Source: Capsulimonadales bacterium (GTDB taxonomy: Bacteria; Armatimonadota; Armatimonadia; Armatimonadales; Armatimonadaceae). Taken from it: a stretch of DNA of 64,000 nt. The notes below the pieces were generated by a model. That model searched no databases, had not been told where the DNA came from, and was given only the letters and a program-made list of their open reading frames with translations. This document shows, in pieces, positions 1 through 64,000 of the stretch (position 1 is the stretch's first letter; each line of letters opens with the position of its first letter). The DNA lies in the NCBI GenBank assembly GCA_033762295.1, contig JANRLW010000014.1, forward strand, positions 14,131 to 78,130. The letters are read 5' to 3'. The position numbers were made by a program, and so were the translations under genes.

Positions 1-654
1 CTGATCGATGGCCGGACTTCCGAAAAGCGCGTAGGGGTTCGGAGCGAGCGGAAGATCGACCGTGGGACCGTCGCCGCTCCGGGGCAGCGCCCGGCGTTCC
101 CGCTCCCATCGTTGCCGTATCGGCAACGGTTCGCGCGGTCGCAGCCGAAGCGTCGCCGAGTAGGTATCGATCTCCGGACCAAGCGGCAGCCAGCGTCCGA
201 GCAGTCCCGCATCAACGAAGATATCGTTCCGGTGGACCTCGATCAGGCGACGGTCGTAGGGCAGGTTTTTCCCCTGCAGGGTTGCGGTTCCGGCGCGAAG
301 GTCGAGACGGAAGCGACGATTCTCACGGAGGAACCAGCCTTCGGCGGTTCCCGATTCGGGAGCGATCGCAATCGCCAGATCGAGCAGGCGACAGAATTCG
401 CCCAGCGGGATCAGCACACCGCCCGCATGCCGGTACGCCTCCAGATCGCGGGTCAGGACCACGTTGTCGAGCAGGACAGCCAGGAGCAGCAGATCCTCCT
501 CGGAGGGTTCGGCGATATCGATCGGTCGCGATTCGGGCCGGTCTCCGTCGGTTTTCCGCTCCTTCCGGGAACGGTCGCGCCGTCCCCCCGCCTCCGGCGT
601 GCGAATCGCCAGGACGATCGCCGGGGGCGCGGCGAAGGCGGACGCAACGTCCAT
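1..654 (-). CDS. Usher-like outer-membrane protein of DUF4402 pilus cluster (N-terminal part, runs off window)
   Basis: Not in ORF track. Manual translation from ATG at 654 (overlaps chaperone TGA): MDVASAFAAPPAIVLAIRTPE...EEDLLLLAVLLDNVVLTRDLEAYRHAG..., resembling the large usher-like proteins that follow DUF4402/PapD-like genes. Confidence 0.6.
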   Translation of the reverse strand, partial: MDVASAFAAPPAIVLAIRTPEAGGRRDRSRKERKTDGDRPESRPIDIAEPSEEDLLLLAVLLDNVVLTRDLEAYRHAGGVLIPLGEFCRLLDLAIAIAPESGTAEGWFLRENRRFRLDLRAGTATLQGKNLPYDRRLIEVHRNDIFVDAGLLGRWLPLGPEIDTYSATLRLRPREPLPIRQRWERERRALPRSGDGPTVDLPLAPNPYALFGSPAIDQ

Positions 655-1514
655 CACGGCACCGTCAGCGTTTTCTCCGCCAGAATGCGTCCGCCCTCCG
701 TCGCCGGTTCGCGGTAAGTCACGGTGAGGGTTCCCTGCGAAGGACGCCGTCCGGCGGGCGGTTTCAGCGGGAGAGTAAAATACCGAACGGGGTTAGGGAC
801 GTATACCGCCATCCCGTTCGACAGACCGACCGGAACCGGCTTTCCGTTGCCCGCCGGGGTAAAAGTCACCTGGAGGTCCCCATAGACGGAACCGTTTCCC
901 TCCCGAAGGAAGGCGCCGGACAGGAGGAGAGCGCCCTCCGGCCCGGTTTCCGTTTTCAGATCCGCAAGGGCAACCGTGGCGGAAACCGCGCCATGGCGGA
1001 CGATCAGAGGAATGGAGACGCCGTATACCGGGGTCAGACGCACGCTCAACCCGTTGGCGGGGGCGGGTTCGCCGGTGGGCAACGGGGAGGTGTCCGGTAT
1101 CGCGCGGAACAGGAGGTTACATCGATACTCGCCGGTTTCGACCTGGGCGGGAAGGCGTAGCTGGACGCGCACCACCTGGCCGGATCGCGGCGGCAGAGTG
1201 ACCTGGCGCGGGGCGAATCGGATCAGGTCCTCGGCGAACTTTTCGCCCGGCAACGGATCGTTCACGGGGATCAGTCTCCCGTTCTCATCCATCCGCCGTC
1301 GGATCAGGGACAGTCGATAGGTGGCCGGCTTATCGCCGTTATTCATCAGGTTGACCTCGGCCGAACGCCGGGTGTCGTCGAGGGTGATTCGTGTCGGCGT
1401 GACCATCAGGTCGCCGGGTCCCTGGGCGACGGCGGCGGAAGCCAGGATCGCCGGGAGAACCGCCGAAAGGACCGCCGGGAGCGGAAGGGAAAGCCAACGG
1501 GCGGAGGGGCGCAT
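654..1514 (-). CDS. PapD-like pilus assembly chaperone
   Basis: Signal peptide, then LMVTPTRITL, LIRFAPRQVTLPP..GQVVRV, GEYRCNLLFRAIP, YGVSIPLIVR: chaperone Ig-fold motifs. Confidence 0.8.
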   Translation of the reverse strand: MRPSARWLSLPLPAVLSAVLPAILASAAVAQGPGDLMVTPTRITLDDTRRSAEVNLMNNGDKPATYRLSLIRRRMDENGRLIPVNDPLPGEKFAEDLIRFAPRQVTLPPRSGQVVRVQLRLPAQVETGEYRCNLLFRAIPDTSPLPTGEPAPANGLSVRLTPVYGVSIPLIVRHGAVSATVALADLKTETGPEGALLLSGAFLREGNGSVYGDLQVTFTPAGNGKPVPVGLSNGMAVYVPNPVRYFTLPLKPPAGRRPSQGTLTVTYREPATEGGRILAEKTLTVP

Positions 1515-1624
1515 GGTGTTCCTCGGTTATCGAAATGAAAGCCGGTCGTCTGCAGGGAGCAGCCGACCGGCTCAGCGCTGGGCGCGGTGCGGTGACGAGA
1601 ACGGGGTCCGAAACGGACCGTTAT

Positions 1625-2167
1625 TCAGTCGTAGCTGACGATGACGTCGAACGTGGCGGTGTAGGCGCCGGGTTCCTGATTCGCGCCGACGCTCAGGGTC
1701 GCGCCGACACTCAGCGTATCCGCCCCACCGTTCAGGACGTAGCTGTTAACGGAGGATTTGGTGAACGAGTCCACGGCCATGGTCGCGGAGTTCGGTCCGT
1801 TCAGAGTCACGGTGCCGTCGGCGGGCAGAAGAACATTGTAGGAATAGCCGGTCTGTCCGGTGATCGTGAAGGAAGCCGCGCCCGGCGCGTCTCCGACGGC
1901 GGCGACGAGAACCACATTTGCCGACCCGGTTCGGTTGCCGGCGGGCGCGATCGTAACCGTCCCGGCGGAGGACGTCGTGGCGACCGATCCGAACTTCAGG
2001 TCATTGACCTTGGTGATGCTGATCGGAGTGACGATGGTCGCTCCGGAGTTGGCCGTGGCGGTGTCTGTGTTCGTCTGAGCGGAAGCGGAACGTGCGCCAC
2101 CGGCGATCAGAACGAGGCCCGCGAGGCCAGAGAGCAGAAACTTGACGCTGTTTTTAGCGCGGAACAT
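1625..2167 (-). CDS. DUF4402-family secreted pilin-like subunit
   Basis: Start moved to ATG 2167 (AGGAG RBS). Signal peptide; PISITKVNDLKFG; C-terminal VGATLSVGANQEPGAYTATFDVIVSYD beta-zipper with penultimate Tyr. Confidence 0.8.
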   Translation of the reverse strand: MFRAKNSVKFLLSGLAGLVLIAGGARSASAQTNTDTATANSGATIVTPISITKVNDLKFGSVATTSSAGTVTIAPAGNRTGSANVVLVAAVGDAPGAASFTITGQTGYSYNVLLPADGTVTLNGPNSATMAVDSFTKSSVNSYVLNGGADTLSVGATLSVGANQEPGAYTATFDVIVSYD

Positions 2168-2497
2168 GACTTTATCTCCTTTTGCTTTAGCGGTGATCCG
2201 GAGAATCACCGAATCCGCTGTCTCCCGAGGGTCAGATCGCTGTCTGACGGGCGGATTTCAATACGTTGGCTTGAAGGTACTCTCACCGAAGTCAGGTATC
2301 GAAGGGACTGAAACAGGTTTTTCGGAGGGCGGCTTTTCGGATCTCCCTGGTGTCTCGCCGCTTACATTCTAATGATAGGCGTCGGTGCCGCCCGGTCTCA
2401 CGGCAATAATACGTTAACATTTTCACACCTAAATAAGAATTTTTAGTATATATAATTGCATTTATAAATTTGTCAGTTTGTTTGTAAACCCTGAACT

Positions 2498-2537
2498 ACG
2501 AGGGCCTCTCCGTTTACGCGTTCGGAGAGGCCCTCGT
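2498..2537 (-). terminator. Hairpin downstream of flotillin gene
   Basis: 15-bp perfect stem ACGAGGGCCTCTCCG/CGGAGAGGCCCTCGT. Confidence 0.6.
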
Positions 2538-2567
2538 CGATCGGATCGTATTCCCGACTATTCCCGA

Positions 2568-3965
2568 CTATTTCCGGCGCGGCGCGGGAGGCGGCGCGGG
2601 GTTGCCGTTGCCCACGCCCAGGTCATAGGGCAGGGGAGCGGGCGACGGTGTGGCGGGCGATGGCAGGGCTTGCGCAGGGGCCGGCGGCGGAGCGGGCGAC
2701 GGCGGCGGGATCGCGACTCCGGGTCCGGCGGGGGCGGGAGCGATCATGTCGCGCAGTTGTCCGTTGATCAACTGGGTTGCGAGCAGGGTCTGGATGACGC
2801 CGGTGATCTGGTCGGTCGCGCCGCCGGCCGCGCCGCGTCCCTCCCCGTTCGAGATGTTGACGAGTTTGGCCTGGGCCAGGGCGGAGGCGATGGCGGGCGT
2901 GATCTGGGGCAGCATCTCCAGCTGTCGGAGAGCCAGGTAGGCGTCCCCGCCCTCCCGGATGGCGTCGTTGACGGCGCGGATGGCATCGGCCTGCGCCGAG
3001 CCGAGGGCGCGGATTTTGACCGCTTCCGCTTCGGCGGCGGCTTCCGCCTGAACCCGGACCCGTGCCGCGTCGGCGTTCGCCTGCGCGATCTGGGTCGCCT
3101 TCAACTCGGCCTCACGCTGTTTGGCGAGGGCGTCCTGCCGACGGGCCTCGGCTTCGGCGACCATGGCGGCGTTCTCGGCGACCCGCTGCTCCAGGTCGCG
3201 TCGTTTATCGGAAATGGCCTGTTCCGCCTGCAGCTGCGCCTCCTTGGCCCGCCGTTCCTGGTCGGCGGCGACGATGTCGGCGTTGGCTTTGGCCTCGACC
3301 GCGGACCGGCGGCGGCGGGCCTCGGCGACCTCGCTCTGCACTTCCTTGATATTCAGCGAGTTGAAGACCAGTCCGAGGTCCTGCAATTCGCGCGAGCAGG
3401 CCGACTTGATGATGATTGCCAGACGGTCGTCATCCTCGACCGTGGATAGAGAGATCGAGGCGGCTCCGGCGGTGCCGTCGGCCTGCGTTTTGGTGGAGAA
3501 AAGTTCGTCGTGATTGAGGAGGTTGATCGCGCGGCGTCCCGTCGAGGTCAGAAGGTCCGACAGGATGGCGTTCTGCTCCGGCTCCGGGCGGGAGAAGAAC
3601 TTGTTGGCGGCGGTCGTGATCATCTCATCGGTATCGCCGACGGACACGATCGCGGAGGCGAGGACGCGCACCTTGATCGGTTTCGGAACCCCGGTCTGGC
3701 GATCGATGTCGGCGGTCTGGTCGGCGATATCGAGGTCGATGTTGATCGCCTTCGAAGGGATGGTCGTCCCGGTGGTGAAGACGGGGATTTCGATCGCCTT
3801 GCCCGGTCCCCGGTAGATCGCGGTACTGCCTCGCCAGGAGGTGACCAGGCGGATCGTCCCGGCGTCGACCGTGGTCAGAAAGCGGCTGATGATGAAGGGG
3901 ATCAGCAGAATGACAAAAACGATGACGCCGGCTCCCGCAAGTACCGGTCCCAAAAAGCCTTCCAT
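2568..3965 (-). CDS. Flotillin-like SPFH-domain protein
   Basis: N-terminal TM, SPFH domain (LQDLGLVFNSLNIKEV), AEA-rich coiled coil, LEMLPQI motif, Pro-rich tail. Confidence 0.85.
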   Translation of the reverse strand: MEGFLGPVLAGAGVIVFVILLIPFIISRFLTTVDAGTIRLVTSWRGSTAIYRGPGKAIEIPVFTTGTTIPSKAINIDLDIADQTADIDRQTGVPKPIKVRVLASAIVSVGDTDEMITTAANKFFSRPEPEQNAILSDLLTSTGRRAINLLNHDELFSTKTQADGTAGAASISLSTVEDDDRLAIIIKSACSRELQDLGLVFNSLNIKEVQSEVAEARRRRSAVEAKANADIVAADQERRAKEAQLQAEQAISDKRRDLEQRVAENAAMVAEAEARRQDALAKQREAELKATQIAQANADAARVRVQAEAAAEAEAVKIRALGSAQADAIRAVNDAIREGGDAYLALRQLEMLPQITPAIASALAQAKLVNISNGEGRGAAGGATDQITGVIQTLLATQLINGQLRDMIAPAPAGPGVAIPPPSPAPPPAPAQALPSPATPSPAPLPYDLGVGNGNPAPPPAPRRK

Positions 3966-4004
3966 AAATATCCTCCTACGAACGGACGCGAACGAAAATG
4001 CCTC

Positions 4005-4655
4005 TTAAAGACGCGTTACCCGGCAGGTGTTCCGCCGACGGTCGATCGCGGTGACGACGAGTTTCTGGCCGGCGGTCACCGGTTCCCCCTCCCGGATCTC
4101 CTCGGGTTCCAGTTGCGCCAGGATGCGGACGATCTGTCCGTCCACGTTCAGGCGAACGATCCCCCGTCCCTCCCGATCGAACCGACTGTCGGCCTCCCCC
4201 TCGCGGGCGACCGCGGCGGACAGCGTCGCGGCCGGTTTCGAGGCGAAGGCGAAGATCAACCGGCGCAACGGCGCGACGACCAGATAGTAGAGCGCAAGCC
4301 CCCCGAGGGCGGCGATCAGCGCGACCAGCCATCGCTCCCGTAACTGCATTTGCAGCAGCAGTCCGGTCACGCCGGCCCCGAGACAGAGGGTGAAGAGGGC
4401 GAGCGGCGACAGCAGGGAGACGAACGGCGAGGACGGCGGTTCCGGTCCGCCGGTCGGCGCATGGTTCGCCGGAGGGACTTCGGTATTCGGAAGCCCGTGA
4501 ACATGGACGGTCTCCGGTGCATGACCATGGACGTGCAGGTGTCCGTGCAGGTGAAGGCCCCCGTGCTGGGCGTCGTGGTCGCCGTGGATAAATCCGAGAA
4601 CCGTCTGTGCCAGAAGCCCGAGACCGCCCACCGCGGAAAGCAACTCATAGACCAT
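4005..4655 (-). CDS. NfeD-like flotillin partner with His-rich loop
   Basis: TM helices plus C-terminal OB-fold (GIVRLNVDGQIVRILA..GQKLVV); directly upstream of flotillin; start set at MVYELL. Confidence 0.75.
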   Translation of the reverse strand: MVYELLSAVGGLGLLAQTVLGFIHGDHDAQHGGLHLHGHLHVHGHAPETVHVHGLPNTEVPPANHAPTGGPEPPSSPFVSLLSPLALFTLCLGAGVTGLLLQMQLRERWLVALIAALGGLALYYLVVAPLRRLIFAFASKPAATLSAAVAREGEADSRFDREGRGIVRLNVDGQIVRILAQLEPEEIREGEPVTAGQKLVVTAIDRRRNTCRVTRL

Positions 4656-4844
4656 ACCGCATCGTTCCTCCCCCACTATTCTGGCACGCGACCCGTGGCG
4701 CGGGTTGCAACAGTCGGGTTTTTCATCGGGCACGGACGCCGAAAACGTGCAAAAACGCGCCGGAAATGTACGGGGACAAACACCGGGGCCGCGTGTTACA
4801 CTTCAGACACCTTTGGAAACCTTTGATTTCGCGAGGATAAACGT

Positions 4845-5666
4845 ATGCTCACCGACGAACAGGTGGCCTCGTTTCGGGAACGGGGCTTTCTCAATTACGG
4901 ACCCGCGCTGACCGCCGCCGAGACGGCGGGGTTGAAGGAGGCGCTGGAGCGCACTCTGGCGGGGAAAAGCGCGGCGCAGCCGGAACGGATCACCAACCTC
5001 AGCGCGGGGATGGGCGAGGAGAACGTCGTCATCCAGATCGTGAATATGTGGGAGGCGGAACCGGCCTTTCGGCAGCACCTGTATAACGACCGGATCGTCC
5101 CGATGGTGGCGCAATTGATCGGCACGGACACCGTCCGCGTCTGGCACGACCAGGTGCAGGTCAAACCGCCGAAGACCGGCGGGCCGACGATCTGGCATCA
5201 GGATCATCCTTACTGGCCGGTGATTCAGCCGGCGGATCTGGTATCGGCATGGGTGGCGATCGAGGATGCGACGATCGGAAACGGGTGTATGTGGATGGTT
5301 CCGGGCAGCCATCGGTGGGGACCGCATCGTGACGGCACCGTGGGCAGCGACCCGGAGACCTGGGGTCCGACCCCCGACCGGTCCCTGGTTCCGGAAGACG
5401 CGGACCTGACGCCGGTCGCTTGCGAGGTACCGGCGGGAAGCGTCGTCTTCCATCATTGCCTGACCTGGCATGGCGCGCCGCCGAACCGTTCGGAAAGGAA
5501 CCGACCGGCGATCGCGGTACACTACATGCCGGGCTGGACACGGTACGAACCGAGCGGCCGGAGCCATCTGGTGGAATACCATATTCAGGTGAAGCCGGGG
5601 GAAACGCTGGTCGGCGACCACTTCCCGACGGTGATGGAAAACGGCGTCCTCCGGCAGCCGGAGTAG
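4845..5666 (+). CDS. PhyH-family Fe(II)/2-oxoglutarate dioxygenase
   Basis: WHQD, SAWVAIEDATIGNGCMWMVPGSH, VFHHCLTWHG, NRSERNR motifs. Confidence 0.9.
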   Translation: MLTDEQVASFRERGFLNYGPALTAAETAGLKEALERTLAGKSAAQPERITNLSAGMGEENVVIQIVNMWEAEPAFRQHLYNDRIVPMVAQLIGTDTVRVWHDQVQVKPPKTGGPTIWHQDHPYWPVIQPADLVSAWVAIEDATIGNGCMWMVPGSHRWGPHRDGTVGSDPETWGPTPDRSLVPEDADLTPVACEVPAGSVVFHHCLTWHGAPPNRSERNRPAIAVHYMPGWTRYEPSGRSHLVEYHIQVKPGETLVGDHFPTVMENGVLRQPE

Positions 5667-5726
5667 CAGGACACCGGACCGACGACGGCAAACAACCTCC
5701 GTGTAAGTAACGACGAAGGGGCAGCG

Positions 5727-6512
5727 ATGAGCGATTTCGAGTACAAACAGAAGACCTTTGCGCAGGATGACATCGAGGGCATGACGAAGGCGATGCATGA
5801 GGACGGCTTTGCGCTCTGTCCGGGCGTTCTGAACGCGGCGGAAGTGCAGGCGGTGCGAGACGCGATCGACCGTCTTCAGCCGTTCGGCTTTGACCGTCTG
5901 GGCGTCACCGACCATTTCAAGTGCGTCTTCAACCGGGACAAGGTGTTCCTGGACCTGATCGATCGGGAGCCGACCGTGACACTGGCCGAGGCGACGATGG
6001 GGGAACAGTGTCATATCATCGGTGAGTCGGCGTGGCGTTCCTATCCGGGTCACAACGGCTGGGGGCCGCACACGGACCGCCTGTTCGTTCAGTTTCCGGA
6101 GGAGATCGTGGACGATCCGCGGTTCAAGCTGCCGATCTACCAGTGTACGGCTCACTACTATCTGGACGACCTGACTTTGGATCTGGCGCCGACCTGGGTG
6201 ATTCCGGGCAGTCATCGTTCCGGTCGTCCGGTTCCGCCGGGCGGCGACCCGGAGTGGAACGGCCGGAAGCTCGAGCCGGTGCTGTGCAAGGCGGGCGACA
6301 TGCTGTTTTTCCGCTCCGAGATATGGCACACCGGGAGCAAGAACACGTCGGATCGAACCCGGTATCTGCTCCAGGTGCACTATTCACACCGGTACATCAC
6401 TCAGCAGTTTTCGCCCTATCTGCGGTTCCAGTTCGCGCCCCATATTCTGGAGATCGCGAACCCGCGTCAGCGGAAGCTGCTGGGCGACCATCCGCCGACC
6501 GCCTACGACTGA
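5727..6512 (+). CDS. PhyH-family dioxygenase (second, divergent paralog)
   Basis: PHTD, TWVIPGSH, AGDMLFFRSEIWHTGSKNTSDRTR motifs. Confidence 0.85.
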   Translation: MSDFEYKQKTFAQDDIEGMTKAMHEDGFALCPGVLNAAEVQAVRDAIDRLQPFGFDRLGVTDHFKCVFNRDKVFLDLIDREPTVTLAEATMGEQCHIIGESAWRSYPGHNGWGPHTDRLFVQFPEEIVDDPRFKLPIYQCTAHYYLDDLTLDLAPTWVIPGSHRSGRPVPPGGDPEWNGRKLEPVLCKAGDMLFFRSEIWHTGSKNTSDRTRYLLQVHYSHRYITQQFSPYLRFQFAPHILEIANPRQRKLLGDHPPTAYD

Positions 6513-6530
6513 TCGGGCGCTACGAAAAGC

Positions 6531-6610
6531 CGGTCGGAGTCGCTCAGAGTCGCTCAAAGTCGATCGATTGCGATCGAAAGGGATCGCAATCGATCGCAAT
6601 CGATCAGAAT
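6531..6610. repeat. Degenerate 10-bp tandem repeat (8 units) with internal inverted repeat
   Basis: cggtcggagt/cgctcagagt/cgctcaaagt/cgatcgattg/cgatcgaaag/ggatcgcaat/cgatcgcaat/cgatcagaat between convergent genes. Confidence 0.7.
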
Positions 6611-6936
6611 GGGTGCTTGTGACGGAACGCCTTTTCGTCCGGGACATGATCCCAGACGTGTCGTTCCTCCGGGGTCAGGCTCCGAATTGAGATATCCGGT
6701 TCTCCGGTCCCGAGCAGAAGCTCGGCGATTCGGAAGGCGAGATAGAGCATGGCAGCCAGCGCTATCCCTTTCAGCAGAATGACGACGGCCGGTTGGAGAC
6801 AGCGCACCGGATCGATGGCGAGCGAGTGGCTGATGACGGCGATCGGCGGGTCGGCGGCGAAAACACTTTTGCTGAGGCCGGTACAAACGACGGTCAAAAC
6901 GGCGGCGATCAACTGACGGAACGGGTTCTTTTTCAT
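6604..6936 (-). CDS. Small hypothetical membrane/secreted protein
   Basis: MKKNPF.. signal-peptide-like N-terminus plus one TM helix; AT-rich upstream region. Confidence 0.55.
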   Translation of the reverse strand: MKKNPFRQLIAAVLTVVCTGLSKSVFAADPPIAVISHSLAIDPVRCLQPAVVILLKGIALAAMLYLAFRIAELLLGTGEPDISIRSLTPEERHVWDHVPDEKAFRHKHPF

Positions 6937-7069
6937 AACGCGATTACCTGGCAACCGATCCGGGGAGGATAGGCTAATCTCCTGTTCGTCGTTACTTTAT
7001 CCGGTCCTTCGTCTGATCTTTACTGTTATGGTTACTGTTTTTCCTATTTAAACAGAGAGAATTTTCTGT

Positions 7070-7116
7070 CAGAGCGAACGAAAGCCCGGAGAAATTCCGG
7101 GCTTTCGTTCGCTCTG
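7070..7116. terminator. Long hairpin, terminator for DinB gene
   Basis: 21-bp perfect stem CAGAGCGAACGAAAGCCCGGA-GAAAT-TCCGGGCTTTCGTTCGCTCTG. Confidence 0.75.
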
Positions 7117-7135
7117 TCAATCCGGTGACGAATCT

Positions 7136-7609
7136 TCACCAGTGGTTTTCGGCGTCGCCGTACAGCATCTGGATATACGCGAGCTGGCCGTCGTGGTATG
7201 CCATATGGCTCGCCGGCAGACTGGCGACGCCGAACCGGTCGGAGGACCGGGTGGGAAAGAAGGCGGCCGGTTCACCGTACGTCGCCGGGTCCGTGGCCTC
7301 CAGCGCCCGGATCAGCCGGGTGGTTTCCTTTGAAAGAAACTCGCGTGCCCCGGTCCTGGTGTCATAGGAGGCGAGCAGCGCTTCCCGCTCCTCTCGTCCG
7401 GGGAAGTTAACAGTCCCGGTCTCCAGGAACGTCGCCACCAGTCCGTTGACGACGGCGCATTCGGCGACGATATGGACGGCGGAACGGGCGCAGCCGCCGG
7501 GACACTGGTTCTCGCGGTCGTCGGGAATGGCGTTAAAGTTGTTCATCAGGCGCGCGGCCGTGCGTTCGGTACTCTCGATCAGATATCGTTTCGGGTCAAA
7601 TTCCGGCAT
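7136..7609 (-). CDS. DinB-family protein
   Basis: RSAVHIVAEC and HMAYHDGQLAYIQ motifs; start MPEFDPK with RBS. Confidence 0.85.
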   Translation of the reverse strand: MPEFDPKRYLIESTERTAARLMNNFNAIPDDRENQCPGGCARSAVHIVAECAVVNGLVATFLETGTVNFPGREEREALLASYDTRTGAREFLSKETTRLIRALEATDPATYGEPAAFFPTRSSDRFGVASLPASHMAYHDGQLAYIQMLYGDAENHW

Positions 7610-7755
7610 GGTGTTTCCTTTCCTTTCGATCGATGCCTTCACCGGTAACGTTCGCCGTCGGTCACCCGATTTCCGTGAAGTACTGCGGTCACCGGCAGGT
7701 TTTGTCGGAACGGTTCCCTCCCCGTGCCTGCCGCCCGTGCGCGTATAATGCAGAA

Positions 7756-9192
7756 ATGAAACTCTTCGGAATTCGTGCCGTCGACGCGGAGACCGGACGC
7801 GGCGTTCCGCTGACCGAACTGGAAACGACGGATCGTGCGGTCACTGTCACGGACAGTAACGGATGGGCGGCGATTACGGACCCGGCTCTGATGGATCGGG
7901 AGGTCTGGTTCTCCGTCCGTAGCCAGGGATACGCTTTTCCGAAGGACGGGTTCGGTTTTTCGGGCTTGCGTCTCAAAGTGACCGACGGCGGGCGGACGGT
8001 AGTGAAGTTGCGTCGGGTCAACATCGCCGAGCGTTTATGTCGTCTGACCGGCGGGGGTATCTATTCCGACAGCGTCCTCCTTGGCGAATCGACGCCGCTT
8101 CGCGATCCTCTGCGCCCCGGCAGCGTGTTCGGCCAGGATTCGGCGATGGCCCTCCCCTTTCGTGGTCGTCTCCTCTGGTTCTGGGGCGACACCAACCGGA
8201 TCGAGTACCCCCTCGGCAACTTCCGCACCTCCGGCGCGGTGGCGACCTTTCCGGCGGGCGAGACGACGGCGGAACGCGGGCTGGACTTTGCCTATTTTAC
8301 GGGCGAGGACGGATTCGCACGGGCCCTCTGTCCGACCGATCAACCGGGTCCGGTCTGGATCTCCGGGCTGACGACGCTTCGGGAGGGGAACGAGGAGATG
8401 TTGCTGGCGCACTATGCTCGAATGAAGGATCTGGGAACGCGCCGGGAACATGGTTACGTTCTCTGGGACGACGTACGCAATGTCTTCCGTTTCACGAACA
8501 AACTGTCTCTGTCCGAAACCTGGCGGTTCCTCGACGGGCATCCGATCTCTTGGACGGAAAACGGGATCGGCTACCGCGCGGGCGGTTTTTGCTTCCCGCA
8601 CGTTCGCGTCCCGGCCCGACGGACGGCGGTGCTACAGCCTTCCGCGTACGAAGGGTTCACCTGCCTGACGGCGGACGGCAGGGTACGGCGCGACGGTCGC
8701 GGGCGAGCCGTGTACGGGTGGCAGAAAGTCGCGCCCCCGCTCACGGCACGGACGGAGGCGGGCTTGCTGAAGGCGAAACAGCTTCGCCCGGAGGAGGTGC
8801 GCTTTCTGCCGAGGGACTCCGCCGGAGGGGTTGTCGTGACGCACGGCGGTTCGGTCACCTGGAACCCCTGGCGTCGACGCTGGATTTTGATCGCGACACA
8901 GTACTTCGGCAAATCGTCCCCGCTCGGTGAGATATGGTACTCCGAGGCAGATTCCCCGATCGGTCCCTGGCGTCGGGCGGTGAAGATCGTGACGCACGAA
9001 CGGTTCACCTTCTACAACCCGGTGCATCACCCGTTTCTCGATACGGACGGCGGACGCCGGATCTTCTTTGAGGGAACGTATACGCAGACGTTTTCCAGCG
9101 CTCCGTCGCCGACGCCGCGTTACGACTACAACCAGATCCTGTACCGACTCGACCTTGCCGACCCGCGCCTCCGTTTCGCACAAACGGCATGA
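7756..9192 (+). CDS. Hypothetical protein: carboxypeptidase-regulatory-like N-domain plus probable beta-propeller
   Basis: VDAETGRGVP..TDSNG N-terminus; WFWGDTN, WNPWRRRW, YSEADSPIGPW, FYNPVHHP; TATAAT 6 nt upstream of ATG 7756. Confidence 0.65.
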   Translation: MKLFGIRAVDAETGRGVPLTELETTDRAVTVTDSNGWAAITDPALMDREVWFSVRSQGYAFPKDGFGFSGLRLKVTDGGRTVVKLRRVNIAERLCRLTGGGIYSDSVLLGESTPLRDPLRPGSVFGQDSAMALPFRGRLLWFWGDTNRIEYPLGNFRTSGAVATFPAGETTAERGLDFAYFTGEDGFARALCPTDQPGPVWISGLTTLREGNEEMLLAHYARMKDLGTRREHGYVLWDDVRNVFRFTNKLSLSETWRFLDGHPISWTENGIGYRAGGFCFPHVRVPARRTAVLQPSAYEGFTCLTADGRVRRDGRGRAVYGWQKVAPPLTARTEAGLLKAKQLRPEEVRFLPRDSAGGVVVTHGGSVTWNPWRRRWILIATQYFGKSSPLGEIWYSEADSPIGPWRRAVKIVTHERFTFYNPVHHPFLDTDGGRRIFFEGTYTQTFSSAPSPTPRYDYNQILYRLDLADPRLRFAQTA

Positions 9193-9242
9193 GCGGAGAT
9201 ATCGGAACGGATGTCGCCCGGAGCGTTTATCATTCCGGGCGA

Positions 9243-9258
9243 TGTTTCACGTGAAACT
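9243..9258. promoter_or_regulatory. parS site
   Basis: TGTTTCACGTGAAACT, 15/16 to consensus TGTTTCACGTGAAACA. Confidence 0.9.
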
Positions 9259-9259
9259 C

Positions 9260-9712
9260 TTACAGCGGTTTTTCGTCCGGGCGGGCGATGTGCTGGAAGA
9301 ACTCGAGCACTTCGCCGTCCGGGCCGAGGAAGAAGCCGACGCGGATGGTTTTGGTGCCGACCTCGACCGTCTTCGGCTCAATGGTGATCGGGCAGCCAAG
9401 AGCGCGTACGGTCTCGATATCGGCATCGACATCGGACGACCGCATCGCCAGATGGAAGTACGGCCATGCCGGGGGAACCTCGCCCCCTTCCGGCGGGGTC
9501 TGGCCGGGCTTGCTGGCAAACAGTTCGAGGTAGTTTCCGTCCCCCATATCGAGAAGAGCGATACGCCCCTCCCCCTCTCCCCACTGGTGGGCGAGGACGA
9601 ATCCGAGACCGTCCGTGTAGAAGGCGAACGAACGGTCGAAGTCGCGGGCGCGCAGAGCGATATGGTGGTAACCACCGGTGCTCAGGCGGACATTGGTCGA
9701 TGTTTCGGGCAT
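9260..9712 (-). CDS. VOC/glyoxalase-family protein
   Basis: HHIAL..FYTDGLGF, LELF, HLAM, FFLGPDGEVLEF. Confidence 0.9.
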   Translation of the reverse strand: MPETSTNVRLSTGGYHHIALRARDFDRSFAFYTDGLGFVLAHQWGEGEGRIALLDMGDGNYLELFASKPGQTPPEGGEVPPAWPYFHLAMRSSDVDADIETVRALGCPITIEPKTVEVGTKTIRVGFFLGPDGEVLEFFQHIARPDEKPL

Positions 9713-9736
9713 GGTTCCTCCGGAATGGTGTGCGGA

Positions 9737-10249
9737 TCAGGTTCCGCTGTAGGATGTCGGCTGTAGTGAGAGAAAGGTCCGAACTTTGGTCGTGTCGGGC
9801 GTTTCCAGGTTGGTGTCGAGAACGATCGGGACGGGTGTACGCGGCGGCAGGGTCAGGTTGATTCGGAAGGTCCGGTCGCCGCCGATCGCCAGCCTTTGAT
9901 CGCGCCGGGCCTCCTTGCGCAGCAGACGGACCGCCAGACGGCCCGTCATCGGCTCGTCCGTACGATTCTCCAGTCGGGCGCACAGCAGGCCGTCCGGTCC
10001 CCAGACGACGTTGGATACCGCGACATAGCGCAGTTTCTCGGCAGGCAGCGCCTCGACATAGGGATCGTCGGCAATCCGAGTCCAGACGTCCCCGTTGCGC
10101 ATCTCGACTTTCCCGGTGAGTTTATGCTGGCGGACGGCATAATCGCCGACGGAGAGTGTTCGCCAGGGGGCGGCGACGAGAAATGCTCCGTACCCGACGA
10201 CGATCATCGCCGGAACGGCGAGGAACCGGAGCAGGACGCCGATGTTCAT
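9737..10249 (-). CDS. Hypothetical single-pass membrane protein
   Basis: ATG at 10249 overlaps ygfZ stop (ATGA); N-terminal TM MNIGVLLRFLAVPAMIVVGYG. Confidence 0.6.
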   Translation of the reverse strand: MNIGVLLRFLAVPAMIVVGYGAFLVAAPWRTLSVGDYAVRQHKLTGKVEMRNGDVWTRIADDPYVEALPAEKLRYVAVSNVVWGPDGLLCARLENRTDEPMTGRLAVRLLRKEARRDQRLAIGGDRTFRINLTLPPRTPVPIVLDTNLETPDTTKVRTFLSLQPTSYSGT

Positions 10250-11190
10250 CCGGTGGAATCCCCGACCGTCAACGGGAGCGATACGACCCGCGCGGCGGCG
10301 TCGCCCACCGTGACGACCGTTCCGGGCGTTCGATGTTCGTGGCGAAGGTAACCGAGAGCGATCGGGCTCCCGGTGCGCGGGCCAACGGCGGCGGACGTGA
10401 TCCGTCCGATCTCTTTTCCGTCGAGCGTGACCGGGGCGCCGGACGCGGGCAGGTCGGAACGATCGAGCCGGAATCCGGTCAGTTCCCGGTTGGTATGGCC
10501 GCGCGCGTCGATCCGGGCGACGATCTCCTGGCCGATGTAGCACCCTTTCCGGTAGTGGATCGCTCGTTCCCGCAGCCCGGTCTCGGGGGCGAGGACTCGC
10601 AGGTCGAAGTCGACGCCGAACCGCGGGATTCCGGCCTCGATCCGCAGCGCGTCCACCAGGGACGGTTCTACGGGAACGGAGCCGACGGATTCGAGACGGG
10701 CCAGAGCGGCGTCGAACTCCGAGGCGGGCAGATAGAGGTCGAAACCGGGGAGTCCAGTCAGGATGGTGACGGCGGCGCAGGTATCGCTCCCGATCTCACG
10801 GTTCGTTCCTTCGGCCATTTCGCCGGCGAACGACGGAAACAAATCGGCCGCTTTGCGCCCGCCGACATGTATCTGACGGAGTTCGGCGGTGGCATCGTGG
10901 ATTTTGACCCGCTCCATGATCAGGTACTTTTCGAGGGTTTCGGCGACGATCGTCGCCATTCCGGGCTCGAGATCGGCGAGCAGATGATCGCTCCGGCACA
11001 GGAGGCGCAGGTCGGCGAGGACATGGCCGGTGGCATCGAGCAGGAAAGCGTAACGGCCGCTGCCGGGCGCGAGCGACGCGACGTCATTGGTCAGCAGGGC
11101 ATGGAGAAATCCCTGCCGGTCGCGGCCGCCGAACTTCAGGCGGCCCCGGTCGGAGCGGTCGATATGGAACAGGTCCGGTAGTTCGGTCAT
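10246..11190 (-). CDS. ygfZ: YgfZ/GcvT-family folate-binding protein
   Basis: KGCYIGQE signature; GRDRQGFLHALLTND. Confidence 0.9.
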   Translation of the reverse strand: MTELPDLFHIDRSDRGRLKFGGRDRQGFLHALLTNDVASLAPGSGRYAFLLDATGHVLADLRLLCRSDHLLADLEPGMATIVAETLEKYLIMERVKIHDATAELRQIHVGGRKAADLFPSFAGEMAEGTNREIGSDTCAAVTILTGLPGFDLYLPASEFDAALARLESVGSVPVEPSLVDALRIEAGIPRFGVDFDLRVLAPETGLRERAIHYRKGCYIGQEIVARIDARGHTNRELTGFRLDRSDLPASGAPVTLDGKEIGRITSAAVGPRTGSPIALGYLRHEHRTPGTVVTVGDAAARVVSLPLTVGDSTG

Positions 11191-12023
11191 CGGTCCTCGG
11201 CCTCAAATCGGGTCACGGGTTCTGCGGCACGGGTCGGGTCAATCCGGCGGGCGTCGACGTAGCCCGGGGAGTAACGTTCGTCGCCCCATTCGGTCACGAG
11301 GACGCCAGCGCCTCCTGCCGAGTGTATAAACGTATTTCCGGCCAGATGCATTCCCACATGCGTGATCCGGTCGGGCTTTCCGAAGAAGACGAGGTCGCCG
11401 GGCTTAAGATGCTCTTGTTTCACGTGAAACCAACGCGGGTCATCCCTTTGTATGTCCGCATCACGGCGCAGGAGAACGCCGACCAGACGGTAACAGAGTT
11501 GAACAAACCCGGAGCAGTCGAGGCCGAACGACGACGAACCTCCCCAGAGGTAGGGCGTCCCCAGAAAATCCGGGCCCCATTCCGCCGCCGCCACGCCGAG
11601 ACGATCGACGGGTTCGTTCGACAGGGGGGTCAGCGCCGTCTGCGGCAGCCAGCCATCGGTCCGTCCGTCGGGCAGGAGGACACGGACAAAGCCGTCCTTC
11701 CGCTCCCCCGTCCGGTAGACCCCGCAGAGAATCGGCAGACGCATCCGCAGCGGCGCGGTTTCCGAAGGGGCCGTCCGCAACTCGGAAAAGACGACCGTCG
11801 TTTCGGTCAGCGGCATCTCCCCCATCGGTCTGAGCCATCGCTGGTCCGCCCAGCCCCGATAGGTATCGTCGCCCTCCACCCAAACCCACCCGGCCTCCTC
11901 GCGAAGGACCGACAGGACGCGCCCCATGAGCGTCTGTGAAACCAGCTCGGAATCGTTCGTCGGACGGGCGCGGAGGTGAACGACATTATGGGCGACGATG
12001 CAACGACGGAGATTCGAACTCAT
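11187..12023 (-). CDS. SH3b + NlpC/P60 (C40) peptidase, YkfC-like
   Basis: GTPYLWGG..GLDCSGFVQ, PGDLVFF, HVGM, FIHS catalytic motifs; no signal peptide. Confidence 0.9.
   Translation of the reverse strand: MSSNLRRCIVAHNVVHLRARPTNDSELVSQTLMGRVLSVLREEAGWVWVEGDDTYRGWADQRWLRPMGEMPLTETTVVFSELRTAPSETAPLRMRLPILCGVYRTGERKDGFVRVLLPDGRTDGWLPQTALTPLSNEPVDRLGVAAAEWGPDFLGTPYLWGGSSSFGLDCSGFVQLCYRLVGVLLRRDADIQRDDPRWFHVKQEHLKPGDLVFFGKPDRITHVGMHLAGNTFIHSAGGAGVLVTEWGDERYSPGYVDARRIDPTRAAEPVTRFEAEDR
11416..11431. promoter_or_regulatory. parS site inside NlpC/P60 CDS
   Basis: TGTTTCACGTGAAACC (encodes WFHVKQ on the minus strand). Confidence 0.85.
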
Positions 12024-12126
12024 ATCGGTATTTTACCGTACCGTCGACGACGATGGCGGTACCTGACGTCTTCCGGAATCTTCCGAAGCGGCAATTCCGA
12101 ACGGTCGACGGGACGAAAGGAACCCT

Positions 12127-12142
12127 TGGCACGAAACTTGCG
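12127..12142 (+). promoter_or_regulatory. Sigma-54 (-24/-12) promoter
   Basis: TGGCAC-GAAAC-TTGCG, exact GG-N10-GC spacing, intergenic. Confidence 0.7.
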
Positions 12143-12412
12143 TCTTATGGGATGGAACCTTGTGAAAGCGTCCTGGGTCAGCAACCCGTCAATGCCGACG
12201 AAGCTGTGTACCGGGAGACGCAGTTGCATCTCGAAGCAGAGGTGACACACCTACCGAAACGGTGATCCGACACCGGGCGCGAGGCGTGCCGATCGGAGAA
12301 ATATAGAGAAGCGGTGCGGGAACCATTCCCGATGGAAAGCTCCGTCGGTTCCCGTCCGTGGAAACGAACTCGTCGAGAGTTTAAAGGTTCGCCGCCGGGC
12401 GGAGTGTCCGGC

Positions 12413-12451
12413 AAAGAAAGGCGCGGGACCGAGGGTCCCGCGCCTTTCTTT
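12413..12451. terminator. Bidirectional intrinsic terminator
   Basis: AAAGAAAGGCGCGGGACC-GAG-GGTCCCGCGCCTTTCTTT. Confidence 0.8.
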
Positions 12452-12473
12452 ATGACCGGATGACCGGGCGCGA

Positions 12474-14276
12474 TTACTCGCTTTCCCCCGCCATCGCCGC
12501 GATCTCCCGCGCAAACTTCTGCGCGACCACCTTCCGCTTCACTTTCAACGTCGGTGTCAGTTCGCCGCTGTCGACCGTGAAAGCGGTGTTCAAAATGGTG
12601 AACTTCCGAATCTTCTCAAAGTCGGCCAGTCCCCCGCTCTGCGCATCGATCTCCTGTTTGATCTTCTTGCGAACCTCGGGCCGTCGGAGAAGTTCCTCCT
12701 CCCCGTCGAACGACAGGTTTTCCGCTTTCGCCCACTCGGTGAGCCGTCCCTTGTTCGGAATGACCAGCGCGGTCACGATGCTCTGACGATCGCCGATCAG
12801 CACGATCTCCTCAATGAACGGCGACTGTTTGAGCGTGGATTCGATCGGCTGCGGGGCGACTTTTTTGCCGTTGTGCAGAACGAGCAGGTCCTTCTTGCGG
12901 TCGGTGATCTTGAGATAGCCTTCCTCGTCCAGATGGCCGACATCCCCCGTATGCAGCCAGCCGGTGGAATCGATCATGTCGTGGGTCGCCTGATCGTTTC
13001 GCCAGTAGCCTTTCATGACGTTCGGTCCGCGGTACAGGATCTCTCCGTCCTCGGCGATTTTGATCTCGCCGCCCGGAATGCAGATGCCGACCGTTCCGAG
13101 TTTCAAACGGCGATTCGGGTTGATGGCGATGACCGGGGCGGTCTCGGTCATTCCGTAGCCCTCCACGATCGGGATTCCGATCGCTTCGAAGAACCGGGCG
13201 GTTTCGGCGTTCAGAGCCGCGCCACCGGAGACGAAGAAGCGAAGCGCGCCGCCGAATCGTTCGCGGATATCGTGATAGACGAGTTTCTCGAACAGGGCGT
13301 GCTGCATCGCCAGCATCGGATTCATCATCCCGCCCCGTCGTTTTGCCTCGGCATACTCCTTGCCGGACTCCAGCGCTTTTCGGAAGCCCGCCTTCTTACC
13401 GGCGTCGAGTTTTTCCACCTGAGCCAGGATGCGTTCCTGCATCGCTTCATAGACTCGCGGCACACAGACCATAATCGTCGGTTTGGTGGACGCCATGTCG
13501 TCGACGATGGTCCGGACTCCCTCGCAATAGGCGATGGCCGCCCCGGTTCGAAGCGGCAGGTAGTATCCCGGCACCCGTTCGAAGACGTGTGAGAGAGGGA
13601 GGAACGACAGGAACGTATCCTTCTCGTCGACCTTTTCTCCCTGACGCGCGAAGTGCTCGAGCGCATAGTCGACGTTGGTGACGATGTTTCGATGGGTCAG
13701 CATCGCGCCCTTGGGGTCGCCGGTTGTTCCGGAGGTGTAGACCAGGGATGCGACGTCGTCCGGCAGGACATCCTTCCGCAGGTCGGAGAGCCGGTCCCCG
13801 AGCGGTTCGGCGGCTCCGCGTTCCAGGAGGGTCGCCCAGGTCACGACATCGGGGGAGTCCGCCGGGGTCTCGCCGTCGATCAGAACGATGTGCTCCAGTT
13901 CGGGCAGTTCGTGTCGCGATGCCATCGCTTTGGCCAGTTGCCGTGCATCGGACACCACGAACAGCTTGGCGGCGGCGTTCCGGACAATGAAGGCGACCTG
14001 AGGCGTGGGCAGGGTCGGGTACAGGGGAACGATGATGGCGCCCAGAGAGAGAGCGGCCAGATCGGTGATGGCCCATTCCGGCCGGTTTTCCGAGAGCAAC
14101 GCCACCCGGTCGCCCTTACGGACGCCGAGAGCGGCGAAGGCGGAGGCGATGATTTCGACCCGGCGGTTGAGTTCCGCGTAGGAGATATCGTGCCACTGCT
14201 TGTTTTCCTTGTAGCGAAGAGCGGTCTTTGCTCCGTGTGCCGCCACGGTTTCCTGAAAAAGCGCGTTGATGGTCAT
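12474..14276 (-). CDS. fadD: Long-chain fatty acid--CoA ligase
   Basis: YTSGTTGDPKG, EGYGMTE, GWLHTGD, ITDRKKD, GELTPTLK. Confidence 0.9.
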   Translation of the reverse strand: MTINALFQETVAAHGAKTALRYKENKQWHDISYAELNRRVEIIASAFAALGVRKGDRVALLSENRPEWAITDLAALSLGAIIVPLYPTLPTPQVAFIVRNAAAKLFVVSDARQLAKAMASRHELPELEHIVLIDGETPADSPDVVTWATLLERGAAEPLGDRLSDLRKDVLPDDVASLVYTSGTTGDPKGAMLTHRNIVTNVDYALEHFARQGEKVDEKDTFLSFLPLSHVFERVPGYYLPLRTGAAIAYCEGVRTIVDDMASTKPTIMVCVPRVYEAMQERILAQVEKLDAGKKAGFRKALESGKEYAEAKRRGGMMNPMLAMQHALFEKLVYHDIRERFGGALRFFVSGGAALNAETARFFEAIGIPIVEGYGMTETAPVIAINPNRRLKLGTVGICIPGGEIKIAEDGEILYRGPNVMKGYWRNDQATHDMIDSTGWLHTGDVGHLDEEGYLKITDRKKDLLVLHNGKKVAPQPIESTLKQSPFIEEIVLIGDRQSIVTALVIPNKGRLTEWAKAENLSFDGEEELLRRPEVRKKIKQEIDAQSGGLADFEKIRKFTILNTAFTVDSGELTPTLKVKRKVVAQKFAREIAAMAGESE

Positions 14277-14321
14277 GTTGATTCCTGTGAGTTGTCGGCG
14301 TTGAGACTTCCCATATCTATT

Positions 14322-14504
14322 CTACCGCCGGCTTCCCGTCCGGAGCGCATGGCCGAAAGATCGAACGGCGAAGAAAGCCAACCGTGCCAACAAAAAGGTC
14401 GGAAGCAGGGCCAGTATCACCCGTATGCTCAACGAGTGCATCATCAGGGTGAATCGTTCCGGCAGATCGGGCGTAAACAGGTCGGTCATCATCGATTCGT
14501 TCAT
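14322..14504 (-). CDS. Small putative membrane protein (60 aa)
   Basis: GGAGG 11 nt upstream of ATG; one hydrophobic helix followed by basic tail. Confidence 0.4.
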   Translation of the reverse strand: MNESMMTDLFTPDLPERFTLMMHSLSIRVILALLPTFLLARLAFFAVRSFGHALRTGSRR

Positions 14505-14645
14505 CTCAGGTCGGTCCTCCGGCGTCGTTGGGAATGGTTCCTACGGTTTCAGGATAGCGTATGATCGGCCGGGCGGGCGGAGCCACCGGTCCCATTTCGG
14601 GAAGAGCGCGGTCCCGAAGATTTTGGGACGTTCCCTTGCCGGGGC

Positions 14646-14661
14646 TGGCATGGAACTTGCG
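14646..14661 (+). promoter_or_regulatory. Sigma-54 (-24/-12) promoter
   Basis: TGGCAT-GGAAC-TTGCG; 14/16 identical to the site at 12127. Confidence 0.7.
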
Positions 14662-14714
14662 GTTTGCACGGTATTCCATCAAATTTTCATTCGGATCACA
14701 GAGAGGAATGCGCA

Positions 14715-14885
14715 ATGTCTCCGGTGCTGCTGACGATTCTCGTACTTTCGGGCCTGTGGCTGGCGATGCAGATCGATCGTCGGATTCGATCGTTCCGCCG
14801 GAAACGGGCCCTCTCTCACCGACAGTGGTGCGAGTATGCGGAGATGGCGGCCCGCAACGCGGAGCGGTGGCGTCACCGGGTCTGA
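14715..14885 (+). CDS. Small single-pass membrane protein (56 aa)
   Basis: GAGAGG RBS; MSPVLLTILVLSGLWLAM then Arg-rich tail; downstream of sigma-54 promoter. Confidence 0.55.
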   Translation: MSPVLLTILVLSGLWLAMQIDRRIRSFRRKRALSHRQWCEYAEMAARNAERWRHRV

Positions 14886-14911
14886 CGCACTCTTTCGGAC
14901 TCGCGTCCCGT

Positions 14912-14927
14912 TGTTTCATGTGAAACA
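14912..14927. promoter_or_regulatory. parS site
   Basis: TGTTTCATGTGAAACA, 15/16. Confidence 0.85.
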
Positions 14928-15042
14928 CCCGGGGAAACATCCTGAAGGGAACCCGTGCCTCCGGAGGTCGGTTGCCCGTCCGCGACTTCGCTCACGTGCT
15001 ATAATGGGGCGGAATCATTTTCAGGAGTATCCCCGCGACATT

Positions 15043-15339
15043 ATGGCCCTTACCCCCGAAGAGGTGCGGCAGGTCGGCACACTGGCTCGCCTTGCCCTCG
15101 CCGACGACGAGATCGATCGACTGACCCACCAGATCAACGACCTGCTGGCGCAGTTCGCCCGGCTTCAGGAACTCGACACCGACGACGTTCCTCCGACGTC
15201 CCACGCCGTACCGGTCCGGGCGTTGCTTCGCGAGGACGAGGTGACCCCCTCCCTGCCACAGGAGACGGTGCTGGCGCTTTCGCCGCATATCGATGAGGTC
15301 CTCGGCGGATTTATCGTTCCGCAGGTCATCGGGGAATAG
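15043..15339 (+). CDS. gatC: Asp/Glu-tRNA amidotransferase subunit C
   Basis: LTPEEVRQVGTLARL..LQELDTDDVPPTSH..LREDEV..FIVPQV; TGCTATAAT upstream at 14997. Confidence 0.95.
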   Translation: MALTPEEVRQVGTLARLALADDEIDRLTHQINDLLAQFARLQELDTDDVPPTSHAVPVRALLREDEVTPSLPQETVLALSPHIDEVLGGFIVPQVIGE

Positions 15340-15348
15340 GAGGACGCG

Positions 15349-16812
15349 ATGGACGAAATGCTTACCCGAAACGCGTCCGAGATCGTCGCCGGCATTCGAC
15401 GCCGGGAATGGTCGGCACGGGAAGTTACCGACGCCTTCCTCGGTCGGATCGAGCGGGTTGACGCCCGCGTACGCGCCTTCATCACGGTGACGCCGGATCG
15501 CGCCCGGCGACAGGCCGACGCGATCGATGCCCGGATCGCCGCCGGAGAGCCGGTCGGACCGCTCGCCGGCGTCCCGGTTGCCCTGAAGGATAATCTGTCG
15601 ACCACCGGAGTCGAAACCACCTGCGCATCGCAGATCCTGCGCGGTTACGTCCCGCCCTACGATGCGACCGTGGTCACCCGGCTGGAGCAGGCCGGTGCGG
15701 TTTTTCTCGGGAAGGTCAACCTGGACGAGTTCGCGATGGGATCGTCGACCGAGAACAGCGGGCTGTTCCCGACCCGGAACCCGTGGGACCTGAGCCGGGT
15801 TCCGGGCGGTTCGTCCGGCGGCAGCGCGGCGGCGGTCGCGGCGGACATGGCTCCCCTCTCCCTCGGTTCCGATACCGGCGGTTCCATCCGTCAGCCGGCC
15901 GCGTTCTGCGGTCTGGTCGGACTGAAACCGACGTACGGACTGGTTTCCCGCTACGGATTGGTCGCCTTCGGCTCCTCTCTCGACCAGATCGGTCCGCTCG
16001 CTCGAACGGTCGAGGATGCCGCTCTCTGTCTGACGGCGATTGCCGGCCACGACCGCCGGGATTCGACCAGTGTTCCACGTGAAACTCCCGACTTCACCGC
16101 CGGGCTGAACGGCCATATCGAGGGACTGCGCCTCGGCGTGCCTCAGGAGTATTTTGCCGAAGGGACCGCGCCCGGGGTCCGGGCGGCGGTTGTGGCGGCG
16201 ATCGGCGTCCTGCGCGGCCTCGGCGCGGAGATCGTCGAACTCTCCCTGCCCTGCACCGATTACGCCCTTGCCGCCTACTACATCGTCGCGCCCGCCGAAG
16301 CCTCCTCCAACCTCGCCCGCTACGACGGCGTCCGTTACGGGAACCGCGCCCCGGTCGGCGATGACCATATCGGCCTTTTCGAAAAGACACGCGAACTCGG
16401 CTTCGGACCGGAAGTGAAGCAGCGCATCATGATCGGCACCTATGCCCTGTCCGCCGGGTATTACGATGCCTACTACGCCCGAGCACAAAAGGTGCGGACA
16501 CTGCTCCGTCAGGAGTTTGACCGGGCGTTCGCACAGGTCGATGCCCTCGTCACTCCGACCGTTCCCACCACCGCCTTCCGCCTCGGGGAGAAATCCGACG
16601 ATCCGCTCGCGATGAAACTCTCCGACGTCTGCACCATTCCCGCCAACATGGCCGGGATCCCCGGTTTGTCGATCTGTTGCGGCTTCGACCCCGGCGGCCT
16701 TCCGGTCGGACTTCAACTGATGGGACCGGCCTTCTCCGAGGAGACCCTGCTCCGAATCGCCGACGCCTACCAGAAAGCGACCGACTGGCACCTTCGACGG
16801 CCGACCCTCTGA
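15349..16812 (+). CDS. gatA: Asp/Glu-tRNA amidotransferase subunit A
   Basis: Amidase signature [34 protein letters not shown]. Confidence 0.97.
16071..16086. promoter_or_regulatory. parS site inside gatA
   Basis: TGTTCCACGTGAAACT (encodes VPRET). Confidence 0.75.
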
Positions 16813-16817
16813 GATCT

Positions 16818-16851
16818 CCCCCTCCCCGGCAACCGGGAGCCGGGGAGGGGG
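16818..16851. terminator. GC-rich hairpin after gatA (terminator or REP-like)
   Basis: CCCCCTCCCCGGC-N8-GCCGGGGAGGGGG, no U-tract. Confidence 0.5.
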
Positions 16852-16887
16852 GTCAAGAGATTGAGACTTCGATACACGAGGCAACGG

Positions 16888-17457
16888 ATGTCGTATTCAC
16901 CGGAAGAAGCCGAAGCGATCCTGACAAGAGCCACCTCCCGCCGCGCCGATAGGATGATTTCCCACGAACAACTTCTGGAGATGGCCGCGGAACTCGGGAT
17001 CTCGGCGGAGGAGGTCGCCGACGCCGAGGAGACTTTCCGACGTGAACAGGAGGATGCCGCATTCCGCCGGGAGTTCGTCGCGGAACGCCGCTCGGGATTC
17101 TGGCCGCATCTCGTTCCTTTTCTTATCTTCAGCGTTTTCCTGATCACGATGAATCTCGTCAAAGGTGGGAAACCCTGGGCCCTCTTCCCGATCCTGAGCT
17201 GGGGAATCGGCGTCGCCTGCCATGCCCTGGCCGCTTTGCCGATGAAAGGGGCGGCCTTCGAACGGGAATTCTCCGAATGGAAAGAGCGTCATCGCCGGAA
17301 AACCCAGAGGAAAGCCCGGCGCGAGGCTAAAAAGGCGGCAAAATCCACCGAAACGCCGACGACCGAAGAGCCGATCCGTATCCCCGTTCCGACGCCGGGC
17401 CGTCTTCCTTCCGAGGAACCGCCCCTTCTTCAGGTCCGTAACGGGAAATCAACCTGA
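16888..17457 (+). CDS. 2TM-domain protein
   Basis: YSPEEAEAIL..EQLLEMAAELGIS..FWPHLVPF..WALFPILSWGIG. Confidence 0.8.
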   Translation: MSYSPEEAEAILTRATSRRADRMISHEQLLEMAAELGISAEEVADAEETFRREQEDAAFRREFVAERRSGFWPHLVPFLIFSVFLITMNLVKGGKPWALFPILSWGIGVACHALAALPMKGAAFEREFSEWKERHRRKTQRKARREAKKAAKSTETPTTEEPIRIPVPTPGRLPSEEPPLLQVRNGKST

Positions 17458-17460
17458 GGG

Positions 17461-19557
17461 GTGCGTCGGAGGACGGCAATAATACGGATTGTGAACATAT
17501 CCCGATCCGCCGATACAGACACCCGTCAGTTACCTGTTTTAACGATACCCGACGAAAACGGGTCGTTCGAAACCGGAGCGACGGAAACTCCGCAGGATGC
17601 CGGTCCTGCCCTTCGTCTTGACCGGATCGTTCAGGCTGCAATCACCGCTCTGACGCTTCTGATCTACGGGATGACGATGTGCCGGACGCTTTACACCGGC
17701 GACGACGGTGATTTTCTGACCGCCATGGCGACGGGCGGGAACTGCCATCCGACCGGGTATCCGCTGTTTCTCCTGCTCGGAAAGGCCGCGCTCTTTCTAT
17801 TCGCGCCGTTTTTCCCGGAACCCGCTGCCCGGGTCAACCTGCTGACCGTGCTCTGCGGCAGTCTCGCGGTCGGCTTTTTTTATCGCTTCCTCGTATCCCT
17901 CCGGCAGGAACGCTACCTCGCCGCTACCGGCGCGCTGGTGCTCGCCTTCTCGCCCACCCTCTGGCAGCAAAGCCTGTCGGTGGAAATCTATGCGTTGACC
18001 GCCGCCTTTCTCTGCGGTCTACTCTGGGCGGCGGCGGCGTGGTGGGAGAAACCGACCGAAAACGGACCCCTTCTGCGGATGGCGGCGGTTTACGGCCTCT
18101 CCTGCACCAACCATATGACGATGGCCCTTTTTCTTCCCGGGTTCCTCCTGCTGGTTCTCTATCGTCGGCGGACGCTCCTGGGTCGGGACTGGCGGGTGCT
18201 GATCGGCCTGGCCGGGCTGTTTTTGCTGCCGCTCCTTCTCTACCTGTACCTGCCCTGGGCCGCCCATCGCAATCCCCCGGTCAACTGGGGGGACCCGTCC
18301 ACTCCTGCCGCCCTCTGGGAAACGGTCACCGGGAAACAGTATCGAACCTCCATGTTCCGTTCGGCGAGTGTTTTTCAAACCCATGCCGAGGGTTATTTCC
18401 GGCTGGCGGGCGAGTCGGGACCGGGCCTCCTCGCAAAGGAGTTCGGGTTCCACTTCCTCTGGCTGATCCCGGTCGGGCTGTTCGCGATGGCGGCGCGCGG
18501 ACCGCGCCACGTCTTGCTTCTCGTGGCCTGGGTCGCCGCCGTCAACCTGCTCTTTTCCTTCAACTACAATATTTTCGACATCTACGTCTATTACATTCCG
18601 TCGTATATCGTTGCCACGACCTGGATCGTGTTCGGTATGTCCTTCCTGGTGACGGCGGCTTTCGACCGTTTCCGGTGGACCCCCGAACAACGCCGCCATT
18701 ACTCCATACTGCTCGCCGTCATCCTTCCGGCGGTCCCGGTCGTCAACCTCTCGATCAATTACGTCACCAACGACCGCAGCGGCAACCGGCTGGAGTACGA
18801 TTTCACCTACAACATCCTGCGCTCGGCTCCGAAAAACGCCATCATTACGACGATCGGTTCGACCACCTACTTTTCGCTCTGGTATCGGAAGTATGTCCTG
18901 GGAGAGCGTCCCGACGTCGTGATTGTCAATGTCAACCTGCTGGCCGCTTCGCTCGCGCAACGCGCCTGGTACTACCGTCATCTTCGCCAGCAGTATCCCG
19001 ATATCGACAATACCTATTCCGGCCGACGGGCCACCCCCGAGGAAGCGGCGCGAAACGATTTTCTGGTGGCGTTTCTGGAAAGGGCGGCGCGACGCGGCGT
19101 TCCGGTACTCTGGCTGAGCCATGCACAACTCGAAGACCTTCGGATGGACTCATCGACCGAAGTCACTCTGCGCCCGCGGCTCGCCCGGAACTTCGAACGC
19201 CGGGCGTGGGGCATCGTCGAACGACTCTATCCCAAGGATCGTGTTCCGACCGAACGGGAGTTGTATGCGGAAAACCGCCGGATCTGGCCGGACCTGCGAT
19301 TCGGCAACCTGATCGCCTGGGCGCACGCCGACCCCTTCCAGGAGCCGATTCCCATCCGCTACGCCGAAGCCTTCACCGAATGGGGCAAACTCTGCGAGAA
19401 AGTCGGGCAGAATCCACTGGCGGCGGACGCCTACCGGAACGCGCAGTCGCTGTATGTGGTGCCGGAGGCCGGGGAGGGTCTGACCCGTCTGAACGCTCCC
19501 TCCGACCCGGTGACAACGATCGTGACCGTTCCGCCGGACGGTTCGCCCACCCCCTGA
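17461..19557 (+). CDS. DUF2723 / TMEM260-like GT-C membrane glycosyltransferase
   Basis: GDDGDF..HPTGYPLF, WQQSLSVEIY, GLSCTNH, YLYLP..NWGDP; many TMs; start uncertain (possibly GTG 17491). Confidence 0.8.
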   Translation: MRRRTAIIRIVNISRSADTDTRQLPVLTIPDENGSFETGATETPQDAGPALRLDRIVQAAITALTLLIYGMTMCRTLYTGDDGDFLTAMATGGNCHPTGYPLFLLLGKAALFLFAPFFPEPAARVNLLTVLCGSLAVGFFYRFLVSLRQERYLAATGALVLAFSPTLWQQSLSVEIYALTAAFLCGLLWAAAAWWEKPTENGPLLRMAAVYGLSCTNHMTMALFLPGFLLLVLYRRRTLLGRDWRVLIGLAGLFLLPLLLYLYLPWAAHRNPPVNWGDPSTPAALWETVTGKQYRTSMFRSASVFQTHAEGYFRLAGESGPGLLAKEFGFHFLWLIPVGLFAMAARGPRHVLLLVAWVAAVNLLFSFNYNIFDIYVYYIPSYIVATTWIVFGMSFLVTAAFDRFRWTPEQRRHYSILLAVILPAVPVVNLSINYVTNDRSGNRLEYDFTYNILRSAPKNAIITTIGSTTYFSLWYRKYVLGERPDVVIVNVNLLAASLAQRAWYYRHLRQQYPDIDNTYSGRRATPEEAARNDFLVAFLERAARRGVPVLWLSHAQLEDLRMDSSTEVTLRPRLARNFERRAWGIVERLYPKDRVPTERELYAENRRIWPDLRFGNLIAWAHADPFQEPIPIRYAEAFTEWGKLCEKVGQNPLAADAYRNAQSLYVVPEAGEGLTRLNAPSDPVTTIVTVPPDGSPTP

Positions 19558-19560
19558 ACG

Positions 19561-19605
19561 TCTGACCGGTCTGAGCTACCGGACCTGACGGATCCGTCTG
19601 ATCGG
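19561..19605. repeat. Degenerate 9-bp tandem repeat (5 units)
   Basis: tctgaccgg/tctgagcta/ccggacctg/acggatccg/tctgatcgg, intergenic. Confidence 0.55.
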
Positions 19606-19721
19606 GCCATGCGTCGTCCGCACAGGCCACCGGGCCGAATCCTTACCAAACGCCGGATTCGCACGATATAACGGATAACCGTAAGGACTTCCGACAAAGG
19701 ATTCGTGACAGGTAGGCACTC

Positions 19722-21260
19722 ATGGCAGCACAATCGATGGATCAGATCGTTTCTCTCTGCAAGCGGCGCGGCTTCATTTTTCCCGGCAGCGAGATCTACG
19801 GTGGCCTTCAGGGCACGTTCGATTACGGTCCCCTGGGCGTCGAACTGAAGAACAACCTGAAACGGCTGTGGTGGAAGCATAACGTCTACGGCCGGGACGA
19901 TATGGAGGGCATCGAGACCGCCCTTCTGACCAATCGCTACGTCCTGCGGTATTCCGGTCATGAGCGTGGGTTCACCGATCCGCTAATCGATAACAAGGTC
20001 ACCAAAAAGCGGTATCGTTTCGACCACCTGCTGAAGGAACAGAAGCCCGAGACCCTTCAGGCCTTGGCGACGGCCGCCCACGTGCCGTACACCGCGGATT
20101 TGGACGAGTTAACGGCGTCCCTGCTGGAAGACCCGGAGGCGACCCGGTCCGCGATGAACCAGGTCAGAGTCATCGATCCGCAGGACGGCAAGCCCGGCGA
20201 CTGGACCCCGCCCCGCTCGTTCAACCTGATGTTCAAGACGCAGGTCGGCCCGGTCGCCGATGACGAGTCGTTCGCCTATCTTCGCCCGGAGACGGCGCAG
20301 GGCATGTTCGTCAATTTCAAGAACGTTCTGGATTCGACCAACCGGAAACTGCCGTTCGGCATCGCGCAGATGGGCAAATCGTTTCGGAACGAGATCACGC
20401 CCCGGAACTTCCTGTTTCGTGTGCGCGAACTGGAGCAGATGGAGATCGAGTACTTCGTCCGCCCCGGCGAGGACGAGGCGATTCACGAGGAGTGGATCCG
20501 CGACCATACGGATTGGTGGGTCAACGCCGTCGGTTTGAAGCGAGAAAACCTGAAGCATTACGAACACGTCAAACTGGCGCACTACTCCAAACGAACGGTG
20601 GATATTCTCTACAACTTCCCCACGCTCGGCTTCGATGAACTGGAGGGTATCGCCAATCGGACCGACTGGGACCTGGGTTCGCACTCGCGCGACCAGGCGA
20701 ATTTGCCGCTGTCCGAAAACACGGCGCAGAGAGCAATGCGAAACGAGCATTCGATCGAGAAACTGACCTATTTCGACCATACGACCAACAAGCATATCGT
20801 TCCGTTCGTCATCGAACCGGCGGCGGGCGTGGACCGGGGCGTTCTGGCCGCGCTCTGCGAGGCGTATGACGAGGAGGTCGTGGACGCCGACAAGGGCGAT
20901 GTTCGGACGGTGCTCCGATTGAAGCCCGCGCTTGCGCCGATCAAGGTTGCCGTGCTGCCGCTCGCGAAAAACAAGCCCGAAATCGTCAGCAAAGCGAAGG
21001 AGATCAAAAACCTTCTGCAGTCCGTCGGCGAGATGCGGGCCGTCTACGATGACACGGCGGCGATCGGCAAGTTGTATCGCCGACAGGACGAGGCGGGAAC
21101 GCCGTTCTGTGTGACGGTGGACTACGATACCCTCGGACAGTCGCGTGACGGTTCGACCGCGTTAACCGATACGGTGACGGTCCGCGACCGGGATTCGATG
21201 AGTCAGGAGCGAGTCGCGATCCACGAACTGTACGATTACGTCCGCGAACGCATGAAGTAA
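19722..21260 (+). CDS. glyQS: Glycine--tRNA ligase, homodimeric alpha2 type
   Basis: [43 protein letters not shown]-terminal anticodon-binding domain. Confidence 0.97.
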
Positions 21261-21333
21261 CGGGGGTCGGAACCGATTTACCGGGGGAGCGAGCCATCGA
21301 TTTCCTTCCCCGGTTTATCGATAGTCAGGTGAT

Positions 21334-21347
21334 GTAAAACGTTTAAC
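21334..21347. promoter_or_regulatory. LacI-family-type operator
   Basis: GTAAAACGTTTAAC near-palindrome with AAACGTTT core, upstream of TTGACA promoter at 21383. Confidence 0.55.
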
Positions 21348-21622
21348 CTGCGATAACGATCCCCATTTTCTTTCATTTTCTCTTGACAGACGGGCCGGAG
21401 TTGGGTAGATATTAACTGAACTGACCATGGAGGCCGGTCCGATGGGCGCGATGTCTTCCGCGCCGAATCCGCTTTCCCTCACGTGGTTTTTTTCCGGGTC
21501 GTGACCGGGTCGTCCGATTCCGAATTTCAAGGTCGTTTCTCCGGCTCTGCGAGAGAAACCGTCGTTGCCCGACCACAGGTTATCGTGTTCCTCACATTAA
21601 TTGAGGCAGGAAGGATGGTTCC

Positions 21623-22420
21623 ATGAACCGTAAGTATGGCTTTACGCTGATCGAACTGCTCGTCGTTATCGCTATTATCGCTATTCTTGCTGCGATTCTC
21701 TTCCCCGTCTTTGCTCAGGCGCGCGAAAAAGCCCGCCAGATCTCCTGCCTTTCGAACCTGCGTCAGCTAGGTGTCGCTCTTCGGATGTATCAGCAGGACT
21801 CCGACGAAATGGTAATGCCGGGTTATTCCTACCGGGAGACGGCTGCCGGACCGCGCACCCTTCTGCTGTGGTACCCGGACATCCTGAACCCGTATGTCAA
21901 GAACGCCCAGGTGTTCCTCTGCCCGAGCCGTTCGAACCTTACGACGAGCCTCCGCGACTCGCTGCCGCCGGGTCGTGGCCCCGGTCTCCGGGAGCTGCAG
22001 TGGTCCTATGCGTTCAACAACTCCTGGGACTGCTGCGGCAATCTCGACACCCAGCGGGCGGCTCTCGGCAACCGGGGCTGGCGCGGCGATGCCCTCGGCC
22101 GGTACTATCCGTATCCGACCGAAGCGGCGTTCGATCGCCCCGCGGACTATATTACGATGTTCGACGGCTGCACCATGCAGATGTGGGCAGCGGCGTTCCC
22201 GGAGCCGAACCAGGGGGCGAATACGGTCCTTGGTTACGACTTCCTGGCCGGCGCGGAGCGGCAGAGCGCGGCCTGGGGCCGCTGCAAGGCGAGCCTTCGC
22301 CTGGCGCATAACGACGGGTTCAATCTGGTCTTCATGGATGGCCATGCCAAATGGCAGCGGCAGACGACGCTCGATCAGTGGGCGGTTCGTCCGGGCGCGG
22401 ATTGGTCCTGGGCCGACTGA
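21623..22420 (+). CDS. DUF1559 prepilin-type N-methylation protein with H-X9-DG C-terminus
   Basis: [56 protein letters not shown]. Confidence 0.92.
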
Positions 22421-22471
22421 TCGCACTGCCGCCCGTCTCCTCTAGGTGGGACGGGCGGAGAGGAAGAAACC

Positions 22472-22717
22472 GTGAAAAAGGAAGTAAATCCGATCGTCAT
22501 CGTGGTTGCTCTGGTCGCCGTGGTGGGCGTCGTCGCCGTCCTGTATTTCCGAGGGACGGCGACCCCGCCTCCGGTCGAAGCGGACCCGCTCGGCATCAAC
22601 GACTCCAGGCCGGGCCGACCGAAGGAACCGAAGGACCGGGGGGCCGACGGTCCGGGCGGCGTCACCCCGGACATTCAATACATCCGCGAACAGCAACGCA
22701 AACAACAGGGACAGTGA
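22472..22717 (+). CDS. Small membrane-anchored partner of DUF1559 protein
   Basis: GAGG RBS, GTG start, KKEVNP plus TM helix plus Pro/Gly-rich tail; followed by hairpin. Confidence 0.7.
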   Translation: MKKEVNPIVIVVALVAVVGVVAVLYFRGTATPPPVEADPLGINDSRPGRPKEPKDRGADGPGGVTPDIQYIREQQRKQQGQ

Positions 22718-22755
22718 TTCGAAAGCCCGCCGGAACCCTCTTCGGCGGGCCGTTT

Positions 22756-22771
22756 TGTTTCATGTGAAACA
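22756..22771. promoter_or_regulatory. parS site between two convergent terminators
   Basis: TGTTTCATGTGAAACA. Confidence 0.85.
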
Positions 22772-22826
22772 AAAACGCCGATCGGGATCTGTGCATCCCG
22801 ACCGGCGTTCCCTTTTTGGTCGTCGC

Positions 22827-25146
<2,320 letters not shown>

Positions 25147-25176
25147 CGCGTCCTCCGAATCCGTGGTCGCCCCGGC

Positions 25177-26058
25177 TTACCGGGTGGCCTGCGCCCATGC
25201 CTGCTCGGCCAGTTTCTTCATCACCAGACTCTGTTCCCAGCGGTCGGAGAACTCGCTGCCGTCCGGCAGCGTGATCGCATAGCGCGGCGGTCCCAGTTCG
25301 CTCGCAAACGGGAAGATATCGCCGGGGCCGGCCTCGCGCAACCAGGCGCGAAAAACGGTTTCCCAGAGCCGGACGAAAAACTGAGGCGTCTGTCCGGAAC
25401 CGTCGCCGACATCTACCTGCACCTGTTCCCCGTTGCCGATCCGCCCGTGCATATGGGAGGTCCGCTCCAGAACCGGCATCATGCGATCCGCCGCCCGCTC
25501 CTCCTCCCAGCCATAGAACTCGCCGACGACGACAAAGTGCGACAGGTCGGCGGTGAACCGGATATCGGGCACACGTTCGATCAGGGAGATCGTCTGGGGC
25601 AGGGTTTCCGTGAAGTTGTTACGGTGTGTCTCAACGAAATACGGCAGTCCCTGATCGTTGGCGATCCGGCGTCCCTCCGTCACGAGCCGCGCCACTTCGT
25701 CCGGCGGCGTGAAGGCGTCCGCCGGCTGAGCGAAGACAAAGTCCGCGCCGAGGCGAACCGCCTGTTCGACCACGGTCCGGGTCTGCTCGACCGTAAACGG
25801 GCGATGACCGAGCACCAGACGCAGTCCGTGTCGGTCCAGCGCCGCTTTCACTTCCGCTTCATCCTGGGGTCCCAACCAGCACTCCACACCCTCGAAACCG
25901 GCTTCCCGGACCCTCCGAAACTTTTCGTCCAGGGTCCATTCCTGGGCCGCGTTCATCGGCAGCCGGCGCAGCGACCAGAGCGAATGCTGGACGCGTAAAC
26001 GCGGCGGCGCCTGACTCCCCTCATTCAAACGCAGGACGGGTACGGTTCCCATCGGCAT
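25177..26058 (-). CDS. Xylose-isomerase-like TIM-barrel protein
   Basis: AGFEGVE, VETHR, TADLSHF, HMHGRIG, SELGPPRYAIT. Confidence 0.8.
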   Translation of the reverse strand: MPMGTVPVLRLNEGSQAPPRLRVQHSLWSLRRLPMNAAQEWTLDEKFRRVREAGFEGVECWLGPQDEAEVKAALDRHGLRLVLGHRPFTVEQTRTVVEQAVRLGADFVFAQPADAFTPPDEVARLVTEGRRIANDQGLPYFVETHRNNFTETLPQTISLIERVPDIRFTADLSHFVVVGEFYGWEEERAADRMMPVLERTSHMHGRIGNGEQVQVDVGDGSGQTPQFFVRLWETVFRAWLREAGPGDIFPFASELGPPRYAITLPDGSEFSDRWEQSLVMKKLAEQAWAQATR

Positions 26059-26097
26059 CCTCCTGATGAATGGTCGAGCGCCCGGACCAACCCGCCG

Positions 26098-26565
26098 TTA
26101 TCGGTCGAAAAACGGCTTCGGCGGGGCCTGCTCCGGGCTTTCCGCATGGATCGCAATATGAGAAGGCGTAAAGAGATAGGCCTGATCGGCGACCTTCTCG
26201 ACGTACCCATCAAGGGCGTACGTCACGCCGTTCAGGAAATCGACGAGTCGCTCGGCGACCTCCGGGGCCGTCTTCTCCAGGTTGACGACCTGTGGTTCTC
26301 CCGCTTTCAGGCGATCGGCGACTTTCTGTGTGTCGCCGAAATTGGACACCTGAGTGATGGTGATGCTTCCTTTGATCGAGGCTACCCGGAAGGTATCCCG
26401 GCGCGGAGCGGCGGGCGGCGGTGCCGCCGCCGTCAGGACCGTACCTTCCGGCTCGTAAACGCCCTCCTCCTCGTTCCGACCCCTTACCGAATCCAGCCAA
26501 CGGTTGAAATGGCTACGCAGGCCGCCATTTGTCTGCATATCATCATCGTCTTGTTCGTTATACAT
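26098..26565 (-). CDS. sepF: Cell division protein SepF
   Basis: VVNLE..AERLVDFLNGVTYALDG..YLFTP. Confidence 0.92.
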   Translation of the reverse strand: MYNEQDDDDMQTNGGLRSHFNRWLDSVRGRNEEEGVYEPEGTVLTAAAPPPAAPRRDTFRVASIKGSITITQVSNFGDTQKVADRLKAGEPQVVNLEKTAPEVAERLVDFLNGVTYALDGYVEKVADQAYLFTPSHIAIHAESPEQAPPKPFFDR

Positions 26566-26675
26566 AACTCCCCCTGGCAATTATACACCTACATTTGGTC
26601 TCATCGATACATGTACACACTACTGCCATATTTACTGAAGACACTCGAACTTCCTGCGAAATCGATCGAAATTTC

Positions 26676-27374
26676 CTAACGTTTGACCGGCCGCTCCCCG
26701 AAAATCGCGCTGCCGATGCGAACGTGGGTCGCCCCCTCGGCAATCGCCGCCTCGAAGTCTCCCGACATGCCCATGGACAGAATCCGGCGGTTCTCCGCCG
26801 GGAGCCGTTCCCATAACGCCCGAATCCGGGCGAAGTAGGCGCGGGCCTCGGTCTCGTTCTCGGAGACCGGCGCGATTCCCATCAGTCCGTGCAACGCGAC
26901 GTGCGGCAGCTGCCCTGCGGCGTCGACCAGCGCAGGCAATGCCTCCGCCGAAATCCCGGTTCGGCGTTCGATATCTGTCAGGTCGACCTCGATCAGAATT
27001 TCCTGTATGCGTTCCCGTTTCGACGCCTGCCGCTCGATCTCCTGCAAAAGTTGATAATTATCAACGCTATGAATCAGCGAAAACAGTTCCGTTGCGTATT
27101 TTACCTTGTTTGATTGTAAATGCCCTATCAAATGCCACTGGATGGAAATATCTGCCTCTTCGCTAAACGAGCTAATTTCCGCGATCTTGACCCGCGCCTC
27201 CTGGACGTAGTTCTCTCCGAAATGGCGCGCACCGGCCGCAATCGCCTCCCGAATCCGCGCCGGTGGCACGGTCTTGGTCACAGCGACCGTTGTGATGTCC
27301 CCGGCCGAACGGCCGACTCTCTCCGCAGCGGCATGAATTCTCTCCCGCACCCGTTGCAGTCGATCGGAAATCAC
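26676..27374 (-). CDS. yggS: PLP homeostasis protein YggS
   Basis: VAVTKT, FGENYVQE, WHLIGHLQSNK, LSMGMSGDFE..RIGSAIFG. Confidence 0.96.
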   Translation of the reverse strand: MISDRLQRVRERIHAAAERVGRSAGDITTVAVTKTVPPARIREAIAAGARHFGENYVQEARVKIAEISSFSEEADISIQWHLIGHLQSNKVKYATELFSLIHSVDNYQLLQEIERQASKRERIQEILIEVDLTDIERRTGISAEALPALVDAAGQLPHVALHGLMGIAPVSENETEARAYFARIRALWERLPAENRRILSMGMSGDFEAAIAEGATHVRIGSAIFGERPVKR

Positions 27375-27513
27375 GGAACCACCCCCTCGAAACAGATTTT
27401 TGAGCAGGAATCGGAACGGGAAGGAGCGACAGTCAGGGACTGTCGCTCCGTTCGGAGGATTATATCGGAAGGGTTCGCCTCCGGCAATGCGACCGGAGGC
27501 CTGGGGACGTCCG

Positions 27514-28221
27514 TCAGGCCGCGCCGTTCGACACGAGCGCCAGCGGCGGTTCGATCGGTACTTTCAGGGTATTCCGCAGTTTCCCCGTTTCCATAAAGGC
27601 CACCCGCTCGGCGATGTTGCAGCAGTGGTCCGCCATTCGCTCGATGTAGTGTGCGACGAACAGCAGATAGCTGGCCTGCATCACCGAATTGGGATCGTTC
27701 TGCATCGTGTATTGAAGCTCCCGGCGCATTCGCGCGTACAGAGCGTCCACCTCGTCATCCGCCGAGATAACGGACTCGACCAGCCGCAAGTCGCGGTGGA
27801 CGAACGCCTCCAGTGCGTCGTGCAGCATCGCCTGGGCCATATCGCCCATGCGGGGAATATCGACCAGCGGCTTATAGACCATTTCTCGGGCCATTCGCTG
27901 GCCGACCCGGGCAATGTCCACCGCATGATCGCCGATCCGCTCAATATCGGTAATCACTTTCAGAGCGGTTCCGACCAGACGCAGGTCCTGAACCAGCGGC
28001 TGCGGACGGGCCATCAGTTGAAGGCACATCAACTCAATTTCCAGATCCATCCGGTCGATGATGTCGTCGCGCGGGATGATGGTCGCCGCCAACGCCATAT
28101 CCTGCGCGGTCAGCGCGATGATGGCATCACGGACGATCTCCTCCGTCGCGGTTCCCATTTCCAGGAGCCGTCGCCGAAGCAGTTCGAGTTCGTCGTCTTT
28201 TCGTTGGCGGTTAGGTGACAT
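27514..28221 (-). CDS. phoU: Phosphate signalling protein PhoU
   Basis: DIERIGDHAVDIA and ERMADHCCNIAE repeats. Confidence 0.95.
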   Translation of the reverse strand: MSPNRQRKDDELELLRRRLLEMGTATEEIVRDAIIALTAQDMALAATIIPRDDIIDRMDLEIELMCLQLMARPQPLVQDLRLVGTALKVITDIERIGDHAVDIARVGQRMAREMVYKPLVDIPRMGDMAQAMLHDALEAFVHRDLRLVESVISADDEVDALYARMRRELQYTMQNDPNSVMQASYLLFVAHYIERMADHCCNIAERVAFMETGKLRNTLKVPIEPPLALVSNGAA

Positions 28222-28241
28222 AATCTCTTCCGTAACGGTTC

Positions 28242-29072
28242 TCAGCCGAACCGGCCCCGAATATAATCATCGGTTTCTTTCTTCTCCGGTGAAGTGAACA
28301 GTCGTTCCGTCGGCCCGAACTCCATAACCACGCCCTTCAGAAAAAACGCGGTGAAATCGGAGACGCGCGCGGCCTGCTGCATGTTATGCGTCACGATGGC
28401 GATCGTGTATTCCTTTTTCAGTTCGAGCATCAGCTCCTCGATCCGGTTGGTGGAGTTCGGATCGAGCGCGGAGCATGGCTCGTCCATCAAAATCACCTCC
28501 GGCCGGGTGGCCAGTGCGCGGGCGATACAGAGCCGCTGCTGCTGGCCTCCCGATAGCGCCAGCGCCGATTGCTTCAGTTTGTCCTTGACCTCGTCCCAGA
28601 GCGCGGCCTGCTGCAAAGACCTTTCGACCAGCTCCTCCAGAGTCCGTCGGTTCGGCCGGGCATCGAGCGTCGGCCCGTAGGCGACGTTATCGAAAATCGA
28701 CTTCGGAAACGGGTTCGGACGCTGGAACACCATGCCGATCCGCTTCCGCAGGGTCGACTTATCGACGACCGGAGCGTAAATATCCTGCCCTTGCAGCAAA
28801 ACGCGCCCTTCCAGACGGGTGTCGGACGCCATCTCCTCGTTCATCCGGTTCAGAACCCGCAAAAAGGTCGATTTCCCGCAACCCGAAGGCCCGATCATCG
28901 CGGTGATCCGGTTGGCGTACAGAGGCAGAGAGACGCTTTTCAGTGCGTGAAAGTCGCCGTAGTAAAAGTTGACGTCGGACGTGTCGATCAGCACCGGCGG
29001 CAGTTCATCCGCCGACGCTTTCGGTTCAGCGACGGTCGAGTTTTCGTTTACAGTTGTAGACGCAATACTCAT
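28242..29072 (-). CDS. pstB: Phosphate ABC transporter ATPase
   Basis: [44 protein letters not shown]. Confidence 0.97.
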
Positions 29073-29090
29073 AGGCGTATCGTATCATTC

Positions 29091-31175
29091 TCACCAGCGG
29101 CGGGCGCGACGCAGTCGCGTTCGCAGCAGAATAGCCGTGATATTCACCGTGAACACCAATCCCAGAAGCACCAGCGCAATGCCGTACTTCAGGCCGTCCG
29201 ACGCCTGGGTCGCCTGGGTCACCACATAGTACAGGTGGTAGGGCAGCGCGAGAACGGGCGCGTCCGGTGACGGAAGGCGCACATCGGTGGTAAAAGTCAC
29301 CGCCGCCGTAAACAGGATCGGCGCGGTCTCTCCGGCCGAACGTCCGATGGCCAGAATCGCGCCGGTCAGGATGCCCGGAATGGCGGCGGGAAGGACCACC
29401 CGTCGGATGGTCTGCCAGCGGGTCGCCCCGAGCCCGACCGACCCCTCCCGGAACGACGCGGGCACGGAGAGCAATGCCTCCTCGGTCGTGGTGATGACGA
29501 TCGGCAGTACCAGGATTGCCAGGGTCGCCGCTCCCCAGAGCAGGGTCCGGTTCTGCCACACCGGGGTCGAGTTTCGGGCGAAGTAGTCCAGCCACCCCCC
29601 AAGAAAGGTCTTGAAAACGATCAGGCCGAACAGTCCGTGCACGATCGAAGGGACCCCGGCCAGATTGACGATCGCCATCCGGATGGCCCCGACCAGCGGC
29701 CCTTTCTTCGCGAATTCGCTCAGGTAGATCGCGGCGCAGATTCCGAGCGGAAGGGCCAGAAGAATCGTCCCGAACATCAGCCCGAGGGTTCCCAGAATGG
29801 CCGGGCCGATCCCGCCCGCAGTCCCGCCGTCGCTCGGCGCCTGCGTCAGGAACCCCGGGGTCAATTGGCGGAAACCGCCGATCAGGATGTTGCCGAAGAG
29901 GAACAGCGTGGGCAGAAGGGCCGCCAGCAGTCCCAGGCCCAGGCAGGCGTACATTGCGTAGTCGATCGGTCGGCGGTACGTAATGGTCGGTCGAATCAGG
30001 AACACCAGCAGAGCCAGCGTTGCGACGAGTAACCCGATCCCGAGGCCGCCCGCCGCGTCGCCCGCCATTCCGACCAGAGCGATCGTGACGCCGATCCCCA
30101 GAACACCGCCGAGCACCGCCAGAAAGCTGAGAAAAGCGGAGGCCCCGCCGCTGCCGGATCGGACGTCGCGTGTCCGCTTCAACGCGAAATCGGCGGTGAA
30201 GTTGATCAGAAAGGTGATGACGAACAGCACCACACCGAGCATGAAGAGGGCATGGTAATGCGACTGTCCGGGCACCACCTCGCCCATCTCCGACGCGACC
30301 GTCGCCGTCAGGGTCCGGCAGACCTCGGCATAGGCACCGAAGACGTTTTGAAAAGCGGTCAGCGGGTTGTTCGTTCCCGGCATCACGCCCATCAGTTGCA
30401 GGAGGTTGATTCCGACGCCGTTCCCGGTGACCATCAGCACGACCATCGTCTCACCGATGGCTCGTCCGACCCCGAGCATGACCGCGGCGACCACTCCCGA
30501 CGCGGCGGCAGGGAATATGACGTTGCGGACCGTCTGCCAGTGGGTCGCGCCCAGTCCGAGGCTCGCTTCCCGGATATCGCGCGGTACGGCGGCCAGAGCA
30601 TCCTCGCTGATGGTGGCAATCGTCGGCACCGCCATCAGGGCCAGCGTGATCGAACCTGTCAGCAGGGTATCCCCGGTCGCGAAACCGAATCGCGCCTGAA
30701 GATAGGGTCCGAGGACCATCATTCCGAAGAACCCGAGGACGACGGAAGGGACGGCCGCCAGAAGTTCGATCAGCGCTTTGAGCGTCGGTCGGAAGCGCGG
30801 CGGCGCGACTTCGGCAATATAGACGGCGGTAGCCACGCCCAGCGGCACCGCCAGAGCGACGGCCCCGAGCGTCACCAGCACGGAGGACAGCAACAGCGGG
30901 ACGAGTCCGTAATCCGGAAGGCCGCCCACACCTTCCGTGGTCGGGGCCCATTCCCGCCCGAAAAAGAAGCGCGCCGCCGGATACGTCGACAGCAGCGGGA
31001 AGGCTTCCTTGAAAATGAAGAGGAAGATCAGTGCGACGAAAACGATCGAGGTCATTCCGGAAGCGGTAATGACCCCGTTGATAATCTTCTCACGGAAGCG
31101 GGAGAGCCGGGTGCGACTGTCCGTCAGGGAGAGGGACGCGTTCGAACGATCGGCATTGGAAACTGCGGTGGACAT
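29091..31175 (-). CDS. pstC-pstA: Fused phosphate ABC permease PstC-PstA
   Basis: One 694-aa ORF with a PstC half (LLAAVPSVV, REASLGLGAT, RAIGETM) and a PstA half (NLAGVPSIV, REGSVGLGAT, RSAGETAP). Confidence 0.9.
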   Translation of the reverse strand: MSTAVSNADRSNASLSLTDSRTRLSRFREKIINGVITASGMTSIVFVALIFLFIFKEAFPLLSTYPAARFFFGREWAPTTEGVGGLPDYGLVPLLLSSVLVTLGAVALAVPLGVATAVYIAEVAPPRFRPTLKALIELLAAVPSVVLGFFGMMVLGPYLQARFGFATGDTLLTGSITLALMAVPTIATISEDALAAVPRDIREASLGLGATHWQTVRNVIFPAAASGVVAAVMLGVGRAIGETMVVLMVTGNGVGINLLQLMGVMPGTNNPLTAFQNVFGAYAEVCRTLTATVASEMGEVVPGQSHYHALFMLGVVLFVITFLINFTADFALKRTRDVRSGSGGASAFLSFLAVLGGVLGIGVTIALVGMAGDAAGGLGIGLLVATLALLVFLIRPTITYRRPIDYAMYACLGLGLLAALLPTLFLFGNILIGGFRQLTPGFLTQAPSDGGTAGGIGPAILGTLGLMFGTILLALPLGICAAIYLSEFAKKGPLVGAIRMAIVNLAGVPSIVHGLFGLIVFKTFLGGWLDYFARNSTPVWQNRTLLWGAATLAILVLPIVITTTEEALLSVPASFREGSVGLGATRWQTIRRVVLPAAIPGILTGAILAIGRSAGETAPILFTAAVTFTTDVRLPSPDAPVLALPYHLYYVVTQATQASDGLKYGIALVLLGLVFTVNITAILLRTRLRRARRW

Positions 31176-31236
31176 GAGAGTGGTTGAACAGCGTCCCTCC
31201 TCGATGAGGACCGCCGCACCCGCGGAGCAGGAACCC

Positions 31237-32205
31237 CTACTTCAGCGTGATGTACCCCTCTTTCTTCACGATTTCCTGGCCTTCCGGACCGGTCACGAAA
31301 TCCAGATACTCCTTGACCACCCCCTCGGGCTGTCCTTTGGTGTAGTTGAACAACGCGCGGGAGATGGGATACTTCCCGGAAAGAATGTTTTCGGAGGTGG
31401 GCAGCACGGGCGCATCGCCCTGCTTGAAGGCAACCGGCACCTCCTTGACCTTCCCGGCCTGAACGAATTCGGTGGCATAGGCGACGCCGATGTAACCGAT
31501 GCCGCCTTTCTGTTTGGAGACGTTGTCGGCGATCTTGTTGTTGGACGGAGTCGTCAGCATATCCGGGCGGTACTTTTCCTTCTTCAGGACGTCCTCCTGG
31601 AAATACTTGTAGGTGCCGGAGGCGGTGTCTCGTCCGGAGGCGATGATCTTGGTGTCCGGGCCCCCGATCTCCTTCCAGTTGTTGATCTTGCCGGTGTAGA
31701 TGCCCTTGAGCTGTTCCAGCGTCAGCGACTGGACGGTGTTGGACGGATGAACGACGATCGTGATGCCGTCACGCGCGACCGCCGTCTCGACCATTTCGAA
31801 TCCCTTGGCCTTCGCGGCGTCCTTTTCCTTGTCTTCCGCCGCACGGGACGCATTGGCGATGGCAGCGGTGCCATTGATCAATGCGGTAATCCCCTGTCCG
31901 GACCCGCCGCCGGTGACCGTCATCTTCGCGTTCGGATTCTTCTTGCCGAACGCTTCCACCCACTTCTGCGAGAGCGGCAGCAACGTATCCGACCCCTCGA
32001 TCGAGACGTTCCCACCTGCGGTCATCGGGGCCGATCCGCCGGCGGCAGGAGACGCTCCGGTTCCGCCGGCGGCGGCGGGTGAGGAAGCCGATTCCGGCGC
32101 GGGGGCGTCACAACCGGTCAGCAACGGAAGAGAAACCGTCGCAACAAAAGCGGAAACGGTGGCATGTAACGCAGTTCGGATGAAGGCGGACCGGGAGGTA
32201 ATCAA
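31237..32205 (-). CDS. pstS: Phosphate-binding lipoprotein
   Basis: TTG start after AGGAG; lipobox LLTGC; GSDT, GGGSGQG, RDTASGT, YPISRALF. Confidence 0.92.
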   Translation of the reverse strand: MITSRSAFIRTALHATVSAFVATVSLPLLTGCDAPAPESASSPAAAGGTGASPAAGGSAPMTAGGNVSIEGSDTLLPLSQKWVEAFGKKNPNAKMTVTGGGSGQGITALINGTAAIANASRAAEDKEKDAAKAKGFEMVETAVARDGITIVVHPSNTVQSLTLEQLKGIYTGKINNWKEIGGPDTKIIASGRDTASGTYKYFQEDVLKKEKYRPDMLTTPSNNKIADNVSKQKGGIGYIGVAYATEFVQAGKVKEVPVAFKQGDAPVLPTSENILSGKYPISRALFNYTKGQPEGVVKEYLDFVTGPEGQEIVKKEGYITLK

Positions 32206-32304
32206 AGCAACTCCTTTTTCGATTGACGTCGCCCGACACGAAAAACCGGAGGCAACATTGGGAAAGGGATATTTGTAGTAGTTTAGCACGGTTTTTACAG
32301 GCGT

Positions 32305-32334
32305 AGGTTAAGAAGATATTAAATTTACTGTTGA
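32305..32334 (-). promoter_or_regulatory. Pho box upstream of pstS
   Basis: Minus strand TCAACAGT-N3-TTTAATAT-N3-CTTAACCT (11-bp period), then extended -10 TGCTAAACT. Confidence 0.65.
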
Positions 32335-32341
32335 TTGTGAT

Positions 32342-33133
32342 TTACTGCGAGAGAAGTATAACAGGTTCGCCCGTCGGACCGACGAACCGTCGGACCGCCG
32401 TTCGGTACGCCGTACCGATATGTTCGACCGTCAATACCGCCTCCGGGGGACCGGAAGCCAGGAATCGTCCGTCGTGCAGTAAGTGAAGGCGATCCGCCAG
32501 AGCGGCGGCGAGGTTGAGATCGTGCAGCACCAGCAGCACTCCCCGGTTTCGGACCTTCGCTTCCTCGCGCAGCAGAACCAGCAACTGCCGCTGATGCCGG
32601 AGGTCCAGGTGGGCCGTCGGCTCATCGAGCAACAGAAACGGAGTTCGCCGTATCAGGGCGCGAGTGATGGCCGCCCGCTGCCGCTCCCCGCCCGAGAGGG
32701 TCAGGAGACTGCGGGACAGCAGTTCGGTAAGGTCGAAGGCGTCCAGCAGTTCCGGCGCGGCGTGATCCGGAGCGGACAAACCGAGGAACTCGCTCACGGT
32801 GTAGGCGAACGCATAGCCGACCTCCTGCGGGGCGTAGGAAAGGATTCGGGCCCGGGCCTCCGCGCCGAGACGGGTAAGTTCCTCGCCGCCAAACCGAAGG
32901 TTTCCTTCGGCGGGGGTCAGCGCTCCGGCCAGGCAGCGGAGCAGGGTCGATTTTCCCGAACCGTTGGGTCCGATCACGCAGGCGATCTCGCCGGGTCGCA
33001 GGTCGAACGTTACGTCGGCAAGAACCGTGCGCCGGCGTCGGCCAAACCGCAGGCCGACGATCTCCAGCGGAATCGGCCGCTCCGATCCCGGCGATCCCTC
33101 CGATCCTGCCGATTTGGGGACGGGGGCGGTCAA
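32342..33133 (-). CDS. ABC transporter ATPase (siderophore/cobalamin type), orphan
   Basis: GPNGSGKST, LSGGERQR, LDEPTAHLD, VLHDLNLA; start overlaps parB stop. Confidence 0.88.
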   Translation of the reverse strand: MTAPVPKSAGSEGSPGSERPIPLEIVGLRFGRRRRTVLADVTFDLRPGEIACVIGPNGSGKSTLLRCLAGALTPAEGNLRFGGEELTRLGAEARARILSYAPQEVGYAFAYTVSEFLGLSAPDHAAPELLDAFDLTELLSRSLLTLSGGERQRAAITRALIRRTPFLLLDEPTAHLDLRHQRQLLVLLREEAKVRNRGVLLVLHDLNLAAALADRLHLLHDGRFLASGPPEAVLTVEHIGTAYRTAVRRFVGPTGEPVILLSQ

Positions 33134-34128
33134 CGGCGTCCGAGCAACCCTTTGATCGGGCTTCCTTCCGACCCTTTGGCATTACGGAACGGCGAAACCG
33201 GTCCGGGCGTGGTCGGGCGCGGGTCGGGTCGCGGTTCCAGCCGCATCAGCAGACCGTCCAGTTCCTCGGCGGAGAAATATTCGATCTCGATCTTTCCCTT
33301 GTCCTCCGTGCCGCTGAGCCGTACCCGGGTCCCCAGGAGCGTACGGAGCCGGTCCTCCAGGGCGGCCATATTCGGTTCGAGGCGTTCGGCATTGCGGCGG
33401 GCGGTCGCTCCGTCCGGGTTCAGCGTCGCCTTCTCCTCGCGCATCAGCCGCTCGACATCGCGCACGGTGAGGTTTTTGTCCCGGATCTGACGGAAGATGG
33501 AAAGCTGGCGTTCGCGGAAGGCCGGGTCGCTCGCCTGACGTTCCTCGCCGAGGAGAGTGCGGGCGTGCCCCTCGGTGATCTCGCCCTGCTCCAATCCCCG
33601 TTGGATCGGGTCGGGCAGTTTCAGCAGGCGGAGGGAGTTGGCGACGGCGGATCGGCTCTTTCCCACGCGACGTCCCATCTCCTCCTGAGTCCAGCCGAAG
33701 TCCTCCATCAGTCGCTGGAAGGCGCGCGCGGTTTCCAGCGGGCCGATGTCGGCGCGGATCAGATTTTCGATCAGGGCGAGCGCCAGGGTCTCCTCGTCGG
33801 TGAGTTGCCGGACGACGACCGGCACCTGTTTGAGTCCGACCCGCAGTGCCGCGCGGTAACGACGTTCCCCGGCGACGATCTCATACCCGCCGGCGGGGCG
33901 GGGCCGCACCAGCAGCGGTTGCAGTATGCCGTTCTGACGGACCGATTCGGCCAGTTCGTTTAGCGGTCCCTCGTCGAACCGGGTCCGTGGCTGGCGCGGG
34001 TTGGGATGCAGCGCGGCAATCGGAACCTCCTGCCCCGGTCCCAGGGTGGCGAGCGGATCAGCCGCGTCGCCACCAGCGGGCAATAGATCGGCCAGTCCCC
34101 TTCCCAACACTCGTTTTACGCTCGGCAT
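33130..34128 (-). CDS. parB: Chromosome partition protein ParB/Spo0J
   Basis: [39 protein letters not shown]. Confidence 0.96.
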
Positions 34129-34882
34129 CGCCAATCAATTCCTTTGCTATCTGTTCGTACGCCTGCGCGCCTTTGGATCGCGGGTCGTAGATGGAGATCG
34201 GCTGCCCGAAACTCGGCGCTTCGGACAGCCGGATGTTTCGTGGCACGACGGTCGGCGACACGGCGTCGCCGAAGTACGATTTCACCTCGTTCATGACCTG
34301 GTTCGCCAGGTTGGTCCGCCCGTCGAAGAGGGTGAGGATGACGCGTCCGACCTCCAGATCCGGGTTCAGCCCCTGCCGAACGCGATCGATGATCGCGAGC
34401 AGCTGCGTGACGCCCTCAAGCGCATAATACTCGCATTGCAGCGGAATCAGCACCTGATGGGCGGCGGTCAGGGTATTGACGGTGATCAATCCCAGCGACG
34501 GCGGCGAGTCGATCAGCACGTAATCGTAGTGGTTTTCCACCTCGGCAATCGCTTTTTTTAATCGATATTCACGCTCGTTGGCAGAAAACAACTCCATTTC
34601 CGCGCCCGCCAGGTTGATGGTCGCCGGAACCAGATCCAGATTCGGGACTTCGGTGGCGATGGCGGCTTCCGGGATCGGCTGTCCGTGCGCGAGGACGGTG
34701 TAGACGTCGTCGGTCAGGTTGCGTCGGTCGATTCCCAGACCGCTGGTGGCGTTTCCCTGGGGATCGGCATCCACGAGCAGCACGCGTCTGCCCTCCTGCG
34801 CGATATACGCCGCCAGGTTGACCGCCGTCGTCGTTTTGCCGACGCCGCCTTTCTGGTTCACGACCGCCCAGACCAGTGCCAT
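34058..34882 (-). CDS. parA: Chromosome partition ATPase ParA/Soj
   Basis: [36 protein letters not shown]. Confidence 0.96.
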
Positions 34883-35018
34883 GATCCATCGTCCTTCGGG
34901 TGGGAATGAGTGAGAGGGGCTGTCCGATCGCGTTCCGCGCGGGAATACAGGGAATATTCGTTCCTCCGGGGTTCGTCGCCAGCCACGACCCATTCTACCC
35001 GCAAATCGGGCGCGATGG

Positions 35019-35034
35019 TGTTTCACGTGGAACG
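35019..35034. promoter_or_regulatory. parS site at parAB promoter
   Basis: TGTTTCACGTGGAACG, ~20 nt upstream of a TAGAAT -10 (minus strand, ~34992-34997). Confidence 0.8.
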
Positions 35035-35174
35035 GAGGCCGTTTTTTTATCGGCGTCGGAGCGAGCGGGCATCGTGCGAGGGTTTCGGCAGAAACGACGG
35101 GGCCCCGGCGCGCTGTAAGGAAGCGCCGGGGCCAGCTCTTTATTACGACCTGCGCGGTCCCAGACCGCGGGGCA

Positions 35175-35480
35175 TCAGCGAACCCGGTCGGCCATCAGGC
35201 GGCGGACGAGCATCTCGGCAATCTGCTCCCCGCTGACCAGGTACGTGCCCGCTTCGATCCGATTTCGCAGGCTGGCGACAATATCCTCACGTTGATCCGG
35301 TTGCATTTCCACTCTTTCGGCAATCTCCCGCGCCTCTTCCCCGACGGAGGAGATCGATTCCGCCACCCCGGTTCGACGAACGGGCGCGGTCGCGATGTTT
35401 CCGATGGCGATGCCGGTGAGGACGGAGCGCGTCGGCTCCAGCTGCGATATTCGCAGGAATTCGTCTCGTGACAATTGCAC
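35175..35480 (-). CDS. flgM: Anti-sigma-28 factor FlgM
   Basis: GTG start after AAGGA-type [31 protein letters not shown]. Confidence 0.8.
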
Positions 35481-35742
35481 TTTTTCTTCCCTTTCCTTAA
35501 AATCCCAATCGACCCGTATTGAACGATCCGACCTGCCGAGGTTCGCAGCCCGGCCGGAGATCGATCCGGCGATCCGGGACTCTCCGCTCGTCTGCGGCAA
35601 TGAAGCGAACGTCCGTCCTGCGGAACCCGACGACTCCGCCTCTTCGCTTCCGTTACCGGCACCATCCGTCCGTCTTCGGGCATTTCGAAGCCGTTACCGG
35701 CTTGAAAGACCCCGCTTTTCCATGAAAGGAACCGTCAGTTTT

Positions 35743-35770
35743 TTATCGGAAGCAGACCGTTGTCAAATGA
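35743..35770 (-). promoter_or_regulatory. Possible sigma-28 promoter for flgM
   Basis: Minus strand TCAT-N16-TCCGATAA vs consensus TAAA-N15-GCCGATAA. Confidence 0.4.
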
Positions 35771-35803
35771 AGGGGAATATATTCAACTTATCAGAAAACA
35801 CGT

Positions 35804-35829
35804 ATTAATGTCAAGATATAGACATTAAT
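35804..35829. promoter_or_regulatory. Inverted-repeat operator between divergent flgM and aspartokinase operon
   Basis: ATTAATGTC-N8-GACATTAAT. Confidence 0.55.
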
Positions 35830-35880
35830 TAACATAAAACAGTTCCCGAACCCAGCATTTTCGACCCGGAAACTATTTGG

Positions 35881-35910
35881 TTGACGGCAACCCCTGCGGT
35901 ATGTTATACT
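35881..35910 (+). promoter_or_regulatory. Sigma-70 promoter of ACT-aspartokinase operon
   Basis: TTGACG-N18-TATACT with extended TG. Confidence 0.65.
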
Positions 35911-36013
35911 TCCCGTAAGAGCGAATTCGTGAAATTTAGTACAAAGTCGGTCGCCCTTGCGGCCCTGGTTCGCTCGACGACTTCTTCGCCAACCGGCGGG
36001 ATTGCGGACGGTA

Positions 36014-36547
36014 ATGCGCGCAGACGCGGTCCATTTTGAGAAAGAGCGGGGCGTGACCGAGGTTTCGGTCCGCCGGGGCATCGCCCATGTGACGGTTTCC
36101 CTTCCGCCGGAAAATGTCGGGGCGGGCCGACTGGAACTGCTTCAGCGGCTGGCCGCCGCCAATATTCCCGTTTTTCTGATCAAACTCCTGCCGAAGGGCC
36201 TTTCCTTCGCGCTGCGAGAAAGTGTCGTCGAGGCCGGAGCCGTTCTGCTCGCCGAAAGCGGACATCCGCATCAACTCCGCCCCGACCTGGCGTTGATCAC
36301 GATCTATGCCGGCGCGATGCGCGACCTGTCCGGCGTTATGGCCTCGATTTACGAAGCGTTGATTTCCGAAAACATTCGCGTCTGGCAGACCGGGGACGCC
36401 CACAACGCGGTTCACTGTCTGGTGCCCGGACCCGCAGCGGACACGGCGATCATCGCCCTGCGCGAGACGTTCGCTCTGCACCATCTGCTCGACGCCGATG
36501 ACGGAGAGGCGGAATCGCCCGAGGGGCTCGGTTCCGGAGTGTTATGA
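36014..36547 (+). CDS. Stand-alone ACT-ACT protein (aspartokinase beta-subunit-like)
   Basis: Collinear with the C-terminal ACT pair of the downstream kinase (MRDLSGVMASIYEAL..VWQTGD vs FRGVPGVMALVLETL..VYQTAD); ATGA overlap. Confidence 0.75.
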   Translation: MRADAVHFEKERGVTEVSVRRGIAHVTVSLPPENVGAGRLELLQRLAAANIPVFLIKLLPKGLSFALRESVVEAGAVLLAESGHPHQLRPDLALITIYAGAMRDLSGVMASIYEALISENIRVWQTGDAHNAVHCLVPGPAADTAIIALRETFALHHLLDADDGEAESPEGLGSGVL

Positions 36548-37959
36548 AGATCCTGGTCCAAAAATTCGGAGGGACGTCGGTCGACTCGGAAGAACACCGG
36601 GCGATGGCTGCCGGCAAGGTCGTCCGCGCGGTTCAGGCCGGGTGGAAGGTCGTCGTCGTTGTCTCGGCGATCGGACGCGCAGGCGCGCCGTATGCCACCG
36701 ATACCCTGGTGCGCACCCTGAAGGACGTCGACACGAACGTCGCCCCCGCCCTTCGTGAAATGGACCTGATGATGGCCTGCGGCGAGATCATCTCCACCGT
36801 CGTCCTGGCCCAGACCCTTCGGGCCAAAGGTTTCGAGACGATCGCCCTGACCGGTGGACAGGCGGGCATCCTGACCGATTACGAGTTCGGCAACGCCCGT
36901 ATCCTGTCGATCGACCCCTCCTATATTATCCGGATGCTGGAGGCCGGCAGAATCGTCCTCGTCGCCGGCTTCCAGGGTGTCACCACCTACGGCGCGATCA
37001 CCACACTCGGACGCGGCGGGTCAGACACCACGGCATCCGCGCTCGGGGCCGCGCTGAAGCCCCACGCCGGAGAGGTCGTTGTCGAGATCTACACGGACGT
37101 GGACGGCGTCAAGACGGCCGATCCGCGCCTGGTGCCTGACGCCCGACGGCTTGACCTGGCGACCTACGAGGAGGTCGCGGAGATGGCCCATATGGGAGCG
37201 AAAGTGGTTCATCCCCGCGCCGCCGAAATCGCCCACCAGTACCAGATTCCGCTCTGGGTCAAATCGACGTTCGCCGATGCTCCCGGGACGCGCATCACCT
37301 TCTCGGAGGAACTGGCCGGAGTCGAAGAAGCGCTCCGGATGCGCGTCACCGGCGTCACCCACACCGGGAAGATCGTGTACCTGCGCTTCAGCCTGCCGGA
37401 AACGGAAGATGAGGGGCAGGTCTGGCAGGACAAAGCCCAGATCGAGCTGGCATTGTACAAGATGCTCCAGGATGAAGGGATTCCCCTGTATCTCAACAGT
37501 ACCGAGGGGAACGCCTTCTCCTTCGCCATCGCCCGTGAGCATCTTCCCCGCCTGCGTGGACTGGTCGACGGACTCGCGATTCCGATCGCCTTCGGTCAAC
37601 AGGCCGCCGTGAATACGCCCGGCAAGCGAGGCAGGGTATACTTGATGGGGCTCGGTCCCCACGATCGCGGATTTATCGCGCAGCGAACCATGCTGGAACG
37701 TGTCTCGCCTTATATAACGATGTACGAGGTGCAGGCCGAGGTGACCGAGAACTGCACGGTGGTTTCCGTGATCGCCGCGCGTTTTCGAGGGGTGCCCGGA
37801 GTGATGGCGCTGGTCCTGGAGACGCTGGCCGACATCGGGATTCCCGTGTATCAAACGGCGGATTCGGAACTTTCGATCTCCGTCCTGATCCCGGAGGCGG
37901 ACGTCCCGCGCGCCACCCGCGCCCTGCACGAGGTCTTTTTGCCGGCGCTCAGCGAATAG
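36544..37959 (+). CDS. dapG: Aspartate kinase (DapG/AK-I-like)
   Basis: VQKFGGTS, PYATDTL, TLGRGGSDTTA, YTDVDGVKTADP. Confidence 0.9.
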   Translation: MKILVQKFGGTSVDSEEHRAMAAGKVVRAVQAGWKVVVVVSAIGRAGAPYATDTLVRTLKDVDTNVAPALREMDLMMACGEIISTVVLAQTLRAKGFETIALTGGQAGILTDYEFGNARILSIDPSYIIRMLEAGRIVLVAGFQGVTTYGAITTLGRGGSDTTASALGAALKPHAGEVVVEIYTDVDGVKTADPRLVPDARRLDLATYEEVAEMAHMGAKVVHPRAAEIAHQYQIPLWVKSTFADAPGTRITFSEELAGVEEALRMRVTGVTHTGKIVYLRFSLPETEDEGQVWQDKAQIELALYKMLQDEGIPLYLNSTEGNAFSFAIAREHLPRLRGLVDGLAIPIAFGQQAAVNTPGKRGRVYLMGLGPHDRGFIAQRTMLERVSPYITMYEVQAEVTENCTVVSVIAARFRGVPGVMALVLETLADIGIPVYQTADSELSISVLIPEADVPRATRALHEVFLPALSE

Positions 37960-38037
37960 CGACGAACGTTCAGGACCATCGGAACGATCAGGCGCGTTTC
38001 GCGGCCCGGCAACCCGAGAAAGGGGAAGGGTAACACG

Positions 38038-38565
38038 ATGCGTCGAACGAACGAAAGCCCGGCCGATCCGATCGACGACGGGAGGGATCGGAAGACGGGG
38101 AAAACGACGGGGGAAACGACGAGCGGCACCGGAACGAACCGGGACGAGCGAAACGAGGAGGAAATCGCCGGGCGGTTCCCGGACATCGAAACCGATGAGC
38201 GTTTGAAGGTGTCGCGGGTCGACCTGCCGGACGCGCCGAAGATCGAGATCCGCCGACCGGTCTCGGAGGCTGCCGGGAATCGACCCGACAGGCCGGGAGC
38301 GATCGCCGACCTGCGTGGCGCGGGCGTCGGTTACATGATCGGAATCACGCTGGTGTCGTCGATCGTGATCGGAACCGGACTCGGCTGGGCCGCGGACCGG
38401 TTCCTGCTCCGGTCGACCGGGACGCCCTGGGGGTTGATCCTCGGGTTTTTCGCCGGAACGATCACCGGATTCGTGCAGATGATCGCGGTCGTCAACCGGC
38501 TGAACGCCGAGGAGGATCGACGGAACGCCCGTGAGGCGCGGACCGAGCGAGGAGCGGGACCATGA
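38038..38565 (+). CDS. AtpZ/ATPase gene-1-family protein
   Basis: GTGLGWAADR..TPWGLILGFFAG two-TM motif at head of atp operon. Confidence 0.8.
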   Translation: MRRTNESPADPIDDGRDRKTGKTTGETTSGTGTNRDERNEEEIAGRFPDIETDERLKVSRVDLPDAPKIEIRRPVSEAAGNRPDRPGAIADLRGAGVGYMIGITLVSSIVIGTGLGWAADRFLLRSTGTPWGLILGFFAGTITGFVQMIAVVNRLNAEEDRRNAREARTERGAGP

Positions 38566-38996
38566 GCGGCGATCCGGCCGGTTCGGAGTATATCGGCAGG
38601 ACTCTGCGCAGCGCCCTCGTCGTCGTCGCGTTCGTGCTGGCGATCACGGCGTCGTACGGACAGGTCTGGGCGATCCTGCCCTATCTCGGAGGCTTCGCCC
38701 TGGCGGCGGTCCTGCTGGCCGGCATGGAACGGTTCATCCGGGCGGTGATCCGCCCGGACTGGCTGGGAACGGAGATTGGCGCGGAGGCGAAGGAACGGCG
38801 GCGGCAGGTCGGGACCCTCTGGTTCCTCGGCTTCGCCCTGATCAAGTATCCGCTCGTCGCCCTGTTGCTCTGGTGGCTGGTGCGGGTGTGGGATACGCGG
38901 CAACTGATGGTCTTCGCCGGCGGGTTTCTGACCCTGCATCTGGTGATGGGTCTGCGGGCGATGGGCCGCGTCCTGACGCAGACGGAACGAAAGTAA
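38562..38996 (+). CDS. atpI: ATP synthase protein I-like (4 TM)
   Basis: Four TM helices, IKYPL motif, position before atpB. Confidence 0.7.
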   Translation: MSGDPAGSEYIGRTLRSALVVVAFVLAITASYGQVWAILPYLGGFALAAVLLAGMERFIRAVIRPDWLGTEIGAEAKERRRQVGTLWFLGFALIKYPLVALLLWWLVRVWDTRQLMVFAGGFLTLHLVMGLRAMGRVLTQTERK

Positions 38997-39171
38997 CGCA
39001 ACGAAAGTAAACGAGCAGCCGTTTGACGGCATAGAATACCGGTTATACGCAAAGTATCGTTGACAGGTGCCGGACAGGTTCCCGGCGGACGGAATTATTT
39101 CACCGGCGAAGCGAAACTTCGCCGTGACGTACGATATAATCGCACTCGGTTATATTGCAGGGAGTACGACC

Positions 39172-40110
39172 TTGCCGCAGATTACGAAAAAAGACAATCA
39201 ATATATCGTCATCGCTCAGGCCGATCACGGAGCGCCGGGCGAACATACCGCGCCCGGTCAGCCTTCCGCGCCCGGCGAGCATACGGGCGGTGAAACCCAC
39301 GCCGGACAGGGCGCGGCTCACGAACCCGTCAATCCGCTCAAGGAGTATCCGGCGCTCTACTTCACCTTCATGGGGCTTCTGGCGCTCGGGATCGTCCTGC
39401 TGTTTTCGGTCATTACGACGCGGAACCTGTCGACGCGCACCCCGTCGAAACCACAGTTGCTCGTGGAGCAGTGCGTCGCCTCGATCCGTTTCTTCTGCCG
39501 CAACACGATCGGACCGGGCGGCGAGCAGTTCGCCCCGTTCGTCGGCACCGTCTTCGCCTTCGTTCTGGTCTCCAACCTGTTCGGCATCCTGCCGATGGTC
39601 GTCAACCGGGGGCACGAGGGCTACTTTTCGCTGACGCCCGCGCCGACCGCCAACCTGTCGATGACCTTCGCGCTCGGTCTGACGGTCTTTCTGTTCAGCC
39701 AGTACATCGGGATCAAGCGGAACGGATTCGCCGCCCACTTCGGGCATATGGCGGGACCGATTCCGGCGCTGGCACCGCTGATCTTTCCGATCGAGCTGAT
39801 CGGAACGCTGGTTCGCCCGATCTCGCTTGCGATGCGTCTTTTCGGAAACATCTTCGGCGAGGAGACGGTCATCGCAGTTCTGCTGACGCTGTCGGTCACG
39901 GCGCTTCCGGTGTTCGTGCCGATTCCGTTCCAGGCGCCGATGCTCGCCTTCGGCGTCTTCGGTTCGATCGTTCAGGCGGGCGTCTTTACGATCCTGACCT
40001 GCGCCTACATCGCGCTGGCGATCGGTGACCACGGCGACCACGAACATGGTCACCATCACGGTCACGATGAGGCCCAGGCCGGAGGGCACGCCGCAGCGGT
40101 CGCCCACTAA
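39172..40110 (+). CDS. atpB: ATP synthase F0 subunit a
   Basis: PTANLSMT, RPISLAMRLFGN, QAGVFTILT; TTG start after GGGAG. Confidence 0.95.
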   Translation: MPQITKKDNQYIVIAQADHGAPGEHTAPGQPSAPGEHTGGETHAGQGAAHEPVNPLKEYPALYFTFMGLLALGIVLLFSVITTRNLSTRTPSKPQLLVEQCVASIRFFCRNTIGPGGEQFAPFVGTVFAFVLVSNLFGILPMVVNRGHEGYFSLTPAPTANLSMTFALGLTVFLFSQYIGIKRNGFAAHFGHMAGPIPALAPLIFPIELIGTLVRPISLAMRLFGNIFGEETVIAVLLTLSVTALPVFVPIPFQAPMLAFGVFGSIVQAGVFTILTCAYIALAIGDHGDHEHGHHHGHDEAQAGGHAAAVAH

Positions 40111-40207
40111 CTGTCAACGTCCTTGTTTCCCTGAGGCTGTCAATACGAATACCGGGCGGGATAAACCAACTCTCCCGCCCTTAACGAAAATCGGAGGAAG
40201 TTAAATC

Positions 40208-40498
40208 ATGTTGTACGTTGGATTGCTGGCCCTCGCCGTGGGCTTTGGTCTGCCGATCGCGGTTATTGGTGCGGGTCTCGGACAGGGCCGCGCCGCCGCC
40301 GCCGCTCTGGAAGGGATCGCCCGCCAGCCGGAGGCCGCCGCGAAGATTCAGACCGCCATGATCATCGCGCTCGCGCTTATCGAATCGCTCGTCATCTATG
40401 CCCTTCTGATGTTCTTCCTTCTGCAGGGCAAGCTGCCGACCATGACCGCCGAGCAGCTGGTTCAGGCCGAACAGGCTGCCGCGACCGCGCGCCAATAA
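40208..40498 (+). CDS. atpE: ATP synthase F0 subunit c
   Basis: GAGLGQG, ARQPEA, IESLVIY. Confidence 0.97.
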
Positions 40499-40602
40499 TT
40501 CGGTCATCCGGACCCGATCCCTCCGATGGTGGGATCGGGTCCGAATCGGTCCGTGGAAACGGCCGCCGGGTCGGCTCTCCTCGACCAAATTAAAGAGGGA
40601 CT

Positions 40603-41175
40603 ATGGATTTTGGAGCATTATTAAGCAACCTGAACTTTGATCCCATAGCCTTTGTTTTCAACGTCGTCGGTTTTGTGGTGTTGCTGGCGGCCGCCAACGT
40701 TCTGGTCTTCAAACCGATCGGAAAAGTCCTGGACGAACGAGAAGGCGACATCAAGACGACGTATGACAGGCTGGAAGCGGATCAGCGTCAGATGAACACG
40801 CTGAAAAGCGAATATGAACAGCGATTGAACCAGATCGAGGCGGAAGCCCGCGAGAAGATTCAGTCGGCGATCAAGGAAGCGCAGTCGGCTCGCGATCAGA
40901 TCATCGGTGAGGCGAATACGCGCGCCCGCGATATGGTCACGCGCGCCGAACGGGAAGTGGAATACGAACGCGAACAGGCGTTGCTCGCGATGCGCGAACA
41001 GGTGGTCGACCTGGCGCTCGGCGCGGCGACCAAGATCATCGGCGACGGACTCGACAACAAGCGTCAGCGCAAACTGATCTCCGAGTTTATCAACGCCGGA
41101 ACGGCGAAGAACGCGCCGAGCGCGGAGAGCGTACCGGCCCCGGCGGCCACGCCCGAAACGGCGCAGGAGGCCTGA
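40603..41175 (+). CDS. atpF: ATP synthase F0 subunit b
   Basis: N-terminal TM, FKPIGKVLDER, long coiled coil. Confidence 0.93.
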   Translation: MDFGALLSNLNFDPIAFVFNVVGFVVLLAAANVLVFKPIGKVLDEREGDIKTTYDRLEADQRQMNTLKSEYEQRLNQIEAEAREKIQSAIKEAQSARDQIIGEANTRARDMVTRAEREVEYEREQALLAMREQVVDLALGAATKIIGDGLDNKRQRKLISEFINAGTAKNAPSAESVPAPAATPETAQEA

Positions 41176-41179
41176 CGTC

Positions 41180-41722
41180 ATGCGTGACGAATCCGTTGCC
41201 CGCCGCTATGCCGCCGCCCTGTTCGAAACGTCCCGGCGGGCCGATAGCCTTGCCGTCGTTCGAAACGATCTGAACAGCGTCGCCGCGGCGATCCGTCAGG
41301 TTCCCGCCCTCCGTACGCTGCTCCAGCAGCCGCTGATCGTCGAGTCGAAGAAAAAGGCGGCGATTCAGTCGCTGTTCACCGGCAAGGTGCATCCGTCGCT
41401 GCTCGCCTTCATGCATCTGCTGGTCGACAAACGACGGATCGACCTCCTGCCGGAGATCAACGACGAGTTCGATCGCCTGGTCAGAAATCACCTCAATATC
41501 GCCCTGGCGACGGCGACGACGGCCGTTCCGCTGACCGCCGACGAAACCAAACAGCTGACGCTCTCCCTGCAGGAGCGCACGGGCCGGACGATCGAACTCA
41601 AGACCGAGGTCGATCCGTCACTGCTCGGCGGTGTGCTGGTCCGGATCGGCGACACGGTTTACGACGGATCGGTCCGGGGCAAGCTGGACCGGCTGCGGGA
41701 GCATCTGCTCGCGCGTCGATAG
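41180..41722 (+). CDS. atpH: ATP synthase F1 delta
   Basis: VARRYAAALF, VDPSLLGG..GDTVYDGSV. Confidence 0.95.
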   Translation: MRDESVARRYAAALFETSRRADSLAVVRNDLNSVAAAIRQVPALRTLLQQPLIVESKKKAAIQSLFTGKVHPSLLAFMHLLVDKRRIDLLPEINDEFDRLVRNHLNIALATATTAVPLTADETKQLTLSLQERTGRTIELKTEVDPSLLGGVLVRIGDTVYDGSVRGKLDRLREHLLARR

Positions 41723-41771
41723 TCTCCCGCCCGCTCTCCACAAAGAAGCGGGTGCAGGAAGGAAATAGGAA

Positions 41772-43283
41772 ATGGCAGTTCGACCCGATGAGATAACAAG
41801 CATCCTCGAACGCGAACTGGCGATGTACCAGAGCGGAATCGAGGAGGTGGGCGTCGGCACCGTGCTTCAGGTCGGCGACGGCGTCGCCCGTATCTATGGC
41901 CTGCGCGATGCCGCCGTCGCGGAGCTTCTGGAGTTTCCCGGCGGCGTCATGGGGATGGCGCTGAACCTGGAAGAGGACAATGTCGGCGCGGTTATCCTCG
42001 GCGACGACACCGGAATCAAGGAAGGCGATACGGTCAAGCGGACCGGACGCATCATCGAAGTGCCGGTGGGCGAGGGCCTGATCGGTCGTGTCGTCAACCC
42101 GCTCGGAGAACCGATCGATGACGGCGGCCCGATCGTCGCCGCCGAACGTCGGCTTCTCGAAACGATGGCCCCCGGCGTCGTCGACCGTCAGCCGGTGAAG
42201 GAGCCGCTCCAGACCGGTATCAAGGCGATCGACGGGATGATTCCGATCGGACGCGGCCAGCGCGAACTGATCATCGGCGACCGCCAGACCGGCAAGACCG
42301 CCGTCGCGCTCGACACCATCCTTAATCAGAAGGGGCAGGATGTCTACTGTTTCTATGTCGCGATCGGTCAGAAAGCGTCCACGGTCCGCCAGGTCGTCGA
42401 GACGCTGAAAGAGTACGGCGCGATGGAGTACACCACCGTCATCGCCGCGCCGGCCTCCTATCCCGCCGCGCTCCAGTACATCGCGCCCTACGCCGGCTGC
42501 GCCATGGCCGAGTACTTCCGGGACAGCGGCCGACATGCTCTGATCATCTACGATGATCTTTCGAAACAGGCCGCCGCCTACCGGCAGGTCTCCCTCCTGC
42601 TGCGCCGTCCGCCGGGACGTGAAGCCTATCCGGGCGACGTCTTCTACCTCCACTCGCGCCTGCTGGAACGCGCCGCGAAACTGAACAAGGAGAAGGGCGG
42701 CGGATCGCTCACCGCACTGCCGATCATCGAAACACAGGCGGGCGACGTCTCCGCGTACATTCCGACCAACGTGATCTCGATCACCGACGGACAGATCTTC
42801 CTCGAAACCGACCTGTTCAACTCGGGTGTTCGGCCGGCGATCAACGTCGGTATCTCGGTTTCCCGCGTCGGCGGTTCGGCGCAGATCAAGGCGATGAAGA
42901 AGGTCGCCGGACGCCTCAAAGTGGAACTGGCGCAGTTCCGCGAAGTCCAGGCGTTCGCGCAGTTCGCCTCCGACCTGGACAAGGCGACCCGCGATCAGCT
43001 CAACCGGGGCGTTCGTCTGGTCGAACTGCTCAAGCAGGGCCAGTTCCAGCCGCTGCCGGTCGAGGAGCAGATCATCTCCATCTTCACCGGAACCAACGGC
43101 TTCCTCGATGACCTGCCGGTGGATCAGGTACGCCGCTTCGAGGCGGAACTGCTTGCCTTCATCAAGGATAAGTACCCGGAGATCCCGGAACTGATCCGCC
43201 AGAGCAAGGACCTGTCGAACGACGGGACCGATACCCTGCGCAAGGCCATTACCGAGTTCAAAGCCCGGTTCACCGGTCGGTAA
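41772..43283 (+). CDS. atpA: ATP synthase F1 alpha
   Basis: [29 protein letters not shown]. Confidence 0.98.
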
Positions 43284-43301
43284 ACCGAAACGAATCCGAA
43301 A

Positions 43302-43337
43302 AAAACCGCCCGCCGGATCTCTCCGGCGGGCGGTTTT
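43302..43337. terminator. Bidirectional terminator after atpA
   Basis: AAAACCGCCCGCCGGA-TCTC-TCCGGCGGGCGGTTTT. Confidence 0.85.
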
Positions 43338-43363
43338 GCGTGTGTCCCCTCTCTTCTTCGACG

Positions 43364-44056
43364 TCAGAATCCGTAAAGGCGGCGGATGGTATTGATATCG
43401 CGCGCCGTCAGAAGCCCGTTGGCCGCCGGTTCGTTCGGGTTCAAGACCGGCGACATCCGGTCGGCGGCGACATCGCTATGGCCATGCGGCGGCTGATTGT
43501 CGATCAGTCCCAGGGCATGCCCCCACTCATGCGCCATGATACGCGCCTGCATCAGCGGTGAAACGGTCTTCGCCTGCTCGGACAGTCGGATCGTCATATC
43601 GACGATCGCGCCATCCTCGTACCAGGAGCCTTCGGTAACACCATGCAGGGTGTTGCCTACCTCCCGGAACGTCACCTCGACATCGGCATCGGCGTCCTCG
43701 GTCACCCGGTAGGTCAGCCGTCCGCCGGTGCCGTCCTTCCAGGCATCCATTCCCTGCCGCAGCCGGCTTTCGATCTCGGGCGTGATTCCCGAAGCGCGAT
43801 CGAACCGAACCCGAATCGGCAATCTTGTCCACCGCGGATAGCGGGAATTATAGTAATCGCCGGTCGTGACCGGACTCGGGGTCGGCGTGGAGGTCGCCGC
43901 GGGCGTCGGTATCTGCGCTCCACTGCTGCCGCTCCGGGGCGAACCGCCCCCGCTGCCGCCGCATCCGATTCCCGGAACGATCGCGAAAAGCGCCAGCGCG
44001 ACGGAGCAAACACGCCGAACAACCGAAACGCTCCGCGCCATCGACGTATGTGTCAT
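43364..44056 (-). CDS. Matrixin-like (metzincin) metalloprotease lipoprotein
   Basis: Lipobox GIGC, Ser/Thr/Pro linker, HEWGHALGL...GHS, Met-turn DRMSP, LTARDINT. Confidence 0.85.
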   Translation of the reverse strand: MTHTSMARSVSVVRRVCSVALALFAIVPGIGCGGSGGGSPRSGSSGAQIPTPAATSTPTPSPVTTGDYYNSRYPRWTRLPIRVRFDRASGITPEIESRLRQGMDAWKDGTGGRLTYRVTEDADADVEVTFREVGNTLHGVTEGSWYEDGAIVDMTIRLSEQAKTVSPLMQARIMAHEWGHALGLIDNQPPHGHSDVAADRMSPVLNPNEPAANGLLTARDINTIRRLYGF

Positions 44057-44079
44057 GTATCCTTGCCTCTTTCTCAAAC

Positions 44080-44121
44080 AAGCTGTGAAAAGCTTTGAAC
44101 AAGCTATGAACCAATGGTGAA
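44080..44121 (-). promoter_or_regulatory. Tandem direct-repeat array upstream of protease gene
   Basis: AAGCTgTGAA / AAGCTtTGAA / AAGCTaTGAA / caatggTGAA at 10-11-bp spacing. Confidence 0.6.
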
Positions 44122-44247
44122 TCGATGATTTCGTCCGCCATTTATTTATTCCGTATTTCTGTGTCGATTCGCCAGCCCGGCGGGCCGGTTGTGGAGTCTC
44201 TCACCAATGAGGTTTGTCACACGTGCCGAGAACCGGGGAAAGGCGCA

Positions 44248-46551
44248 TCAGGGTCGCCGTTGCTCCGCCGGACGAAGGCGGACGCGCAGCGTAGCGTAAC
44301 CGTCGATCTGAAAATGTTCGACCCGGATTTTATGCTTCCCGCTCAATGTCAACGGAGCGGTATACAGGGTCGGTCCCTGGTATTTCCAGGCATCGGCGAT
44401 CACCGGTTTTTCGTCGACGAACACCCGGCAGCCATCGTCGGTGGTCACTTCCAGGAGATATACCCCGGGATCGACATCCAGATTCCCTTCGGCTACGGTA
44501 GCGAAGTAATCCGCAGGGACACCCGGTCGGAATTTGCCATAGCCGGCGAAATCCAGTCGGTCGGTCGTAAAGACGGCCAGAGGCTCACCTTTCCGTCGTT
44601 CGTCGAAGGCGTCCGGCCGGGTTCGAGGGTCGCTTTTATCCTTTTCCCAGGAGTAAAATTGCACCTTCCAGTCGATCGGGGCGAAAAACGAGGCGTATCC
44701 GAAGGGGAAGGGCTTTCCGGCCGGAGTCCGTATCCCCCGGTAGTCCCGCGTCTCCCGCCCGATATATTCCAGGTCGATCGTCACGGCCCGCGCCTTGCCG
44801 GGGACGTTTTCGATCCGCGCGGCCACCCTGCCGGGAACCGTGCCGGAGGTCGCCGCCTGACGGGTTGCGGGATCGATCAGGCGGATACCCGGAGAGAGGT
44901 TTTTTACCGTCCAGCGTCCGGGCGGGCCGAGAATTTCGAAGGTGGTCGTTTCCCGGTCGACGGTTCGGGGATGAAGCAACGGACGCCCGAAATCGTACGG
45001 TCCCCACGAATCGATCAGGATATAGCGGCGGCCCCGCAACGCCCCCGGTTTCAGGAACGGATCGATCCCCCCTTTCAGAGGCGTCGGAGCGAGCGTTCGG
45101 ACGGTTTTGTCGGAAGGGCGAAACGGATTCCAGGGAGCGTCGAACCGTTTCCGGTAGGCTTCGGCATTCTCCTCCGAGGTGGGAAGGGAGTTTCCGCTGT
45201 CGGCCATCGTTCGAACGATCGGCGTCTCATAGGGGATTTTTTCCTCCCGGTTTTCCGTGAACTTCAGTTCGGAAACGTCCTGTGGATCTCCGAGAAGCGG
45301 GGTATTGACGAGAAGATTCCCCCTTATATATATGTCTCGCGAGCGGCGAAGATGAACGGCCGGTTTCGCCAGGTCGAAGAACGTATTCTTTGTAATTTTG
45401 TAACCGTGGCTTGCCGTATCGCGATGCTTCGGATAACCCCAGTTCGGGTCCTGTGTCGGATTGGCCCAGAGTCGGATTGCCAGATTGTCTTCGAAGAAGG
45501 TGTTTCCGACGATCTCGTTCGTCTGTCCGTGCTCGATCGCAACCCCTTCGGCATTCCGACCGAAGCTGTTGCCGAGGATTTTCGTATCGTACGAGTACCC
45601 GCCCCAGACCCCGTGCCAGCACTCCCATATTTTGTTATTGGCGAACGTGTTTCGTGAGAAGGTCGCTTCGATACCGTTGGTCGGCGAATGAGAAAAGTCG
45701 TTGCCGAACAACAGGTTCCCGTTGCAGCCTCCCTGGCCGGTATCCATGGTGGTCTGTCCGGCCCAGAGGAAGAAGCCGTCGCCGCCGTGGGTCACGGAGT
45801 TGTAGGCGAAGATGTTGTCATGGCTCTGCTCATAGACGAGAATTCCGGCTGAGTCCTGGCCCCGGTTGTAGACGCCATGGGAATAACCGCGAACGCACCA
45901 GTCGATTCGGTTATGCATCACCCGGTTCGCGGAGGATCGGTAAAGGCCGAGGCCGACCCCGGAAAGAAAGGAGAAATCGTTATTCCAAACACGCCCCTGA
46001 TCGCAGCGGGTGAGCATCAGGCCGCACTGCCCGCCTCGAATACGGCAGTTCCGGATTTCGAAACCACGACAATCCTTCAGGTAAATTCCTGCGCCGTAGC
46101 GCAGCCACTCGTCCTTTTCGTTTTGATGAAAGCTCATCCAGTCCGAAAGGTCTTCTCGTTCGTCGGTGCTTGCCAGGCGTTGTTTCCAGTTGTCGGAAAG
46201 ATCGGAATCGAGGACCTTCAGTCCGGGCGAGTTCTCGGCGAGGATGCCTACCTTATAGCCATGAACCCGGACACGGCGCAGGGTGACGTTCCTGCCCCGG
46301 ACCCGGATTCCGGTGCCACGACGCCGGTCCGGTTCGGTCGTTTCCGGCGTTCCCCGCAGTATCGCGCCACCGAAATCCACCGTGAGATTATCCCCTTCAA
46401 TGACGATTGCCGCGCCCGCGCCCTCCGGGGAATCGTCCGGAATGAGAAAGTTTCCCTGAGAAAAGTTAGTGGACCGGGTGATTTTTCCGGCGCGGGGAGG
46501 TTCTATGGGCAGAAGAAGGGAGGAGACAACGAGGGGAACGAGCAGAAACAT
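44248..46551 (-). CDS. Right-handed beta-helix (NosD/pectate-lyase-like) protein with C-terminal PA14 domain
   Basis: Repeated Asn-ladder segments; C-terminal TDDGCRVFVD..W..HKIRVEHFQIDG. Confidence 0.75.
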   Translation of the reverse strand: MFLLVPLVVSSLLLPIEPPRAGKITRSTNFSQGNFLIPDDSPEGAGAAIVIEGDNLTVDFGGAILRGTPETTEPDRRRGTGIRVRGRNVTLRRVRVHGYKVGILAENSPGLKVLDSDLSDNWKQRLASTDEREDLSDWMSFHQNEKDEWLRYGAGIYLKDCRGFEIRNCRIRGGQCGLMLTRCDQGRVWNNDFSFLSGVGLGLYRSSANRVMHNRIDWCVRGYSHGVYNRGQDSAGILVYEQSHDNIFAYNSVTHGGDGFFLWAGQTTMDTGQGGCNGNLLFGNDFSHSPTNGIEATFSRNTFANNKIWECWHGVWGGYSYDTKILGNSFGRNAEGVAIEHGQTNEIVGNTFFEDNLAIRLWANPTQDPNWGYPKHRDTASHGYKITKNTFFDLAKPAVHLRRSRDIYIRGNLLVNTPLLGDPQDVSELKFTENREEKIPYETPIVRTMADSGNSLPTSEENAEAYRKRFDAPWNPFRPSDKTVRTLAPTPLKGGIDPFLKPGALRGRRYILIDSWGPYDFGRPLLHPRTVDRETTTFEILGPPGRWTVKNLSPGIRLIDPATRQAATSGTVPGRVAARIENVPGKARAVTIDLEYIGRETRDYRGIRTPAGKPFPFGYASFFAPIDWKVQFYSWEKDKSDPRTRPDAFDERRKGEPLAVFTTDRLDFAGYGKFRPGVPADYFATVAEGNLDVDPGVYLLEVTTDDGCRVFVDEKPVIADAWKYQGPTLYTAPLTLSGKHKIRVEHFQIDGYATLRVRLRPAEQRRP

Positions 46552-46945
46552 CGGCGCGCACTCCTGAATATTCGGCGGTTTTTCCGTTGGATTTTATCAT
46601 TCGAGGAGGAGAACGCCCGGCAAACAATTCCGGACCGGAAACGAGGATGGATTAATCCGGGGTGCCGGGGTATACTGACTCCGTGCGTTTCGCGGAGGCA
46701 TTCCCCCCTTCCGCAGGTATCGTGATTCGGATAACGGACAAAGCGTTCCTCGGTGTGTCGCCCCAGGAGGCTCTCCGGACGGACGAGAGTTGAGAAGAGA
46801 TCCGTCCTGTTTTGCTTGAAATCCGCTGCCATCGACGGCCCGTTCCCGCCGGACGAGGGCAGGCCAGTGTACTGACAAATGCATCGCCGATGCAATCGGG
46901 CTTTTCGGCTGGGACTGAACGGGGGAATTTCGGAGAGCAGAGTAA

Positions 46946-47461
46946 ATGCGTATCTATGTGGGCGGGCTGCCTTACAGTGTCAACTCGGAGCAGCTTGCGG
47001 AATTGTTTGGTCAGGTCGGAACGGTTGCCGACGCGGCGGTTGTCGAGGACAAGTTCTCCGGTCAGTCGCGCGGCTTCGGCTTTGTCGAGATGTTGAATGA
47101 GGATGAGGCTCGGGCAGCGATCACACGTTATAACGGCTTTATGATGGGCGGACGCTCGCTGACGGTCAACGAAGCGAAACCCCGTGATGACCGGGGTGGC
47201 GGCGGACGCGGCGGCTACGGCGGCGGTGGTGGCGGCGGCTACCGTGACAGCGGCGGTGGTGGCGGCGGCTACCGCGATCGCGACAGCGGTGGTGGTGGCT
47301 ACGGCGGTGGCGGTGGCGGCTACGGTGGCGGCGGCTACGGCGGTGGCGGCGGACGCAGTGGCGGCGGTGGCTACGGCGGTGGCGGCGGACGTAGCGGCGG
47401 CGGTGGCTACGGCGGTGGCGGCGGACGCGGCGGACGAGATCGCGACCGAGATCGCTATTGA
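46946..47461 (+). CDS. RRM RNA-binding protein with Gly/Tyr/Arg-rich tail
   Basis: RNP2 IYVGGL, RNP1 RGFGFVEM, LTVNEAKPR, GGYGGGG repeats. Confidence 0.95.
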   Translation: MRIYVGGLPYSVNSEQLAELFGQVGTVADAAVVEDKFSGQSRGFGFVEMLNEDEARAAITRYNGFMMGGRSLTVNEAKPRDDRGGGGRGGYGGGGGGGYRDSGGGGGGYRDRDSGGGGYGGGGGGYGGGGYGGGGGRSGGGGYGGGGGRSGGGGYGGGGGRGGRDRDRDRY

Positions 47462-47587
47462 TTTTTCCCACCGTTTTCGAGGGCGGAGGGCGGCCCGTCA
47501 ACGAAGACGATGCATGGGACAGGGCAGGGACCGAACGGGTTCCTGCCCTTTTCGCATCTCCGGCCCACCGCTCCGACCGACCGACGG

Positions 47588-48316
47588 CTAAAGGAGCCCG
47601 GTTCGCTCGCCGGTCAGAAACGGCCAGACCCGTTCCGGCAGGCCGTATCCGATCAGCCCGCCGATGATTGTGGACAGACCGCCGAGAACGCCGTACAAGA
47701 CCGCGCGCGACCAGGAGCCCTCCTTCAGCGTCCGATGAGCCAGCGGCGCGAGGCAGAAGCCGATGAACAGTTCGGCGAGGATGATATAGAGCGGCGTATG
47801 CGTCCCGGGAAGCATCCGGCAATCGCGGTACTGCCACCAGTTCGCATATCGGGCCATCTCTTCGTAGAACGGGATATTGACCGCCCCGAGGAGAGCGGTC
47901 AGGAACGCTCCCGTCCACTCGCCGAAGCGATCGATCATCCGGGAGCCAAGATAACCGATCTGGATCGAGACGACCATCCAGGCGACCGGCATCCACCATG
48001 GCGACTCCAGGATCATCGGGCTTTTCGCGGGGGAGTAATCCAGGGTGCCGGTAAACCGAACGCAAAGAGCATCCGCCACCAGTTCGACCAGACCGAAGAC
48101 GGCGCCGAATACAAGGAGTCGGGCAAACGGCCGGTCACGGCGAAAAAGCGCGTACGCCGTCAACAGGGAGGTGTTCACGATGCCGAGAAGGGCGGCGGTT
48201 TTTCCGTCCGACCACGGCTGGCGAAAAACAAGGGCGATGGTAAGAAGGGACAGTCCGACGGTCAGAAGGACCACCGTCAGTCGGCCTTTTTCCGGTTCGG
48301 GATCGGTCGTTATCAT
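47588..48316 (-). CDS. Hypothetical multi-pass membrane protein
   Basis: About 7 TM segments; GLVELVAD, PWWMPVAW, PFYEEMA..WWQY. Confidence 0.65.
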   Translation of the reverse strand: MITTDPEPEKGRLTVVLLTVGLSLLTIALVFRQPWSDGKTAALLGIVNTSLLTAYALFRRDRPFARLLVFGAVFGLVELVADALCVRFTGTLDYSPAKSPMILESPWWMPVAWMVVSIQIGYLGSRMIDRFGEWTGAFLTALLGAVNIPFYEEMARYANWWQYRDCRMLPGTHTPLYIILAELFIGFCLAPLAHRTLKEGSWSRAVLYGVLGGLSTIIGGLIGYGLPERVWPFLTGERTGLL

Positions 48317-48639
48317 CGTCAATTTCCGACGATCCGGGGGCCGGTTCGGTTCCCGAATTCCGCCCGTCCGCCTTCCCGTCAAGGAGACATTTTTATACAT
48401 ATATTAATCGAAGTGGCGGGGGGTCGTAGGAGCGAAACCGTTTGCCCTGTGTTTGCCCTTCAATGATATGTACTGCCTTTTACAAACGAATGTTTGCCGT
48501 CTTCGCACGATTCCGGAAGTTATGTGCAGGTTCTGCGTAATGAATGCGGTTCTTCCCAAGAGAAATTTTCTGTGCTACTTGACGTTGCATTTTGCCGCTC
48601 CCGTGCGTGTCTTGCGCGTTATCCTCGCTTAAAAAACTG

Positions 48640-48668
48640 TTGCCGGGGGGTAGCACATTTGCTATAAT
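48640..48668 (+). promoter_or_regulatory. dnaA promoter
   Basis: TTGCCG-N17-TATAAT with extended TG. Confidence 0.75.
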
Positions 48669-48781
48669 CCTGCCCGTACCCCACCACCGGTAGTGTTTTT
48701 CGCCTCGTATCGCTCGGCAACGAGCGATTTTCGCATTTCTGTCGGATGGGGATACCGGGGAAGGGTTGTGGCGAAACGACG

Positions 48782-50641
48782 GTGAGTGATCAACTTCGTT
48801 TTGAAGATGAAGAGGTCAATATCACTCTGCGGCGCGCCTGGGACCGGGCGTTGCGCACGCTGTCGTCACGTGTCAACAAGCCCACGTTCGAGACCCACAT
48901 CCGGTCGATTCGTCCGATGGCGCTGGCGGAACGCGTCGACGCCGGAAAGAATATATACTTAATTACACTAGGTGTCCCCTCGGCTTTCACCCGCGAATGG
49001 GTGGAAAAACGTCATGCCTCGCTGATCGCCGGCATCCTCGAGGAGATCTTCGACCGGGACGTTCGCCTGGAGTTCGTTCTCTCGCCGCGTGAAAAACCCG
49101 CCTCGGACGGCCGTGGGAAAACGCCATTTCCCGCTCTGTTCGGCGAGGATACCGACCTTTCGGGCGGCGGAGCTCCCTCGCCGGTCCCCTCCCCCACTCC
49201 GCCTGCTCCCGGTAAAGCGGCGACGCCTCCCGTCCTGACGGCGGATGAGGAGTTCGCACTGGCACCCGCGCCGGAGCGACCGTTAACCGTTCGCACTCCG
49301 AGATCCGTCCCGACCCCGGAAAGGCACGGTACGGTCCGAAAATCGACCGCCGACACCGCTGCGGACCGTGAGACGGCAATTGCTCCCTCCCGGGGCGTTC
49401 CGGCCCGTAGCGGGGCAAATTCCGCCGGGTATGCGGACGCGCCTCTTCTGAACCCTCGCTACACGTTCGACAATTTCGTGGTCGGCGCTTCCAATCGTCT
49501 GGCTCATGCCGGCGCACGGGCCGTCGCGGAAGCGCCGGGCGCCGTTTACAACCCCCTGTTCCTCTACGGACCGCCCGGGCTGGGAAAGACGCACCTGATG
49601 CACGCGATCGGCAACGAGATCGTCCTGCAGCACGGTATCGAATCGCATCGTATCGCCTACCTGTCCGGCGAAGCGTTCGCCTCCTCGTTCATCACGAGTT
49701 TACGGGAGCATCGAACCGACGACTTTCGCCGCCGCTGGCGTTCGATGGACCTTTTCCTGGTGGACGATATTCAGTTCATCGCCGGAAAGGAGCATACGAA
49801 GGAGGAGTTCTTCCACACTTTCAACGCCCTGTACCAGATGGGCAAACAGATCGTCATTTCGTCCGACCGTTCGCCTCGGGAGTTGCGGATGATGGACGAG
49901 CGGCTGCGCTCGCGTTTCGAATGCGGTCTGACCGCCGATATCACCCCGCCGGATCTGGAAACCCGTCTCGCCATCCTCCAGCGGAAAGCCGAGATCGAGC
50001 GCATGCGAATCTCCGACGAAGTGTTGCTGTACATGGCGAAACTTGTACAGAGTAATATCCGGACGCTGGAAGGCGCCCTGGTCAAGATCATCGCCTATGC
50101 CTCGCTTCAGAACTCTCCGGTGACCACCGAGCTGGCCGCCTCGGTGCTGGAGCACTACTACATCTCGGCCGGTATCGGGGACGCCATCGCAGCCGAAGCG
50201 AAGAACGGAAACCATGGCGCGAACGGATGGCCGGTTCCGCCGACGGATCGGTCGAACGATCGTCCTTCCGGCGCGGTCCGCAGTTCCGTCGGTTCACCGT
50301 CGTCGGCCTCCTTCGGCGTCGGACTGGCCGGTCTGCGCGGAAGTGTGACGCCCGAGGTGGTGCAGCGGGTGGTCTGCCGACGTTTCGGCCTTGACCCGGA
50401 CGCGCTGATAGGGAAGCGACGGGACCGCGAGATCGTGGTCGCTCGCCAGATCGCGATGCATCTGATGCGGGAGTTGACCGAAACAAGCCTCCCGGGTATC
50501 GGCCAGTTATTTGGCGGGAGGGACCATTCGACGGTTTTGCATGCCTGTGACAAGGTGCGCAGTTCCATCCCCCTCGACGACGACCTGAGAAGTCTGGTCG
50601 AGGACCTGACCGTCCAGATTCGAGCGCAGGCCGCCGGTTAA
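48782..50641 (+). CDS. dnaA: Chromosomal replication initiator DnaA
   Basis: Domain I (W..L..VPSAFTREWV), YTFDNFVVG, GPPGLGKTHL, VDDIQF, GGRDHSTVLHA; GTG start assumed. Confidence 0.97.
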   Translation: MSDQLRFEDEEVNITLRRAWDRALRTLSSRVNKPTFETHIRSIRPMALAERVDAGKNIYLITLGVPSAFTREWVEKRHASLIAGILEEIFDRDVRLEFVLSPREKPASDGRGKTPFPALFGEDTDLSGGGAPSPVPSPTPPAPGKAATPPVLTADEEFALAPAPERPLTVRTPRSVPTPERHGTVRKSTADTAADRETAIAPSRGVPARSGANSAGYADAPLLNPRYTFDNFVVGASNRLAHAGARAVAEAPGAVYNPLFLYGPPGLGKTHLMHAIGNEIVLQHGIESHRIAYLSGEAFASSFITSLREHRTDDFRRRWRSMDLFLVDDIQFIAGKEHTKEEFFHTFNALYQMGKQIVISSDRSPRELRMMDERLRSRFECGLTADITPPDLETRLAILQRKAEIERMRISDEVLLYMAKLVQSNIRTLEGALVKIIAYASLQNSPVTTELAASVLEHYYISAGIGDAIAAEAKNGNHGANGWPVPPTDRSNDRPSGAVRSSVGSPSSASFGVGLAGLRGSVTPEVVQRVVCRRFGLDPDALIGKRRDREIVVARQIAMHLMRELTETSLPGIGQLFGGRDHSTVLHACDKVRSSIPLDDDLRSLVEDLTVQIRAQAAG

Positions 50642-50661
50642 GCGAACCGGCGGCCTTTTTT
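50628..50661 (+). terminator. dnaA terminator insulating oriC
   Basis: AGGCCGCCGGTT-AAGCG-AACCGGCGGCCT-TTTTT spanning the stop codon. Confidence 0.8.
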
Positions 50662-50689
50662 ATTGAAGAAATAAGATATTTAATCCCCA

Positions 50690-51150
50690 TAAGCAAACAA
50701 AGTTATCCACAGGTTACCGGGGAACAACTGTTCATGGTGTTTTCCCCGGTATCGGCGGAGACAAAGACAATGAATACGATTTCGCAAAACGATTCGCTAA
50801 TCTTTAAGCAAACTAAGCAAACAAAGTTATCCACAGCCTGTGGATAACCTGTGGATAACCTGTGGATAAAGTTATCCACAGGTCGGGGGGCTGTGGAAAC
50901 TGTGGATAACTTTCGGAGTTTTCCACAGGTTATCCACAGGTTATCCACAGAAAAGGGCGAGTTATCCACAGCCTGTGGATAACTTTGTTTGCCCCTGTTT
51001 GCCCGGTATAATCGGCTCGTTTTCGTAGTCGAGGAGTCTGTTTTATGGGGATTCCGCGCGGTTTTTTCACTTTGTCACGCAAAGCAAACAAAGTTATCCA
51101 CAGGCTGGGGCGACACTACTATAACTACTACTAATCATATAGATAACACA
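50690..51150. other. oriC: Replication origin oriC
   Basis: AT-rich; 12 perfect TTATCCACA boxes (50703,50827,50839,50850,50861,50872,50901,50930,50941,50962,50974,51094) plus near-matches at 50892 and 50919; immediately 3' of dnaA. Confidence 0.95.
51116..51133. other. DnaA-trio repeats (unwinding element)
   Basis: CTA CTA TAA CTA CTA CTA after last DnaA box and GC-rich linker, followed by AT-rich tract. Confidence 0.8.
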
Positions 51151-51278
51151 GGGGTAGTTTTCTTACGTGAGGGGATAAGCCTGGTTGCTTGATGTTTTGA
51201 AGCAAGGAAGCTTGGAAGGAAAGAATGGTCGATTGCAAGGGTGGAGAGACGGGAGCGAAGCCGGGAGAGGATTCCGAC

Positions 51279-51307
51279 TTGACAGGGTCAGGTCGCCGTG
51301 TCATACT
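51279..51307 (+). promoter_or_regulatory. purSQ promoter
   Basis: TTGACA-N17-CATACT with extended TG, ending 9 nt before ATG. Confidence 0.7.
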
Positions 51308-51316
51308 GACGGTGCC

Positions 51317-51568
51317 ATGCCAAAAGTGACGGTCCGTATCACCCTCAAGCCCTCTCTTCTCGACACTCAGGGACGCACGATCGAATCCGCGCTTCATCGT
51401 CTGGGATTCACCGAGGTGGACCAGCTGCGAGTCGGCAAGATTATCGAGATGCGGCTCCCGGACGACGATGCGGATTCGATCCGTACGCGGGTGTCGGCGA
51501 TGTGCGACCGGCTCCTGGCCAATCCGGTAATGGAATCGTACCGGATCGAGGTCGGGGAGGAGTCCTGA
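51317..51568 (+). CDS. purS: FGAM synthase subunit PurS
   Basis: LKPSLLDTQG..LRVGK..MCDRLLANPVMESY. Confidence 0.93.
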   Translation: MPKVTVRITLKPSLLDTQGRTIESALHRLGFTEVDQLRVGKIIEMRLPDDDADSIRTRVSAMCDRLLANPVMESYRIEVGEES

Positions 51569-51573
51569 CGGTG

Positions 51574-52293
51574 ATGGCCGATGCGGATCGATCCCGCCCC
51601 CTTCGAATCGGGGTTATCGTCTTTCCCGGTTCCAACTGCGATACGGATGCCGGAAACGCCTGGACGGAACTCGGGCTTGGCGAAGCGGTGTACCTGTGGC
51701 ATCAGGAGACGGACCTGAAGGGAGTGGATGCTCTCCTTCTGCCCGGCGGTTTCTCCTACGGGGACGCCCTGCGGGCCGGCGCGATCGCCCGCTTCGCCCC
51801 GATCATGAACGAGGTCGTCGCGTTCGCCGCCGACGGAGGCGTCGTGGCGGCGATTTGCAACGGTTTTCAAATCGCGTGCGAGGCCGGCCTCCTGCCGGGC
51901 GCACTGGCCCGCAACGAGAATCTGCGGTTTGTCAGCCGGTTCGTGTCGCAGCGGGTGGAAAACAACGAAACCCTCTTTACCCGGCGCTACTCCCAAGGTG
52001 AGGTGATTCGGATTCCGGTCGCGCACGGCGAAGGCCGATATGTCTGTGATGATGCGACCTACGAACGTCTGGTCGCGGAAAACCGGATCGTTTTCCGTTA
52101 TGCCGACGATAATCCGAACGGCTCCCGAAATGATGTGGCGGGGATTGTGGGCGGGCCGCGAAACAATGTTCTGGGAATGATGCCGCATCCGGAACGGGCG
52201 GTCCGTTCGCTGAACGGCTTCTCCGATGGAGCCCGGTTCTTCCGGTCCATCGCCGATACCTTGATCGAGCATACCGCTCCCGCGCTACGGTAA
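51574..52293 (+). CDS. purQ: FGAM synthase glutaminase subunit PurQ
   Basis: FPGSNCD, PGGFSYGD, ICNGFQ, AHGEG, MMPHPER. Confidence 0.96.
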   Translation: MADADRSRPLRIGVIVFPGSNCDTDAGNAWTELGLGEAVYLWHQETDLKGVDALLLPGGFSYGDALRAGAIARFAPIMNEVVAFAADGGVVAAICNGFQIACEAGLLPGALARNENLRFVSRFVSQRVENNETLFTRRYSQGEVIRIPVAHGEGRYVCDDATYERLVAENRIVFRYADDNPNGSRNDVAGIVGGPRNNVLGMMPHPERAVRSLNGFSDGARFFRSIADTLIEHTAPALR

Positions 52294-52486
52294 GGCAAAT
52301 TTAACACCCCCGGTCGGACCGGCGTGACAGCGGATCGGTTATTGTTGACGTATAATAACGCATCAGGCAAACGTATGGGGGGGTCGTCCCGGCGGATTTG
52401 CCCGGCAGGTTTCCTTCGGAAAGGGCTTCCGGTACATTCGGTCCGGCGACTCGACGTTCCGGGATCGAAATCCGGAGGAATAAACG

Positions 52487-53170
52487 ATGTCGCATATTCA
52501 GGTTCTCGCTGCTGTTCCCCTTTTTTCCACGCTGGATGACGAACAGCTGGCGCAGGTCGCCCGGTATCTTCGGCGATTGACGTACAACGAACGCGATGTG
52601 ATCGTGCGTCGGGACAGTCCCGGAGATGCTCTTTTCATCATCACGGCGGGCAAGGTCAAGGTGGCCTACCTCGAAGAGGAAGGCGAGACCATCATTGCGA
52701 TGATGCAGACCGGCGACTTCTTCGGCGAACTGGCCATTATCGACGGCGAGGGTCGATCGGCGGACGTGGTCGCGCTGGAGGAGACCGAGGTGCTGGTTCT
52801 TTCCGCCGAGGACTTCCGTCATTCGTTGCAGACCGTACCCGCCATGAGCCTCGCGCTGATGAAGGAACTTGCGGGTCGTCTGCGTCGTACCACCAGCTGG
52901 GTGCAAAAACTGTCCTCCCAGGATGTCTATGGGCGGATCGCGCAGCAGTTGATCTACCTTGCCGATACGCACGGCATCGATGTTGAAAACAACGGCCGGA
53001 AGATCGGTCTGCGTCTGACGCAGAACGACATCGCCAGTATCGTCGGCGCGTCACGGGAGTCCGTGAACAAGGCGATGGGCTATTTCAAGTCCAAGGGGTA
53101 TATTACGGTCGATTCCACCTACCATATCACCGTCTTCAATCGTGCCGCGCTGGAGCGGCGAAGCCAGTAA
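52487..53170 (+). CDS. Crp/Fnr-family transcriptional regulator
   Basis: cNMP domain GDFFGELA..RSADV; HTH LTQNDIASIVGASRESVNK. Confidence 0.93.
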   Translation: MSHIQVLAAVPLFSTLDDEQLAQVARYLRRLTYNERDVIVRRDSPGDALFIITAGKVKVAYLEEEGETIIAMMQTGDFFGELAIIDGEGRSADVVALEETEVLVLSAEDFRHSLQTVPAMSLALMKELAGRLRRTTSWVQKLSSQDVYGRIAQQLIYLADTHGIDVENNGRKIGLRLTQNDIASIVGASRESVNKAMGYFKSKGYITVDSTYHITVFNRAALERRSQ

Positions 53171-53261
53171 GGTATTCGGGCCTTCGGAGCGGCGACTCGA
53201 TCGCGCGGTCGTACCGCTCCCTGTCCGTCCCGTTTTTTTCTGACGAAGGAGCCTTCGCGTC

Positions 53262-55520
53262 ATGCGTCCATCCTCTGCGGTTGCTATTTCCTGCCTGGTT
53301 CCCCTCGCGGCGGTCGTCGCTCCGGCGGCGGCGGCTCCGCCGGTCCGATGCCTGTTGCTTCGATCCGTCGCTCCGGCGCCGGCGGGAGCGGACGGAGTGC
53401 GGGTTCGTCTCTTCAGCGATAAGTCCGGAGGTACCGTACAGGTTCGTCTGGTTGCGCCGACGCAGGATGGGGTGCTGGCCGGTTACTTCGCCGCGCCGCC
53501 GATCGTTCTCGATTTCGATGGCTGGAAGACGGTGACGCTGCCGTTGTCCTCGTTTGTCTTCGGTTCCGATATCAATCCCGATGCGATTCAGGACGGACTC
53601 GCTCGCCGGGAAACGCTGACCGCGTCCACCTCGCTGGAACTTGCCGTCACCGGTTCCAACGTTCGTATCGCCGTGAACGAACTGGCCTGGGCGACGGGCG
53701 AGAACTCGGCCGCCGCGATGGAAACCTTTGATGCGGCGTCGATCAAGCAATGGAAAACGGTCGGCGACTACGACCAGATCCGCGCGATCCGGTTCGGTTC
53801 CGTCGCTGCCGGAGAGTTGTCCGAGGGAGGGAAGCCCTCGTTGCAGATCATTGTCCGGAACCATGCGCTCAACGAACGTCAGATCAACAAACCGTCGGTC
53901 GATACCCGTCTGAAGAAGAACGCTCAGGTTCCGTATGCGATCTATGTCCGAGATCCGTTCGATCCGATCTGCGCCGAATCGGTTCCGTCGGTACAGGAGA
54001 TCGCCGCTCCCGCCACCCTGAACCTCCTGGCCTGCGCCGATGAGATCGAACCGGCCTCCTTTTCGGTCTATTCGATCCGGGAGATCAAGGATGCGACCGT
54101 GCGGATCGTCGGCGGATTGACCGCCGACACCGGGAAATCGTTGCCGGGATCGTCGGTCGATGTTCGGGTCGTCCGCGTCGGTAGCGGGTATCCCGCGCCG
54201 CAGCTCCTGATGAAGGATGATCGCCAGCCGTTGACGGACCCGATCCCGGCCGTCCGCCTGTCCGGTGAGCCGACCACGGACATACCGGCTGAGACCTCGA
54301 AACAGTTCTGGATCACCGTTCGGGTGCCGGCGAACACGACGCCGGGGGTCTATCGTGGGAAGCTCGTCTTCACCGGTTCCGGCGTCAAGCCGACGACGGT
54401 GCCGTTGAACGTCACCGTTCCGGATATCACTCTGAAAACCGCGTTCCTCCAGTACGGGATCGAACTTCGGTCCCATGCCGTCGCGCCGGGCGAGAACGTG
54501 GGCGGAGAGGCGGTGGCGCAGGAGACGTTCTCGGAACAGTTAAAAAACATCAAAGACCACGGTTTCCGTCTGGTGCAGATTTTCGAGGAGGTAGGCAGCC
54601 TGGAGAACGACATTCGTCTTTACCGGGACGCCAACCTGAGCCTGGTCGGACCGGTCGTGGTGGCCGTTCGAAGCGGCGAGGAGGCGGCGACGGTCGAGTC
54701 GATGAAGCGGTCGATCGGGCTGTCGTCCGGATTCGATTTCTACTACTTCCTGACCCCGGAGATGGTGCGCGGCGGAGGTGTCGGAGATTTCGGGCGCGCG
54801 GTCACGAACGCCAACCGCAATGCCCTGGTGGCCGCGGTCGTCGAGAGCAGCGAAGTCTACGGGACGTTACGTGACGCGCTGAACGATCCGGCGGGTGAAC
54901 GGCTCGCGCCGATCTATCCGATCAGTTCGGATTACGCGCAGAAGGTTCTCGCCGAAGGCAAGCGTTCCACGCCGAATCGCGATTACTGGCGCTGGAGCAT
55001 TCCGGACCAGAGTCCGGCCCGCAACCGGCTTTTCTCCGGCTTTCTTCTTTACCGGACCGGTCCTGGCTTTTACGGGGCGTTCCCCGGCCCGTACCAGCGT
55101 GTGCCGGAGGGGATGTCCCCGTTCGCCGCGTTCGGCACGACGGAAGCGAACGCACCCCGTCCGGCGATGACGACCTTTCCCGTGCAGGGGGGCGTGCTGG
55201 ATACCATTCAGTGGGAGGCGGCGCGGGAGGGTGTGGACGATATCCGGTATATCGGAGCTCTCAAGGCGAACATCCGGGAACTGAAGGACGCCAAGAAGGC
55301 CAAGGACGCCACGGACGCGGCGGAGGCGTCGCTGGCATCGCTGATGGACCGTGCATTGATCACGTTGAGTCCGGCCCAGCATCACGCCGCGCGTCTGGCA
55401 ATTCTGGATCAGGCATTACAGTTGAAGTATATTTTGAATCCGGCGGCGCGACGATCCGCCGCTCCGAAGACACCGACCAAAACGCCGAAAGCACCGGCGA
55501 GACCGAAGAAAAAAACCTGA
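53262..55520 (+). CDS. Large secreted protein, GH123/DUF4091-like architecture
   Basis: Signal peptide; EIEPASF, FWITVRVP..PGVYRG Ig-like domain; C-terminal TIQWEAAREGVDDIRY. Confidence 0.6.
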   Translation: MRPSSAVAISCLVPLAAVVAPAAAAPPVRCLLLRSVAPAPAGADGVRVRLFSDKSGGTVQVRLVAPTQDGVLAGYFAAPPIVLDFDGWKTVTLPLSSFVFGSDINPDAIQDGLARRETLTASTSLELAVTGSNVRIAVNELAWATGENSAAAMETFDAASIKQWKTVGDYDQIRAIRFGSVAAGELSEGGKPSLQIIVRNHALNERQINKPSVDTRLKKNAQVPYAIYVRDPFDPICAESVPSVQEIAAPATLNLLACADEIEPASFSVYSIREIKDATVRIVGGLTADTGKSLPGSSVDVRVVRVGSGYPAPQLLMKDDRQPLTDPIPAVRLSGEPTTDIPAETSKQFWITVRVPANTTPGVYRGKLVFTGSGVKPTTVPLNVTVPDITLKTAFLQYGIELRSHAVAPGENVGGEAVAQETFSEQLKNIKDHGFRLVQIFEEVGSLENDIRLYRDANLSLVGPVVVAVRSGEEAATVESMKRSIGLSSGFDFYYFLTPEMVRGGGVGDFGRAVTNANRNALVAAVVESSEVYGTLRDALNDPAGERLAPIYPISSDYAQKVLAEGKRSTPNRDYWRWSIPDQSPARNRLFSGFLLYRTGPGFYGAFPGPYQRVPEGMSPFAAFGTTEANAPRPAMTTFPVQGGVLDTIQWEAAREGVDDIRYIGALKANIRELKDAKKAKDATDAAEASLASLMDRALITLSPAQHHAARLAILDQALQLKYILNPAARRSAAPKTPTKTPKAPARPKKKT

Positions 55521-55580
55521 GCGCCCTTCGACCCACCCACAAATCATGAACGCGCAAGAGGAGCGGTGACCCGGAAGAGG

Positions 55581-56201
55581 TTACCGCTCCTTTTTTTCGC
55601 TCTTCCCTTCCCCGAATCGGTTTTCGGTTCCGGCGAGCAGGCGACGAATATTCTCTTTGTGCCGAACGAGGACGAAGATGGCGGCCAGAAGCCCGAAAAG
55701 CCGATACGGCAGGGGTTCGTTCAGAAGGAACAGGAGAACCACCATGGTGACTGCGGCCAGAATGGACCCGAGCGAGACGTACCGGGTCAGGTAGACCGTA
55801 ACCGCGAACACCGCCGCCGAGACGGCAGCCGCCGCAGGCGAGAGCGCCAGCATGACACCAAGCCCGGTCGCCACTCCCTTTCCGCCCTTGAATCTCAGGA
55901 ACGGCGAGAAGATATGGCCGAGCATCGCCGCCAGTCCGGTCGCCACGATCCAGACTCCCGAAAGGTGCCAGAAAGCGGCTGCCTGAGTGGGAAGGAAGCC
56001 CTTGAGCGCATCCAGAATCAGGACGGCAATTCCCGGTCCTTTTCCGAGGTGGCGAAGCGTGTTGGTGGCACCAATATTGCCTGAACCCAGTTGGCGCAAA
56101 TCCTTTCCCATGAGTCGTCCGGCGAGATATCCGAACGGAACGGAACCCAGAACGAAGGCGAGGCACACGATGGGAAGGCCCGGAACCCATTGATCTTTCA
56201 T
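55581..56201 (-). CDS. plsY: Glycerol-3-phosphate acyltransferase PlsY
   Basis: GSGNIGATN, DALKG, FKGGKGVAT, YVSLGS, HKENIRRL. Confidence 0.96.
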   Translation of the reverse strand: MKDQWVPGLPIVCLAFVLGSVPFGYLAGRLMGKDLRQLGSGNIGATNTLRHLGKGPGIAVLILDALKGFLPTQAAAFWHLSGVWIVATGLAAMLGHIFSPFLRFKGGKGVATGLGVMLALSPAAAAVSAAVFAVTVYLTRYVSLGSILAAVTMVVLLFLLNEPLPYRLFGLLAAIFVLVRHKENIRRLLAGTENRFGEGKSEKKER

Positions 56202-56339
56202 AATCTTGTCTAACCTTACCCGCAAAAATCACGGATTGTTCGTTCCGTGCAGGGCGGCATCTCAAAGAGTGCCGAGTCTATGGAACGATAAAGCATCACA
56301 CAACCGAACGCACAAAAGACGTTTGGAATTGAAAAGAAC

Positions 56340-56705
56340 ATGAAAACGAACCAGAACAATTTACGGGCGTTCACGCTAATCGAGATCATGATCGTCGTTA
56401 CGATTATCGGCGTTTTGCTGGCCATCGCCGTGCCGAACTTTTCCGCGGCGCGAGAAGCCGCCCGCAAGAAGTCCTGCATCTCCAATCTCTGGAAGATTCA
56501 GTACGCCAAAGATTCGTACATGATGAACAACAATCGGCCCAATAATACCCCGGCGAGTGAGTTTACCGATACCGCCCTCTACGGGGATACCGGTTTTACT
56601 ACGCGTCCGGTCTGTCCGGGCGGCGGTTCCTACCAGCCGAACGATGGCAATGTGCTTCCCACCTGCGACTACGCCGGGGGGGGCGTTCATACCATCGCTC
56701 CCTGA
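56340..56705 (+). CDS. Short type IV pilin / pseudopilin
   Basis: AFTLIEIMIVVTIIGVLLAIAVPNF; CISNL; CPGGGSY..PTC. Confidence 0.88.
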   Translation: MKTNQNNLRAFTLIEIMIVVTIIGVLLAIAVPNFSAAREAARKKSCISNLWKIQYAKDSYMMNNNRPNNTPASEFTDTALYGDTGFTTRPVCPGGGSYQPNDGNVLPTCDYAGGGVHTIAP

Positions 56706-56779
56706 GGCGGCTGACTTTCCTTCTTGGCGACGGTCGTCGGTATCAACGATATCGGCGGCCGTTCGCGTATTTTCCGCAC

Positions 56780-56821
56780 TTGACAGGCGGAGCATCCCGC
56801 GGTATAAAATTAACAGTGTTA
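56780..56821 (+). promoter_or_regulatory. tetR promoter with palindromic operator
   Basis: TTGACA-N17-TATAAA then TAACAGTGTTA (56811-56821) over the predicted start site. Confidence 0.75.
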
Positions 56822-56869
56822 TCATAATTAACGAAGGAATGAAAAGGGGAGGTAAGGTAGGGTATTGGT

Positions 56870-57529
56870 ATGGGAACTTCGGAACGGCGTCAGCGGGAAA
56901 AAGAGAATCTGCGAAGAGCGATCCTGGAGGCGGCGCGGGAGCTTTTCGTCGATCACGGGTTTGACAATGTCTCGATGCGAAAGATTGCGGAGCGCATCGA
57001 GTACTCACCGACGACCATCTACCTGCATTTCAAAGATAAGGAGGAGATCTTCGCCACGCTGGTCGAGGAGGGGTTCACCCTGCTTTCCGAGCGTCTCGAA
57101 CCCTTCCATATACGGGTTGCAGACCCGATCGAACGGCTACGGGAGGGAGCGAAAGCCTACTTTGGTTTCGCCCGGGAACAGCCTCACTTCTACCGGATCA
57201 TGTTCGATATGAAAAGCGTGGTGATGACCGAGAGCGCGTGGGAGGAGATTCGCGACAACGCCCATTACCGGGCCGGCGTCCGCGCGTTCGGATTTATCGT
57301 TCGCTGTGTCCACGAGGGGATCGCTCAGGGGAAAATTCCGCATGGAGACGCTTCGGAGGCGAATATCCTGCTCCTGTCCCATGTCGTTTGGAGTTCGCTG
57401 CACGGCGTTGTGTCGCTGGTTCTGGCCGATCGGCTTTTGAAGATGCCCTGCGATCTGCCGGAGACCGCCGCCCGACTGTTGCTCGACGCGACGATCGACA
57501 ACACGCTGCGCGGACTGACCGGAAAATAA
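56870..57529 (+). CDS. TetR/AcrR-family regulator (WHG-type C-domain)
   Basis: ILEAARELF..SMRKIAERIEYSPTTIYLHFKDK; WSSLHG. Confidence 0.93.
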   Translation: MGTSERRQREKENLRRAILEAARELFVDHGFDNVSMRKIAERIEYSPTTIYLHFKDKEEIFATLVEEGFTLLSERLEPFHIRVADPIERLREGAKAYFGFAREQPHFYRIMFDMKSVVMTESAWEEIRDNAHYRAGVRAFGFIVRCVHEGIAQGKIPHGDASEANILLLSHVVWSSLHGVVSLVLADRLLKMPCDLPETAARLLLDATIDNTLRGLTGK

Positions 57530-57595
57530 CGGGATTTCCCGATTTCTTAAGGATCGACGTTCCATGTTCCGTTGTTGAGCGGAACTTATTTATTC

Positions 57596-57633
57596 AATCA
57601 TTGTTAACAATGTAAATAAAAGGAACAATGTAA
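57596..57633. promoter_or_regulatory. TetR operator-like sites before tolC
   Basis: AATCATTGTTA, TAACAATGTAA, GAACAATGTAA resemble TAACAGTGTTA. Confidence 0.6.
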
Positions 57634-57635
57634 AA

Positions 57636-58964
57636 ATGTATCCTCCTTTCCCACCCGCGATGGTCGCTTCCGTTCCGAACACGGAGCCGATCATTGCCCT
57701 GACGCCGGAGACGGCCGTCGCCCTTGCCTTGAAAAGAAACCCGGATCTGGCGGCCGCCGTCGCTCTGGTCGAGGCCGCGCGCGGTCAGGTGGCCGAGGCA
57801 CGCGCCGCTCTGAACCCCGGTCTGACCGTCAGCGGGGCCGTGACCGGACTGGACCGCCGACAGACGGCGTCCATCACCCTTCCCGAATTTCCGACGTTCT
57901 CCTTCACCACCGCGCCGAAAGACCAGAGCCAGTTTCTCGTGACCGCCGATCTCCCCCTCGATATCACCGGACAGATCCGTGCCGGAATCCGTCGTGCGGG
58001 AATCGGTCACCTCGCGGCCGAACGCCAGGAGGACGCCGCCCGGAACCGCATCGGTTCCGCCGTACGGGATGCCTACTTTACCGTCCTTCAGGCGCAGGAA
58101 CTCGTACGGGTCGCCGAGGAGACCGTCGCCAACGCCGAGGAGCGGGAACGGACGGCGGAGTCCTACGTACGGGCGGGAACGGCAACCCGATTCGAAACTC
58201 TGCGAGCGGCGACGGAAACGGCCAATGCCCGACAGAGTCTGCTGACCGCTAAAAACCGGGTGACTCTGTCCCTGGCGGCGCTGGCGACCACGCTGGGTAT
58301 TCCGCAGACACAGTCGGTTACCCTGGCCGAATCCATGGCCGAGCCGGGCGTACTGCCGGCGTTCGAGGAGGCCCTTGCCGAAGCGGAACGTCGTCGCCCC
58401 GAACTGCTCGCCGCTCAGGAATCGATTCGATCGGCCGAGGTGGACCGGCGACTGGCGGCGGGCAGCGACGATCCCACGCTCGGTGTCGGCGCACAGTATC
58501 AGCACAGTCCCCGTCCGGGGTTCGGGCAGGCGCGGGACCTGACCGCCGTCTCCCTCCGGCTGACGATTCCGATCCTGGATCGGGGAATCCGTCGCGCCCG
58601 TGACGTTCAGGCGGAGGCGCGATGGGTCGCCGCCCGCCGTTCCTATGACGCCGTCCGGGACCGGGTGGCGCTCGAGGTCCGCCAGGAATGGCTCGCGCGG
58701 CAGGAGGCCGAAGAGCGGCTGAAGGTCGCCACCGCTGCGGTGACGCAGGCGGAGGAGCAGTACCGACTGGCCCGAAACCGGTACCGTGCCGGGGTCAACC
58801 TGCGAAGCGACCTTTCGTCACCATTGCTCGAGATCAGCGATGCGCAGATCGCCCTGACTCAGGCGCGGACCAATCTGGTCCAGTCTCGTTACGATGTTTT
58901 GCGGACCCAGGCCCGTCTGGAAGGCGCTCTGGGCCGATTTTCACGCCCGGAGGTGCAGCCATGA
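57636..58964 (+). CDS. TolC-family outer-membrane efflux protein
   Basis: ALALKRNPDL, two OEP repeats, ARNRYRAG; no classical signal peptide. Confidence 0.85.
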   Translation: MYPPFPPAMVASVPNTEPIIALTPETAVALALKRNPDLAAAVALVEAARGQVAEARAALNPGLTVSGAVTGLDRRQTASITLPEFPTFSFTTAPKDQSQFLVTADLPLDITGQIRAGIRRAGIGHLAAERQEDAARNRIGSAVRDAYFTVLQAQELVRVAEETVANAEERERTAESYVRAGTATRFETLRAATETANARQSLLTAKNRVTLSLAALATTLGIPQTQSVTLAESMAEPGVLPAFEEALAEAERRRPELLAAQESIRSAEVDRRLAAGSDDPTLGVGAQYQHSPRPGFGQARDLTAVSLRLTIPILDRGIRRARDVQAEARWVAARRSYDAVRDRVALEVRQEWLARQEAEERLKVATAAVTQAEEQYRLARNRYRAGVNLRSDLSSPLLEISDAQIALTQARTNLVQSRYDVLRTQARLEGALGRFSRPEVQP

Positions 58965-60460
58965 ATCGTCGTCTTGTCGTCAGTTCGGTCAGCGTTCTCG
59001 TGGTTTCCGGTGTCGCCGGAGCCCTTTACTTACGAAATTTTGCCCGGGCGCAGGATTCGGACGTCCGCAAAAAGTCGGTGACGGCGGAAAATCCCCGGCT
59101 CCGGGTGGAAACCGTGGTCTCCGAAACGACGCGCCGGGCGGCGACGATCCGCCTGACCGGTAGGATCGAGGCCGACCGGGTTTCGGAGGTGGCGGCGGAG
59201 GCGGCCGACCGTGTCCTTGCCCGGCTGGCAAACCGGGGAGACCGGGTCACCGGCGGGGCGATTCTCATCGAATTGAACCGGGATCTGGCCCGGGCGGCGC
59301 TCCGTCAGGCGGAAGCGGCGGCGGAACGCGCTGCGGCCGCCCGTCACCAGACGGAGGCGGAACTGGCGCGGGCGACGGTCGAAACCCGTGCCGCACTGTC
59401 CCAGGCGCTGGCGCAGCGGGAAACGGCGCGCGCCGCCGAACAAAAAGCCCGGTCGTTTACCCGGTCCCAGGAACTGGCTCAGGCGGAAGCCGCTCTGGTC
59501 GCCGTCCGTGCCGAGGAAACCCTTGCCCGCAAGGACTACGACCGCTACGAACTGCTGGTGAAGGAGGATACGCTTCCCCGGCAGACGCTGGATCGCGCCC
59601 GGGCCGCGCTCGATGCCGTGGTCGCCCGGAGGGAATCGGCCGAGCAGACCGTCTCGCTGGCCAGGGAAGGCGCTCGTGCCGAGGATATCGCGCAGGCCGC
59701 CGCGCAGGTGACGGCCGCGGAAGCCGGGGTCGAAGCCGCGCGAACACGACCTCAGCGGTTGGAGGTGATTCGCCGCCAGGTGGAAGCGCTTCGCGCCCAG
59801 GAACGGGAGGCGCGCGCGGGGGTGGAGCAGGCCCGTATCGCTCTCTCGAAACGAACCGTTCGCGCTCCGTTCGACGGACGGGTGCTGGAAACGCTGGTCG
59901 AGCCGGGAGAGATGGTCTCGCCGGGGCGGACCGTCCTGCGACTGGCCGATGTACGGACGGTCAAGGCGGTGTTCGCCCTTCCCGAAGCCTACCGTGACCG
60001 TCTGTCCGTCGGTCAGAGAATCGAGATCACCGCCGATGGCGTGCCCGGCCAACGGTTCGCCGGGGTGGTTCGGGTGGTAGGCCATGAAGCGGACGCGGCG
60101 GCGCGAACCTTCGCGGTCGAGATCGAGATCGTCAATCCGGAGGAACGGCTTCTTCCCGGAATGGTGGCGCGAATCGCTCTGCCGCTGGCTCCGAAGGGTG
60201 ATCGCCCGAGGGTCACGATTCCGGTCTCCGCGATCGCCTCCGATGGGACACGGAGCTATGTCTTCCGTATCGAGGGCGGGTATGCGCGTCGCCGGGACGT
60301 GACTCTCGGGGAGCCGGTCGGTAAGGATCGCGTCGAGATCGTCCGCGGACTGTCCGGCGGAGAACCGATCGCCGCCGCGCCACAGCGCCTGACCGACAAT
60401 GCGGCGGTCGAAGCCGCCGGAAACGGTTCCGAAATATCGACAGGGGAGGTGGCCCGATGA
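58961..60460 (+). CDS. RND periplasmic adaptor (MFP) with extended alpha-hairpin
   Basis: N-terminal TM, GDRV, VRAPFDG..GEMV, LLPGM, GLSGGE. Confidence 0.9.
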   Translation: MNRRLVVSSVSVLVVSGVAGALYLRNFARAQDSDVRKKSVTAENPRLRVETVVSETTRRAATIRLTGRIEADRVSEVAAEAADRVLARLANRGDRVTGGAILIELNRDLARAALRQAEAAAERAAAARHQTEAELARATVETRAALSQALAQRETARAAEQKARSFTRSQELAQAEAALVAVRAEETLARKDYDRYELLVKEDTLPRQTLDRARAALDAVVARRESAEQTVSLAREGARAEDIAQAAAQVTAAEAGVEAARTRPQRLEVIRRQVEALRAQEREARAGVEQARIALSKRTVRAPFDGRVLETLVEPGEMVSPGRTVLRLADVRTVKAVFALPEAYRDRLSVGQRIEITADGVPGQRFAGVVRVVGHEADAAARTFAVEIEIVNPEERLLPGMVARIALPLAPKGDRPRVTIPVSAIASDGTRSYVFRIEGGYARRRDVTLGEPVGKDRVEIVRGLSGGEPIAAAPQRLTDNAAVEAAGNGSEISTGEVAR

Positions 60461-63400
60461 AAAACGGAATGTCCTCCGGGACCGAAACCGGTCCCGGTCT
60501 TACCCGTCTCGCCTTTCACTACCGACCGGTGACCTACCTTCTGACCGTTCTGCTGATGGCGGTGGGTCTCTTCGGCTTGTTTTCCATGCCCCGCCGCGAG
60601 GACCCCGACTTTCAGCCACGTTTCGTACGCGTGCTGGCGTACTATCCCGGCGCTTCCGCCGCCCAGGTGGAGGAACTGGTGACGCAAAAGATCGAGCGTT
60701 CCTTACGGGAGATCGATGATGTCGGCACGGTGGAAAGCACTTCCCGTCCGGGCGTCGCCATCCTGATGATCGAGGGTGCCGACCGAATGACCGGCTCGAT
60801 CAAAAAATGGCAGGATGATATTCGCCACCGGGTCAGCGATCTGCGCCCGTCCCTGCCCCCCGGCGTCGTGAAAGTGGAAACGGACGACCGGATTTCCGAG
60901 ATTTCGGCTCTGATCTTCGGCATCAGCCGTCCGGACGCGTCGTCGGCCGACCTGGAGCGTGACGCCAAACGCCTGCGGGACCGACTGGTCCTGCTGCCGG
61001 AAGTTTCGGAAGCGAAAGTGATCGGAGAACATCCGGAAGTCATCACGGTGACCGTCTCCTCGCAGCGGCTGTCGGCGATGGCCCGCGCGGTGACGGTCGA
61101 TGGGATCGCGAACGCCATCGGGCGTCGAAACATCCTGCCCCATACGGGCGGGGACCTTCCGTCCGGCGATACACGCCTGAATCTCGCGCCGACCGGCGAT
61201 GTACGGTCGGTGGAGGACCTGGAGTCCACCGTCGTCGGAATGGCGAACGGCGCTCCGGTCTACCTGCGGGATGTCGCCGTCGTACGCCGAGGGTACGCCG
61301 ATCCGCCCGCCTTTCTGATGCGTGTCAACGGAGAACGATCGGTCGGTGTTACCGTGACCATGCGAAAGGGCAGGAGTATCGCCGAACTGGGAGAACGGGC
61401 GGAGAAGGTCGTCCATGAGGTCGAGTCGGAACTGCCGTCGGGAACGACCATCCGAACGATGAACAATCTGCCGCGATCGGTCGAATGGCGGGTGGAAGGT
61501 TTCTTTCACGAGCTGCGTCTGGCCGTCGGGATCATCGCGGTCGTCATGTTCCTGTTTATGGGATTGCGTTCCTCGCTGCTGGTCGGAGCCATGCTTCCGA
61601 TCTCGATGCTCGGGACATTCGCCGCCATGTGGCTGACCGGCCGCGAAATCCAGCAGATGAGTATCGCCGCCCTGATCATCGCCCTCGCGCTGGTGGTCGA
61701 CAACAGCATCGTCATTCTGGACAATATCGAGGAGAAGATGTCGGCCGGACAAAATCGGGAGGAAGCGGCGATTCTGGGCGCGGAGGAGTTGACCCGACCG
61801 ATGATCAGTTCGAATCTGGTCGCCATACTCTCCTTTTTACCGCTCGCCTTCCTTCCCGGACCGGTCGGTGATTTCGTCAAGGACCTGGGAATCGTCACCG
61901 CCCTGTCGCTGGTCGTCTCCGTCCTGATCAACCTGACCATCATGCCGATCCTGTGCCTGTATTTCCTGAAGCCGGTACACGGTTCGGGTAATCCGATTCA
62001 ACGGTTTCTGGATCGGGGCGTCGACAGTCTGCGCGAGGGAAAGGCGTCCCTGGCTTCGTGGAGTTTTCGTCGACCGGGCCTGGTCGTCGGCATCGCCGCC
62101 GTGCTTCTTCTCGGCGCGGTCAGCCTGATTCCGAAACTCGGTCAGCAGTTTTTCCCGCTGGCCGAACGCGATCAGTTCGTCGTGGATGTCTGGCTTCCGG
62201 AGGGACGGGATATCGCGGCGACGGCGCGCACGGTGACCCGCGTGGAAAACATACTGCGCCAGCAGAAAGGTATCACCGGCTTTGCCTCGTACATCGGACA
62301 GGGCGGGCCTCACTTCTATTACAATATAATCGCGGAGACGCCCGCACCCCACTACGCCCAGATTATCGTCAACACCGAAAACATCGAGGAGACCGCCCGT
62401 CTCGTCCCGATCGTCCAGGCGGAAGCGATGCGAACGATCGCCGAGGGACGGGTCAACGCCAAGAAACTGGAGCAGGGGCCGCCGATCGGCGCGCCGATCG
62501 CCCTTCGCATCTCCGGCGAGTCCGTGCCGGAACTGCGTCGAATCGCGGAGGAGGTCCGAACGGTCCTGAATACGACGCCGGGGGCGTTTTCCGTTTACGA
62601 TAATTACGGGGCGATTCCTCTGCAGATGAAGGTCGACGTCGATCAGGATCGAGCCGCGGCCTTCGGGCTGTCCTCCGCGCAGGTCGCGCAGCAGGTTCGG
62701 CTCGCGTTCACCGGTCAGACCGTGTCCTACCTGCGGGTCGGGGATCGCGAGATTCCGATCGATCTGCGACTCCGGTCCGACGAGCGACAGGGGGTGACCG
62801 ATCCGGCCAGTCTGTATCTGATCAGTCCGACCGCCGGGGCGTTGCCGATCGGCAATCTCGCCCGGATCGGATTCGCTCCGGAGGAGGGCGCGATCATCCG
62901 CCGCGACGGCGAGCGGACGGTGACCGTCTTCGCCTATTCGGACGGCAGTCGGCTGCCGTCGGTGGTGCTGGCGGACGCGAGAGAGCGTCTTCGAAATCTG
63001 CGCCTTCCGGCCGGGTACCGGCTGGCGTTCGGTGGGGAGTCGGAAGAGACCGGCAAATCGTTCGGGGATATGATCGTCGTTTTCAGCGCGGCGATGGTAT
63101 TCAATGTCGTGATTCTCGTGGTCCAGTTCAACTCCTTCCCGCTGGTTCTGGCGATTTTATCGTCCGTTCCGCTCGGAATCATCGGGGCGGTGCCGGGCCT
63201 CTATCTGGCAAAGCAGAACTTCGGTTTCATGGCCTTCCTGGGGATCGCCGCTCTGGGAGGGATCGTCACCAACCATACGGTCTTCCTGTTCCACTATGCG
63301 CAGGAGGAGAGGAGATTGCAGGGAGTGAGCATGGCGGAGGCGCTGGTGGACGCCTCGCGCCGCCGATTGCGGCCGATCCTTCTGACCGTGCTGCTGTCGG

Positions 63401-63612
63401 TCGGCGCGTTGCTTCCGCAGGCCATCAGTGGCGGGAATCTCTGGCCGCCGCTGGACTGGGCGATCATTTCCGGGCTGATGGTATCCACCTTCCTGACAAT
63501 GATCGTCGTTCCAAGCGTCTATGCACTGCTGGCGCGGCGGGAAATCCGGGCTACGGAGGCGGTTCTGCCCGTAACTTCGGCCCCCGGTCTGCCGCCGCCG
63601 GCCATGCCGTAG
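60457..63612 (+). CDS. RND efflux permease (AcrB-like)
   Basis: 1051 aa; YPGASAAQVEELVT, LVVDNSIV, RLRPILLT. Confidence 0.95.
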   Translation: MKNGMSSGTETGPGLTRLAFHYRPVTYLLTVLLMAVGLFGLFSMPRREDPDFQPRFVRVLAYYPGASAAQVEELVTQKIERSLREIDDVGTVESTSRPGVAILMIEGADRMTGSIKKWQDDIRHRVSDLRPSLPPGVVKVETDDRISEISALIFGISRPDASSADLERDAKRLRDRLVLLPEVSEAKVIGEHPEVITVTVSSQRLSAMARAVTVDGIANAIGRRNILPHTGGDLPSGDTRLNLAPTGDVRSVEDLESTVVGMANGAPVYLRDVAVVRRGYADPPAFLMRVNGERSVGVTVTMRKGRSIAELGERAEKVVHEVESELPSGTTIRTMNNLPRSVEWRVEGFFHELRLAVGIIAVVMFLFMGLRSSLLVGAMLPISMLGTFAAMWLTGREIQQMSIAALIIALALVVDNSIVILDNIEEKMSAGQNREEAAILGAEELTRPMISSNLVAILSFLPLAFLPGPVGDFVKDLGIVTALSLVVSVLINLTIMPILCLYFLKPVHGSGNPIQRFLDRGVDSLREGKASLASWSFRRPGLVVGIAAVLLLGAVSLIPKLGQQFFPLAERDQFVVDVWLPEGRDIAATARTVTRVENILRQQKGITGFASYIGQGGPHFYYNIIAETPAPHYAQIIVNTENIEETARLVPIVQAEAMRTIAEGRVNAKKLEQGPPIGAPIALRISGESVPELRRIAEEVRTVLNTTPGAFSVYDNYGAIPLQMKVDVDQDRAAAFGLSSAQVAQQVRLAFTGQTVSYLRVGDREIPIDLRLRSDERQGVTDPASLYLISPTAGALPIGNLARIGFAPEEGAIIRRDGERTVTVFAYSDGSRLPSVVLADARERLRNLRLPAGYRLAFGGESEETGKSFGDMIVVFSAAMVFNVVILVVQFNSFPLVLAILSSVPLGIIGAVPGLYLAKQNFGFMAFLGIAALGGIVTNHTVFLFHYAQEERRLQGVSMAEALVDASRRRLRPILLTVLLSVGALLPQAISGGNLWPPLDWAIISGLMVSTFLTMIVVPSVYALLARREIRATEAVLPVTSAPGLPPPAMP

Positions 63613-63617
63613 ACACG

Positions 63618-63674
63618 AAACCGTTCCCGCCGACCGTCAGCCGGAACTATGCTGACGGTCGGCGGGAACGGTTT
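63618..63674. terminator. Bidirectional terminator, 24-bp stem
   Basis: AAACCGTTCCCGCCGACCGTCAGC-N9-GCTGACGGTCGGCGGGAACGGTTT followed by T-tract. Confidence 0.85.
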
Positions 63675-63694
63675 TTTGTTATTCCGAAATTTCG

Positions 63695-64000
63695 TTATTG
63701 CAGCGATACGGCCTGGATTCCCAGATGGTTCTCCGCGTCATCCGTCGGTTTTTTCAGTTCCCAGACGACGTTCATCCGGTCCCGATCCCGATCGGACTGA
63801 AACGAGATGGTATAGATGCGACTGGACGTTCCATCGGAGGCGACGTCCTCCTTCATCGTCACGATCGGGCGTCCGGCGCCCTGTTCCAGTTTCGCGGTCA
63901 ACCCGGTTTCGGCGTTTTTCGACTGCACGTAGAGCCGGAGAATCCGCTCCTTTCGCGTGGCGGGAACCGAAAAGGAAAAGCGGTTGTCGGCCCCGGTGGT
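63695..64000 (-). CDS. C-terminal part of hypothetical beta-sandwich protein (starts outside window)
   Basis: Frame open to window end: ..FSFSVPATRKERILRLYV..YTISF..VVW..LGIQAVSLQ*. Confidence 0.6.
   Translation of the reverse strand, partial: TTGADNRFSFSVPATRKERILRLYVQSKNAETGLTAKLEQGAGRPIVTMKEDVASDGTSSRIYTISFQSDRDRDRMNVVWELKKPTDDAENHLGIQAVSLQ

Follow-up and report, generated by a model that had tools for sequence, protein, structure and literature searches.

Candidate hybrid LexA/DnaA sites in the replication origin of an Armatimonadota family

In a bacterial origin in which most DnaA boxes are bare, what reads a flank that is attached, letter for letter, to four of them? The dnaA-purS region of a Capsulimonadales bacterium (Armatimonadota) raises this question. 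It lies within a 64-kb stretch of DNA, the whole of which was analyzed and is hereinafter called the window. The initial annotation proposed that GCAAACA is distinct from the DnaA motif and marks the site of an origin-binding factor that is both unknown and uncharacterized, is located at a fixed distance from the box, and gates initiation. As detailed below, the flank is conserved in relatives and matches a motif found at SOS-type promoters, which points to LexA as the candidate reader.

Composites of GCAAAC and the DnaA box in the dnaA-purS origin

The region between dnaA and purS is organized as follows, with positions given in the window.

48746..50641, plus strand: dnaA, encoding a 631-aa protein with long low-complexity linkers (Pfam DnaA_N; Bac_DnaA, 4.6e-67; Bac_DnaA_C, 9.1e-29)
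50628..50662, plus strand: intrinsic-terminator-like hairpin and T-run at the end of dnaA (12-pair stem, then TTTTTT)
50693..50712, plus strand: composite 1, left outer edge of the origin (GCAAAC-AAAG-TTATCCACA-G; PWM score 14.7 bits, with the matrix described below)
50808..50813, plus strand: extra GCAAAC half-site, 9 nt before composite 2 (read from the sequence)
50817..50836, plus strand: composite 2, left edge of the central box cluster
50827..50982, no strand: central cluster of 11 DnaA boxes (10 perfect ones and TTTTCCACA) in a dyad layout
50973..50992, minus strand: composite 3, inverted, right edge of the central cluster
50996..51002, minus strand: extra half-site (TGTTTGC on the plus strand), in a 10-bp period with the GTTTGC of composite 3
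51005..51012, plus strand: GGTATAAT, a possible -10 element after the tandem half-sites, directed at the unwinding region (read from the sequence)
51084..51103, plus strand: composite 4, right outer edge, containing the DnaA box that adjoins the trios
51104..51139, plus strand: CTA-type DnaA-trio repeats (51115-51139) behind a G+C-rich spacer (51104-51114; both read from the sequence)
51279..51307, plus strand: promoter-like site of purS (TTGACA-17-CATACT; consensus scan)
51317..51568, plus strand: purS, right border of the origin region (Pfam PurS, 1.1e-29)

The origin contains 12 perfect TTATCCACA boxes and one TTTTCCACA box, all at 50703-51102; these 13 are out of 15 box matches in the window, against an expectation of 4.4 for its entire 64 kb. 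The whole genome has 16 perfect TTATCCACA boxes, including the 12 found here. To the right of composite 4, an 11-nt G+C-rich spacer leads into CTA repeats, which we take to be DnaA-trios by the definition of that element, and the spacer together with the trios likely represents the start of unwinding. The same box-spacer-trio layout (51094-51139) is present in relatives, where CTACTACTA runs are equivalent to the CTA-type repeats. The cumulative GC skew of the window has its minimum near 28-32 kb and not at 50.9 kb. The assembly comprises 132 contigs and the skew values are small, so that the skew speaks neither for nor against the origin call.

The 20-mer GCAAACAAAGTTATCCACAG occurs in four exact copies, one of them inverted, just as the initial annotation had reported. 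There was no additional match with up to 3 mismatches and none in 100 shuffles (expected number, 0), and the sequence is found nowhere in the 5.16-Mb genome outside the dnaA-purS origin. Genome-wide, the composite pattern AAACAAAGTTATCCACA is likewise confined to the four origin sites (5,163,139 bp; 62.3% GC), and a chance origin of the four composites is rejected. The layout described in the initial annotation was borne out as well: four of the perfect boxes in the origin carry the GCAAAC flank and the other eight lack it, the extra half-motifs are located about one helical turn away from composites 2 and 3, and the composites mark the central cluster at either edge and the origin at either outer end, with one of them containing the trio-adjacent box. 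A 32-nt inverted repeat, with composite 2 at the outer end of its left arm and composite 3 at that of its right arm (50961-50992), additionally brackets the central box cluster.

No second protein would be required if the flank belonged to DnaA's own recognition, either as a non-canonical low-affinity site or as a phased A-tract bend. In E. coli, weak DnaA sites form arrays with 2-bp gaps; here, the half-sites fall in the 11-bp register of tandem TTATCCACAGG boxes, and the AAAG flank also precedes two boxes without GCAAAC. Against this, the in-register 9-mer AGCAAACAA matches TTATCCACA at 1 of 9 positions, or at 4 of 9 in inverted orientation, the same hexamer is found at promoters of SOS genes that have no DnaA boxes, and the composite boxes move away from the DnaA consensus, as discussed below. 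We regard recognition of the flank by DnaA as highly improbable. A second protein is the most economical reader of a hexamer that is unlike a DnaA site, and to that extent the initial annotation stands, although its 'unknown' factor probably does not. Paralogues of the DnaA N-terminal domain in relatives were also considered as binders and dropped, given that, in this genome, the full-length query retrieved only its own dnaA.

Conservation of the composites in related origins

DnaA searches in 40 related genomes yielded 29 loci. In the origins of 15 of the 16 family genomes, which represent 10 genera of one Armatimonadota family, GCAAAC is located exactly 4 nt before a DnaA box; this conservation in relatives rules out a recent local duplication. 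The family origins comprise 32 composites among 193 boxes, compared with a chance expectation of ~0.04, although the relatives share ancestry and cross-genome counts of this kind overstate independence. The composite spacers are identical within a genome and differ between genomes (AAAG, AACG, GAAG, AAGT, and AGAG), and since they differ, the composites do not derive from one recent duplication. The layout in relatives usually involves the same four positions, including the box adjoining the DnaA-trios, and the trio-proximal box is also composite in L002, L003, L006, L007, L017, and L029.

The identity of the spacer within each genome, an exact 143-bp duplication spanning two composites in the L006 origin, and the inclusion of composites 2 and 3 in the 32-nt inverted repeat would all be compatible with composites that have no function of their own and were spread by duplication or gene conversion within a repetitive origin. 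However, the hexamer and its 4-nt register are retained in 10 genera despite different spacers and box variants, and the motif matches an independent promoter motif (see below). Spread of functionless copies thus appears exceedingly improbable.

Beyond the family, a pattern scan of the genomes of 185,579 species for GCAAACRRMGTTWTCCACA returned 93 loci. All 7 loci with at least five DnaA boxes, a set outside which two four-box loci fell (L043, Acutalibacteraceae; and L118), belong to Armatimonas or other Armatimonadota, with genus g7 corresponding to Armatimonas. The remaining loci are near a rough chance estimate of ~70, and the possibility that the motif is widespread across bacteria was rejected. 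Within Armatimonadota, no composites were found in the sister-family origins (7 rich in GAGTCACA and 1 rich in GTGTCACA), where the boxes are TGAGTCACA or TGTGTCACA, or, inside the family itself, in the single origin from genus g6. The GTGTCACAGTTTGC junction was observed once each in the sister-family origins L018, L021, and L030.

A candidate SOS-type operator at promoters and across DnaA boxes

Clusters of GCAAAC (at least four within 250 bp) are found at two places only in this genome, where ~0.5 are expected, namely, the origin and, outside it, a Y-family (ImuB-like) polymerase promoter. This promoter contains a perfect palindrome, CAAAC-AAAA-GTTTG, after the -10 element. Four copies of the motif are present in the promoter of lexA, the product of which contains the LexA_DNA_bind and Peptidase_S24 domains (Pfam), and these include the palindrome AAAAAC-TTTT-GTTTTT, which is placed against an extended -10 element. 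Among relatives, GCAAAC or GTTTGC was found in 30 of the 30 regions upstream of lexA, and the lexA promoters of the sister family contain perfect GCAAAC-N4-GTTTGC palindromes (L152, L153, and L155), often two per promoter. The palindrome is also present in all seven promoters of Y-family polymerase genes, directly after the -10 element in five and beside the promoter in L224 and L228, whereas 8 of the 14 recN promoters contain a sequence within 2 mismatches of it, such as GCAAAC-AACC-TTTTGC or GCAAAC-AATC-ATTTGC. For recA, a box was detected upstream of the gene in L183, L178, L168, and L172 only; in the genome analyzed here, recA is located behind another gene, with no box directly upstream. 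Unseeded counts of 6-mers retrieved the same words: CAAACA (24 of 25) and GCAAAC (25 of 25) are at the top in lexA promoters, and in recN promoters, CAAACA ranks first (11 of 14) and GCAAAC third (9 of 14).

Good sites in this genome, based on crude gene calls made within the analysis, are located upstream of gyrB, recN, a helix-hairpin-helix repair-type gene, and mutL, with further best sites upstream of genes for a prophage-like ERF recombinase and an ECF sigma factor. Across 41 genomes, GCAAACNNNNDTTTGC occurs 227 times, compared with 77 occurrences of the backwards control. In this genome, GCAAACA falls in intergenic DNA no more often than control 7-mers do, palindromes with 0 or 1 mismatch only slightly outnumber those of the reversed-genome control (14 versus 10), and those with 2 mismatches are at the noise level (167 versus 145); the genome-wide signal is carried only by site quality and clustering.

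The operator of Gram-positive LexA (DinR), known as the Cheo box, is GAAC-N4-GTTC. Judged by sequence, GCAAAC corresponds to one half of GCAAAC-N4-(G/T/A)TTTGC, which resembles this box with A in place of G. The arm-spacer-arm geometry with a 4-nt spacer is the same, and as with the Gram-positive operator, the sites lie upstream of lexA, recN, translesion polymerase genes and, in some genomes, recA; the differences are in the arms, with (G)CAAAC instead of CGAAC on the left and, often in this family, (T/A)TTTGC on the right. The distribution of the motif over SOS-type genes has the appearance of an SOS regulon signature, and because GCAAAC(A) is the top enriched word in the promoters of lexA, recN, and Y-family polymerase genes, where it forms palindromes, it points to LexA. 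The uncharacterized factor envisaged in the initial annotation is thus probably a protein of a known kind.

When the composite is laid on the 16-bp operator, it reads GCAAAC-N4-[TTATCC]ACA, such that operator positions 11-16 coincide with positions 1-6 of the DnaA box. Hence, GCAAAC, rather than standing apart from the box at a constant spacing, as the initial annotation had it, would be the left arm of an operator whose right arm overlaps the box. The box sequences in relatives fit this alignment. Whereas the other boxes in these origins are TTATCCACA, the composite boxes are mostly ATTTCCACA, TTTTCCACA, or GTTTCCACA, and once ATTTGCACA. T at box position 3 is found in 22 of the 32 composite boxes versus 38 of the 161 others, and the box start ATT in 14 of the 32 versus 3 of the 161, although Fisher values from these counts are inflated by the relatedness of the genomes. 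Composite boxes in relatives thus appear to drift toward the operator arm (A/T)TTTGC. At one end of this drift, the trio-proximal site of L029, GCAAAC-AAGT-ATTTGC-ACA, is a top-scoring full operator (24.1 bits), and its DnaA core is broken. The L002 and L007 origins contain GCAAAC-AACG-ATTTCC, one base away from the lexA operator of L132 and L136, CCAAAC-AACG-ATTTGC. Several origins additionally contain strong palindromes that are not fused to a box, namely, GCAAACATTCATTTGT in L005 (20.6 bits), ACAAACAAGTGTTTTC in L006 (20.0 bits), and GCAAACGCCCATTTGC in L011 (19.7 bits).

These scores come from a PWM built from 24 distinct non-origin sites, and they are partly circular because the training sites were chosen by their closeness to the already spotted GCAAAC...GTTTGC. 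In this genome, the composites score 14.7 bits, compared with 14.3 bits for the genome's own recN site, and 74 positions genome-wide, 4 of them in the origin, reach at least 14.7 bits. Across 17 origins (15.2 kb), 46 matches of at least 14 bits were found, versus 7 in 54.6 kb of flanking sequence. The score of the composites in this genome is unevenly divided between the arms, with 11.6 bits from GCAAAC and 1.5 of a possible 9.4 bits from the right arm, TTATCC. The left arm of the composites is perfect, and the right arms of relatives, ATTTCC, TTTTCC, or GTTTCC, contribute 3.7-4.1 bits; the DnaA core dictates a C at operator position 15, a base found there in none of the 24 training sites.

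The motif is also found on the other side of dnaA, in the region that separates this gene from the divergent DUF6989 gene.

48440..48456, minus strand: tandem GTTTGC-N5-GTTTGC with an 11-bp period, upstream of dnaA (one of 10 genomic tandem pairs)
48482..48497, no strand: near-perfect SOS-type palindrome ACAAACGAATGTTTGC, with 1 mismatch to GCAAAC-N4-GTTTGC (PWM score 22.1 bits)
48640..48668, plus strand: predicted promoter-like site of dnaA (TTGCCG-17-TATAAT; consensus scan, 10/12 matches)

The palindrome ACAAACGAATGTTTGC is among the five best PWM scores in the genome and is located ~160 bp upstream of the promoter-like site and 250 bp upstream of dnaA itself. SOS-type boxes upstream of dnaA recur in other genera.

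The tandem arrangement bears on the identity of the protein. GCAAAC-N3-7-GCAAAC has 10 matches genome-wide, and 5 of these are in the origin, the region upstream of dnaA, and the lexA and polymerase promoters; the 11-bp-period form, GCAAAC-N5-GCAAAC, recurs beside a box in the origins of L006, L007, L012, and L017. Such tandem direct half-sites, with a period of 9-11 bp, appear to be a poor fit to a simple palindromic dimer; they would require LexA to bind in a direct-repeat mode or a different protein to read them. Winged-helix-type response regulators typically use direct repeats at helical spacing, and GCAAACA might be read by a sequence-specific damage or replication regulator other than LexA, perhaps a head-to-tail multimer of this type on direct repeats. 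It would control lexA and recN as well as dnaA and the polymerase gene, in addition to binding the origin. We consider such a regulator unlikely. The lexA genes of the sister family are preceded by perfect 6-4-6 palindromes, in SOS-type genes, the motif coincides with or closely follows the -10 element, and each of its arms is one base removed from that of the Gram-positive LexA box. Moreover, each family genome has a single lexA match, and autoregulation of LexA is a standard inference. Direct repeats, for their part, are compatible with LexA, given that LexA proteins binding such repeats exist, as described in the available text of PMC8565304.

LexA as a candidate regulator of the origin

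Our best reading, with a probability of roughly 0.55, is that the composites are hybrid LexA/DnaA sites that would put both origin firing and dnaA under SOS control. We infer from sequence comparison that LexA is the binder, that its binding would exclude DnaA, and in which direction initiation would be affected. In undamaged cells, LexA dimers would occupy the hybrid sites and the sites upstream of dnaA, competing with DnaA or modulating it at four key boxes and, at the same time, repressing dnaA transcription. Because six base pairs are shared, binding of LexA and DnaA to the four hybrid boxes is most likely mutually exclusive, and this exclusion would operate at both edges of the central cluster, at the left outer box, and at the trio-proximal box. 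Following DNA damage, RecA-stimulated self-cleavage of LexA would free the boxes and raise dnaA transcription, and the combination of free boxes and increased dnaA expression would favor re-initiation during recovery. Departure of LexA from the origin upon damage is the opposite of the usual expectation, whereby damage blocks initiation. The sign of the effect might also be reversed, with LexA helping DnaA assembly. The half-sites located one helical turn away could allow a LexA dimer to switch between a palindromic mode, in which DnaA is excluded, and a direct-repeat mode, in which DnaA coexists with it.

LexA might instead bind in the origin and serve promoters within or beside it, with no control over access to the DnaA boxes. 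The element GGTATAAT at 51005-51012, which follows composite 3 and the second half-site, has a form similar to that of the GGTATAAT -10 elements in the recN promoters of relatives, and the arrangement resembles the recN promoter of L204, in which the operator is followed by GTTTGC and then by GGGTATAAT; furthermore, the strongest site of the region is located in the divergent promoter region upstream of dnaA. However, the -10-like element is not kept in the origins of relatives, which makes its role as a promoter element speculative, the consensus scan detected no promoter at this position, and nothing promoter-like accompanies composites 1, 2, or 4. The features that are conserved are the register with the boxes, at exactly 4 nt, and the position adjoining the trios. 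Action of LexA solely through such promoters is decidedly unlikely.

The hybrid LexA/DnaA sites would have a built-in constraint, being possible only where the 5' half of the DnaA box, TT(A/T)TCC, resembles the operator arm TTTTGC. This requirement would explain why no composites were seen in the sister-family origins, with their TGAGTCACA/TGTGTCACA boxes. The sister family and genus g6 have the same motif in their lexA promoters, although composites were not found in the origins examined, and the link between the LexA motif and the origin is, accordingly, not obligatory.

Several oriC-embedded regulators are known, including Spo0A in Bacillus subtilis, CtrA in Caulobacter, MtrA in Mycobacterium, AdpA in Streptomyces, and HP1021 in Helicobacter. 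The composites resemble their sites in that a lineage-specific motif lies in the origin, partly over DnaA boxes, and may couple initiation to the state of the cell. In contrast to these response regulators or developmental factors, the motif described here is that of an SOS regulon, and the signal would be RecA-triggered cleavage. The closest parallel with regard to the overlap comes from E. coli: in the available text of Wurihan et al. 2018 (PMC6015884), LexA-box4 of uvrBp3/DARS1 overlaps DnaA-box5/6 and the two proteins compete in footprints, while dnaA is described as damage-inducible despite a promoter without a LexA box. Judging from that text, the two cases share a LexA operator that overlaps DnaA boxes in an element bearing on DnaA activity, with binding being predicted in the present case; the E. 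coli element, however, lies outside oriC, at a promoter and DnaA-reactivation site, whereas in Armatimonadota, there are four predicted hybrids inside the origin, in a fixed register and conserved across genera. According to the available text of PMC8565304, LexA motifs vary between clades and include direct repeats, such as the alphaproteobacterial GTTC-N7-GTTC, to which the 11-bp-period direct-repeat forms of the Armatimonadota motif are similar. In the literature covered, which did not extend to subscription journals, we came across neither a case of LexA at a chromosomal origin nor an Armatimonadota LexA motif; PMC3323433 does not mention oriC, dnaA, or replication initiation, and the available text of PMC8565304 does not mention Armatimonadetes or dnaA. 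SOS operators and regulator sites within oriC are each of a known kind, and what appears to be new, as far as the sequences indicate, is the fusion of SOS-type operators to DnaA boxes.

From the analysis, a LexA motif and a core SOS regulon can be proposed for Armatimonadota. The natural series of sites, extending from DnaA-optimal to LexA-optimal, also provides material for examining how a single sequence accommodates two DNA-binding proteins.

To our knowledge, coupling of replication initiation to DNA damage in bacteria proceeds only through indirect routes, namely, the level or activity of DnaA, checkpoint proteins, and inhibitors of cell division. An SOS operator built into the DnaA boxes of an origin would, if the prediction is correct, connect the damage repressor and the initiator physically and directly, with the hybrid-site link conserved over at least 10 genera. 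In this family, LexA could then be a direct origin-gating protein, a possibility that we advance tentatively, with RecA-triggered LexA cleavage acting on the dnaA promoter and on four key boxes, one of which would seed unwinding at the trios. If so, origin firing in these bacteria would be wired straight into the DNA damage response.

Origin and DnaA variation

The initiator gene lies in the window as follows.

48746-50641: DnaA, 631 aa

The N-terminal domain of this DnaA ends at residue 98 and its ATPase domain begins at residue 235, leaving ~135 residues without a Pfam match in between, and a second Pfam-unmatched stretch separates the ATPase domain from the C-terminal DNA-binding domain, which starts at residue 537. 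In relatives, the DnaA matches are split around the latter stretch. Relatives also carry extra proteins of 360-630 aa matching the DnaA N-terminal domain only (G002:C495, G007:C16, G008:C20, G009:C3 and G014, among others); none was found in the window's genome (G000) in a search with the full-length query.

DnaA-box dialects vary inside the order. The boxes read TGAGTCACA or TGTGTCACA in the sister family (L023-L027, L019, L021, L030) and TTATCTACA in G011 (L003). In the G001 origin (L013), GTGTTCTAG repeats predominate, and classical boxes number only one or two. The G003 origin (L006) contains an exact 143-bp direct duplication (copies at 3022-3164 and 3281-3423), each copy spanning one composite, i.e., a GCAAAC half-site 4 nt before a DnaA box, to the next.

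A candidate promoter inside the origin

51005-51012: GGTATAAT, directly preceded by composite 3 plus a further GTTTGC half-site

This arrangement is similar to that of the recN promoter of locus L204. The element, which relatives do not conserve, could be a LexA-controlled promoter directed at the DnaA-trio repeats.

SOS-type boxes at recA and across the genome

In several relatives, recA is preceded, 2-3 kb away on its own contig, by an identical SOS-type box, GCAAACAGATTTTTGC (G013:C167:6217, G002:C427:10257, G011:C44:8730 and G008:C249:2681, among others), a position that hints at a box preceding a longer recA operon; in G000, the same 16-mer occurs at C32:12715 and C109:1078. Some sister-family genomes (L176, L180-L182) carry a different motif, CGTAC-N4-GTTC, after the recA -10 element. 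These genomes encode two to three lexA paralogues, and therefore the motif is possibly a second LexA-type site.

The sole perfect GCAAAC-N4-GTTTGC palindrome of G000 (C75:3793-3808, L156) is preceded by GCAGTATA and sits in a ~520 bp gap between crude gene calls; no downstream gene was found. Other boxes in this genome are the following.

C71:3663 (L157): promoter box, gyrB
C32:12715 (L163): promoter box, mutL
C75:81840 (L162): promoter box, helix-hairpin-helix gene
C103:38248 (L160): ERF-family recombinase gene, box GAAAACGAATGTTTGC 55 bp upstream

The helix-hairpin-helix gene is of a polymerase-X-like N-terminal type, and the recombinase gene is adjoined by an ATP-grasp (R2K) gene. An SOS regulon does not usually include gyrB or mutL. 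The stretch with the recombinase and ATP-grasp genes may be a prophage region controlled by LexA.
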